DNA of 60,190 bases, counting the filler, from Thelocarpon superellum (lineage: Eukaryota): the NCBI GenBank assembly GCA_026025795.1. It is 2 parts of 2 records of this genome, joined end to end, with 100 filler letters (N's around TTAATTAATTAA, not from the genome) between each part and the next. Parts side by side here need not be neighbours in the genome. Positions count along the whole stretch, not along the records: positions 1 to 30,082 come from JAPEUG010000209.1; 1 more part is not named here. The stretch is one strand, 5' to 3'. Both the position numbers and the translations under genes were made by a program. Numbering within the stretch: the first letter of the stretch is position 1; each line of letters starts with the position of its first letter. The notes under the pieces were generated by a model that searched no databases, was not told the DNA's origin, and worked only from the letters and a program-made list of their open reading frames with translations. Shown piece by piece: positions 1-60,190 of the stretch.

Positions 1-215
1 CCCCCCCCTTCACCCCACCCCGCCTCCTTTCTTTCGCTCTTTCCTTCAAATAATCCTCATGCTCACATCAGTACCAGTACCGACATATCCATCCCGTGTC
101 TAGCCGCCTCGCCTTTCCTCCTTCCTTCCCCAACCCTCTTCCTCTCCCTCATCCTCACCAGATTCCAAACTCCGCCCACCTTCCACCCATCCACCCACAT
201 GTTCGTCCTCACCAA

Positions 216-2367
<2,152 letters not shown>

Positions 2368-4160
2368 GACGATGGGAACGGCGCCAACGCCGATGACCTC
2401 GGCGGCGGGGGATAACGGTACGTGTGGCGGGCGGAAGGGATCGCGAGGAGGGAGCGCGATGGCGCCGGCCGGGAGCGGAGGGCGCGACACACCGAGGCAG
2501 GCCGTCCCAGGGGAACGGCGACCACGATGAGGGCGGAGGCGCCGGCGACGACGACGACGATGTGCTAGGTCATATGAAGATCGAGGTAGATTAGCAGGGT
2601 CAAGGGCGGTAAGGTACCGAGGATTCGATGACGGTGGCAGGCCAGCGGACGTAGATTGTGACGGCGGATCTCCGGATCAGCGGGACGTTGCTCGGGTGCC
2701 GCACGTTTCTCGGTGGGGGTGATGGTGGCGGTGGTGGTGATCGTCGTCGTCGTAGCAGTGGTAGTGGAGCTGGTCGGGCGCCGGCGAGCAACGCGGACAA
2801 GATGCGACGGCGGCGCTGCCGAGCGCGGGCGGACGATCCGCCGATGGAGTGACAGTGGCCGACAGGACGGGGGTGGACGGGGCGGAGCTGGCGATGATGC
2901 TGATGGCGCGATGCCACGGTCCAACCATCTGCGGCCTTTTGTCACGCTCACAGGTCGACGGTGGTGACGGGTGGCCGACTGGTGGGATGCGCTATTTCAC
3001 CCGGTTCGCCTCGTCCCACGAGCGATGGGCCGGTCGAACACAAGGGCGACGAGGGCGTCGGCGTCGAGCGACCGTTGGGCACACGGGGGGCGGCTGTCCT
3101 CGCTCTGGCGGGAGCGGAGAGGGAACTTGGTGGGGAACCGCGAGGGTACGGCGCACCGCGGCGACTACAGGCGGCGGGCGCCAGCGTCAAGATCTTGGCC
3201 AGCGACCTTAACTAGTTATCGGCGAGGGTCTAGAGGAAACGATGCTGCTCCCAGCTCCCACTACGAGGTCTCCTCCGCCCGGTTCGCTTCCTCATCCGCC
3301 ATCCCGGCTGCACGACGACTCGCGCCGTTCACGGTACGTAGTATCTTTCCGAATCATCCATAGTATGGAGCAAGCAGCACTCTGGCACGGTGATGGCCCG
3401 ACATGAACGCACCCGATGACACTGCTACCCGGCGTGCAGACACGAGTCACGGTTGACAATTGCCGGCACCGTGAGCGATCATCTCCCGTTGAATGAGATT
3501 TGCCGCTTTTTGGTCGACTCACTACAGCCGCCGGAGTCCTGCGTATCTAGGGTGGAGCAGGCATACTTCGTGGAAGCGACGCTGCTCCAGCGCGCGGGCC
3601 TGGGTTCCACGGCCCATCAAGCGTGACTACGAAGGTCTCCCGGCTAGGCCACTCGGACGTGGGATCTGGGCGTGTGCGTGGGCGTGGGCGCGGACGTGGG
3701 CGCGAGCGTGGGCGTGGGATGATGTGCTCTGCCCGTGCTCTACGGCTCCCCCCGGTCGCCTCGCTCGCCAATCACCTTCGCTCCCTCCAACTGTCTAGTA
3801 CGAGTCCCGAGCCAGCCGGTGGGCGTCTGGCGCTTCCACCCCGTCCTTTGGGCGCAGACAACCAGGCCGAATGCTCAGGCACCGAGCAGGATCGGGTAGG
3901 GGTGCAACACAGTCTCCATTGCTTGTCCGGGGTATCCCCAGCCTCGCCAATCACCCTGATCGCGCCCGATGCGAGTGCCGATGCGTGCCTCTCCAACCAG
4001 CTGATGGTGCCTGACCAGAGGGTCGATCCGGCTACGGTAACACGCAGTCGTCCTAACCGGCAGTACCGATGGCGTCGCCAAAGACGCCGCATATGCCTAC
4101 CCTATGCACACCTCCCCAGTTTCTTTCTACCTTCTCTCTTCTCCCTCACCCGTCGTCTCG

Positions 4161-7100
4161 TCATACCCTCATGCTGTTGACCGCCGTCATCCATTTCTGC
4201 TCGTCTTGTCTACATGCCATGTCAGCTCAAGAACAGCAGGATGCCCGCGGCGTTGAAGGGCGACCGGGCGGCACACGTACCGATCAAAGTGTAACAGCAT
4301 GCCAAGCACGGGAATGAGCTGCATCTGATGCTTCTTGTCTCGCTGCTCGAGGAACTGGAGGAGCACATTTTTCAGATAGACGTAGTCCATGTTCCCAGCG
4401 CCCGCCCGACTCGGACTCTCGGCCGAGACCGTCCGGAGCTTGCCCGGCAGCGGCGGACGCGATCCCGACGACTCCGTGGATGAGCGCGATGAGGGACGGG
4501 CTGACTCGACCGCCCGAGGTCGAGCGGCCTTCAATACGCGGAGCTCTTCGGATGCCATCTGCCACGCATGATGTTAGTCGTCGGAGGGGCGCGCTCCCCG
4601 ATGCGTGGGGTGTCGTACCGCCTGGCTCTTCTTCAATCGCTCCAGCTTGCCTTGCGCCTCCTCTAGGTGGCGTCGGAGCTCCATCTTCTGCCGATCTACC
4701 TCGCGCGTCCGCCGCTCGCTCTCGTCGAGGGCGTCACGGAGCTCGCCCATGGCCTGTCGCACCTCGGTGACCTCGGCCGCCGACTGTTGCGCTCGTCGCT
4801 CCAGCTCGTCGCGTCGCCGCGTCCACTCCTGCTCGGCCGCGGCCAGCTCTGACCGGCCCTCCTCGGCGCGCGCCCGCTGGCGTTCGGCGTCGCGCACCTT
4901 GCCCTTGAGCTCTTCCACCTCCCGCGCCCGCTTCCGGCTCATTGTGCGCGCCTCGTCTTCGGCCCGGTCGCGCTCCTCCACGGCCAGCTCCATCTGGCCC
5001 TTGAAATCACGCACCTTGTCCTCGGCGCGGGCCTCGACGTCCGCCAGGAGGCGTCGCATCGTCTCGCCCTCGCGGCTTCGCTCGCTGAGCAGACGATGCG
5101 CGTCGCCCAGCTCCTCTTCGAGACTCTCGCACCGTTCTCGCGCCTCCTTCATCTGCATCGCCATCTCCGCCGTCTGGTCGCGCATGCTAGCCATCAGGCT
5201 CTCCGCGCTGGCATGCTGCGCCGTCTTGAGCTCCATCTCCTCTCGCAGGCCGTGCAGGATGCCTTCAGTCCGAGCGTGCTGCTGTTCCAGCGCCCGCACC
5301 CGGGCCCGGGACGTGCTGGCCTCCTCGCGCGCCTTTGCGAGGTCTCGCTGGACGCTGGCGTGTGCGTCCATGGCGTCTTTGCGCTCAAGCTGCGCCTTTC
5401 GCGCCTCTCGCTCCGCGGCCGCGGCGGCGTCATCGGCCTTGAGTTGATCGACGCGCTGCTGGTTGATCTTGTCCTGGAGGGACTTGACGTCCGCCACACG
5501 CTGCGCCACTTGCTTCTTGAGATCGGCCACCTCGGCGCGGAGGCTCGTCTCGCGGCCCTCGACGCGGGACAGATCCGCCGATCGGGCCGCCAGCTCGTCC
5601 TTGACCACTTTGACTTCAACGGCTTCGGCGCGCAACGCGGCCACCTCGGGCTGAGCTTTTTGGAGCACGTCGCGCAACTCCGTCACGTCCTTGAATCGCG
5701 CCGTGGCCAGATGCTGTGCGGCCGACAGATCCGTCTGCAGCGTACTGATGCGGCGCTGGAGCTTCTCCATCTCCACCGCGACGTCTGGCACCGTCCCGTC
5801 CAATGGAGGCGGGGACGCCCGGTCGGGACCCTCGTCGTGGCTGGGGGTGGCTTCGAGCTCGCGGATGCGCTGCTCGAGCGTCGAGTGCGCAGCCTCCATC
5901 TCTTTGATCCTCTCCTTGGCCACCACGTGATCCTGCCCCACGTGGATGAGGTCGTCGCGCAGAGACTCAATCTCCTCTTGCAACTCCTCCTCGGACTTTC
6001 GGCGTGCTTCAAGCTTCTTCACCTCGTTGTCTCGTGCCCCCAACTGCGCGCGTAGCGACTGACGCTCCTCCTCGAGCTTGGCGATGGTCTGTTTCGAGCC
6101 GTCGGCCTGGTCGGCTGGGGCTCGCTCATGGGCATCCGGCGCTGCAGATCCCGTTGCTCCCTCGCCCAAGGTCGGAGCCTTCTCCATGCTGCCAGTGGGA
6201 GATGCTTGAGCGGGCGGTGCGGACCGGCGCAACGATTCATGGGCCGCGTCCAGCTCCGCTCGCATCCGATTTGACTCCTGCTCGAGCGCCGCGCGCAACT
6301 CTCGCGTCTCACGCTCGTGCCGCTCGCGGCCATCGCGGAGGGTGTTGAGCTCTCGCGTCGCGCTCTCTAGGCTCTGGACCATGCCCTCGGTCGACTCGCG
6401 TGCCACGGCCAGATCGCCCTTGAGCGAGGTGACCTCGGCCCGCAGTCGACGAATGTGTGCGTCTCGCTCGTGCACCTCAGCTTCGAGACGGGGCAGCTCG
6501 CTTTCGTAGGAGAAGAAGTCCTCGCTCTCTACGTCATCCTTGGCCTCCGGTGGGAGCCCTTTGGGGGAAAACGGCGACTTGGTCAAGACGGAGAGGATTG
6601 GCGATGTGATGGAGGAGGAGGAGGGCTTCTGACGGGGCTCGTCCGGATCCTGCGATCGATCGCCATTGACACGGGGGGCCGATGTCTCCGACCGTGGCTC
6701 GCCCGCGCCCTCCCGCTGTTCACGAAGCGCGTCCCAGGCTTCTCGTGCGCTCTTCTCCGCCTCCACCAACTGCTGTTTCTGCACGTCACGGTCGGCGGCG
6801 ACGCGTTTCAGCTCGTCCATGACCAGATCTCCCTTTAGCGTGATCTGATTGAGGTACTCCACAAGGGCGCCGGGGTCGTCGATGGAGGTGAGGGGCGTGT
6901 GCTCGCGTAGAGAGGCCTCAAAGGGCTCGATGGAGCGACCGCGGGCATGCGCGACACGATAGGACTTGAGAAGCTCGTGGTATCGGGCTTCCACCTTCTC
7001 CAGCTTTCGCAGCTTCACGCGCACCTCGGTCGGGTATCCGGCGGTGCCCGGCTTTGATGCGGCCTCGGCCGCCAGCGCCGGCGCAGGTGCAGACGCAGGT

Positions 7101-7563
7101 ACAGGGACCGACGGAGGTACCGGTGTGATCGAGGCTGTGCTTGTGGTGCTGGCTTCGGTGGCGTCGGGCGTATTTCCTGCTGCAAGGGCGCGTTCCTGGT
7201 GCGCGGCATCTTCGGGCTTGGCTGTTGCGCTGGCCTCCGAGAGGGGGGTACCGGATGTGCCGGACACATCGACGTCGTCGATCACAAAGGCGGCCTCGAA
7301 GACGGAAGGATCAGGTTCCTTTGCAAAGGCGTCATGATCCACCCTCTCCGGCTCCTTGGCCGCCCTGCCATGTCGTTTCGAGGGTGAACCGGGCCGGGGT
7401 AGACGTCGCGTCGACGAGCTCGAACGCGATGGGCTGGTGGGGAGAGCCTTTTGTCGAGCTTGCTCTTCGGCAATGGCATCGATCGCACCTTTGAGGCGCT
7501 GTGCCAACATCAGCCTTGAGCGCGAGCAGATGGCGAATGTTCACGCTCGCTCACCTGGAACAT
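4161..7563 (-). CDS. IMH1: GRIP-domain coiled-coil golgin (Imh1-like)
   Basis: Micro first exon MFQ (ATG 7563), long heptad coiled coil (4574-7510), C-terminal GRIP motif MDYVYLKNVLLQFLEQRDKKHQMQLIPVLGMLLHFD. Last exon QDEQKWMTAVNSMRV* ends at 4161. Confidence 0.88.
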
Positions 7564-7820
7564 GCTGCCAGCTCCGGGCACGGGATCGACGGTCCGAGCC
7601 GAGTCCCTGCTGTTTCTAAGCCCGATCCTGCATCGGTTTCGTCATGGTCATGATCATGAAGCATGCAGGTCATGAGCAGGAGTCGTTAGCGATGCGACGG
7701 TCCTGAGGATATCCAAGGACGTCCGCTCGTTGCCGTCCGCAATATCCGACCCTTCAGGCTTCAGGCTTCAGGGTCTAACCGATGGATGGCCCGTGGCCCT
7801 TTGTCGCGGGCGAGACATGG

Positions 7821-7911
7821 GCAGCTGGAGCGCGCAGCAGTAGCGAGCAGCTGTAGCGAGCAGCAGTAGCGAGCAGCTGTAGCGAGCAGCTGTAGCGAGC
7901 AGCTGTAGCCG
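7821..7911. repeat. 13-bp minisatellite GCAGC(T/A)GTAGCGA x ~7
   Basis: Units start at 7821, 7834, 7847, 7860, 7873, 7886 and 7899; the first and last are slightly degenerate. Confidence 0.95.
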
Positions 7912-8253
7912 ATACAAGTCGGATTGACTTACAGCTCTTCCTCGTACTCGTACGCGTGCGAGAAGTCATATGTTCCTCGAAGTCCTCCACCTCTATGCTC
8001 CAGGCCGCCTAACCGACCGAGAGCGAGGCCCCGCCGGCCGCCACGGCCGCCGCGACGCTCGACAGCCACTCGCCTCGAACACAATCCGATCATCACTAGT
8101 GCGCAGCTATAGCTACCATGGTCGTGATGAAGAATAGAGTCATTGATTGCGGTCAACTGTATCTGATGAATCGCCGACCGAAAGTACTGTCGAAGCAATC
8201 CTCCCAGCCGCACCCTGACCCTCCCCATCACCCACCGCCCATCGCCAATTCGC

Positions 8254-11200
8254 CTATGCAGGCATCGCGCCAATCACCTCGTGGTCTTCCCAGGTCCGGG
8301 GCGGCGCCGTACGTGTCGCTGCATCACCACGGCCCGGTCCATCTCCCTGGCTTCCACCCACGGCCAAGGCGTCCTGGAAGAGCTCGCTGTTCTCGATTGG
8401 CGTATCGCCGGTGATGCGGCCGATGATCTGCCATGCCCGCCGGAACTCGTCGCGGATGGCCACGATCCCGTTGTGGGTGACGGTGCGGGCGATGTTGTGG
8501 TCGATCTCAAAGGGGTCTTCGATGGCGAAAAGGTAGCGGTGCCGCACTTCCTTGACTCGCTGGCCCGGCTGCGTGGGCGCCGTCACCGTCGTCTTAGCCC
8601 CCGTCCAGCCCTTGGTCTGTTTGCTCAAGATGCCGCCCGGCGTCCGCAGCGAGAGCACGTCCATCGACCACGAGAATCCGTGCGCGAACGCGTGTGGGCC
8701 TTGTCGGGCGTAGTAGTCAAAGAAGCCGAGGAGCAGGAGACCCACCGACTGCTGATTCTGAGTGAGCCGGCCTTGACTCGCCAGCTGCTGGATCGCGGAT
8801 TCGTCGCGCCAGAAGCGCACGTCGTAGCCCTCCTCCGTCGTCGGCTCGTCGTGCCGTCGTCGCTGCGCCGCCTCGGGAGGGAGCGCGTGCCAGGCCTGCT
8901 GCAGGTTGATCGCGACCGGGGGTTGGGCGATGTTCACCAGGAAGTGGAGCACCATCAGCACGTAGCCGTACGATGAAAGCGTGCCGTGATATGGGCTGTT
9001 GATCTGCCGACGCTTGGCCCACGCCTTGACAAACAGCACCATAGGACGGACGCGCGGGTCACTCTGCGCGTAGCAACGGAGTAAGAGGGTGTTGTGCAGT
9101 GCCAGATGGTTGGAGAAGTTGACGTCCGACTGAATACCCACCCCGCTCTTGGGGAATTCGAGGTGATCGCCATGTCGTTCCCGGAGCTGCGGTACCGGCG
9201 GCTGGCACGCACGCACCGCCGACTGAAATTCTTCTGCGAGCGCCGCGGGCATCCCGCTGGCTCCATCGCGGCGGATGAATCGTGCATACTGCTCGACCAC
9301 GGCGCGGTCGGCCTCGGACATGTCCCGGTGCCGGTTCCCTGACGAGAGCCGGCGCACCTGGCATTCTGCATGATGCTGTGCATACGCCTCGGACAAGGCC
9401 GGTCTCACGCCGACACGCGACGCGAGACTCTCACGCACGTGCACACGAGTCTCGTCGCGCAGGCCCTGAACATACTGCTCCACCACGGCCTGCAAAACCT
9501 CCGTCTCGGCCGGTGAGAGGAGCGCCCTATTCGCGTCGCGGTCGCGGCCGCCGAGGGCCCGGAGCAAGGAGCAGGTGCGTAGGTAGTACGCTTTGGGCGT
9601 CTCATCCTTCTGCTCCGCGAGGAGGCCGAGATTCGCCGACGGCAGCTCCTTCAGTCGATCCCAGGATCGGTGCAGTGATCGCTCAAAGTTCCCCACATCC
9701 GAGCCGACGTGGTCCTGGAGGTGACGCCATTGACTGACCAGCATTTCGCCTTGCCGCTCCTTGTCATCCGTCGCTTCGCGGAGTCGTCGCGTCGCCCATG
9801 AGAGGACGATCCGCTCTCCCTCGGCTTGCGACCACACGCTGGCGAGCGAGCGGGAATACATCTCGAGATCCATTGAGCGAACCTTTTGCAGACGACGACG
9901 GAGCGTGTCATCTTGGAGGCCGTCAACCCACGCGCGCACGACCTGCGCCAGCATGAAACGCCGTTGCTCGGCCTTGCCCGGTGAAGGATCTGTACCTCCC
10001 CGTCCCTCCACCCAGTTGCGTGTGCGGCGAAAGTAGGTTGTTAGCGTCTCTTGAGCACCCTGGGAGCATGTGAAGAGCGTTTCATCCGTCGAGGAGGGAT
10101 TCGTAGTGCCATTCACAGTCACGACCTCTTTCACCCCGTCAGATTTCCCGTCAGATTTCCCGTCAGGCGTCTTCGTAGCGGCGGCGCCGGCGCCGGCGCC
10201 GGCTGCGGCCGCCGCCGCCTCCTCACGAATGCTCTTTTCCCAATCGTCCCGCTCTGCTTTCAAGTCGTCCATGAGGTCAGTGGGGGGTGTCTCACACAGC
10301 TTGATGATGGGTACTCTGGTCTTGGTCAACAGCCGGGCCCCGTAGCCAAGGTCCAAGAAGGCCTTCTCGAGGATCCGGGGGATGGGCGACAACGGGGAGG
10401 AGGGTGGTGGGTGAGAGTGCGGCGAGAGGAGTGCAAGGTCCATGTCCGACGACTTGGTCGCGAAGCCCGAGCTCAAGCTCCCGAAACTCTTCAGCTCGAT
10501 GGTGCGCGCATCGAACGAGTCCGTGGCGGCGCGAGCCTTCTCGTGTGCAAGGATGGCGCGTCGACACGCCTCTTCCAATACCGCTCGAAATGCTTCGATC
10601 CGCTCTTGGTCACCACGGTCCATCGCGGCGAGTCGTACCTCCTGACGAGCCAGCGCTTCGAGATAGTTGGCTTGTCGTTGCGCAAGAGGCCCTGGGCCCG
10701 CTCGCTCGTTCCGCGGATGATACAAGGACTGACGTGAAGGGGGCGGGCGAGTAGAGATAGCGGCACCCTGCGTCATCCGTCCTTGATCTGCTGGCATCGC
10801 TTGGCCATATTGATGGCGGGGTGGCGGTTGGACGTGTGGCTGAACAGGGGCTGTGGGGGCCGCGCCTTGCCGTGTCCACGGCTGCTGCTGGCCCGCTCGC
10901 GGATTCGCCTGGTTCGAGCGCGTAACCGGTGGCTTTCGCGTGACCCCTGGGCCTTGGGCCATGGGCGAGTGTGAACCGAGAGGGATAGTCTGATTCGTAT
11001 TCATCTGTCGTCGCTGTGCTTGGTTCATTCGTTTGCGTGGCTGCTGGCTCTTGGGCGTGTCGGCGCCGGCTTGGGCTTGGGCGCCTGTCGGGGTTGCGAC
11101 CGGCCGATTCTGGGCAAGGTATGCATTCTGATCGGCTTGAGATGCCATCCGCATATGGGGAGGCAGTGAGACTGGAGGGGATGGTCCGTCCGCCTTCGAC

Positions 11201-11607
11201 GGGGTGGCGGAGGTAGCTTCCGGCACCGCGTGCCCGGCATTCTTGAGAATCATGTTCCGCAGTCGGCGCTCAAGGTCCCCCGCATCCTCAGATACAGGTC
11301 GCTCACCAGCGTGTGCCTGAAGACCCGGCCCAGCTGGTTGCCGACCGTCCATGGATGGATGCCGCAGGAGACCGTGGGCGGGAAAACTCTCGTGGCCAAC
11401 CTGCGAGCCAGGTGCATGCGCGTAAGGAGGGCCGCCCATAGGGCCTTGCATCTGGTGAAATGGAGGTGTCATCACACCTGGAGGAGGGACTGTCGTCGGC
11501 CCCAATGGCGTGTTCCAATGTTGTAGAGGCGAGGCGTTCTGGCCGCGTGACTGGATGTCAAAATCAGGGCCGGCCGGGGATGATGGCGCGTGTGGATGGT
11601 CGTCCAT
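8254..11607 (-). CDS. Non-canonical nucleotidyltransferase, Cid1/Cid13/CutA-type terminal uridylyltransferase (Pol beta fold plus PAP-associated domain), single exon
   Basis: SFGSLSSGFATKSSDMDL (hG[GS]...DxD), TRVPIIKLCE, GIQSDVNFSN (third Asp), GTLSSYGYVLMVLHFL and nucleotide-recognition loop AIEDPFEIDHNIARTV with the His typical of UTP-specific Cid1 enzymes. First ATG at 11607; the ORF track uses the upstream GTG at 11664. Confidence 0.92.
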   Translation of the reverse strand: MDDHPHAPSSPAGPDFDIQSRGQNASPLQHWNTPLGPTTVPPPGVMTPPFHQMQGPMGGPPYAHAPGSQVGHESFPAHGLLRHPSMDGRQPAGPGLQAHAGERPVSEDAGDLERRLRNMILKNAGHAVPEATSATPSKADGPSPPVSLPPHMRMASQADQNAYLAQNRPVATPTGAQAQAGADTPKSQQPRKRMNQAQRRQMNTNQTIPLGSHSPMAQGPGVTRKPPVTRSNQANPRAGQQQPWTRQGAAPTAPVQPHVQPPPRHQYGQAMPADQGRMTQGAAISTRPPPSRQSLYHPRNERAGPGPLAQRQANYLEALARQEVRLAAMDRGDQERIEAFRAVLEEACRRAILAHEKARAATDSFDARTIELKSFGSLSSGFATKSSDMDLALLSPHSHPPPSSPLSPIPRILEKAFLDLGYGARLLTKTRVPIIKLCETPPTDLMDDLKAERDDWEKSIREEAAAAAAGAGAGAAATKTPDGKSDGKSDGVKEVVTVNGTTNPSSTDETLFTCSQGAQETLTTYFRRTRNWVEGRGGTDPSPGKAEQRRFMLAQVVRAWVDGLQDDTLRRRLQKVRSMDLEMYSRSLASVWSQAEGERIVLSWATRRLREATDDKERQGEMLVSQWRHLQDHVGSDVGNFERSLHRSWDRLKELPSANLGLLAEQKDETPKAYYLRTCSLLRALGGRDRDANRALLSPAETEVLQAVVEQYVQGLRDETRVHVRESLASRVGVRPALSEAYAQHHAECQVRRLSSGNRHRDMSEADRAVVEQYARFIRRDGASGMPAALAEEFQSAVRACQPPVPQLRERHGDHLEFPKSGVGIQSDVNFSNHLALHNTLLLRCYAQSDPRVRPMVLFVKAWAKRRQINSPYHGTLSSYGYVLMVLHFLVNIAQPPVAINLQQAWHALPPEAAQRRRHDEPTTEEGYDVRFWRDESAIQQLASQGRLTQNQQSVGLLLLGFFDYYARQGPHAFAHGFSWSMDVLSLRTPGGILSKQTKGWTGAKTTVTAPTQPGQRVKEVRHRYLFAIEDPFEIDHNIARTVTHNGIVAIRDEFRRAWQIIGRITGDTPIENSELFQDALAVGGSQGDGPGRGDAATRTAPPRTWEDHEVIGAMPA

Positions 11608-12743
11608 CGTGAGAGTGGCGCCGTGACGCGAATCCCCGCCGATAATCTTTACTTGCCGTGGCACTCGGGAGTAGATACCTCAACAGTTGAAGATCTATGC
11701 ACACTGATCATAGCGAACGCATGGCCTTGTACCTACAGGTCATAGGCAGAGCTGTTGCGCAGCTGTCACGCAGTTGGAGCGTGCAGTGCAGATGGAAAGG
11801 GCTAATCGAGCAAGAAGGGCAACACTCAAAGGCACACATCTGCTGACCACGGCTCATGCTACGATCAGGCCGACTCAGAGAGTTGTAGAGGATTGTGAGT
11901 TGTGAGGCAGACAGACTTCCATGGGGGATGTTGTGTGAGGCGAGAGATGAAGAGCTTCTGCACTCGAGTGTCATTCTTCACAGCCAAGACTGGCTACCAG
12001 TGTTAATGCATCTGACCCAACATGGAATGCCTCCTTCCTGTGTCTGGTCTAGGAGAATTCGGGAAGTGACAGATCCTGACCAGCGGTGGATTGGGTGAAC
12101 ATTGGTGCCCTTTTTGCCATTGCGACTCGAGGTCGACCATGAATCTATAAATGAAGTGCTTATGTAATTAGGCATGAGCTCTCGCACTCAATTAATGTTC
12201 TTATTATTGGCAGCTCAGGCGGCAGTACGGGTACCCAAGCCCAAGTGGGATTAGCGCAGGCGCCTTCGGCACCTCATACTCATACTATGCCGCCATCGTC
12301 AATTGCCCATGGCCGACGGCCTTCACTATTGTCCTTCATCCTCCCACCGCCATCACTCAACAATGCCTGTCCTGGCTTGTGTCTCCTCCCACATCTCTTT
12401 CGCTAGATGATTGGCGCCGCCCTTTGGTCACCCGGCTCCTCGTCTTTTGCTCTCCCTTTGCCACCCTAGACCTCGTTCATCCACACCGACGCACCGCGCC
12501 TTGGCCACCTGGTCTCCGCCACAGCTTTCTTTGTCTTATCCGACAGCGCTGGAACCAGAGTCAACAGGAATCAGAGTGATATTGCTTACAGCTGTGGACG
12601 CAGACGATATTACAGCATCCCCGACGTGTTGTGGCATGTGTTCCATCGACGTCGATACCGCATGAACAGCTCGCGCCTCGTCGCGCTCTCATCTACCCCT
12701 TGCGCCACATCACCACATCTTCACCACGCAATCTCACATCGAA

Positions 12744-15200
12744 ATGAGTGCCACCCCCCCGGGGCCGCCGTCCGGCCGGACGCCGAACGGAGGCGGACCA
12801 CCAATGTTCATCCGCCGTCAGAAGAACTCGGATCCGCTGGTCAGGCCCAAGAAGACCGTCGTCCGACCGAAAACGGCGCCGCAATCCAGCGCCATGTCAC
12901 GGATCCGGTCGGAGGGCAACGGCTCTGCCACCGCTGCCGGCAAATCCTCTGCTCAGCCATCCAAGACGCGGCCAACGGCGACTGCCAACGGTGCGACTCC
13001 GCCGACAGAACAGCGAGGATTCTCCGGCCCCGTTCCCACCGTCCCTTATGATGACTATGATCTCGTCATCACGAAACGAGCGTTGATGGAGGGACTGCGC
13101 TATCACGTTGCGCGATTTGCGTCTAAGAAAGCAGTGGATCCGTCGAATGAGCAGGAATTCACCCGTCCCGTCCGCTTGCAGCGTCGGGATCCCAGGGCCC
13201 CCCCGGCTGGTCTCGGTGGGATGAAGGTGGATCCAGCCGATGCCGACAGCAAGGAAGAGCTCCTGGATGAGAAGGAGCGCGAGCGGCAGGAGATCCTCCG
13301 GCAGGAGAAGGAGGCCCAACGACAAGCCGATCTTGAGCAGATCGCGCCGCGCGGCAACCAGTTTGGTGGTGCGGGAGGTGGTGGTGGCGGTGGCGGCGGC
13401 GGTGGTGTGGGAGGTGGCGGCAAGAAACAATACGGGCACAACAAGAAGACCACCCAGGTCTACGACCACGACCAGACCCCCGAGGCGCAGAAGCGGTCCA
13501 AGGTGCGGTACGAGGAGGCCCTGCCTTGGCATCTTGAAGACTTTGACAACAAGAACACATGGGTGGGTAACTACGAGTCGGCGCTCTCGGACATGTATGT
13601 CAGTTTGGTCGCACATCCCGGGCAATTTCGCATGATGCCATTGGAGCGGTGGTACAAGTTCACACCGCGCAATCACTTCAAGACGCTCACGATCGAAGAG
13701 GCCGAGTCGCGCATGAGCAAGGCCATGAAGGAGCCGCGGTGGATCATGGATCAGCAGCACCAGCAGGCGCAGCAGGCGCAGCAGGAGGCGGAGAACCGTC
13801 GTGGCGGCCGGAAGCTGTTCCTAGGCAAATGGGAGAACGAGCGGAGCGGTCGGGGCGGTGCCATGGCCACGAAGACCGATCCAGATGCCGACGATCTGGA
13901 CTACGTGGAAGAGGTGCAGGATGACGAAGGGCCACAACTGATCGAAGGCGAGGAGGAAGAGGCCAAAGAAGCGGAGGAGCGCATCAAGCGCGACCAGCTG
14001 CAGGCCAACATCTTCGACCTCAAAGAAGAAAAGCTCTACGACATGGAGGATGCCGAGGAAAAGAAACAAGCGGAGCTCGCCAAGAAGCTAGGCAAGGGCG
14101 TCAAGAAGGCGCTGATTGATCGGGAGAAGAACTACATTTACGATAGCGATTCAGACGCCAACCCCTACTCCGCCGAGGTGAGTTGGAGATGCGGACGTAG
14201 TCTCTGCCTTTTCCTCCCATCCATGATTGCTGAGGCGTCTCCAGTCCGACTCCGATGGCTCCGATGAGGAGAAGCGCAAGGAGGAGGAACGGAAGAAGGC
14301 CGAGGAGAAGACGGACAAAGGCAAGAATAAAGAGGGGATCAAGGTGCCATCGGGCGCGTCGTCCAAAGGAAACAACACGCCGGCTGGACGGGCCAAGTTC
14401 ACCGACTCGCTCAAGCGGTCGACGGCCAGCCTCAAACGTCCCGGATCGCCCGACCTTTCGGAAACGAGTGGGACGGAGACGACGCGGAAGCGGCCGAAGA
14501 AGAAGCATGGGTCTTCGCAGCCGACAGGGACGTCGACGCCCAAAGGCGAGTCGGGCCCCCACTCACCCGTGCCCTCCTCATCCGCGCCCGACCTGGGCCG
14601 GGCGTTGCCGCGCAAGTCGTCTGTCATTCGATTGTCCGTGGACTCTTCGAAGCTCAGTGAGATTTCGGCCGCCGCGCCGAAACCCAACCTCCGCCGTCCC
14701 GCGGTCGGTGGAGCTGGCTCTGGCAGCGATGGTGAGGCGACGGGCGGAGAGATGAGCGAGGGTGGGCGGCACAAGAAGATCAAGCTGCGGTTGAACAGCA
14801 AGGGCTCGCCGTTGAGCGGCAGCCCGCCAGGCTCACGTGCCGGCAGTCCCAACCCGGTCGGAGGGCGCCAGGGCAGCAATGCGGGCGCAGGCAGTCGTGC
14901 CGGTAGTCCGACGGGAGGGTCACCACCCCCAGCGAATCGTAGGTCTTCCCGAACCCCGGTCGCTCCCGTGGTGGGAACAGTGTGGATTGACGAGCGATGG
15001 TAGTGACGCCCATCACGGAAGCCGAGATCGTCGCCAGCATCCCTGCCAAGGGCATGACCATTGCCGAGCTCATCGCCAAGCTGGGCAAGGCACGCGCAGC
15101 GCTGTGTCCCACGGGTGCATTCTCTGCCATGGTCAAGAAGCATGCCGTGATGGGGCCAGGCCGGGTGCTGATGCCGCGTACGGCCGCTTCGTCGACTTGA
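12744..15200 (+). CDS. TFG1: Transcription initiation factor IIF subunit alpha (Tfg1/RAP74)
   Basis: FTRPVRLQRRDPR, RYEEALPWHLEDFDNKNTWVGNYE, PLERWYKFTPRNHFKTLTIEEAE, then an acidic/charged middle and a C-terminal winged-helix-like segment. Introns at about 14178-14244 and 14939-15003. Confidence 0.92.
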
Positions 15201-16973
15201 AGGAGACCTGCGTTTCGTGAAGTGAATGGAATGAGGTGATGACGTGATCGACGGTCTGAGCCGCGGACCTGAGTCTCCTGCTCCGGATGCTCCACCCCAT
15301 CCTTTGGCTCACCCACTCACCTGTCTCCATCATGCTGGCGACCACCCTGGTTGGCCGTCTGGGTCCACGTAGAGCTTTTCCTGTATTGTTGCGGCGTCCT
15401 GTCCAGCGATTAGCCTCTTTCCTCCAAGATATCCCAACGAACACCAACCATAGAGCACCACTCTCATGAAACATGGCGTCAGTACTCACCGGTCATCCAG
15501 TGTGCACTTGGAGCTCCTGGGTTGTGACTGGAATCCCCGCAATGATGGCGAGCATGGTGCACATCCTGCGTGGTCCAAGTGCTCAAGCCTTGGTTTCGGG
15601 AGCCATGAACAGGGAGAGAAGCATGAGCTTGGTGAATTTCAGACTGGAGAACGTGGAGACAGGATGTGATCCCAGCCTAAGAATCGGATTTGTGCGTTCG
15701 GCAACGTATAGGTGCCTGTGTGTCTGGTCTCCCTTGTGACGTCATACCCAATGCGTAGAGCACGGCAGTTGGGCGTGCCAATGAGCAGTTCCTGCAGGAC
15801 TCTTGGTCGCCCGGCTGATTGTCTCCTGGAAGCGTCAGGGCTGATTCATTTGGATTGACATGCGGGGGGGATGGTCCAGGTAAGGCCCGTGCTAAAAGCA
15901 TGTTTTCTTTGGCATTGCCTTACCGGGATCACGCTCGGCCGGCATGCATGATGCTGGCCGCACCGACGCGACTTTTTGTCTGCGCGCCTGAATTGTCCAA
16001 CAAGAACCGACCCCGTCCCCGGATCCGATGAAACCGGGCTGATAAGTAACGGTCTATGCAGGCATGTCCGTGACCCAAGTTGCCTAACGCTTGGACGCTT
16101 CAGCTGCATTTCCGAAGCAGCCGTCTGATTCGTCCCCGTCAAGCTTGTGGTCGGGCATAGCCTCGTCGAGGGCCATGGATATCGATAAGAAAGTCTTAGC
16201 ATCGACTACGAAGCACGATGTTTCCAGCACCAGATCACCAGGCCACCCGTGCCCACTAACCCGCTTGAGCGTCCAAGCCCTGAATCGCTGCCAACCATCC
16301 TTCTAGATGAAACGTGGTCTAATTCTTCTGATGCCCGTCGACTGTAACACCCTCGATCCTTGCTCTCCACGTTGCTCGGCACTACAGACCACTCGGCATT
16401 CGTCTGCCCGGCTCCCCCCTCCTAGCAGCACCAGCCTCAGTTCTCACCTAGTCCAAGTCTATTTCCGTCTGTCTTCGGCCGCTAGATAGCCTTCCTACAA
16501 TCCTTGGCTTGTGTTTCTTCGAAACGTAGGGTTCCAGGGGAACTTGTTTCCAGCTGGCATTGATGCCTCGCCCCTTGCTCCCGTCACGCGGGGGATCTTG
16601 GACTCCTCCGCTCGGATATCGAGAGGGTCCGGCCTTCCGCCTGAGCTTGAGTGCGTCGCGTGAAGGGAGAGACCGATCAATATATTCCGGTATGCATCTT
16701 CCTGCCGGTGTCGCTCGTGCTCGCCGCCGAGGACTCATATCTCATCTCGCGCCCTCCTCGGTCCATTCTATCTGCACCGCAGGACCTGAGTGTTCCAAGC
16801 TGGAAGACTCTTTTCGTATCTCTCGATCGAGAAACGGCACGTGGCTGTTCTGTCTTCACGGACTGGATCCTCTCCACTTTGACTCCTCCTCCTCGTCGGT
16901 CTCCATCTTCTCCATCTCCTCGTCCGTATCTGTTCCGTTCCGTTCGAACCGAGACCTCCTTCCGAGATCCGCC

Positions 16974-18078
16974 ATGGTCAAATATCTCACCGCCTGGGCT
17001 CTTCTGCTCTCCGTCAGTCTGACTCACGCCATGCCACAAGCTGGATACAGCGGCCAACAAGTCTCTGGCGGGAATGGAACACAAAACAGCAGCAATAGCG
17101 ACCAATACGCCTCTGGCGGTTCCTCTTCTCAGGGGGGAAGCTCGAACGATGACAATGGCGGCAGCTCTGGCAGCGATTCAGGTGATGCCTCCAGCAACCC
17201 TTCGGGCATCAACAACCCCACCGCTCCTGCAGGTTACAAGCTGGCTTCTTCCACCGTAAGTTCAATTTCCTCCCTTTCATACATCCTCCCCTTCCCGTTC
17301 CATGCATGCATCCATTCTACTTTGGGCAGCAAGCATCCAAACTTGTGACACTCAACGCTGACCTGTACTGCCCTTCCAAACAGGCTGATCATGAGTCAAA
17401 CTCACAAAAAGGACCGTGTGGGAGCTGCTCTAGCGCAGGCTTCGCCCAGATCAGCGGACCCAGCAATATCAAAGACGGCGTCATCACTGCAGCAGGTGGT
17501 CCCAGTCTCTTCGGAGCGTGGCCAGGCTGTAGCTCCGATGGCTCCCGATCTAGCTCCGGCGGCTGTGGAGCTTGTTATCACGTCATCAATAGCGGGAAGC
17601 CTATGTGTCCGTGAGTCGTCCCGTCCGCCATCATCCCCTCCTCTTGATGTCGGGACGCCCTGCCTCGCATTAAAGCTGATCCATCTCCTTCTGCTCCAGG
17701 GCTTGTGGCAGCACCCCACAGAACGGACCAGAAAGCTACGTCGTCATGATCACAAATCAATGCACGGACTGCGTTCCCTGCTACACTTGCGGACCGGTAT
17801 GTCCTTGCCAAATCTCTACTCCGTGATCCGAGCGAGCCTCTAACGTACATGACATCAACAGGGCTCAATGAAACGAGACTACCACTTTGACATTTTGAAC
17901 CCAGAGGGGTGGAGTGAGTCTCACATCATCCCTCGGGAGACCGACGACGGGGCAAACAAGCAGACAAACACTGACGGTTTTCTCCCCTGACCTAGATAAC
18001 CCAGACGTCTTCTTCAAGGAACTTCCCTATACCGATTGTCTAAAGGAGAACTACACCATGCCGTACGAGTCTTCCTAG
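16974..18078 (+). CDS. Secreted GH45-like (double-psi beta-barrel, Cel45A/expansin-related) cysteine-rich protein, 5 exons
   Basis: Signal peptide MVKYLTAWALLLSVSLTHA and an S/G/N linker. Spliced domain reads KGPCG...GVITAAGGPSLF...GCGACYHVINSGKPMCPACG...VVMITNQC...DYHFDIL...NPDVFFKEL. Introns 17256-17383, 17611-17699, 17797-17861 and about 17914-17996. Confidence 0.8.
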
Positions 18079-18571
18079 AAGATCTCAGGCACATGACCAC
18101 TTCTCTCACTACTCTGGAGCTTTGGCTGTTCTTCGTGTAGCGCAGGCCGTTGCTCGTTGCTGTTTCATTATTTTCGCTTTGCATTGCATCTACATGCTTT
18201 ACATGTCGCCGGTGGCTTCTGCATATCCTTTTCATCATCTTGCGTCTTTTCATCCTCTATTTGATATCTTGCATTTAGTATCTCGCACAACATTCGCGGC
18301 GTTTTTCTGAGCTGCTCAGGAAGCGTTCACACGGAAAAGGAAAGATGGGAAAATGGGATGAAGAATGGGGGTTTCATCAGGCTTTGATTTTCAGACGCTC
18401 GCTCGTCCATGTTTCTCTGCAGAATGTGAAATATGCGACAATATTTCCACTGCCACTTCCACTGGTCCGTCTGCCAGTCCGTATTATTGTCTGTAAGGGA
18501 TCCAGTCATGAACCTGCGGATGCGCCGATGCAATATGTAATATGATATGTAGACACATGCGTCCTCCACCC

Positions 18572-19631
18572 CTACTCGTCCATCTGCCACGCATACTCCA
18601 AGTCCTTGTTATTCCTTCGTCGATTCTGCGCCGCGAAATACTCCTTCTCGAAGCCATTTCCGCGATCGACCCCATCCCACCTATGGCCGGGTCGGATCCC
18701 GTAACGATTCGGCATGAACGGGCCTTTATACAGCGGCTTACCCGTCACGCTCTTCCCGGCTTGGCGGGACGAGAGGAAGCCCGCGGCTGGATCGTTCCAC
18801 CGGTCGCGCTGCTTGAGCTCGGCGTTGAGGTCTTCGTCGTCGGCGTACCGCGCCACGGGCATGTACTTCGCCTCTTGCAGCGCCTGGCGTCGTTCGTCGC
18901 GCTCCGCTTGCTGCACGGCTCCTTTCTGCGCCTCTAGCTGTGCAGCGGCCTTGGCTTCCTCCTCCTCGAGCTTTTTGCGCGCCTCGGCCCGCTTCATGGC
19001 CACGTTGATGATGCGTCCGCTCGCGTCGCGGTAGATGGTCTCCTTCCCACGCCCGGAGTGCTCGTCGCCATCTGCCATGAACCGTGCCCGTTCCTCCGCT
19101 TGGCGTTTTCGCATCGCGGCCGTCACTTGCTCCGCCGATTGCAGGCCCGCGTGGGCTCCGGATTCCATCTTGCGCACCCCGGCGTCCTGGTCTCCCGTCT
19201 CCATCGCCACGGCGGGGCCGTCATTCTCGGCCGCGTCGCGTGCCGCGTTCTCCGCCGCTGCTGAGGCGATGATGGCGTCCGCCGCGGCTTGCTCGCTTGA
19301 TGAAGGCGCCGGGGCGCCAACCGTCTGCCAGGCGTTCTTCTTGGCCCGACGGAATTCCGCGGTAGCTCCGAGAACTACAAGGCCAAAGATTCATCAGTAC
19401 CACCGCCCATTTTGCCTGTCCTTGTGACCTTTCCAGCGACGCACCTGTCGTCGGTCCATCATCGTCCTCCCTTGCTCCACTGGTATTGTTCCATCCTAGA
19501 GCATCATCGTCGGCGATGACGAGTCCCGTCGAGCTGTTTTGGCCTTCCTTTCGTTTTCGCTTCTTGCTCTTTTTTTCTGGTGCCGGATCTGCCGTCAGAT
19601 ACTTCTTGGCCAGGTAGTCGGCCAGAGACAT
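18572..19631 (-). CDS. BUD13: Pre-mRNA splicing factor Bud13/Cwc26 (RES complex)
   Basis: MSLADYLAKKYLTAD start, GKETIYRDASGR, RWNDPAAGF, PNRYGIRPGHRWDGVDRGNGFE; one intron at about 19376-19444. Confidence 0.95.
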
Positions 19632-19888
19632 GACGAAGACGAAATTGGACGCTTCGTCAACGCATCCTGATACCTGGTCGTATTTAATCACTTATCGTAG
19701 TACGAAGTAGCATATTATGTTCCTACGGGAGACGTCCGCTCGCCCAATGATGCAGATAGCGTCACATGACCGCGCGATCCCTCGCGTCACCCGCCGCTCC
19801 GCCTCGGATCAGCCATTGACGCCTTGAATTGGAGACTATCATGTCGCCTCGGTGAATTTCGAACATCCTTCCTGGGAGCCTCAACCAG

Positions 19889-20471
19889 ATGGCCCGGTCT
19901 GATGAAGCCGAGAACTTCTTCGCTGCGGTTTATGAAGCCGTGCAGGAGGTTCCTCGTGGGTCCGTCACTTCATACGGTCACATAGCGCGATTAATCGGCC
20001 GGCGTACGTACGCATGGCGGAGCCTTTTGGAGATCGCCGTGGCTAATACCATGATGAATAGCGGAGTGCCCCAGGTACTTTCTCGGGGTCCTCCCGACAT
20101 GAGGCTCATTCGTTGACACTCAGATCTTGGATTCTAGACAGGTGGGAATATGCCTGAAGCACCTGCCTTCAGTCGAGGACAAGCCATCGGCGCCTTTCCA
20201 TAGTGCTTCGGTGCCGTGGCAGCGCATCATCAATGCCAAAGGCGTCATTTCGCCCAGGTCAGTTTCTCCATCGTCTACGAAATCTGCTGAGGGAAGAGGC
20301 TTAAGGCTAACTGTATGGAGGAAAAGAGCACATCCATCCGGACCCTCTCGACAGGCTGCAGTGCTGAGAGGCGAGGGCGTCGTCGTCGAGGAAGGGAACA
20401 TGGGCGAATTGACGGTGGATCTTGGCACGTACGGCTGGTTTCCCAGCGCTCTACCGAGCGAGGCGCTGTAG
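19889..20471 (+). CDS. ATL1: Alkyltransferase-like protein Atl1 (MGMT family, catalytic Cys replaced by Trp)
   Basis: VYEAVQEVPRGSVTSYGHIARLIG, RQVGICLK, VPWQRIINAKGVISPR; 4 exons including a 13-nt microexon. Confidence 0.9.
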
Positions 20472-20728
20472 TTGACATGATGAGCTTTCGGAAAGCATTC
20501 CCTCCGTTTACCGCCAGCGTTTTGGAAGTACTTCAAGCCTCTTGTTCATTTCTGCCTGCTCTGAGCTGGAAGTGGATTCCGAAAATGAGCGCCCCAGCCT
20601 TTACGACTTTCAAATTTATGATCTGACTCGTGACACATTCTTGGGGAAGATGATACAAAGAAGCGAGACGCACAGCCCGTGCCTCTTAAGCTAAGCCCAG
20701 GATCATGCAGCAAGGATTCGCTCTTCTC

Positions 20729-22988
20729 TCAGTCGTCTTGAGTCTTCTCAAGGATTGTCTTGATCATCTCGTTGCCCACGCGAGTTGCTTCCGGGAATCG
20801 AGGGGCAAAGTACTGCTGGATCTTCTCAAACCGATCTCGATAGCTCTCAAAATCACCAAAACTCACGCATTCGCTCCATCCCTACACCTGGTTAGCCATG
20901 GTCTTCTCATTCAAGATGGGCTGGGTCCAATGGTCGACTGGTGCAAGCATGTATCGCCAAGGCCTCTCGGTAGCGTGCGGTGCAACGTGAGAGCCAGAGC
21001 GTCCAATGAATGAAAATGCGGGCATCCGCCTATGTTTCCGGTGACGGGACTTACCCGAGCTGCAAAGGTAAACTCTAGGTCATCCGACCGAAAGGTGTTG
21101 TCGTCAATCGCAACACGTAGTACCTCTTCGAGTAAGTCCGGCGTCCGAAAGAGGTACTCCGTGACACCAAGCCAGAGCCGAAATAACTGATTCCGGCCAC
21201 AATGATCAGCTGATGGACATGCCAGACTACACGATCTGGATCTAGAGGAGCGTGGTGGGATACTGTCGTCGCGGATGGAGGGACGGGATGGAAATCTTAC
21301 CGGCGTGGAACATATCATATGATCATAAGGAACGATGCCCAGCTTCCACCAACAGTCCACCATCGCCAACAGGCTTAGGTGGTTGTTGGGCGTTCGTTCT
21401 TGCGGCACCTTACCCAGCGAAAAGCGATCCAATACCTCGTCGCGGAGGAGTAAGTCATGGTCCAGATGCGGCGTCTTGAAGACCGCTGCTCCCGCCGTCT
21501 TCACGCGCTTCTCCAGCTCTTCGCGATGCCCTCCGAGCATCAACTTGTAAAGCTCGGTGACCGACTCTGCGTACTCCTTAATCTGGATCTTGGCGGAGGG
21601 ATTGAGGATCGCAAGACCGGCGTAGACATGCCATTTATTCGAGTATATCCGCAAGGTGACATTGATCTTGACGTTTTCGATGCCACCCACATAGCGAGCA
21701 ATCTCCCACGGGAACTGCCGGTTCGCCGTCCAGGCCGTTCCCATGCTACAGGGAATCATTAGACGACAATCAGCATCGTGAACATAGGGCAGACTCACCT
21801 CAGGAAGGCAGCATGCGTGACGGCTTGGGTATCGGCTGTGATACGGTCATGGCTCTCGGCACTAAGATAAACATGTTTACACCCGAAGCAGGAGAGGATT
21901 CTCTCCACCAACTGTAGGCTTTCGTGCGAGGCTCGGTGTTTAATAAGCACCTGACGAGCTTGCCGTCAGCAAGGATCGAATGTCTGCGAAGGACAAGGTC
22001 GAGTTGGAGAAGCACCCACCAAAGGCTGGCCTTTCGGGTTCACTTGGGGACCATGAAGGGAATGGCATGATACGATCTCTACGTCTTCCGGCAGGTGCTT
22101 CTCCAGTGCCGCCATCTCGGGGGCTTTGCACGAAGTCTGGCCCCCAACGATGGCTCCTTGCTTGGTTGCTGACGCCCCGCATCAGGATTTCATTGACCTA
22201 ACACATGGGTCAGAATGACCTACATGGGCCATACTCGGCGACGACTTTGTCAATCATCCCAGCCTCTACGCTGTAGAGGATGTAGTCGCTTGCCCGTGAG
22301 ACCAGATGCCCGTTCGGATATATCTTCACGTTATTCTACCCCGACCTTAGTCTGCAACAATGGAGCAGTATGAGGAGGGCCCCTTTACCCGATCCGCAAA
22401 CTCCTCTCTCAGCGCCAGATAATTCTCCGCTCGGTCGCATGCATTTACCCTGATTCACGGCGTTGGCATCAGCATTCCATGCCACGCCTGCTTCGAACTT
22501 GACCTGCGAATATACAGTCAGCCTCTAGGGATCTTCACCGGGCATGACGATTGACGATAGGAAGTCAGAATATGCGTATCAGACAGGAAAAAGTAAGGTA
22601 GCTGAGATTTTACATCATCGTCGACCGACCGCTGGGCTGGACCATCAAGATGGACCAGACTGCGGAAGGCCAAACTCGAGCCAAATGCACTCAAGTCATC
22701 AGTGCAAACAGATGGTCATCGCGACCAGGTGATCGAGACAGGAGGAAAGGGATGGAAATTGCTTACGCTGGATCGACGCCAGTAGGACCGGCAAGGTCAG
22801 GTACTCTCCGCACGGAGCGCAGAGCCATCAAGAATTGCTTGTGGGCGATGACTTTACCTCCAACCTGCTTCGCTGATCCTTTTGGCGTACAGCTTCCCCA
22901 TGTCGCCCATGCCAATGATACCCACGGAGATCCGCTCCATCAGCTTCGAAAATTCGTGCGAGCCTCCGAACGTCATCTTCGGAGCCAT
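20729..22988 (-). CDS. TYR1: Prephenate dehydrogenase (NADP+), multi-exon
   Basis: Rossmann motif VGIIGMGDMGKLYA, VGGQTSCKAPE, HSLHGP, ENVKINVTLRIYSNKWHVYAGLAILNP, CWWKLGIVPYDHMICSTP, FRSDDLEFTFAAR. Confidence 0.95.
22577..22706 (-). ncRNA. snR13: Box C/D snoRNA, snR13 homolog, intronic in TYR1
   Basis: On the minus strand: C box TGATGA (22701-22696), then TGAGTGCATTTGGCTCGAG, later GCTACCTT, a U-rich tract and D box CTGA (22582-22579). These elements match yeast snR13 as recalled and are complementary to the LSU rRNA segment AAGGUAGCCAAAUGC. Confidence 0.88.
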
Positions 22989-23400
22989 TGAGTCAGCTAC
23001 GTTTGGGAGCCTTTGAACATCTCAAAGTCTGCGACTGGGCGTCAGGCGCGATGCTTGCTTCATTACCACCCTCAAGCTAGATGATTCAGTTGAATCAAGC
23101 GGGTAACAGTGTGAGGATGAAAGCGACGGTGCTAGACGGTCAAGTGGTTTTCTGTTTGCAACCAATCCCGCTACAAATTAGCTTGCTACCACCAGCAACT
23201 TACGCGCGTGAGTCAAAGCGAGCTAGCGAACGGCTGCCAAAGGTCCTCGAGGAGTTGTTGCGGGGTCACCTGATTTGCTCAACCCTAGGGCACACCCGAC
23301 CGAAATTATACCAACACCGCCACCACCAATTCAAGAAATCAACTCGTTTGTTGACGATTGCGTTCCAAATCCAGCCCGACTTTGAGATCCTCTGTCCATC

Positions 23401-24049
<649 letters not shown>

Positions 24050-24531
24050 TCGCCGGGCCTACTGTTTGGGTTGGAGTCTTTTGCTGCGGATGAAGAGACG
24101 GGGTGGATCTCTCGCCCGACTCGGCTTCGACGTGGTCAGATCGTGGGCGATCAACCAAGGAGGCGGTGCGCCCCGTGCTGGGTACTCCACTACCGTCAAC
24201 CAGACCTTGTCATCATCACAGCTAGAGCAACTCAAGAGTATCACCAACTTGAAATCTGGAGAATAACGTAGTGGTCACGTGCGCCTCTGTGCAAGTCGTG
24301 AATCGACCGCCAACGACTTCATTGAATAACAGTCAAATGTCACAATGACGCTAAGGCAAAGCAACAACCATGATTCCAAAATCACAGTCTCTACCGTAGC
24401 CTAACAGATCACAACCCCTGGGATCGCCATCGGTCTCGAGCGATTCGTTCTGGTTTGACAAAGTACATGAACGACTTTTGATACCAATCTTCGCCTTAAA
24501 TGCGACCTTCCCAGGACCGCTGATCACCAAC

Positions 24532-25761
24532 ATGGCAGCCGTTCCAGGCCTTCTCGACAAGGCGGTCGTCTTGATGCTGAATCTTCCCCCTGCTGCTTTC
24601 TGTGGCATCGACCTTCTCTCCTTCACGAGCTCTCCTCGCTTCCACGGCATTAAGGAGCTTCCCGCGGGCTGGCACTTTGTCTTCACGGGCGCGACGACGT
24701 CGCTCTCCCTCCGTCATGGTGTCTGGTTCAAAGTCGATCCACCCAACGCTGGTCCGGCAGAGGTGCTAGTTCGCAAGTGGAACTCTGACCAAGAGGTGCT
24801 GGTGCCGGAAAAGGACGAGGTGGAGCTCTTCCGGTGGAAAGCAAACCTCGGCAGTATCTGGAAGGAGGGACTGACTCCCTATCGACAATCCGCGTCCGCC
24901 GCAGCAGACGGAGAAGCTTCAAGCCGCGTCGAGGGGGAAGGAAAGGACTGGAGGCAGCTCACGGACTACATTACGCCGTCGTTGTTAAGCAGAGTGACGG
25001 GCGGCGAGTGGAACGAATGGAGCTTGACTTCGGCCAGCTCAGCCAAAGTCGACCGCGATGACATTCCAGGATTATCAGGAGAAGAAAACGCCGCCAGGCC
25101 CGAGAAGGAGCTCAATTTCCTCCCGGTCAACCTCAAACAAACCTGGCGAAGCGGAGCGATCGGTCGAGAGCGTACAGAGGCAGCCAAGGATCGGTCTTGG
25201 GCGCTGGGCGACGTCATCCGGAACTACTGCTCCTGGAGCGAGGAGATGGAGATCGTAGGCGAGATGCAGCTCACGTTCCTTATGGTCCTGACCCTCAGCA
25301 ACTTCTCGTGTCTGGAGCAATGGAAGCGGATCCTCAACCTCGTCTTCACCTGTCAAATGGCAGCCAAGGACCGGCCTACACTCTTCACGCGGATTCTGAA
25401 GCTACTCAAATTACAGCTACAGCATTGCAACGACGTCGAGGGCGGTCTCTTTGACCTGAGCGATGAAGGGGGCGTGATGTTGAAGCAGCTCCTCCGAAAC
25501 TTCCGGCGCGGGCTCGAAGATGTCTTCGGCACGGAGGAATCCGAGGTCAAAGACTGCTGCCAGGAGCTGGAGACGTACATGAAGACGGAGTATGGGTGGG
25601 ACCTGGGCGACTCCTACGTGCGCAGCGGCATGCTCCAGCTGGAGGACGGCGAGCGGGTGGAGATGGACGTCAACGATCTGGAAGGGGAAGATGAGCGCGG
25701 CGAATTTGCACCCGTAGTTGTGGACCTGGGCGAAGGAGACGGGCACGTGGGGATTGAATGA
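24532..25761 (+). CDS. AAR2: AAR2 family U5 snRNP assembly factor, single exon
   Basis: GIDLLSFTSSPRFHGIKELPAGWHFVF, DRSWALG, GEMQLTFLMVLTLSNFSCLEQWKRIL, EDERGEFAPVVV. Confidence 0.92.
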   Translation: MAAVPGLLDKAVVLMLNLPPAAFCGIDLLSFTSSPRFHGIKELPAGWHFVFTGATTSLSLRHGVWFKVDPPNAGPAEVLVRKWNSDQEVLVPEKDEVELFRWKANLGSIWKEGLTPYRQSASAAADGEASSRVEGEGKDWRQLTDYITPSLLSRVTGGEWNEWSLTSASSAKVDRDDIPGLSGEENAARPEKELNFLPVNLKQTWRSGAIGRERTEAAKDRSWALGDVIRNYCSWSEEMEIVGEMQLTFLMVLTLSNFSCLEQWKRILNLVFTCQMAAKDRPTLFTRILKLLKLQLQHCNDVEGGLFDLSDEGGVMLKQLLRNFRRGLEDVFGTEESEVKDCCQELETYMKTEYGWDLGDSYVRSGMLQLEDGERVEMDVNDLEGEDERGEFAPVVVDLGEGDGHVGIE

Positions 25762-26250
25762 CTTTTTTGCTCGGAACCTGCTGGGAGTCTGGACGTGTTG
25801 CTTCTCCCCGGTACGCTGGGCCTGGCGATGGATGGGGCTTACCAGGTCTGCAGGGTCGTTGCTAGTGGTGCTGAGAGAGTGTCCATTTGGTTCCTCCTAG
25901 AGGCGCTGGTGGCGCTGGTCGGGTCCCTTCGATCCCTCCTGCAGAAGGCGTTGGTAGATCCGAGGTATATCTCCCCTCGATTCGTGCATTTTGCTTTGTT
26001 GCTGCGGGATCATATCTCGAATCGAATCAAGTCACAAGTGCATCATCAGTATTACCGACGCACACCACATAACGTAAAGGAGTATGATCACAGCATGCGG
26101 TCGGAGGGATTTTGCTTCTATTCTTCAGATGGCAAGACCCAGCACTCGAAACACACCATGATTGCACGACGCAGGCCCAATCCATTGTGCCACTGCCATC
26201 GCTGCCCGCATTTCCCGTCCCAACGTCGCGTCTTCCACCACCCAGCCCCG

Positions 26251-26880
26251 TCAACGATATGACTTCTGGAATCTTGCTCTCGCACCTGGTCCACCGAACT
26301 TCTTGGGCTCACACCGTCGGTTATCCGCCACCAGTAGCGTCCGGTCGTATTGCACCAGCGCCTGCTTCAGCGTATTCTTGGAGTGCTCGTCGACGTATTT
26401 CTGGTAGTAGGCCACGATCGACTTGGCGATGGCCTGTCGGATGGCGTAGACTTGCGACGTATGACCACCTCCTCGCACCCGCACGCGAATGTCCACCTTG
26501 GCGAACTTGTCCAAGCCGACGACGAGAAGGGGTTCGTAGACCTGACGAGGGCATGTCAGATGGTCACTCGTTAGAGCCGAGCGACTGGACCTGTTTTGCG
26601 AACCTTGAAGCGGAGGATCTCGGGTTGTGTGAGCGCCAGCGGCTTTCCGTTGACCTTCACAAGGCCCTTGCCAGTCTGTTCATGGAGCTGTCAGTCCCGT
26701 GGCCCCCAGTTCCGCAATGTCTGCGATGCAGCGCGGCTGTCGAGGCATACCTTGCAGTGAGCGACGGCCGTGGCTGTACACGTTCAATTAGTAAATTTTT
26801 TTCTTCGTCGAAATGTGTGCCCGTAGCTTACCTGTCTTCTTCTTACCGAAGCACTGCACACTCTGCGCCGTCGAGGCCAT
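26251..26880 (-). CDS. RPS16: 40S ribosomal protein S16 (uS9), 4 exons
   Basis: [18 protein letters not shown]...[19 protein letters not shown]...[31 protein letters not shown]. Confidence 0.98.
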
Positions 26881-27109
26881 GATTGCTCGGTGCTACGTTG
26901 ACAGGGTTTATGAGGATCGATGGATGGTCAATCGTCCAAGTTGTCCATGCTCGGGTTGATTTCGGCCAGGTCGTTGCGCGTCCTCCACTAAGCGAGGCGA
27001 GGCAGGCGGTGGCAGTTAGGGTTGACCCGCTTCGGTAGTAGATACACGTGAGCACGGGAGTGTTCGTACCCAACTTCAACCTTCATGAGCCAACGACAAC
27101 ACTTTTCAG

Positions 27110-28174
27110 ATGTGGGCCTCAGGCTGTCTCTATGCATTCGGCTCGAACGGTGCTGGACAACTCGGGATTGGTCACAGAAATGATGTATCTGTACCCACGC
27201 TCTCCAACTCAGCTGTGGAGGTATCTGGCGTCCCGATAAAGATAGCCTCGGGGGGCAACCATACCCTGGTCCTTTTCTCGTCCGGCACAACATATGCCAC
27301 GGGAGTGAATCGCGACGGGAGATGCGGCAGTCTGCCTGAGTATGATCATGAACGCTTCGAGAAGTTCTACAACCCGCATAATGAGGCGGTCATCCTCAGT
27401 ACAGCTACCTGGGAAGCATCCTTCCTCGTGACGCGCAACTCCGTGGTCTACGCCTCTGGCTCGGGATCAAAAGGAGAACTTGGCCATGGAGAGGATCGAG
27501 CTAGGATCTCGTCACCCCTGGCTATCCCAGAGTTTATACCTCCAGGAAGTCGGATCGTTGACCTATCAGCTTGCGTGGGACACGTCGTCGCGGTGCTATC
27601 CAATGGCGACGTTTATGGGTGGGGCAACGGTCGCAAAGGCCAGCTTGGAGAGCCAGCGTCGATCGTATGGTCTCCGAGGAAGATCGAAGGCGTGGAATTC
27701 AAAGTCGTTCGGGCCGTCTGTGGCCGAGAATTTACCTACCTCCTCGGGTCTTCGGACGAAGGACAACACGCACTTCTGGGCTCCGACAAGTGGAACGTCC
27801 GACGTTCCATGCCAAGTAAGATCCGTGGGTGGACCAACGTGCAGGCGAGCTGGGGAAGCATCTACGTGCTCTTCTCGGACCACACTGTTCGCTCATGGGG
27901 TCGTGACGACCACGGTCAACTAGCTCCGGCAGGCCTTCCTCCTCTGCGTACCATCGCGGTCGGGAGTGAGCATGCCCTGGGCCTGACCGTGGACGGGCGA
28001 TTGTTTGCATGGGGCTGGGGTGAGCATGGCAACTGTGGACCCACTGTTGACGTCGATGGAGATGTCAAGCACCGGCTGAACGAAGTGTCGGTGGGCCGCG
28101 AGGATTCGGGCGCCACGAAAGAAATGAGGTTCATTGGTGCAGGATGTGCCACGAGCTGGATCTGGATTGTTTGA
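27110..28174 (+). CDS. RCC1/BLIP-II beta-propeller protein (Ats1/Kti13-like)
   Basis: Repeats LYAFGSNGAGQLGIG, VYGWGNGRKGQLG, SWGRDDHGQL, AWGWGEHGNCG, and C-terminal GAGCATSWI typical of Ats1. Confidence 0.85.
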   Translation: MWASGCLYAFGSNGAGQLGIGHRNDVSVPTLSNSAVEVSGVPIKIASGGNHTLVLFSSGTTYATGVNRDGRCGSLPEYDHERFEKFYNPHNEAVILSTATWEASFLVTRNSVVYASGSGSKGELGHGEDRARISSPLAIPEFIPPGSRIVDLSACVGHVVAVLSNGDVYGWGNGRKGQLGEPASIVWSPRKIEGVEFKVVRAVCGREFTYLLGSSDEGQHALLGSDKWNVRRSMPSKIRGWTNVQASWGSIYVLFSDHTVRSWGRDDHGQLAPAGLPPLRTIAVGSEHALGLTVDGRLFAWGWGEHGNCGPTVDVDGDVKHRLNEVSVGREDSGATKEMRFIGAGCATSWIWIV

Positions 28175-28266
28175 GATCGCTTTTATATTCCTCCTTATGA
28201 CGCTCGCTCATATCTTAAGCGGTGTTGCTTTCTTCTTTGCAATATACCCTCATCATACCTCTGCGT

Positions 28267-29947
28267 CTAATCGTCGAAGATGCCACGGACCTTGTAAAGT
28301 CAGCCAGCTTCGACATTCCTTATAATAGTGAGCATACCTCGGAGATCCGCTGTGTTGGCGCGATACGCTGGTCGCTCGCGTCGTCCCCTGTTCCCGGCGG
28401 ACGTGCTCTTTCTTCGACGACCGGAGAGCGGTCTTTGGAAAAGACGCTCCGGGAGCGGAGATTCTGCGCATTCGAATCAGCTCGTGGCTTACCTTGGGTA
28501 AAAGGACGCCTACGGTATCAGCACTCGGATCCCAGCCCAGAACATCTTCATCGGCTTCGTCCGACCCATTCTCATCCCACCTACGGTCGTCATCGCCTTC
28601 GGGAAAGAAGAGGCTTCGATTATCCAGACTCGCTTTGGGCGGCGCTGGAATTGGCCGCTTCTCGCGTTGGCTGCCACGAGCGGATCGAAAACTTCGAACG
28701 GCGGGTCGCTCTGGCGGGGGCATCTGGGTAGGTACAGGCCTTGACTCGGTCGACTCTTCTGGTGGGACCGGTGCGCTGTTTGTCGGCTTGCTGATGGTCT
28801 TGCTGGCGATCTGCGCTGTCGGGGCCGAGCCCCCACGGAAGTCGCCGATTGTCATGAGCGTGTACTCGCACAGCATGCCGTCACCTTCGTAGGAGATCTG
28901 CATCGGCTTCGTAGGACTGGAGTAGAGCGCCGCGACGGTGGCGTTGATGGTATCGCCATGGTAGACGATGGCCTTGAAATCTTTCACGCTGATGGCGATG
29001 TGGAGTTTTTCCTCGACGACGAACTCCTCAAATTCGAGGCTGTCAACTGCAACCGATGTTTGTAGGGGTTGCTTCAAAAGCTCTGCGAAGGCGTGGTCAG
29101 CGGCGATCAACCGGCACGAAGACGGCCGTGGAGCTTTCTCTACCTTTGCCGTCCATGATCTTCTCAGTGTAGCTGGTGAACGTGACGCGGCCATTCTCAG
29201 AGTAGATGTCGAGCTGCTCCGTCTTAGGTCCGAAGTGCTCGGTGAACTCCTTGAGCATCCTCGACGACACCTTCCATCGGTTTGCTGCCGTCTCTCTGTC
29301 GAAAAGGGCGTGCATCACCTCGGTAGATTCGTAGGTTAGCTTGTAAGTCTTGATGACCCCTGTCGGCATATTCAGCTGGTGAAGCCTGACGAGGGTCTTC
29401 TTAATGCCGCAATTGGCCGTACCATGTCTGCACATCATCTTGACCAATAGTCGACATTCGGCCACGCCTGGTCGGTCCTGGATACTGAGCTCACATCGCT
29501 CAATGGCCGTGTCTCTGTCTCGTGCGTCCAGCAAACGACCCTTGAAGACGGACAAGAGCGCCTGTGAGAGATGATCAGCGACGCAGCATCTTTATATTTG
29601 TGCCAAAGACCATTGACCTTGTTGTAGATTCTGCATGTAAACCGTCCTCCATCGGCCTCACTCGGCCTCGGAATGCGACTGCTGGAGGGCACGAAATGAT
29701 ATTTGGAGCAGAATCTAGTGCTATCGAAGCTAAAACATGCGTGTGCAGATTTGGATGAGTTGAGGGTAGAAAGGACTAGCTGGAGCCCGTCAGTGTCTGG
29801 AGAGTGACGGCCCTGGCAATTAAGATGGTTTACCTTGTCTTTGCGTGCTTCGATTGAGACGGACTCGTTAAACTTCCCAAGGCACACCAAAACATCATGG
29901 ATCCGTCCCACCGCCTCGGGGGTCAAGATCAAATTGAGCGTCGGCAT
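28267..29947 (-). CDS. RAD9: 9-1-1 checkpoint clamp subunit Rad9/Ddc1, multi-exon
   Basis: CLGKFNESVSIEA, LNSSKSAHACFSF, IKTYKLTYE, EHFGPKTEQLDI, AISVKDFKAIV, then an unstructured tail ending PTQRISEVRGIFDD*. Confidence 0.9.
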
Positions 29948-30082
29948 CTTTGAGGCCACGAGAGCTCATCACGATGCGATGCCCTGGTCTACATCACGCT
30001 CCCATCCGAAGTCGTGGGTGAGCAAGAGCAGCTGGAACGGAGGGTCAACATGTCGCCTTGCCAGGAGCTAAATCGCCTGCCC

Positions 30083-30182
30083 NNNNNNNNNNNNNNNNNN
30101 NNNNNNNNNNNNNNNNNNNNNNNNNNTTAATTAATTAANNNNNNNNNNNNNNNNNNNNNNNNNNNNNNNNNNNNNNNNNNNN
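30083..30182. other. Assembly gap / artificial contig linker (N44-TTAATTAATTAA-N44)
   Basis: Symmetric N runs around TTAATTAATTAA (30127-30138), which places stop codons in all six frames. Confidence 0.95.
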
Positions 30183-30297
30183 ACGTGTTCTAAAGTAAGT
30201 ATGCAAATGTCAAGAATGCTGCAATCGTGGTCGTGCCCCAGGGCCATGGCCAGTGCAGGAAAAGAAGATGATGAAAGGAGACAAAGGAAGACAGGCA

Positions 30298-33200
30298 TCA
30301 TCCCGCTGATGTGTCCATCGTCTCCTCTGCCCCTTCAACTCCGCTCGTTGCGGCTACCGCCGCTGCCACCTTCTGGCTTTTCCGCTCGGCTTTGAACTCT
30401 TCAATCTTGGCTTTGAGCGCCGTGTCTACCGGACGTTAGCTACGCCATTCGTCGTCGATGGATCTGATCAGGTCAAGAGGAACCCACCAGATACCACGTC
30501 TTCAATCTTCAACGGCGCTCGATTGAAAGGGTCATTCGGATCACTTAACAAATGTGACCGGATCGTCGACCGGTCGATTGACACCTTGGAGGCGGGCAGA
30601 ATCACCGGATCCTCCATCAACGAATACATGAGGGGGTCTATCGATGGTTAGCGACGGTCTAGATCCAGAAGTTGGGAGGTACCGAGGAATTCGTCTGGAA
30701 TCTCCCCCAGATCTTCTTCGGCCTGGTCGTCCGCTTCCTTGGCGACGCGAATCTTCTCGCCCAAATTCGTCCACTTGGTGAGGTCTTCCGCCGACTTGAG
30801 CGCCCACTTCCTGAGAATCACCGTGGCTTTCTCAAAGTTGGAGGGTTTGTAGGATCGCCCATCCCGTGCCACCGCTTCGATGAAGGAGATCTTGCCGCCC
30901 AGATTGAGATAGACGTCCACGAGCTCCGACAGCAGATGCTTCGCGTCAAAGTTGTACTTGTCCGGATCCCGCACCTTGAGGTTGCTGCTCTTCGGGCCCA
31001 CCATCGCCTCCAGATTGTAGTCCAGCATGTCTGCCAGCCGTTGCACAATCTCCGGCATCGTAAAGGACGTCGCCAGGGCCTCCGTGAACAGATTCAGCAT
31101 CGCCACCGTCTCGTTCGTCAGCTGCATGTAGTTTCGAGCCGACGACTCCGCCGCCGTCAATGCCCCCTCCTGCTCCGTCCGCTCATCGCCCTCCAGCGAC
31201 TGATCTTCGAGCGTCTTCTGGAGATCGTGGATCTTGCCAAAGGCCGTGAGGGATTCGTCCAGCACAAACGTCACGTCGTTAAGAAGGAGGTTGACGAAGC
31301 GTACAAAGAAGTCCACGTTGACCCTGTCTTCGTCAGCCATTCCACATCAGAAGCAGAGAAAGCGAGAGGGGGTCCGGACGTACTTGCTCTCCGTCGAGAG
31401 GTTCTCGCGATAGATGGGATTGGACCAGATGCACTTGATCACCTGGAAGATCTCGTACCGAATGTTGAACTTGTCATAGAACTGCGTGTGCGCGCCCGTG
31501 TTCTCCACCTCTATGCAACCTTAGACGCGCGTCGGTAATGGAGCATTCTCCACTCACCAATGTAGAACTTCATCAACGAGTGCAAGAGATGCTGGGTGGC
31601 AAACGGCAAGGAGTTGAGCAGATCCCCCAGCACCCCTCGTTGACGGCCATAGGCCGGCCAGACCCCACGGAAGAGAATCCCAACCAGTCCGGCTTTGAGA
31701 TATGGATTCCGGATGTACTCGGAGCTTCGAAGGAAGGTGATGCACAGGGTCACGAGCTCATCGCCCTGCGTGGACGTCATGAAGTTTGGCACATGCGTAA
31801 AGATGAACTTGAACACGCCGATGACGTTTTCCAGAAAGTACTCGGGCAGGCACCGAAACACTTCGGGAATCGTGGCGCGGAGGGGGAGCCCGGGCGGTTT
31901 GGCGGGGTACGCATGGTCGGCCGCGACCATCTTCAGCAACCAGACGATGACATATCGCATGAACTGCATCGATCGAGCCTGGGTGAGCTCGTCGTAGAGC
32001 ACGCCCTGGACAGCGTACTTCAACGCCAGGCCTCGGTCAATGGCCGTCTCGCATTTCTTCATCGCATTCTGGAAGTTGGGCCATTGTGGCGTGGCCACCC
32101 ATTTGGCCCGTTCCGCTTGGAAGCGTTCCAGTTGCTTTTCCAGATGCTTGAGGTCCTTCTCCAGCTGGTCAAGCTTCGTCACCGTCGCCTCCGTGCCGTA
32201 GTGGTGCCCGGCAAGAGTGAGGAAGAAGACCTCGGAGATGAAGTTCGACGTGCCCTCTGCCGGCTGCGCGTAAAAGGCGTCCGACGCGTTCGCGTCGGCG
32301 TTGAGCTTGGTCTCTTCCTTGATATCGAGCCGTGGCGTCCGTCGGAGGTAGTCGACGTCGATGCGATCGATCTAGGCATTGCATGAGCGCATCGCCACAG
32401 GTCGCCAGATCAGACCAGACTTACCTTTGAGAAGGTGGCGTCCATGAACGGCTCACACAGTTGATCGAGACACACCGTGACGTTGATCATGAACCCATCC
32501 GATGACACCGTCCGGCTGTCCACTTGCATCGCTCGACGCTTGTGATTCAGGTTGATCGCCCGCGCGAACCAATCCAGCATCTGGTCGCGCGCCTCCTTGG
32601 AGGCGCGGATAATGTGGTTCACGATGTCGAGCAAGTCTGTCTGATGCGTCCGCAGCGTCAGTCGTAGCGCCTTCTGCGAATTGAAAATGTAGCCCTTGTC
32701 CCTCGTCTTCGGACTCGAGAAGTAATTGATGGTGACTTGGGGCTGGAGTGGAGACAGCGCGAACAAGGGGCCCAGGAACGTGTCGCTCTCTAGGTGTTGC
32801 GCCGTCGTGCGCGCTTTCAACCACGTGGGTGAGCGGACGATGGCGTCGACCACGTTTGGAAATCGCACGGCATTCTTCAGCGCCTGGTAGGGCATCAGCC
32901 CATCGGCCCACCGTCTGCCATCTAGCCACGCTTGATGAGACGCACCATTACATGAGGCTTGAAATCGTCATTCATCGTCAAGCGCGCCAGCTGTCGGCTG
33001 ACTTCTTCGAGCGCGTCCATCAAGACCTGCTGGACCGAATCATCGTCCTCCCAGCGTGACACGGCCTCGGTGAAGAAGTCATGGCACACTCCGCGATCGG
33101 AGTCGGGGTCAGCGAGGAGGCAGAGGGTGAAGGGATTGTTTGTCGGCGGTTCTCTTCTGCCCACGATCAGCGCCAGTCCTCAAGGAATACGCTGGGTGCC

Positions 33201-34097
33201 AGACAAACCCAAACATGTCAGGAAGAGACACAGAGAAGATGCAGTAACTGAAGCACAGCCGTCTGGCTTCTTTCACGATTGCCTGTCTGGGATCATCTGG
33301 TCGAGCCGTCTTGGTTGCTCGTGCCTGTCGGATGACCCGTTTCCAGCACCCCATCAGGTAGTGTAGCGGGGTCTCGTCTTGTACCTCTGTTGCTGCCTCC
33401 AGTATCGCTTGCTCGAGTACGGCCACGCTGATCCTTAACGTCGCGTGCTGCTCTTCCAACTCCGCGCGCGTGCTTGGGACATAGTGCAATCGATTACCAT
33501 GAGCATCCTGCAATACATCCGGCCGAAGAGTAACCCGGAAGACGGCGGTCAGAAGCCGATCTTCCCAAACCTCAATCGGCTCCTGCGACGCGCTGGCGGC
33601 GGAGGCTGCTGGACCGGTCGTCGACTTGAGCCCCATGCCGACGCGGGCCGGGCCACGTGCTGGCTGTCGAGGCGTCGAGGAAGAGCTCACAGCAGCGGAG
33701 ATTGGCATCTCGGATGAGGGTCCCTTTCCCGAGGCCTGTTCAACCTGGAGTGCGGATGCTTGTGCACTCGGTGAGATCGGTGAGGGCGTGGGAGGCATGG
33801 GAGAGCTCGAGATGTTGATGCGCGGCCTGGACGGGCCCGAGATCGTCGCGCCACCATCCTGGGCCTGACCGACAGCGACTCCATCCGGTGAGGACCGGCC
33901 TTGTTCTTTGTCTTGGGAAGCCTCTGGACGGTCAGCCCCTCGCGGGGTCGCCTGTGATGCAAGCTTTGCCAGACGTTTGTTGCGAATCTACCACGGTCCC
34001 GGTCAGCTGCATGCTTCCTGCATGCTAGACCACAGCTGGGAGGAGGGGCGGTGGGGTCGGCGCTGACCTTGTCGGCATCCGAGATTGTGTCGGACAT
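30298..34097 (-). CDS. UFD2: Ubiquitin conjugation factor E4 Ufd2 (U-box), multi-exon
   Basis: [69 protein letters not shown]-box [21 protein letters not shown] and DPFNRAPL. Confidence 0.95.
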
Positions 34098-34924
34098 GAT
34101 GGGCTCGGGGGCGTCCAAGCCTACTGTTGACGATCAGAACTCATCTAAGGGTCAGGCGTGGAAAGAGATGAGTAGCACGGACCAGAGAGCGCACTGTAGC
34201 GATGCGCGGTGAGGCCTACAGTGATGCGCGGTCAAGCCTACGGCGGTGCGCGGTGGATCCACCACAGGTGGGGACCCGTTTGATAGTGGGAGCCGCAGTT
34301 CGATTACATTTAGTGATGACAGCCTGCCGCCACTGGCTAGCTGCGTCCAGCTGGCGATGGTCGATGTGGTCTGTGCGGTAGCTGCTGCTCGGCCACTTCA
34401 CGTCACCACCACGTTAACGATGAAGCCAATGGCTTTATTATATTCCTCACCCGATGTGTTTCGGGATCCGGGCAGTCACGTCTGTCAGGGCTCATGTATT
34501 GATTATGCATGGCTCAGTGACGTGACGATAACGTGGGATGTTCTCGGGTCCCGTAATCTGTCGAATGTTCTAGTTCGCGCCCAATTCTGGCTGAGCGCGA
34601 GTACATGGAAGGAGTGGTTGACTGTTAGATTAGCAAAAGGAAATAATCCGTGTCCTTTCCTTTTCCTGATGGCGTAGAAGTCAAGGTTGGCCACACTTCA
34701 GCAGTACTGGCCCCCGGCACGTGCCTGGCGTTTGTCTGGCGTTCTTGTCATTTCACGTTGCTCAACTGCCCGTGATCCCCAGTTACTCCGGTCGCTCACG
34801 TGTGCGTCTTCCACTGAAAGGTTCCCAGAGCTTCGGGGAACAGGGCCAGAAATATACGGGAGGGACTAGGCTACTGGTCCGATGAGTAATCGTCTATCTA
34901 GCAGATATTCTATGGAGATCTCCG

Positions 34925-36398
34925 TCAAAGGATGCCCTTTCGAAATGCCCGAGCGGACGAATTGGCCTCGGGCATGCGCATGCCTAATGGTCCCTCGTCG
35001 CCCGCCTCGGTCCGCAGCCTGACTTCATCAATCTTCCCTCGAGCAAGAGTGATGGCTGGCACAATCCAGCTACCGCAACTGCACTTCATCCCCTGCCACG
35101 CGTACTTACCTATGTTAGCGGTGCATTTAGGACATTCCAACCGTCCGTCGAGCTTCCCTTGGTCCAGCTCCGGCCGCATCCAAGACAACGGACTTAGAAA
35201 GTAGTGCGCGCACGGCGTCGTCGTCCCGGCCACCTCGTCGTCGTCATGCTGAGAAGCCATGGGCGGGTGCTGCGCCAGATAGCGAGAAGTGGCCACGACT
35301 CGTCTGCGTCCAAGTCAGCCAGCGCAGACGATGGGTAACGTCGCGAGACCAAACCTGCATTTCCGGCAGCGTAGCTCCAGATCATCATGCGCCAGATCAT
35401 GCGGCATCGTCTTCTCCTCACGCTCGTCTTCGTATTCTTCCACTGTGGGAGCTTGGCCGCAGGCCAGACTGATGTCCACTTCTCGTTGGAAGAGCCAACG
35501 CTGATAGGCCGGCTCGAGATCGATGTCGACAGGGCAATGCATCTGATGGTATAACTCCAGCTGCGCCTTAAAGCCATCATTGGGGTCGCAGAGTGCTCGG
35601 CCTTCTTGCACCCGCGCCAGGGCCGCGTGAGGGCTGAGGCGAGACTTCTGCATCAAGTACGCCAGCACACATGTCGCAGACCGAGATTTTCCCATGGCAC
35701 TGCAGTATCCCGTTGGCATGCGGACAGAAGTCATGGACAGCCCATTCAGAGGAAATACGCGACGTAGGAAGATGGGCATGGCCAGAATGCATGCCCAAAT
35801 AGAGAGAAGCTGAGCCGAAGGAGGACACCGCCCGATGGACGGCCGCGCTTCTTCTTCCGACAAGTCCCGAAGATTCAGAAGGTCGGCACGATGAGAGGCG
35901 TTGACGTGGGGCATACGCATTGAGGTGGATGAAAACCGAGAGAAGTTCTTACCAATGCACGAGAACGCCGCCTCCGCCATCGAGACCACGTTGGATGAAA
36001 TCGTTGGTCTGGGGGAAATGCGCGAGCAAGTTCTCATCGTCAACATCATCCACTTCGACGACCCTGTGCTCATAGCCGCTAAAGAGCGTTTTATCGAGCG
36101 GCAGACGTAGCACTGACAGGACATGCGTGATATTGGCCTCGCGCAGTGCCTCTTTGCGTCGCAGGGCGAACATGCTAAGGGTCCCAGCCAGGTCAGGGTC
36201 TCGGCCATACTGGTAGTTGCCTGCAACGACGGGCATCTGGCGCGACGGGGCTAGGGCAAGAGGGAGGACGAGGGCGAATGAGCTTGCTGCGACCGGGTGC
36301 GGGTCGGGGGCGTGGGGGCAATGGGGCAAGGGGTGGTCATATCCCACGTACCCGCCAATATAGATCTTCTCATCTCCCGGTACCCTGTCCAGCGCCAT
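34925..36398 (-). CDS. YVH1: Dual-specificity phosphatase Yvh1/DUSP12 with C-terminal zinc-binding domain
   Basis: ITHVLSVL, VLVHCAMGKSRSAT (HCX5R), PNDGFKAQLELY, LRCRKCR, GRLECPKCTANIGKYAWQGMKCSCGSWIVPA. Confidence 0.93.
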
Positions 36399-39300
36399 GC
36401 CTGGGAAGCGGGGGAGCCTGCTCGAGGATCTGAACCGCCGGTCTGCGCACGTACCACCGATGCGGCGACGGCACCAGCAATGGCACAAGGAGAGGTACGG
36501 TATGGTGCGAACGTGAAACACACGTTGGGCTTCCGGACGTTGTGGAAGGTCGAGGTAAAGCACAAGGACTGCACGGTTCCGGGTGCCGGTGATCCGATTT
36601 AACCCGCACCTTCACCCTAACCGGCTCTTGCCAGCGTGACTGGGAAACGCGGTCAGCCGTCATTTGGTCATGGTGCGGGTCGTGCAGAGTTGGTTCGAAC
36701 AGTTTTCGTATCTAGAGACGCACATCGGCCCTCGTCTGCCCCAATTTTTGCAAGCATAAGTACGAAGTACTATGAGATCAGCGGCGGCTAGGGATGTGTG
36801 GGCGGACAAGAGAATAGCGGGTCTAACAGAGGTGTAGTACCAGTAGGGCTCCGGCAGGTTCCTTTTCCCCACCACGTACCCGATCATACCTGCGTCCGTC
36901 CTCCCGTGACTACCGCTTCAAGTACTTCGTACTATTATTGCTTGGAAAGGACTTCGAAGCTGGACACTGTCCTGCATGTACCCTACTTCTTGGCGAACCC
37001 CACCCCCGGGCCTGGGCCAACCCCCATCCGCGGGGAGGGCATCGATGGTCTTGCTTCCTTAAACACCAGCCGTTAAATTGCAGTCCACCCGTCGCTCGAC
37101 CATAGGAGATGGCTTGTCGACCCGTCCCAAGTCCAGGCGCCCCCTACATCTTCGAGGTCGTTCGTGCTATGTCACCCTTCCACGGTTACCGCGAGTCGGT
37201 CGAAACCTCGCTCAGCCCCCTCGGCTTTGCCACCGGCCACGCCGACACGCCAGCGCTCCGAAGGCGAACGGTAGGGCTCAGGCGGTGGATCAAGCGAATC
37301 CATAGATGGCTTTCCGCTCGCCCGCTCTTTCAGCGCCGGCCAACATGCCAGATCGACGTTCAAGGCGAAGGGTGGGTTTTCCTCGTCATCGGCTCCGCGT
37401 GGCAGACGCCGGCGAAGACCGTGGGGCAACATGCATGTGTCACGCCTCCCGACCAATGCCGCAAGAGACGATGCCCTCGCACTAGAATGGTGCCATACCG
37501 GCTTCCTCTGGGATGAAATAGACGCGCAGGTCTGTTCATCGGCAGTGCCTGCTCTATCTTATCGCGTAGGAATACTCGTACGACGACCGACATGATTGGT
37601 TCCTCCCGTACTTGATGGTTTTTGAGAGACCGAGGCGGTGGACCCGGCCTTGCTGCAGACCCTGGTTTGTGCAGGCATCCCGTCAATGGCTGATTATCGC
37701 TCTACTCCAACGCCTCGTTGACCGGCGATTTGGCCGGGGGGATCCACAGCTCCAGGGTGTTGGGCTTCTGCACGGAGCAGCATATCTAGAAGACTACTGT
37801 GATAATGAGAGGTGGAGGCATATGGTGGAGGGATGAGGACATGGGGGGATGAGCATGGTGCGCCTCCGACCTCGGCCAGATCTGTCTCACTCCAGGCGGC
37901 GGGTGCACCGCTGGTGCAACCCTGGCTCCAGACCCACGGAAAGTTCGCTGGCGCGTCGACACGTGTGGAAGTCATGAACAGCAGCGGTGACAACCGCTCT
38001 GCGTCGTCGCCAACGTGTCTGCGTGATGAAGAGCGTCGCTGGTACCCGCAGGTACTCGTGGTAGGACGAAGGAGGCTCCCGACTCCGGACATATCATTTC
38101 ATTAGTTCGCTGCAAGAGGTCTTGGACCGAAAAACGGTGGGCCGCCGGTTCCGGGCCGCCGTGGGGGTAGCCCGACTCGGCGTCGCCTTCCCCACTTATT
38201 GGGAATTGCGCGCGCAATGCAGATCCATCAGCCTCCCGTGGTGCGGACGATTAGTCCACTGGGCGGTGGTGGTCGAGGCGAACCTCACTCCTACGCATGA
38301 GGGAGGGGAAATGATGAACGGCAAGTGGAAGGCAGGCCGACGGAGGTTGGTGTCTGGGCCACCGTCGTCGGGATTCATCGGCTCATAAGTTGGCTGGGCC
38401 AGGGCGGCCGGCTAGAGGTGACGCCACTGGTGAGGGGACCATCAATTTAGGGTAAGCGAGGGGGAAGGAAGTTGGGAGGGAAGGCCTTACGGACAGGGCG
38501 AGGTGGGGATGGTCAGTTCCCACGGACAGGGTCAGGGTCAGGGTCAACGGACCTCATCCAAGGCCCGCCCAGACCCTTCGAACTATCGTCACTAGTATCT
38601 GCGATCGATCCAATCACGCCCGGGGAGCGGATGACAGGCCGACTCATCGGAGTTGGAGGGACTCTCGAGATGGTTGGCAGAGGAAGCACGAGCAGAATTG
38701 TGTTCGCGGCCAAGCATGCACGGCCCAAAGGCCGCCCTAGTAATGGCAGTGGGTCTCTCGGCTGCCACGCGGGTAAGGGTAGGTTAGGTACTTGTATGAG
38801 CATGATTTACTGTACGAGCACGAGATACTTCATGTACAAAGTGGTATATGGACGTCCGCTCTGTCCTTGGGCCCTTGACCCGGTACCAGTCTCCAGAGTG
38901 TCGCCTTACGGATGTGGAGTGACGACAGCACCGCTTGACCTGCGTCATGACCGCCGTCGGCGCATCACGTCCCAGCTGGAGCCGTCTAACCGAGAATGCG
39001 CCGGCCTCTCGTCCACGGCAGGTACTGGTAACGGCGGCCCTGGGTGAGACTCCTGCTGGGTCCGCGTGCTGGAGCGCCGCTGGGCGCCAGGTCGAAGGCT
39101 GCCCCTGCTCCGACGGCTGATCCTGTGCATGGTCCATGGGCAAGGGCGGGGTCCAAGCGTGGGCGTGGTAGGGACAAACTTCCGAAAGAAGGACGGACGC
39201 CGGTAGTGGTGCAGAAGTCGAAGGAGACGGTGCATCAGGGAAACCGAGCAGCAGAAGCAACAGGCGACCTGAGCCTTCGACGCTACAGTAGCGCGGCAGT

Positions 39301-40829
39301 TGGCACCGGGCTATCCACGCACGCGTACTTCGCCTCGCATGGCAGCCAGACCCGCTCGACCCTGCCGCTCTAGACCCGCTTGGTGCTGGAGCGGACGTGG
39401 TTGCGGGTCGAGGGTCGAAAGGACTGACCGACCGAGGGTGGAGCGACGGCGGCGGGCGGCGTGCTGACGCCACGCCCAGTCCCAATGGTTCCAGTGCCAC
39501 TCGCCCCTCCCCTGTCCGACGCCTCTAGCACGGTAAGGCGCTGGGCACCAGCTTGGGAGTGAGACTCAACGCTCCGAGCGTGTGGAAGACTTGGGATGGT
39601 GGGAACGCAGTGGGCCCGCACCGCTGCAGGTTCTTGCCCTATGGAATTATGCCTGTCCAGAGGTCCGCGTGCTGGTCCAAATGCTCTACAATAGTCTCCT
39701 TCATCCATGTGCATGCAAGTAGTTACGAGTGGTACCAGACGCAGATGGTACAAGGACGGGGCTTGGTAGTGGAAGCTACAAACTCTACCCTGTAGGCCAG
39801 AGGCCTGGGGCCTGTCGTGGACCGCGCCGGGCGAGTACCGTGCTTGTTCGACTACTCCTACGGACAGAGGCCCTCCACCCCAACACCCGTCAGACCCGAG
39901 ACCCGCCCACGCCGTTGAGAGGAACGGGCCCGTTTTGCTTCGTGGAAATTGATCGATGCGAGGCCCCACGGTAGGTCGGTGGCCAAGCCTGAGCCAGACC
40001 CGTCCGGACGGCGCTCACCACCGTTCATCATTTGGTCCCGCGGCATCTGCTCTCGATAGCTCCGTGCGTGTGGGCGCGCATACGCCCTCTGTACCGCACA
40101 CACTTCCTGCGCCCACTGGTGCTGCTGCTGCTGGGGGACGTGGCGGTCCGGTCCTGCTCCTGTTGCTGCTGGCGCGCACGGTACCATACACATACCCTCA
40201 AGCACCTCACACGCCGCGGTCACCCACCCACCCACCAATCCACCCACACTCGCTCATACGTATACACTCTCGTGGTCCCGCAACTCAGCTCGACCGAGAC
40301 GGGATTGCGTCGACCTCTCGCCACGATCGCCCCGGCGGCATCGTCCTAGTCCTTCCCATTCCTCACCGTGCTCAGCCGACGCTCGCTCTCCCAGCACGGA
40401 GTTCCTCCTACCGCTGTGTTCACGTGGCGGGTGCCGGAAAGATCGTCGCCGAGACGGCCTTCCCCGACTGGGTTCGCGACCTCGAACTCGTCCGTAGGGC
40501 TGAGCGGACGCTCTTCCCGACCCCGCTTGCCGCCCGTAATCCGGCCCATTTGGTTTCTCGTCTCCTCCTCGCTCCTTCTCTTCCTCTCGTGCCGTCGGTG
40601 CGGACACCTTAGTTGCTCCCTGTGCTTCCATTCTTCCAGCGCTGCATTGCATGGCATACTCGTGTCGCGACCTCGTCGACAGTTCGGATCGCGGTGCTTC
40701 GGCCGCGTTGCTCCTGCATTGTCCGCACGCCCGTCTCGCGCGTGCGCGCTGTTGTCCTACCAAAGCTCCAGTCTCGCCACGACCTGACGACGACCTCAGC
40801 TGGTGGCGACCAGCGCTCCCCCGGCCACC

Positions 40830-43109
40830 ATGGACTTCCCAGCCGTGACCAGCGTGCCTCGGTCGCCGGCCGGCCATACTTTACCTTCCATCCGCGTTCA
40901 GGAATCCTCTTTACTCCACGACCCTCATCATCCCTCGCCGCGCCTATCCACCCACGCCCACGCCCACGCCCGGTCAAGTCGAGCATCTGGGCCCATGTCG
41001 ATTCCCAACGCCAAAGAGCCCGTCCCACCTGCCCTTCCTCCCCCGAAGCGCATCGACGGCCTCGATGACGGCGCCGGGTCGGGGGTGGATCTGGGCTGGT
41101 GGCTTGGCAACAGCAAGCAGGGTCCGCTGGGTGGCCGGAGCAGCTTTGGGTCGATCGACCCGCATTCGAGCCTGTTTGGTGGCCGTGCGCACCACGATGC
41201 GGCGGACGAGCACAACCGGATGGGGCCTATGCGTCGCGGCAGCTCGACGTCGACCATCCGCGCGACGTCCGGCGACGAGCCGGTCTCCCCTCATCGCCAA
41301 CTGGATGAGGGCTACGCCAGCCTCTCCGGCTCAAGCCTCACGACGCAAAAGTCAGCCCTGATCGTGCCCCTCAATGTCGCGGGGCATTACCCGCTAACCA
41401 ATGCATGCTTGGCCCATGATAGATTGCAGGGCGAAGAGTCGCAGTCCAATGCCTTTCTGCAGCGATCCGTTCAAGCCTACGACAATAGCCTTCTGCAGAA
41501 GATTGACCTGGCACGGTCGGATCCGGCATCCCGGAACACCAACGCCCCGGCGCGCAACTATCAGCCTCCTGTCTTCCGCGGTGGGGTGACGCCACCGTCG
41601 TCCTCCAACGTTGCGCTCGAGGGCCGGCGGAACCTGGGTCCTCTGAAACCCCTATCGCTGTCGACGGGCCCGTCATCCGCCGTGGGCAGTCCACAACGCA
41701 CCTGGCATGACTCTCCCGACTCGGCCGTGTCTCCTCGGCACCCAGTGTCCGAGCCACTGTCGCAGGGCTATCTGGATTATCGTAACGCCCGCCGAGAGAC
41801 GGGAAGTCTATCATCCATCACGCCGGATCGGGAGCGATCATACCTGGGACATCAAAACTATGCTCGCCGCGCAGGGAGCCTCTCGACCGTCGGGTCCTAC
41901 GAAGACGCCTCGAGCTTCGCCAATCGTGTCCACCGGGATAGCTATGACCCGAGCCTCGCGACGGAGCCGGATCCCGAGTTTCCCATGGAGGAGACCGGGC
42001 TCAAGCATCTCAACCTTGGCGACCGCTCCCCACCACGACGAGACGACTATTCGCCACACTCCAAGACGGGACAGAAGCGGCGCGCCTCGTCGCCTCCCCG
42101 AGAGCCGGATGGCCCGCTGTCGGCCGGCAGCTCCAGCACGGCGAGTGAATTCTCGCACCGGCAGCCGCTGACGCATCGCTCGGCGGAGCGTAAATCCTCC
42201 GTCCCAAGGCTCAACAACGGATCGGTGTCATCGACGTCGTCGCTGCCGCGCAGTGCGTCGCTGGTCTCGTCGGCCGGCATGTCGCTAGCGGCGAGCAGCA
42301 CGACGAGCATGTCATCTTTTGATCGACTCTCACCGCGCGGGACATCGCCGTTGTCGGAACTGGACCCCACTCAGGATACGGCCTACACGCCCACGACCTC
42401 GCTACGCCCCAGTCCGCGCAACTCCTTGTCCCGCCCGCACCAACGGAATTCGTCGGAAGCCAAGACGGCGCCAACCTCGCGCCGACCATCAGCGGACGAC
42501 CCGGGTCCGACGACGCATCACAGCTCGTCGGCCTTTTACATCTGCGAATGTTGCCCGAAGAAGCCGAAGAAGTTCGAAAATCTGGCAGAGCTCCGGTAGG
42601 TCGCGTGGCGCCTGTTCAGGTGCGGCGTCATACTGATAAGTTACAGGACGCACGAGATGGAGAAGCAATACACGTGCCAATATTGTCACAATCGGTTCAA
42701 AAACAAGAACGAGGCGGAGCGGCACCAAAACAGCCTGCACCTGCGGCGACACTCGTGGTCGTGCAACGCCTTGTCAGGGGTCGAGGCGGCTTTCCACGCG
42801 TCGCCGCGGAAGCCCTCGGCTGTGGACGTGTGCGGCTACTGCGGCGACGAATTTCCCAATCCAGCGAATTGGGACGTGCGGGTGGAGCATCTTACGACGG
42901 TGCACAAGTTCGGAGAGTGCAACCAGGGGAAGAAATTCTTCCGAGCGGATCACTTCCGACAGCACCTCAAGCACAGCCATGCCGGAACTAGCGGCAAGTG
43001 GACCAACATGTTAGAGAATGCGTGCATGAAGGATGAGCCGCTCCCCGAGCGCATGGGGAGCGTAAGCGAAGGAGTCGGGCGAATTGATGAGGAACGTGAA
43101 GAAGCCTGA
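40830..43109 (+). CDS. C2H2 zinc-finger transcription factor (C-terminal finger array), 3 exons
   Basis: S/P-rich N-terminus, NLS-like QKRRASSP, fingers YICECCPKKPKKF...HE, YTCQYCHNRFKNKNEAERHQNSLH, CGYC...HLTTVH, FFRADHFRQHLKHSH. Introns at about 41351-41422 and 42596-42646. Confidence 0.9.
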
Positions 43110-45386
43110 TATGTGATGATGTTCTCTTACCAAAAGTTGCTACTTTTTGTGTCACGTCCCGAGGGCGCTACCGATCGACTACGGCCACGGCCATAGCCAC
43201 GGCCATAGCCACGGCCATGAAGCGGCGGAGGATGACGAGACGACAATGCCGATGAGAGATGAGGAAGAAGTTTGACGATGTGGCATAGCGCTCCCTTTCT
43301 CTGAACCATATTTGGGGGAGTGTGTTCCCAGGACGCCTCCGCTTACGCACTGTTCTCTTAATTTGGCGGCCCATCTCGGCTGGAAAGGGAGAGGTGAATG
43401 TGAGGCAAAGGACGAGGCTGCATGCGCTCTTGGTGCCTCTGTCCGACAACTTTGTTCGGCCTCTCTAGGGGTGGCAGCGAGAGAGATGGATGCTCTAGAT
43501 CCACGACTCTCTGCATTAGCCACCAGGGTCCGGCCTGGACCTCTACGCTCGTCGCACACCAGACAATTGAATCACCATGTCGGGGAGGCTTGCACCCTGC
43601 CGACGATCCGATTGTGTCTCAGCTGCGCAATACACACGAATACGAACACGAACACGAACACGAGCGGTACTCCGTATGGCGGTTGCTTTCAGAAATGTAC
43701 GAGGAGCCCTCCAAAGGTGACGAGCCCTCCAAGTCACAAAGGTCATTGTCTCAAAGGGAAAGGCTCGGCTTGTACGAAGTACGAGTACTCCTCGTATGGA
43801 GTGCCGTTGACGCTTTTCCTCGCTTCCCCTGCTGGCTTCCACGCCGCAGTCGTGCATTGCATGATAGGCGAATACGAGGATTCTCCCGTAGCTTACCGTG
43901 GCACCATGGACATCCCGTCGCTTACTCCGGGAGTATGAGGTGCGTCCGTGATGCGGGGGGACGAAGGGTTGCAATACTGCCGCCGTAGCTATCGTAGCTG
44001 TGGTGGTGTGTGGGATCATATGTGTATCTGCAACATAGCATCACGGAGTACCAGTGAGGATGTGATTGTTGACTTAACCCGACTGCGATCGGGTGTAGAG
44101 GCGGGATGCGGAGATGCTGACATCTGACGTCTTGGCTGTTCCCGGCTGTGCCGCATATTCGTACTGTGTTACAAATGAGACTATGGTCTTCTGTGCCGCA
44201 TTAAACCTACGGCGCATGTGTCCACCTTTCGTATTCGCAACAAGAGGCGGCAGGCTGTCCACCGCGATCGAAGTAGGGTTGGAGTAGAGGCACCATTGGT
44301 GCTTTTGGTCCTCGTCTGACAGGGCTGAGCTAATGGTGCAGCGACCGTCGAGATGGCCTGCGAGCGAGGCTCGGGGAAGGAGAGATAAGGCACAGAACGA
44401 CCCGATCTTAGCCCGCCAAACTTTATTTGAAAGGGACTGGACCCTTCTCCACCGCCGTTCAGTAGTGCCTGGGTGGTCTCCGTCATTTGATCATCTTCGC
44501 CCCCAACTTGCCAGAGACATGGCAGCCTGATAGCCTCCGCACACGCCGTGCATGCTTGCTATGTGTGAGCCTCGATCTCTAGTGTTAAGTGCTCGCTTGG
44601 CTGCAATTTTCTGCCCCACGGCTCTAGTCCCGGGCAAACCCTGAACGTGCGAGGCTTACACCGAGCAACGAGTCCCGAACTCCGAACCCTGGAAAATACG
44701 AAGGCCAAATGGCTGGCTTCAGAAGTGTGCCACAAGAGGACTTGCACTCCATTGGTCTCCATTCTTAGCTGCACCTACGACAGGGGAACACGGAGAGACG
44801 ATAACAGGACCCGCGAGGGCGGATGCAAGTCACTGTGACATCGGTGATCCATTCTCATGTATCCATTTGACGCATAGCAGACATCATGAAAGGCGGTAGA
44901 TGCGAGCGGTCATACTGCAGTGAACGCTTGTCACCTCGACGACTGACTAATATCCACGCACCACACAAAGCATTCTTCAACTTGTTTCCTCCCCACAGAA
45001 TCGCGCCTTATTTCCCATAACTGTGTTCGCTGAGGATAGGCTGACTCAACCCACTCAACCCCAAGGCTTGTTCAGTCCCGTCAAGCCACTCATCGTGCAC
45101 CAATCAAGATCAAGCCTTGCCCTGCCATGGCCCTTTCAACCCTGCGAGAGCAGGGTATCGGTCGAGGCGGATCGCCTTCGAAAATGATGGCGCAGTCGAC
45201 CTCTCCTAAGCAAGGCTGCCACTTTCCTACCAAGCATTTGAGCCTCAGGCGCTTGCCGAAACTCCTGGAGCACGACCCTGCCTATGCCCGCGACGGGCAG
45301 ACAAAGTCGATCGTTCAAGAGCAGTGCACTGGTGATCAAGCATCGACTCATCTTGATCAACAAGAATCGGCCCCGCAACAGCCGTT

Positions 45387-47995
45387 ATGGCCAATTTGGA
45401 CCACTTGAATGCAGCTCTCGGTTCTGCACGCAATGAAGACACCCTGGCCTTGGCAAACCTCCACTTCGACTTCTCCTTATTTAGGGTCGACGCTCCTCAA
45501 GAATTCAGCGGTCTGGGGGTAACCCTCTCCAGTCAACGTCGACTTGATGCCGAGACAGGCACCCCGCATCAGACCGCCCGAGGGCTCGGTGCCCTCTTTG
45601 AGCAGTTGCTCCCAGGGACGCCTGCCTTGGTGAAGGCCTACGGTCGTCGCGTCTCCGCCATCTCTGAGTCACCCACAGTCGAACCTAAGGCCTCAACTCG
45701 TGATGGTGTCTTCAGCACTCAGGTGGGCGCAGACGGTACCGGCATCTGGGCCGCAGCAACCTCGGGCTCAGGGGCCATTGCCGTCCATCTCCTGGCCTGC
45801 ATGTTGGCTCGCATCTGGTCTGCGCCAAAGGCAATCTCGGTCTGGGTCGAGATGGTGGCCGAACGGAAGAAGGAGATCAGCGCCAACTGCGACGGCTCCC
45901 AATCGGTGCACTATACAGCCCTCATGGCCGCTCAACAAGAGATCAGCCGCAAACAGCTGGCCGAATGGGACGCCAATGCCCGCGCCTGGCTCCGCAGTGC
46001 CGACGAAGCGATGAAGATGCAGCAGACACAGCTGATGCTCATCATCAAAAATGTCAACATCTCGGTGAACAAAATCATGAACACGTATCAGATGGCAGCA
46101 GCGACTTCGACGAGGAAGAGATTTCGCACCTTTGGAGTTTGATTGAGGAATATTGTCCATCGTTGCGAGAGCGCGCCGGATACCATCTCCGGCGGGATCC
46201 AACAATCAAACAACGTCGACCGCTCTACGTTACTTCAGCTAGTATCGACGCAAAGACATGTCCGGGCCCGGATCTCTGCGCTTCTGAACACCCAAAACTG
46301 GCTTCGCATCCTTACCATGGCCGCGCAAAGACATGTTCAGGCAAAGGGCCTGGACTGGGACACGTCGGTCATGCTTGTTCGATATGAATAGCGACGTGGC
46401 ATTTCATTTCTCGCTGATCTTTCCAGTCACCCTCCCTCGCTGTTTGGGCTCGGCTATCTCGGCCGATTGCTTCCGCTCCTCCGAGGAGAGGAAGAACGGA
46501 TTGCGATTCTTCGGAGTCTCGTCAGCCACCGCGACCTCAATCGGCATGACTTGGTCATCCGATATCGAGTGGGAAGCGAAGGAGCTGACTGCTTCGAGTA
46601 TGCGACAGCCATCCCTCTCAAGCACGGCTCGATCAAACGGCCCCGAAGTGAGACGGAGCAGGCAAACGCGGGCCACAAGCGCTGGGTTTGCATCCCTCCG
46701 CAGCAGTCTCATCTCGCAGACATGCACACAACCTATTGGTCAACAGGCATGAGTTGCGGCTGCGAGATATGCAAGGATGGTCATTGTCCATGCGAACGAG
46801 CCAGGCACAGATGCTCGTTCCTACGCCATCAGCTACCCAACGACGAGGGCGATTGCAACAACCGCGTCATGTCTCATGTTTCAGAGCTTGGTACTGAGCA
46901 CCGAGCGCGATGTCTATGAGAGCTGAGCGGTGAGCAGATCTCGACCCAGGTCGAGCAGCTTAAAGGGAACAGGGGCATGACGTTCGTCTGGCATTATCCA
47001 CCATTTTTCTTCCACTCGGACGGAGTCGGACCAGTCATTTGTGATACCACTTTCGACACTAAAGGGGATGAAGATCCTTTCGCTACCTTCGAAGCTCGGT
47101 TCAAATTATCCGATGACTATCCTGTTACTCGTTTTGTCTTCGACTTCTACGCAGGGGACCTCGAGACAGCAGCCATCTTCATCCGGCGTCAGGAAGATCC
47201 TCGAGGTTTTGACTTTGCCGACATAACCCAGTCGTCAGTCGATGTGGAGCTGCGCGTATCTGCCTCAGCATTGTCATGGTCATCTCTTCGGGTGATTCCA
47301 TCTTCGTGGCATCGTCGCTCCTCTGCGATCCGGCCGACGTGCGAGATCCTTCCGAGCTACGTCGCGTGGTGGGTAATGTAGGACATGCGGGGATCGCCAT
47401 GCTTATTCCTCCCATCAATCCACGGGTGCGTGCCCCGGATGTCAAGCAGTGGCGTGTCATCACGCATGCCCCATTTGATGGTATTTTAGAGGATCATTTC
47501 CCGAACACGTCCCTCCATCTTGCCTTCACGGAGTACGAGAGCTCCATCGACGCTGGTGAACACGGCGCGCGAGGCAAGGAGCTGTTCTTCCTCGAAAGCT
47601 TGGTCCAAGTTCATGACCAAGGCAAGTGGGTGGCCGACCTCGACATTCTCTCGGGCTTGGAGAGCCAGCATCTGATCCGGCCGATGTGCAAGTGTCCTCA
47701 ACTCGACGACGCATCGCAGCCAAGTTTCAGCAGGGACGCGCAGTCGACCCCAGAAGCAGAACACATGTATCCTCCCTCACTGACTGCCATTGACAATTGG
47801 GAGGAATTTCTCGACTGACCTATGGATGCCAGCATCTTCCGTGCGCACGATAATTGGCTGGCACGCTTAGCTGCCACGTCGATCAGCAGCAGTCGAGCGC
47901 ATAACACAGTTATTCTTCCGAGTGAAGTGTGCTGGAGATGTTCTCGTGGACATTCCGATTCCACCCATAATATGTACATCTGCCAAGATTGTTGA
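45387..47995 (+). pseudogene. Disrupted member of a large ascomycete protein family of unknown function
   Basis: Family-like motifs LALANLHFDFSL, GADGTGIWAAATSG, HLLACMLARIW, NVGHAGIAMLIPP, WVADLDIL, NWLARLAA and VCWRC. In-frame stops at 46140 (TGA), 46389 (TAG), 46917 (TGA) and 47816 (TGA), plus a frame change near 47270 without clear splice signals. Confidence 0.75.
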
Positions 47996-48096
47996 CTGGC
48001 TATTGCGGCTGACGATGATATGATATATGACATGACGATTGAGAGGAGGTGAGGCAGATCATGGAAATACAAGGCAACGCAATTTGATTGATTCGC

Positions 48097-49064
48097 TCAG
48101 ATATCACCATTGGGAACGGAAGGAAACGTAGTAGGATTCCGAAGCCGTTCTCGATTCCGCTTTGCTATCTCGGCGTTTCGTATTCGATCGATGCGCATTT
48201 GATAGAAGTTTCTAAAGTAGGAGAAGGGGAGACTATGAGTTGCATTATCTTCGCCGGAAAAGGGGGGGAAAGGCAGACGTACTTATTTAAAGCGAAGATA
48301 CGCGGGGGCTCCTCCGATTTATCCGGAGTCTTGGAGGACCCGTCAGTGTCCTGAGCGACGCGTCAGCGCAGTCATCTCGGAAACGACATGTACGATCGAA
48401 AGGGAGGAAAGAAAAGAAAAGACAGCCGGAGACGTAAGCAGGGTACCTTTAACTCATTATCATCTTTATTATCCTTTTTCTTCCCCTCCTTGCCCTCCTT
48501 TCCCTCACCGTCCTCGTCCTCCTTATCCTTGTCCTTGTCTTTTTCCTTCTCCTTCTTCTTTTTCTTCTCCTCCTTCTTGCGTTGTTTCTCCTCCCACTCC
48601 TTCTTGACCTTCTCAATCTCCCGTTCTCGCGCCTCGGCCGCCGCTATCCGCGCCGCTTCCTCGTCGATGATGGGCGTGCAGAACCCCTTGTCGCTCAAAT
48701 GGCCCCGGCATACGTAGAAGAAGTCCTGCGACTCGGCTCTCTCCCGTTAGCATCTCATTTCCTCTCCGTACGTGCTTGAGTCTGTGCGTTTGAGATGTAC
48801 GATAGGTTTACTTCGTCTATACAGACTATAACAGGGGGTTGAGGGGATGGGCCGAAGACGGTAAAGTGCAGAAAGGGAGATCGCCGTTGGTGGACAAACG
48901 CAAGGTGGAGAAGGGAGAAAGCGAGCAGGCGAGGCCCGTAACCACTCACTCACCCTATGATCAGGCGTGATCAGGACACAAGGAGTGGGTTTGTAGCAGA
49001 TGAAGCATGCTTTGGACGAAGCGTCGGCCACGCGGCGCAGGTGCCATCGGTTCGGGAGGGACAT
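48097..49064 (-). CDS. VFA1: Vps4-associated protein 1 (Vfa1/DUF1742)
   Basis: RRVADASSKACFICYKPTPCVLITPD|DFFYVCRGHLSDKGFCTP, K/E-rich middle, C-terminal PRIFAL...NFYQMRIDR...FPSVP. Confidence 0.85.
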
Positions 49065-49649
49065 GGCGATTCAAGGATGGCGGGAGGGACCTCACCTGCT
49101 GGAACACCCGGCTGGGTTGAGTAGAGGTCGGATACCGTCCCTGGATGGTCACATCGGAAGTGACGAGCTTTGCGGTCGATGTGGGGTAGGTGTGTGATGT
49201 GAGAGGTGGGATGGTGCGGAGGGGATGCAAACGCGGGATGTTCCGTCGTGAGCTGCTGCCAGAGCAGGAGCTGGGGAAGTACAGAGTGGTTGGCGGGGTC
49301 TTCACGCCATGGAACCCCCCTGAACTCACCATGGATCCTGTCCGTCAGTGTGGGTCGACTCACTCATCTACGGCCATACACTCAACATATCCAACCCGTC
49401 CCATCTACCCAATCACATCGGACAAACGGCCTGGTGGGTGATGGGATACTCCTACAAAGGATAGCAGTACAGATGGGCTTCCTCGCCCCATCGAATATAT
49501 ACGCATGCACCATCCATGAGAAAAGAAAGGAAAGGCGCTGGCCAGACATTGCAGAAAGAAAGGATCACGGGTCAAAGGAAGGAACACAACCCAAAACCAA
49601 CGCCACCCGGTGCCATCCTGTCCTTGCTTCCCTCGCTCAGTCCCGCAAA

Positions 49650-50844
49650 TCAATATCCGCCGCGTCGAACCCTTAACTCGTCCAAGCGTCTGCAGCTCCT
49701 CAGATCCATCGATCTCGCCGTGTTCATCTTGTTCGTGTCCTGAAAGAACCAGCCTTGTGCTTCGTTCATCAACTGTTGTCGCTGGTCCATCTCCATCTCG
49801 CACTCGTTTTGTAGCTTTCCCACGTAGCTCACTTCCGCTTTCTGATCCAATTGGCTGAGTTTGCGACTGGACCATTCCGCCACGTCGGACGGGTTCACGT
49901 AGTAGTTCACTTTGAGTCGCGGCGTGATCCGGTGCATGGTATGTGGGGGCGCCGGCGTGTCGAAGCGAAAAGTTGGGCCTGAGGGCGTCGAATCGGACGA
50001 CCCGAGGAGAGTGGACAAGAGGGGGACGATGAAGAGGAGCAAGAGAGGCAGGAGATTAGAGATGGTAGAGGCGAGGGTCGGTGGCGGTCCGTCATTGCCG
50101 CCGTGGTTGGCGTCGCGTGGCCGCCGCCGAGGTCGAGCCCCGCCCATTTGATGTACACGGAAACCCGGGCCGCCGCCAAGATTGAAGACGAACTGGGGGC
50201 CGGCGTTATACATGCCTCCGCCTGCACGCAGCCCTTGGGTCAGAATGGGCGAGAGATGATGCACGATAAGGGGAGATCTACCAAAAGAACCACTGAAGAA
50301 CTGATTGAACATCTCTTCCGGAGAGATTTCCTCCTCCCACATGGGCCCCTGTCTCGACGAGCCAGCGCTCCGTCCAAAGCCAGTAAAGGGAGATGAAGCG
50401 GAGGCCGAGCCCGGGCCAAATCGGTTGTCGGGGTCGCCGCCAAACCGATCGTATTTGCTCCTCTTCTCCGGGTCTGAGAGGATCTGGAAGGCTCGCGAGA
50501 CGACTGTGAGAAGCGCACTGTCAGCCATGGCACCATTCCAGACAGCCAGAGGCGACCATACGCTTAAAAGCCTCGTCAGCGCCTTCGAAGCCGTTCTTAT
50601 CCGGGTGCGTCAGGAGACTCAGTTTCCGATAGGCCTTTTTGATCTCGCCATCCGACACGGTAGCCTTGACCTCCTCCAGACCGAGGACATCGTAAAAGGC
50701 CGTGGGCGAGCATTTCCGTACTCGCACGACGGCTGACTTCTGTTCGGCGGTGTATTTCCGATCCTGGTTCCCCTGGTTATGCTCGCGAGAGGTGGCATTG
50801 CCGTTGGGGGTTGAATCCGCGCCACTAGCCGTGGCCGACGGCAT
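49650..50844 (-). CDS. HLJ1: ER J-domain protein (DnaJ + TM + DUF1977; Hlj1/DNAJB12-like)
   Basis: FYDVLGL...[17 protein letters not shown]...EAFK, G/F-rich region, transmembrane [17 protein letters not shown]-terminal domain with two Cys. Confidence 0.9.
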
Positions 50845-51467
50845 GGCGTGGCCGGACGAGCGCGAGAGGCCCGGCTGTGGATGTATATGCGTGGCCTTGT
50901 GTTACCGTGCCAGGTGGCTTCCAGTCTCCTCTCTTCCTGGCGTGATCGGCGCTTTGTTGAGCAAAGAGGGCGGGCAAGACTCGCGATCGTTACGCAGCTC
51001 CCTCCAGTATGTTTGGTCTGTCCCCTACTGAACGAGTAACCGCGTGCAGTTGGCAGCTCGTCACAGCGTGTTACCTAATCTTAAGCTCGAACGTGGATCA
51101 CATAGATCTCCACGTGACTGGTCTGCTTTATGCTGCACGACTTTGAGCGTCGCGCTACGCGTGAGCTGAGAAGAAACGATAGCAACTACGTCGTTGGGTG
51201 TAAGGTGGCACGATAAACGATATCTTTTGTACTCATGGACCGCTGCTTCGCACTTCACGAGTTGTCCAGATATCCGTGGAAGATGTGAATGTCACGTGTA
51301 CCTTCAACACTGGAAACGCGCAGATGGTGACGGCATACTCGACAGCTTAAACTCAGCATCACGCGAGGACCGACAGCCAGACCCATTCAATGCAACAAAA
51401 GCGCCCCAAGCCACCAGGCAATTAAGGAATCAGAGCATCCTCTCCCACGTCACCGACACCGACCACA

Positions 51468-52072
51468 ATGGCGGATAAGTCCGTAGAGGAGGCAACCAAG
51501 ACATCCATCCTGGAGACGGCCAAGAAATGGGGAGGTGAGCTACACCAGCACCAGCGTCACAAATACCTAGCACCACTGCGTACACCAACTCAAGCAGAGC
51601 TCTGCCCGCCATAGCACGCATCCACAGAACCCACAACTAATACATTCCGCGTGCAGAATCCTCCGTACCACCCACACTGCTCGCAACACTCATCGCAGCA
51701 CAGCACCTCCGCCCGCCGCAAGTCCTCCCGCTGCTGTTTCCGCCCGTGCTGCTATTCTCCACCTACCTGAATCTCAACACGTTTACGGTCGACGCGGCAG
51801 GGATTAGCGCGGCGTGGTCGGGCCTGTATCTACTTTTGGCGAGACGGAGGAGGTATGCACTGAGCAGTAGGTGGGGCGTGAGAGGCGCGGTGAGAGGTGT
51901 GACGCTCGGCGTGTGTGTGGCGAATTTGGTGGGTGGAGGTGTCGTGTATGCCCTCGGGAGGCGGGAAAGGGAGGTGGAGCAGCAGAATGAAGTGCGGAAG
52001 GAGAAGGAGGTGTTGCAGCGCGGGGCGGGGGCGGCAGACACGTCGACAAAGCCTGAGGAGGGTGAGAGATGA
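51468..52072 (+). CDS. Small membrane protein, Aim19-like
   Basis: Exon 1 ATG 51468, intron 51535-51656, exon 2 PPTLLATLI...LFPPVLLFSTYLNL...DAAGISAAWSGLYLL with several hydrophobic helices. Confidence 0.65.
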
Positions 52073-52460
52073 TGTTTGCCGTCGTACGTGGTCCTTGGTC
52101 GCTGGTCTCCTGTTCATATACACTGTGTAGACAGATCCCTCTAGCATCCAATGACGGGATCGATGCGATGAATCATGTACATCTAGCGCTAAAGCGACTC
52201 TATGCCGCCGACAAAACGAGTCTGAACGCCCCAAGGCGTCTGATATACAGGATTCTTCCCTCTCCAATACTCGCAACATCTTGTCCTCCCCGTCTCTCCC
52301 CCAACCAAGAGTCGCGTTTTGGCATCCTTTCGCCAAGAAAGCATCAAGCTGCGGGATGCGTACTCCATCACGTCCGGATCTGGTGGAAGGACAGAGAGAA
52401 GAGGGGAGAGTTGTCGATCAAACGAAATTGTACGCTGTCATCGCTGGCGCCATTTAGACG

Positions 52461-53341
52461 TCAGAGGAGCGTCGCTGATGCGGGGAAGAGAGCGCGCGCT
52501 GCTTTCACCGCTGGAGCGGGGTCAAAGGAGGCGATCAATTGCTCGTCGGCCAGGCGCTCTTTGGGCTGCGAGTGCTGCCGATATTCCTGCAAGGCCGCGT
52601 GGAGCTTCCATTCGTGCACTTTGCGCATGCACGCAACGACGCATCCAGTGCGGTGCTGTATCTCGCGCGTTATTCGCCCGTCTTCATCCCGCAGGAGTCC
52701 GTCGCTTACCTTTCCCTTGTTGCAGTGGATCAGGAGAGGGTGGTTGCGGCTATCGAGGACTACGGCCATCGCAGTCATGATGTCGCTGGTGGAGATGTCG
52801 GCGGCGTCTTTATTTCCCGGGATGGGGACTTGGAAGTGCTGGATGTGGTTTTCTTCCATAAACGCAACATTCGCTGCCGGGTACTCTTCGGCTACAAGCG
52901 ATCTGCGCCTTTCAGCAGGGGCTTCCGCATTCACACTCGGAAGAATGCTGACAAGATGCTCTTCAGTCCCAGGGTCTGTAGAAACGGGAAATGCTCGGGC
53001 GTCGGAAATCCACTTCGATATATAGCAGGCTTGACCATGGAGAAGTTGGGTGGCCGTGTGAGCCCCGGGGCGTTGCAGACCAGCCACTCGTCACACCCGT
53101 CTATGCTGCCAATGATCGGGACATCGCGAATCATGATATCTCCCGTCTGGACAGGCGAAGAGGAGGTGGTGTCACCGTGTGTGTGGTGTTTCCTTGAAAA
53201 GAAGGGGGTGAGGGAGTGTTCCTGGGCTGGGCCGATGTTGACAACCTTGGGCTTGTTGCTTTCCTTCTGCTTTGGCGCGCTTGGAGCTTGGATTGGGGTA
53301 TCCGGCTTAGGCAAAGTCGAGATGCGATGAATGTCGGGCAT
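52461..53341 (-). CDS. Siw14/Oca-family atypical tyrosine (inositol pyrophosphate) phosphatase
   Basis: PPNFSMVKPAIYRSGFP, LGLKSILSLVAEEYP, HPLLIHCNKGK|HRTGCVVAC (HCX5R split by an intron). Start uncertain. Confidence 0.88.
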
Positions 53342-54375
53342 CTCGAGAGCGGAGGGGTGATTTATTTGAATGGTCCACGTCTCGTCCGTGCTCTTGCTAG
53401 AGGGGTAGTCGCACGAGAGGTAAGACCAGACGTCCAGACGCCGCAAGGGCGGAAGACAAAGTCCGAGCCTTGACGTTTTTCCCACCCATTCGAGCACGTC
53501 CTTTTGACTGAGGGTCGTTGAAGATTGAGCAAAGAGAAGCGTCTTCGAACGTGACCTCTGATTTATCGATAAGTCAAAACGGTGGGACCGTCGGATTCGG
53601 ACTAGTACTTACCGTGCCAACGGTCTGTCGATAGTCGGCTGGGAGAATTACAGCGGGGACCAGCTGGGTTACAACAAGAACCAACTGACGTCGTTGTGTT
53701 GGTCTAGCATCGTTTCCGGCTGGTCCAAGCGACGCAGAGCAGTACCGCCATCATCGAGCGGAGGGTCTCGACGGCGTAACGAGACCGGCGCGAGCGAGCC
53801 GATTGGGATCTGCAGGACCGCGGAAGATCGAGAGGACGATCCGGGACCGTGGAGGATCGTGAGGGAGACCGCCAAGGGGCCTGGTCTGGACGATTCGAGG
53901 TGCGCGGACTAGATTTAAGGCTGAGTGGCCATGGTTAAGGCGTGCTGATGCTGCCTAGCCCTTCCAGGCCCACGACTGTCTGGTACTTCCGCCGGCGGGT
54001 GAGGGCAGCCGGACACTCCGATTGACGAACCGACGAATGAAGCCTGACTAATTGGCACGGTCGACGGTGCAGCATGACGCAGAGCCATTAGTTCGCCAGG
54101 GTCCAGGGTCCCGGACGGGGGGACGCTCCCCGGGTAATGCTCCCGGTCCCTCGTTTATCGCCTTAGCCGAGTTCTCGTAACCACGACTGACCACCCTCCA
54201 CCCCGGTGCCCCGTGCTGTGAACGTACCACACTCGAACGTTAGTCAGTACTCCTGCGCGACCGAAACAGCCAACCTTGCATCCTCTGCAGCAGCCGGCAG
54301 GCCGGCAGGGAACGGCTCGACTTGGATTCACCGATTCTGGACTACGTGTACAGTTATGCACGGCCTATGCTGCTA

Positions 54376-56473
54376 TCAATCGCGATCGCTGTCCATGTCG
54401 GCAGCCTCTCGTGCAAGTCTCATTTCTCCTCGCGAGAGACCCATGGTGTCGGCGTAGCTCGCAAAGGCATGGACGAGCTGGGCTAAGGCCTCCTGCACCG
54501 CACCGAGAAGGCAGTCCACCTCCTCGAAGCTATGATCCCGATAGTTCGGTCCCGTAGCATTCACGTCCGTCCAATGAGGCGTCAACGTGACCTTGAGCTT
54601 GTTGAGGTTGCCGATGGTGGAGACGAATGTGCGTATCATGATGGGCACGTCGGTGGCCACGTTTCCATATGGGTCCTCTTTAAGGCTGCTTACGCCGAGC
54701 TTCGCGAGGGCGTCAACGGCATGCATCACCATGCCCATGTCCCCGTATGGCGTCCCCAGCACGATCGCCGCCGAGCGTCGTTGCAGCGTCTGCTGGAACG
54801 GAGCGCCGAGCGATGACTGAAGGAATTGCAGCACGTAGAATTTGACGGTCGAAGACCATCCATCTTGGCTCAGGGCATGCTTCATGCCTGCGGGCAGCGC
54901 CTGGTTGACCGCAGATCCAACGGCCCGCTTCACTCGCGGGCTAAGACGGGGCCCATTGGGGGAGGATGCGGGGGTCTGTCCCAAGGATTTGGCCATCGAC
55001 CCCACCGTGGATTGCACCATCTCGGGCCGAGAGCTTGGCCGGGGAGAGGCCGAGAAGATTGGGCCTTCCTTGAGCGGCGGCGTCAGACGCGGCAGGGGTT
55101 GTGGATTGCCCGACGGCGCGGCTTGGACCGGCTCCGGCTCCGGGGGCGCCGGTGGCTTCAGCGCCGTACCGATGCGCGAGTTGACCTCGCCAACGACGTC
55201 CAAGCAAAGGTCCAGCACTTGCGACCACGTCGTCCCGCCTGTCCGATCCAAGTCTTCGAAGAAGGAAGCGCGCCGCACGGAGGGTCGCTGGCTGATGTAG
55301 CACAGCTCCCAGAAGGCAAAGGCCTGGGCAAGGGTCAGTCTCGGAGCAAGGGGGAGATTGACAGGAGGAATGCGCGATACTGACTTTGGGTACCTCTTTC
55401 TTCGCGCGAAGGCCGATCAGCAGGCTCCCGTTGGGGTCTCGCGAGTCCTCCGTCAGCGGCTGCCCCCGCTTCAGCGGCTGCTGAGCGGCGAAGACGTTGA
55501 AGATGGCGTTGGACATCTCCCACAGCAACATCAGGAAGAAGCTCGCCCCGGCCGACCTCCACAGCAGGGAAATATGGTAAGGGGCCCGGAGAGGGGGCGT
55601 CGACGACGAGCGTGGCAGGCTCCAAAACATCTTGGTCACGTACAGGGACCAGCCCCACACCGATGCACGCAGAAACAGTGAGTATATGATGGGCCCCATC
55701 ACCACCATACTCAAACTCCGGAGCAGGGCTTTTTGTGCGCGCCGCGGGAGCACCGCCCTGAGCTGCTCGACCGGGATCGTCGGCGTCGGAATTGCATTCG
55801 CGTCGATCGGTAGCGGCAGCCGGTCATAATCCTCGTACAAGTGGACCATAGACTGCATCGTCGCCAGCATGAAGAAGAAGCTTCGCAAGTAGATGGGTTG
55901 TTCATTCAGTCGCGGGCGCTCGTGAGCCTTTCCCTCCAGAACCCACATCAAGCGTGGATCCTTCGCGGCCGACCACATGTACACCTCGCTGAACCACCAT
56001 GCTGAGAAAAAGTACCAGCCGACCGTCTGGAAGGTGTTATATCGAATCAAGTACGCTCGAAGACTCTGAAACGGGGATGGCGTCGTTCGTGCACCGACTA
56101 GAGCATCCACGATCAGTCTCGCTGCCACCCGGTCTTGGGCTTGCCGATTTGCACGTACTATGGAGCTGAGCGACACGAAGGATGAAGATGGCCAGGGCGG
56201 AGATAAACAGTAATAGGGTGCGGATACCGACAGCGCCGAAGGGGAACCAGAACCACAGGTCTGTTCGCGAGTCCTCGTCAGTAAAGACCATGTGGAGCGT
56301 ACGTCGAGCCGCAGAGAAGATGAATGCGTACAGGACGACTTATCGCCAAGGATGACGGCCTCGACATAGCACAGGAGTAACAAGGCGCATGAAGCGTTGA
56401 TAAATCGCCGATGTAGTGCTGGTGTGAGCAGGTCCTTGTACGGTCGGGGCCCAACCCGTCCTGAGGCGGCCAT
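54376..56473 (-). CDS. NDC1: Transmembrane nucleoporin Ndc1, multi-exon
   Basis: PYKDLLTPALHRRF, several TM helices, RPRLNEQPIYLR, DPNGSLLIGL, SLKEDPYGNVATDVP. Confidence 0.88.
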
Positions 56474-56957
56474 CGGATGTCCACAAATGAGCAGTCAATT
56501 TGGTGCGTGCAGGGAACTGGGCTCCCTTCAATGTCTTCAATGACTTGTCATCTCGATGGACAGGTGCATCGCGATGCAGACTGGCGAGGTGTGGCTGAGG
56601 TGTGGCTGCTTTGTTTGTCCTGTCACAAGTCCCTCACGGCGAGCGCTCGTGCCTACCACAAGAGGGACATGGTAGACGTGTTTTCCGCGACCAAAAACAA
56701 GCGCCAAGAACCGCTACAGAACGCTCGTCAGTCACCTGATCTTCAACGAGCCAGCTGACTAATCAAAGCTATTCGCTAAAGGATGGTGGACGCGCGTGGT
56801 ACGTCAACCTCGGATCCGCCTACTCCGTAAGTGGTCCGATCATGCTGGCTGATCCACCACTGCCGGGCGCCTACATCTCCTCTCCTCCTCCCTTCCATCC
56901 CCATCACTAACACGACCTCATCCGTCCCCGTCGTTGGCCACACCTCCTGTCGCCGCC

Positions 56958-57852
56958 ATGTCGTTCGAACATGCCTCCGCGCTGGAGTCGCAGCCAACCA
57001 CGACCCGCCGCGAGGACGACCCTCAATACAGCGATGACCCAGACTTCGAGAAGCTCACGCAATCCTTATCATCGCAACTCTTCTCTCTATCGTCCAACAC
57101 GTCGCGCGTCTCGAAGCAGGTTGCTTTGCTCGGAACAAAGCGAGATACCGAACGGGTCCGAGAGCGGGTGCATGATCTACTAGAGGAGACGCGGGAGGGC
57201 TTCAAAGAAGTGGGTGAGGGAGTCAAGAAGATACAAGCATGGGAAGATGTCAACGTACGTCTCGCTATCGCCCCTTTCCTGCGTGTTGACGGTGGAAAGA
57301 GGCTAACGCGTGAGTCCGTACCGTCAGCCATCCCAGAAATACCACCAGGAGAAGTTGTCGCGGGAGTTTCAATCCTCGCTCCGCGAGTTCCAGACCGTCC
57401 AGCGATCGGCCATGGAAAAGCAGCGGGCATCAGCCACGGCCGCTCGCTCTGCACTGGAAGAGCAGCAGCTAGGAGGAGGATCATCCGGCCAGCCTGGGCA
57501 AGTCGGCGGACTGCAAGAACAAGAGCAGCTGCGGCTGGCGTCACAAGACGAGGTCGACTTCCAAGACTCGCTCATCGTCGAACGCGAGACGGAGATCCGG
57601 AACATCGAGCAGAGCGTCGGAGAGCTGAACGAACTCTTCAAAGATGTGGCACACATCGTGCACGATCAGGGCGAGCAGCTGGACATCATCTCGGAGAATG
57701 TGGAGACCGTCCGGACCGACACGCGGGGGGCTGATCGGGAACTGCGGTCCGCCAACAAGTACCAGAAGAGCTCACGAAACAAAGCCTGCTGTCTCCTGTT
57801 GATTCTCGCCGTTGTCCTCGCCATCGTGCTGTTGGCCGTATTTTTGGGCTGA
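56958..57852 (+). CDS. PEP12: Endosomal/vacuolar syntaxin t-SNARE (Pep12/Vam3 family)
   Basis: LGTKRDTERVRERVH, SNARE motif ERETEIRNIEQSVGELNELFKDVAHIVHDQGEQLDII, C-terminal TM anchor; one intron at about 57255-57327. Confidence 0.92.
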
Positions 57853-58207
57853 GGGAATGGGAGGGATCGAAAGGGCGGTTACTGGCGCACGGTGGATGCT
57901 GCGATGGAATTTTCCATTCGTTTCATTGGTCGGACGCGGCGTCTCTTTTGCAGTTTTCCTGTATGCTAGCGAAGCGTCCTATGTTTCTGTGTCCCACAAA
58001 TGCAGAAGTTGACAGCAAAGAACCTTGGAGGCTCTTCACATCATGTAGATGGCGTCGCGTGAAGTCGATCCGGGTCACGTGCAAAGATCGATAGCTCCCA
58101 GATTTTGAATTTCCCGAGCGTCGGGATCCGACCTGGTAGCATAGCTAGAATATGATCTCTTCCTCAATTCCGTCCCTTTCCCCCTTCCCTTCGGGGCATC
58201 CCTAAGC

Positions 58208-59346
58208 ATGCAAAAGGTCCTGCGGCGGACGGCGCTTGCAAAGGCCCAAGCGGCACGGAGAGCGGCACGGAGCGCGGACAAGAACGCATCAATTGCACGA
58301 TCGATCAAACGAGAACAAGACCGCGTACCGCAGGGGGAAGCGTACCAGGACGTCCGGAACGCGCGGATCGCACGACGGGAGGACCGCGAGCTGGGTCCAC
58401 TAGCGCCGCGGAGAGATGTCGGAGAGCTCAAGGAAACCTATGGCTCTATGAGCCAGCGCCGGGTGAGGGGGATAGAGAAGCCACGAGAGGAGCGCACACG
58501 CTTTTGGAACATCGTCGTCGGCGACCGAGTCGTCCTTGTCGATGGCCGAGACAAGGGCAAGATCGGCGAGGTCAGCGCCATCTATGGCAAATCTGAAGAA
58601 GTCATGGTGAAGGGTTTAAATATGGTTCGTTTGCCTATCGATCCACCCGCCACCCGGGCTACTGGGCATGTATCTGACTGGGCCGGGCTCGCCAGGTCGA
58701 TGTTGCCGTGCCGTCATGGATGGCGAAAGAGGACGACCCGAACCGAACGCCCGTCCAGAGCATCGAAGCTGGCATCCCACTCGCCTCCGTCCGCCTCGTG
58801 CACGCCCTCACGGACCCTGAGACGGGCCACAAGCGGGACGTCATCGTCAAAAAGCTAGTCCGCGGCAACGTGTGGTTTGACCGGCATGCGGGCACCCAGC
58901 GATGGTCGCGGTACATCGCGGGGCTGGACATCAAGGTGCCATGGCCCAAGAAGGAGGCCAAGACACACAAGGACCACGACGTCGATACGCTGCGTGCCAC
59001 GGTCGAGGCGAGCACGTGGGTGCCCACCCTCCTCCGCCCACCCATGCCCCCTACCGTCATCGACGAGCTGCGTAACAAGTACTCCAAGTTCCGCGATCGG
59101 CACGACGAGGATTACGTCCAGCGCAAGCGGCAGGAGGACGAGGAGGCGCGGACGAAAAAGTCCAGCGTCGCCATGGTCACGCCGTTGATGGAGGCTAAAC
59201 GGCGAGAACGCCAGGAGAAGAAGAAGCGGGGCAAGCCGCGCTTGACGCCGGAGATGTTGGAGAGAATCGGGGAGGTCATGGCCAGCGCGAGAGGGCTGCC
59301 TCCTCCACTGCCGGATACGCCGGTCAAGGAGGCTCTAGCTACCTAG
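58208..59346 (+). CDS. MRPL40: Mitochondrial ribosomal protein uL24m (KOW motif)
   Basis: DRELGPLAPRRD, KOW motif GDRVVLVDGRDKGKIG, PPMPPTVIDELRNKYSKFR; intron at about 58625-58695. Confidence 0.85.
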
Positions 59347-59507
59347 TCGGCATGTACCAAGTAGAGTGGCAGCATCCTCGGCGTTTTTCATAGACGTGGT
59401 CACCGTATATATAATGTACACGCTCAACCATCAAGATTGTTTCGTGGCATACGCTCCCGACTCCTTCGCTATGCTAGCCTTCGTCGCGGTGGCTACGATC
59501 GCTACGA

Positions 59508-60190
59508 TCACACCAATACGCCAATAAACTCCGCTCGGCCAGCGACGCCCCGCAACCCCTGCCACTGCACGAGAAAGCGATCGACGCACCGGATGAGAAT
59601 CTTCCCACTGAGACTCAGGCGTCGGACCCGAGCCCAGCTCTCCACGTAGATAGTCCTCATTCTGCCCGCGCTGCCCCTCAAGCCAAAGAAGCGCGTGATC
59701 AGACAGGCCAAGATCACGCAGACGGCGGTCCCGGGGCCATTGGTCACGATGAGATCGGGATATCCAGGCTGCGACGGCGAGCTGGCCGGCGAGTAGAGAA
59801 CTCGGAAGCACGCCGCCAGGCAATGGAAAGCTGAGATGGGCGTGGTGAGAAGCGATTGGTGGATTTTACGTGCGCGGGGAATGGTCACGATATCGTAGCT
59901 TGGGGGGACTTCGTCGACCGGACGTCCGTTGGTTTGACCGCGGGCGGTGGCGGGGCTGGGGTTTCTGTCGGCCAGTTGCGCCTCGAATTCAAGCGCCTTC
60001 TGTCGGCTAAAGGCATCTCCTTCGCTCACAACGTAGCTTCGGTGAGTGTACAGGGTCGTGTCAATGTTCCGTAGCATCGCCAGCATCTCTGCCGTATGTC
60101 CGCCAGAACCTAACACGACGAGCAGACGAGTGGCAGTTCCCCGCTTTCGGGGCGATGGACGGGTGGGATTGAAGGGAGGTAAGATGTACA
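59508..60190 (-). CDS. ALG14: UDP-GlcNAc transferase subunit Alg14 (5' part outside the window)
   Basis: VVLGSGGHTAEM, IPRARKIHQS, PDLIVTNGPGTAV, IYVESWARVRRLSLSGKIL, FLVQW. Confidence 0.95.
   Translation of the reverse strand, partial: YILPPFNPTRPSPRKRGTATRLLVVLGSGGHTAEMLAMLRNIDTTLYTHRSYVVSEGDAFSRQKALEFEAQLADRNPSPATARGQTNGRPVDEVPPSYDIVTIPRARKIHQSLLTTPISAFHCLAACFRVLYSPASSPSQPGYPDLIVTNGPGTAVCVILACLITRFFGLRGSAGRMRTIYVESWARVRRLSLSGKILIRCVDRFLVQWQGLRGVAGRAEFIGVLV

Follow-up and report, generated by a model that had tools for sequence, protein, structure and literature searches.

The first intron of TYR1, the prephenate dehydrogenase gene of Thelocarpon superellum, very probably consists of two nested U2 introns, of which the inner one would be excised first and release the snoRNA snR13, the outer one would be removed afterwards, and the nesting itself would be locked in. 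The DNA analysed, hereafter the window, is a stretch of 60,190 nucleotides from GenBank assembly GCA_026025795.1. Its features around TYR1 are the following:

20729..22988, minus strand: TYR1, coding for prephenate dehydrogenase; open gene model of 8 exons and 444 codons
22858..22988, minus strand: TYR1 exon 1, ending in TGG AG (phase 2)
22450..22857, minus strand: TYR1 intron 1 in its full compound extent; 408 nt, of which 145 nt are left without the inner intron
22852..22857, minus strand: outer donor GTAAAG, weak; TYR1 intron 2 starts with the same hexamer
22857-22768, minus strand: unit A; 90 nt, with GTAAAG, CCTGAC at 22801-22796 and CAG at 22770-22768
22767, minus strand: single C between units A and B
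22504..22766, minus strand: candidate inner intron (unit B); 263 nt
22761..22766, minus strand: inner donor GTAAGC of unit B
22579..22701, minus strand: box C/D snoRNA snR13; box C 22701-22696, guide 22688-22679, D' region 22679-22675, box D 22582-22579
22517..22522, minus strand: inner branch point, sequence GCTGAC, with its A at 22518 and 60 nt past box D
22504..22506, minus strand: inner acceptor CAG of unit B
22450..22503, minus strand: unit C, the 3' portion of the outer intron; 54 nt, with GTCAAG, GTTCGA at 22498 and the terminal CAG
22468..22473, minus strand: outer branch point, sequence GCTGAT, with its A at 22469
22389..22449, minus strand: TYR1 exon 2, beginning G GTA AAT and encoding R-V-N-A-C-D
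23401..23840 (continuing past 23840), plus strand: RPS14 (uS11) gene; Ribosomal_S11, E=5e-15

The preliminary description of this DNA had read intron 1 as three complete intron-like units and had proposed three routes of removal: excision of B as an intron within an intron, followed by the rest (route i); joining of exon 1 to the end of B, followed by a second, recursive step (route ii); and retention of a 6-nt exon assembled by excision of B (route iii). Every unit and signal is present where it had been placed, and the claim that all three routes keep the frame open also holds. Direct, nested and recursive removal end in the same product, W-R-V-N within the open frame of 444 codons, and the 6-nt exon gives W-S-V-K-V-N in an open frame of 446 codons; the 1-nt exon on its own would shift the frame and lead to a stop at codon 66.

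The relatives of this gene carry the name prephenate dehydrogenase, and two full-length relatives pass the PDH_C cut-off; the window's own TYR1 exons, scanned singly, give weak domain matches only (exon 4 against PDH_N, E=0.093). The folding of the whole intron 1 is unremarkable (z=-0.92). A short hairpin lies at 22733-22718, past the inner donor and ahead of box C, and the distance between these two elements in the window (65 nt) is the longest among the 34 nested clusters described below.

Relatives and Scoring of Splice Signals

The genome collection yielded no relatives, and those used here come from a metagenome scan in which 181 TYR1 stretches were confirmed and the best 80 of the 181 kept. 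Ten of these 80 loci were left out because exon 1 was not found in them. The window included, this gave 71 junctions of exon 1 with exon 2, 67 recovered and four added by hand. Intron 1 occupies the same position in 70 of the 71, the remaining junction being intronless. The 68 junctions that bear snR13 were grouped into 36 clusters, with less than 72% identity between clusters. For the splice matrices, 108 distinct introns from elsewhere in TYR1 served as controls, and a branch point or donor in units A and C was scored as present at or above the 10th percentile of the controls.

The snoRNA within Unit B

The window contains boxes C, D', C' and D together with an snR13 guide. At gathering level, an Rfam search of the window gave no match, and the snR13 family (RF01223) matches only weakly, reaching 16.9 bits where the cut-off is 47 (E=5). 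On the other hand, the 10-nt guide, GCATTTGGCT, is identical to that of Neurospora crassa Nc CD1 and to the RF01223 consensus, and the 3' segment also agrees with Nc CD1. Nc CD1 is listed as the N. crassa homologue of snR13, an intronic snoRNA guiding 26S Am2242 (Liu et al. 2009, PMC2780460), and the CUCGA D' region of the window matches the description of yeast snR13 (van Nues and Watkins, PMC5389607). Identity of its guide to that of Nc CD1 thus identifies the snoRNA in unit B as snR13 in spite of the sub-cut-off Rfam score, in agreement with the preliminary description. The guide is present in 68 of the 71 TYR1 junctions (relatives being the best 80 of 181), and the median pairwise identity of snR13 is 0.68, compared with 0.42 after shuffling. 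The rRNA target motif was not found in the T. superellum assembly, which may lack rDNA.

Conservation of the Inner Intron

In 34 of the 36 clusters, as drawn from the best 80 of 181 relatives, snR13 is enclosed by an inner donor, branch point and acceptor. Strong inner donors (score of at least 7.5) occur in 33 of 36 clusters, against 1.8 in shuffles (maximum 6), and an inner branch point followed by AG occurs in 34 of 36, against 5.1 (maximum 11), the significance of both comparisons being overstated because the clusters share ancestry and are not independent trials. In the 34 nested clusters the inner donor lies 32-65 nt upstream of box C, and an HAG acceptor follows the branch A by 11-19 nt in every case. 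The inner intron is separated from the outer donor by 42-124 nt and from the outer acceptor by 26-93 nt. Its length is held within 228-263 nt, with a coefficient of variation of 0.038, compared with 0.21 for the outer remainder (77-164 nt). The sequence between the signals has drifted: identity in the head (0.35 versus 0.34) and in the tail (0.22 versus 0.21) is at shuffle level, and head, donor-to-C spacer, D-to-branch spacer and tail all equal the shuffles or lie within 0.03 of them.

The inner donor scores above the outer donor in 27 of the 34 clusters and below it in three, and a G precedes it at -1 in 22 of the 34; in one cluster (L045) the inner donor, GTTCGT, is weak. Outer donors are also weaker than the control donors (median 6.5 versus 8.3, p=0.019, uncorrected for kinship). 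Aligning intron 1 across relatives, as had been suggested, gives a divided answer, since the signals of unit B are conserved and the internal signals of units A and C are at chance level. Through this conservation of unit B, route (i), a snoRNA-bearing intron within an intron removed from the inside out, is well supported. A single RNA run (8% of words shared) allowed 12 contigs to be placed, none of them across intron 1, and two of the pieces listed were unspliced.

A Proposed Splicing Path and Its Lock

From the signals, their conservation and their spacing, we infer the following order of events. The inner donor at 22766, a strong one, would be paired by the spliceosome with the branch point at 22518 and the acceptor at 22504, and the 263-nt inner lariat would be released, debranched and trimmed to snR13; intronic snoRNAs are trimmed from the debranched intron lariat. 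The 145-nt outer remainder would then be removed through its own weak donor and the more distal branch point and acceptor, giving W-R-V-N. Fungal introns are paired by intron definition, in which the smallest intron is favoured (PMC8469720), and since the inner donor is in addition the stronger one in 27 of 34 clusters, the inner intron is probably cut first.

The frame suggests how such a design could last. Joining the outer donor to the inner acceptor produces a frameshift or a stop in 32 of 34 clusters, and joining the inner donor to the outer acceptor does so in all 34. If the inner donor or the inner acceptor alone were lost, the remaining inner site would pair with an outer one and intron sequence would stay in the mRNA, so that neither inner signal could be lost on its own. 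The design therefore probably persists because it is locked.

Alternative Readings of Intron 1

The intron could instead be removed mostly in one step, with the inner signals aiding snoRNP assembly or serving the first splicing step alone. The mRNA would be identical, early branches without completed splicing have been reported in longer fungal introns (10.1101/224170), and the sole RNA run contains no inner junction, its contigs not crossing intron 1. Such a reading sits poorly with an acceptor placed at a normal distance after the inner branch point in 34 of 34 clusters and with the G that immediately precedes the inner donor in 22 of 34, as a completed splice would have, and we consider it improbable. 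Route (ii), in which joining exon 1 to 22504 would regenerate a GTCAAG donor for a second, recursive step, draws on an AG|GT that does exist, on an exon that supplies AG at -2 and -1, and on published recursive splicing in Candida snoRNA clusters and in one Cryptococcus neoformans intron (PMC5033589; 10.1101/224170). GTCAAG, however, scores -6.1, under all 108 control donors, and a GT directly follows the inner AG in only three of 34 clusters (scores -6.1, -9.0 and 3.1, all poor donors), or in four if the second AG of cluster L002 is the true acceptor; the commonest pair at this place is AT (15 of 34). Route (ii) also leaves the conserved inner donor unexplained. A similar site occurs in TYR1 intron 3 (22223-22169), where an internal TCTGAC and TAG|GTCAAT form a recursive look-alike, one among the 108 controls, and as this intron of 55 nt is too short to split, recursive-looking sites evidently arise by chance. 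A recursive zero-exon site is thus not supported, and route (ii) is the least credible of the readings, at best a very slim chance, even as a minor path.

Only slightly less improbable is route (iii), in which the exon C+GTCAA would be assembled and kept in T. superellum as a real isoform, W-S-V-K-V-N. Besides the open frame, it can claim that CCTGAC of unit A outscores 32% of control branch points and has its CAG as the first AG downstream, and that GTTCGA has a G at +5, with a similar GTTCGC found once in the 108 controls. The donor matrix, built on these 108 TYR1-only controls, ranks the true outer donor of the window, GTAAAG (-1.2), under GTTCGA (-0.2), and so carries no weight against a GTTCGA donor in the window. 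A YAG also ends 1 nt before the inner donor (YAG-N-GT, with a varying middle base) in five of 34 clusters, namely the window (22770-22761), L002, L003, L042 and L053, against 0.023 expected per position; this 1-nt offset was chosen after seeing the data, and the cases fall into two groups of kin. Against route (iii), neither flanking signal is conserved above chance: a unit A branch point with AG occurs in five of 34 clusters (5.7 by chance) and a unit C donor at the control 10th percentile in two (2.8 by chance), and L002, L003, L042 and L053 all have neither a unit A branch point nor a tail donor at that percentile. In the window itself, 30.5% of 1000 shuffles yield a comparable unit A branch point and AG, and the 29 nt between them exceed the 95th percentile of the controls (5-95% range, 8-24 nt). 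Moreover, the two-residue insert is absent from all 28 proteins with both flanks, among the 120 listed, which have one residue there (these being gene predictions). The microexon is accordingly unsupported as well, with at most a slim chance of minor use in T. superellum. Units A and C do no better than chance as introns, and the three-unit reading falls with them; the branch point and AG of unit A and the GT of unit C are mostly chance, and the recursive site and the microexon are most likely chance features of the T. superellum genome. As ideas, they add little to the nested reading.

Un-Nested Variants and Phylogenetic Spread

In an unrooted tree of 148 columns with few well-supported forks, nested forms sit beside named Dothideomycetes, Eurotiomycetes and Lecanoromycetes. 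Three un-nested loci (L072, L049 and L080) form one clade (100/99) near Microthyrium, a position that suggests loss of nesting. Two of the 36 clusters would release snR13 from such an un-nested intron, which indicates that nesting is dispensable. In L049 and L080 the un-nested intron 1 measures 485 nt and has roughly 290 nt ahead of box C, well conserved in these close relatives; an Rfam search of the L049 intron 1 gave no match. In two further loci (L066 and L067), which lack both snR13 and an RPS14 neighbour, a plain intron of 56 nt occupies the same position, and the TYR1 gene of one metagenome contig (L079) is without introns 1, 3, 4, 5 and 6.

Spacing in Nested and Ordinary snoRNA Introns

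In the 34 nested clusters, box D lies 51-69 nt from the inner branch point, compared with 79-150 nt from the outer one, and in the two un-nested clusters the lone branch point lies 58-59 nt past box D. For comparison, the T. superellum genome was searched with a donor-C-D pattern, whose limits leave out some snoRNAs, snR13 included, and which gave 69 matches against 25 in the control. Sixty-seven distinct matches were examined, with non-coding and UTR hosts not judged, and a branch point and AG follow the D box in 16 of them. Four have coding sequence on both sides (L102, snR52; L130; L132, snR38; and L129, unconfirmed), and in these box D is 48-67 nt from the branch point of a plain, un-nested intron. 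Nesting as a general rule for T. superellum snoRNA introns was discarded on these four cases. The preliminary description had supposed that nesting places the snoRNA at a suitable distance from its own branch point: the distance is indeed suitable, but plain introns match it, so that the spacing points to use of the inner branch point and not to the reason for nesting.

Some further snoRNA loci of this genome were noted. L129 (G000:C435:10197-10306, minus strand) is a 231-nt intron in a urease-like gene whose C/D-like segment has typical spacing and no Rfam snoRNA match, and it is possibly an unlisted snoRNA. L122 (G000:C379:4510) and L105 (G000:C153:11498) are snoRNA introns upstream of coding starts, with GT directly after their acceptors; L122 has an additional branch-like ACTAAC and no YAG before the ATG. 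In this pair, the Afu_190 snoRNA intron precedes the coding start of an AHA1-like gene. Polycistronic clusters, of a kind known in filamentous fungi, are present at L123 (G000:C379:25500-29200) and L120 (G000:C323), with snR73, snR75, snR76/Afu_513 and Afu_300, and Afu_455 and snR67.

The RPS14 Neighbour and a Possible Splicing Valve

TYR1 and RPS14 stand head-to-head in the window, with start codons about 410 nt apart (22988-23401), and RPS14 has this position in 48 of the 52 loci with at least 1100 nt upstream. An addition to the nested splicing order, which would leave that order in place, is that the intron-in-intron, ancient on this view, would act in this filamentous fungus as a valve separating snoRNA supply from enzyme supply. 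Through the promoter region common to RPS14, TYR1 transcription would follow ribosome synthesis and snR13 would always be supplied; owing to the weak outer donor, many transcripts would retain the outer intron, meet a stop at codon 45 and undergo nonsense-mediated decay, which would set the level of Tyr1. This agrees with a stop in the inner-only spliced product of all 34 clusters (codon 45 in the window), with outer donors weaker than inner donors and controls as given above, with the frequency of the RPS14 neighbour, and with its absence from L066 and L067, where the snoRNA is also absent. Nevertheless, the GTRRG consensus by itself gives a stop after any retained phase-2 intron, nesting occurs without RPS14 in L018 and L019 and RPS14 without nesting in L049 and L080, and the L066 correlation represents one lineage. 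We regard the valve as a tentative and rather doubtful extension of the nested reading.

Comparison with Known Nested and Recursive Introns

The closest known system is the stwintron sensu lato, one canonical U2 intron within another, described in a reticulon-like gene of Lipomyces (Ag et al. 2020, PMC7138796) and listed as a class in PMC8469720. TYR1 intron 1 likewise has nested canonical introns in a coding gene, with uninterrupted outer elements and an inside-out removal expected from intron definition. Its inner intron is complete and canonical in donor, branch point and acceptor, and the outer intron, 145 nt in the window, has its own donor, branch point and AG. By these two of three features, both of them sequence features, it may be classed as a variant of the stwintron sensu lato. 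A likeness to stwintrons with a different geometry had been proposed. In Lipomyces the two donors are adjacent or separated by 1 nt, and in TYR1 the distance between them is 42-124 nt. Furthermore, the Lipomyces case concerns few species and has been demonstrated by RT-PCR, whereas the TYR1 layout, predicted here from sequence, has a snoRNA in the inner intron and extends across at least three classes. With the [D], [L] and [A] stwintrons, TYR1 intron 1 shares nested U2 introns in Pezizomycotina genes (PMC7138796, PMC8469720); unlike in them, the inner intron leaves the outer donor, branch point and acceptor uninterrupted. An origin from an [L]-type stwintron, of which TG|AT at the inner junction would be a relic, was discarded, a branch-like junction being found in four of 34 clusters only.

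Nested splicing in C. neoformans, by which a small intron is cut from a larger one, close in size to TYR1 intron 1 (391 nt in one example), is also similar (Burke et al., 10.1101/224170). That work describes 13 cases in one species by spliceosome profiling, and the portion considered here mentions neither snoRNA cargo nor conservation. In fungal polycistronic snoRNA clusters, each snoRNA is wrapped in its own splice signals, as in TYR1, and zero- and one-base exons as well as recursive routes have been reported (Luo et al. 2013, PMC3596301; Donovan et al. 2016, PMC5033589). The hosts described there are non-coding, and their introns stand side by side and are removed mostly 5' to 3'; in TYR1 the snoRNA intron lies inside the intron of a coding gene, and the units on either side are not introns in their own right. 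As for the snoRNA itself, the likeness to Nc CD1/snR13 extends over box C, the guide, the CUCGA D' region and the 3' segment (PMC2780460, PMC5389607), and the host gene and nesting are not given in the portions of these two reports considered here. No paper on a nested TYR1 snoRNA intron was found in the open-licence literature; the TYR1 locus is not covered in the main portions of PMC8609340, PMC5824354 and PMC8476143, and the supplements of the latter two may list the host gene.

This class of intron is invisible to mRNA-based annotation. The TYR1 nesting has outlasted the divergence of its spacers to a random level, and its product, snR13, can be measured. Whether nested introns persist through selection for a function or are only locked in could readily be tested on intron 1, natural variants being at hand that are nested, un-nested (L072, L049/L080) or without the snoRNA (L066/L067). 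The fungal nested introns found described, to the extent that the reports consulted cover them, are limited to particular species or to single data sets, whereas the TYR1 case spans at least three classes.
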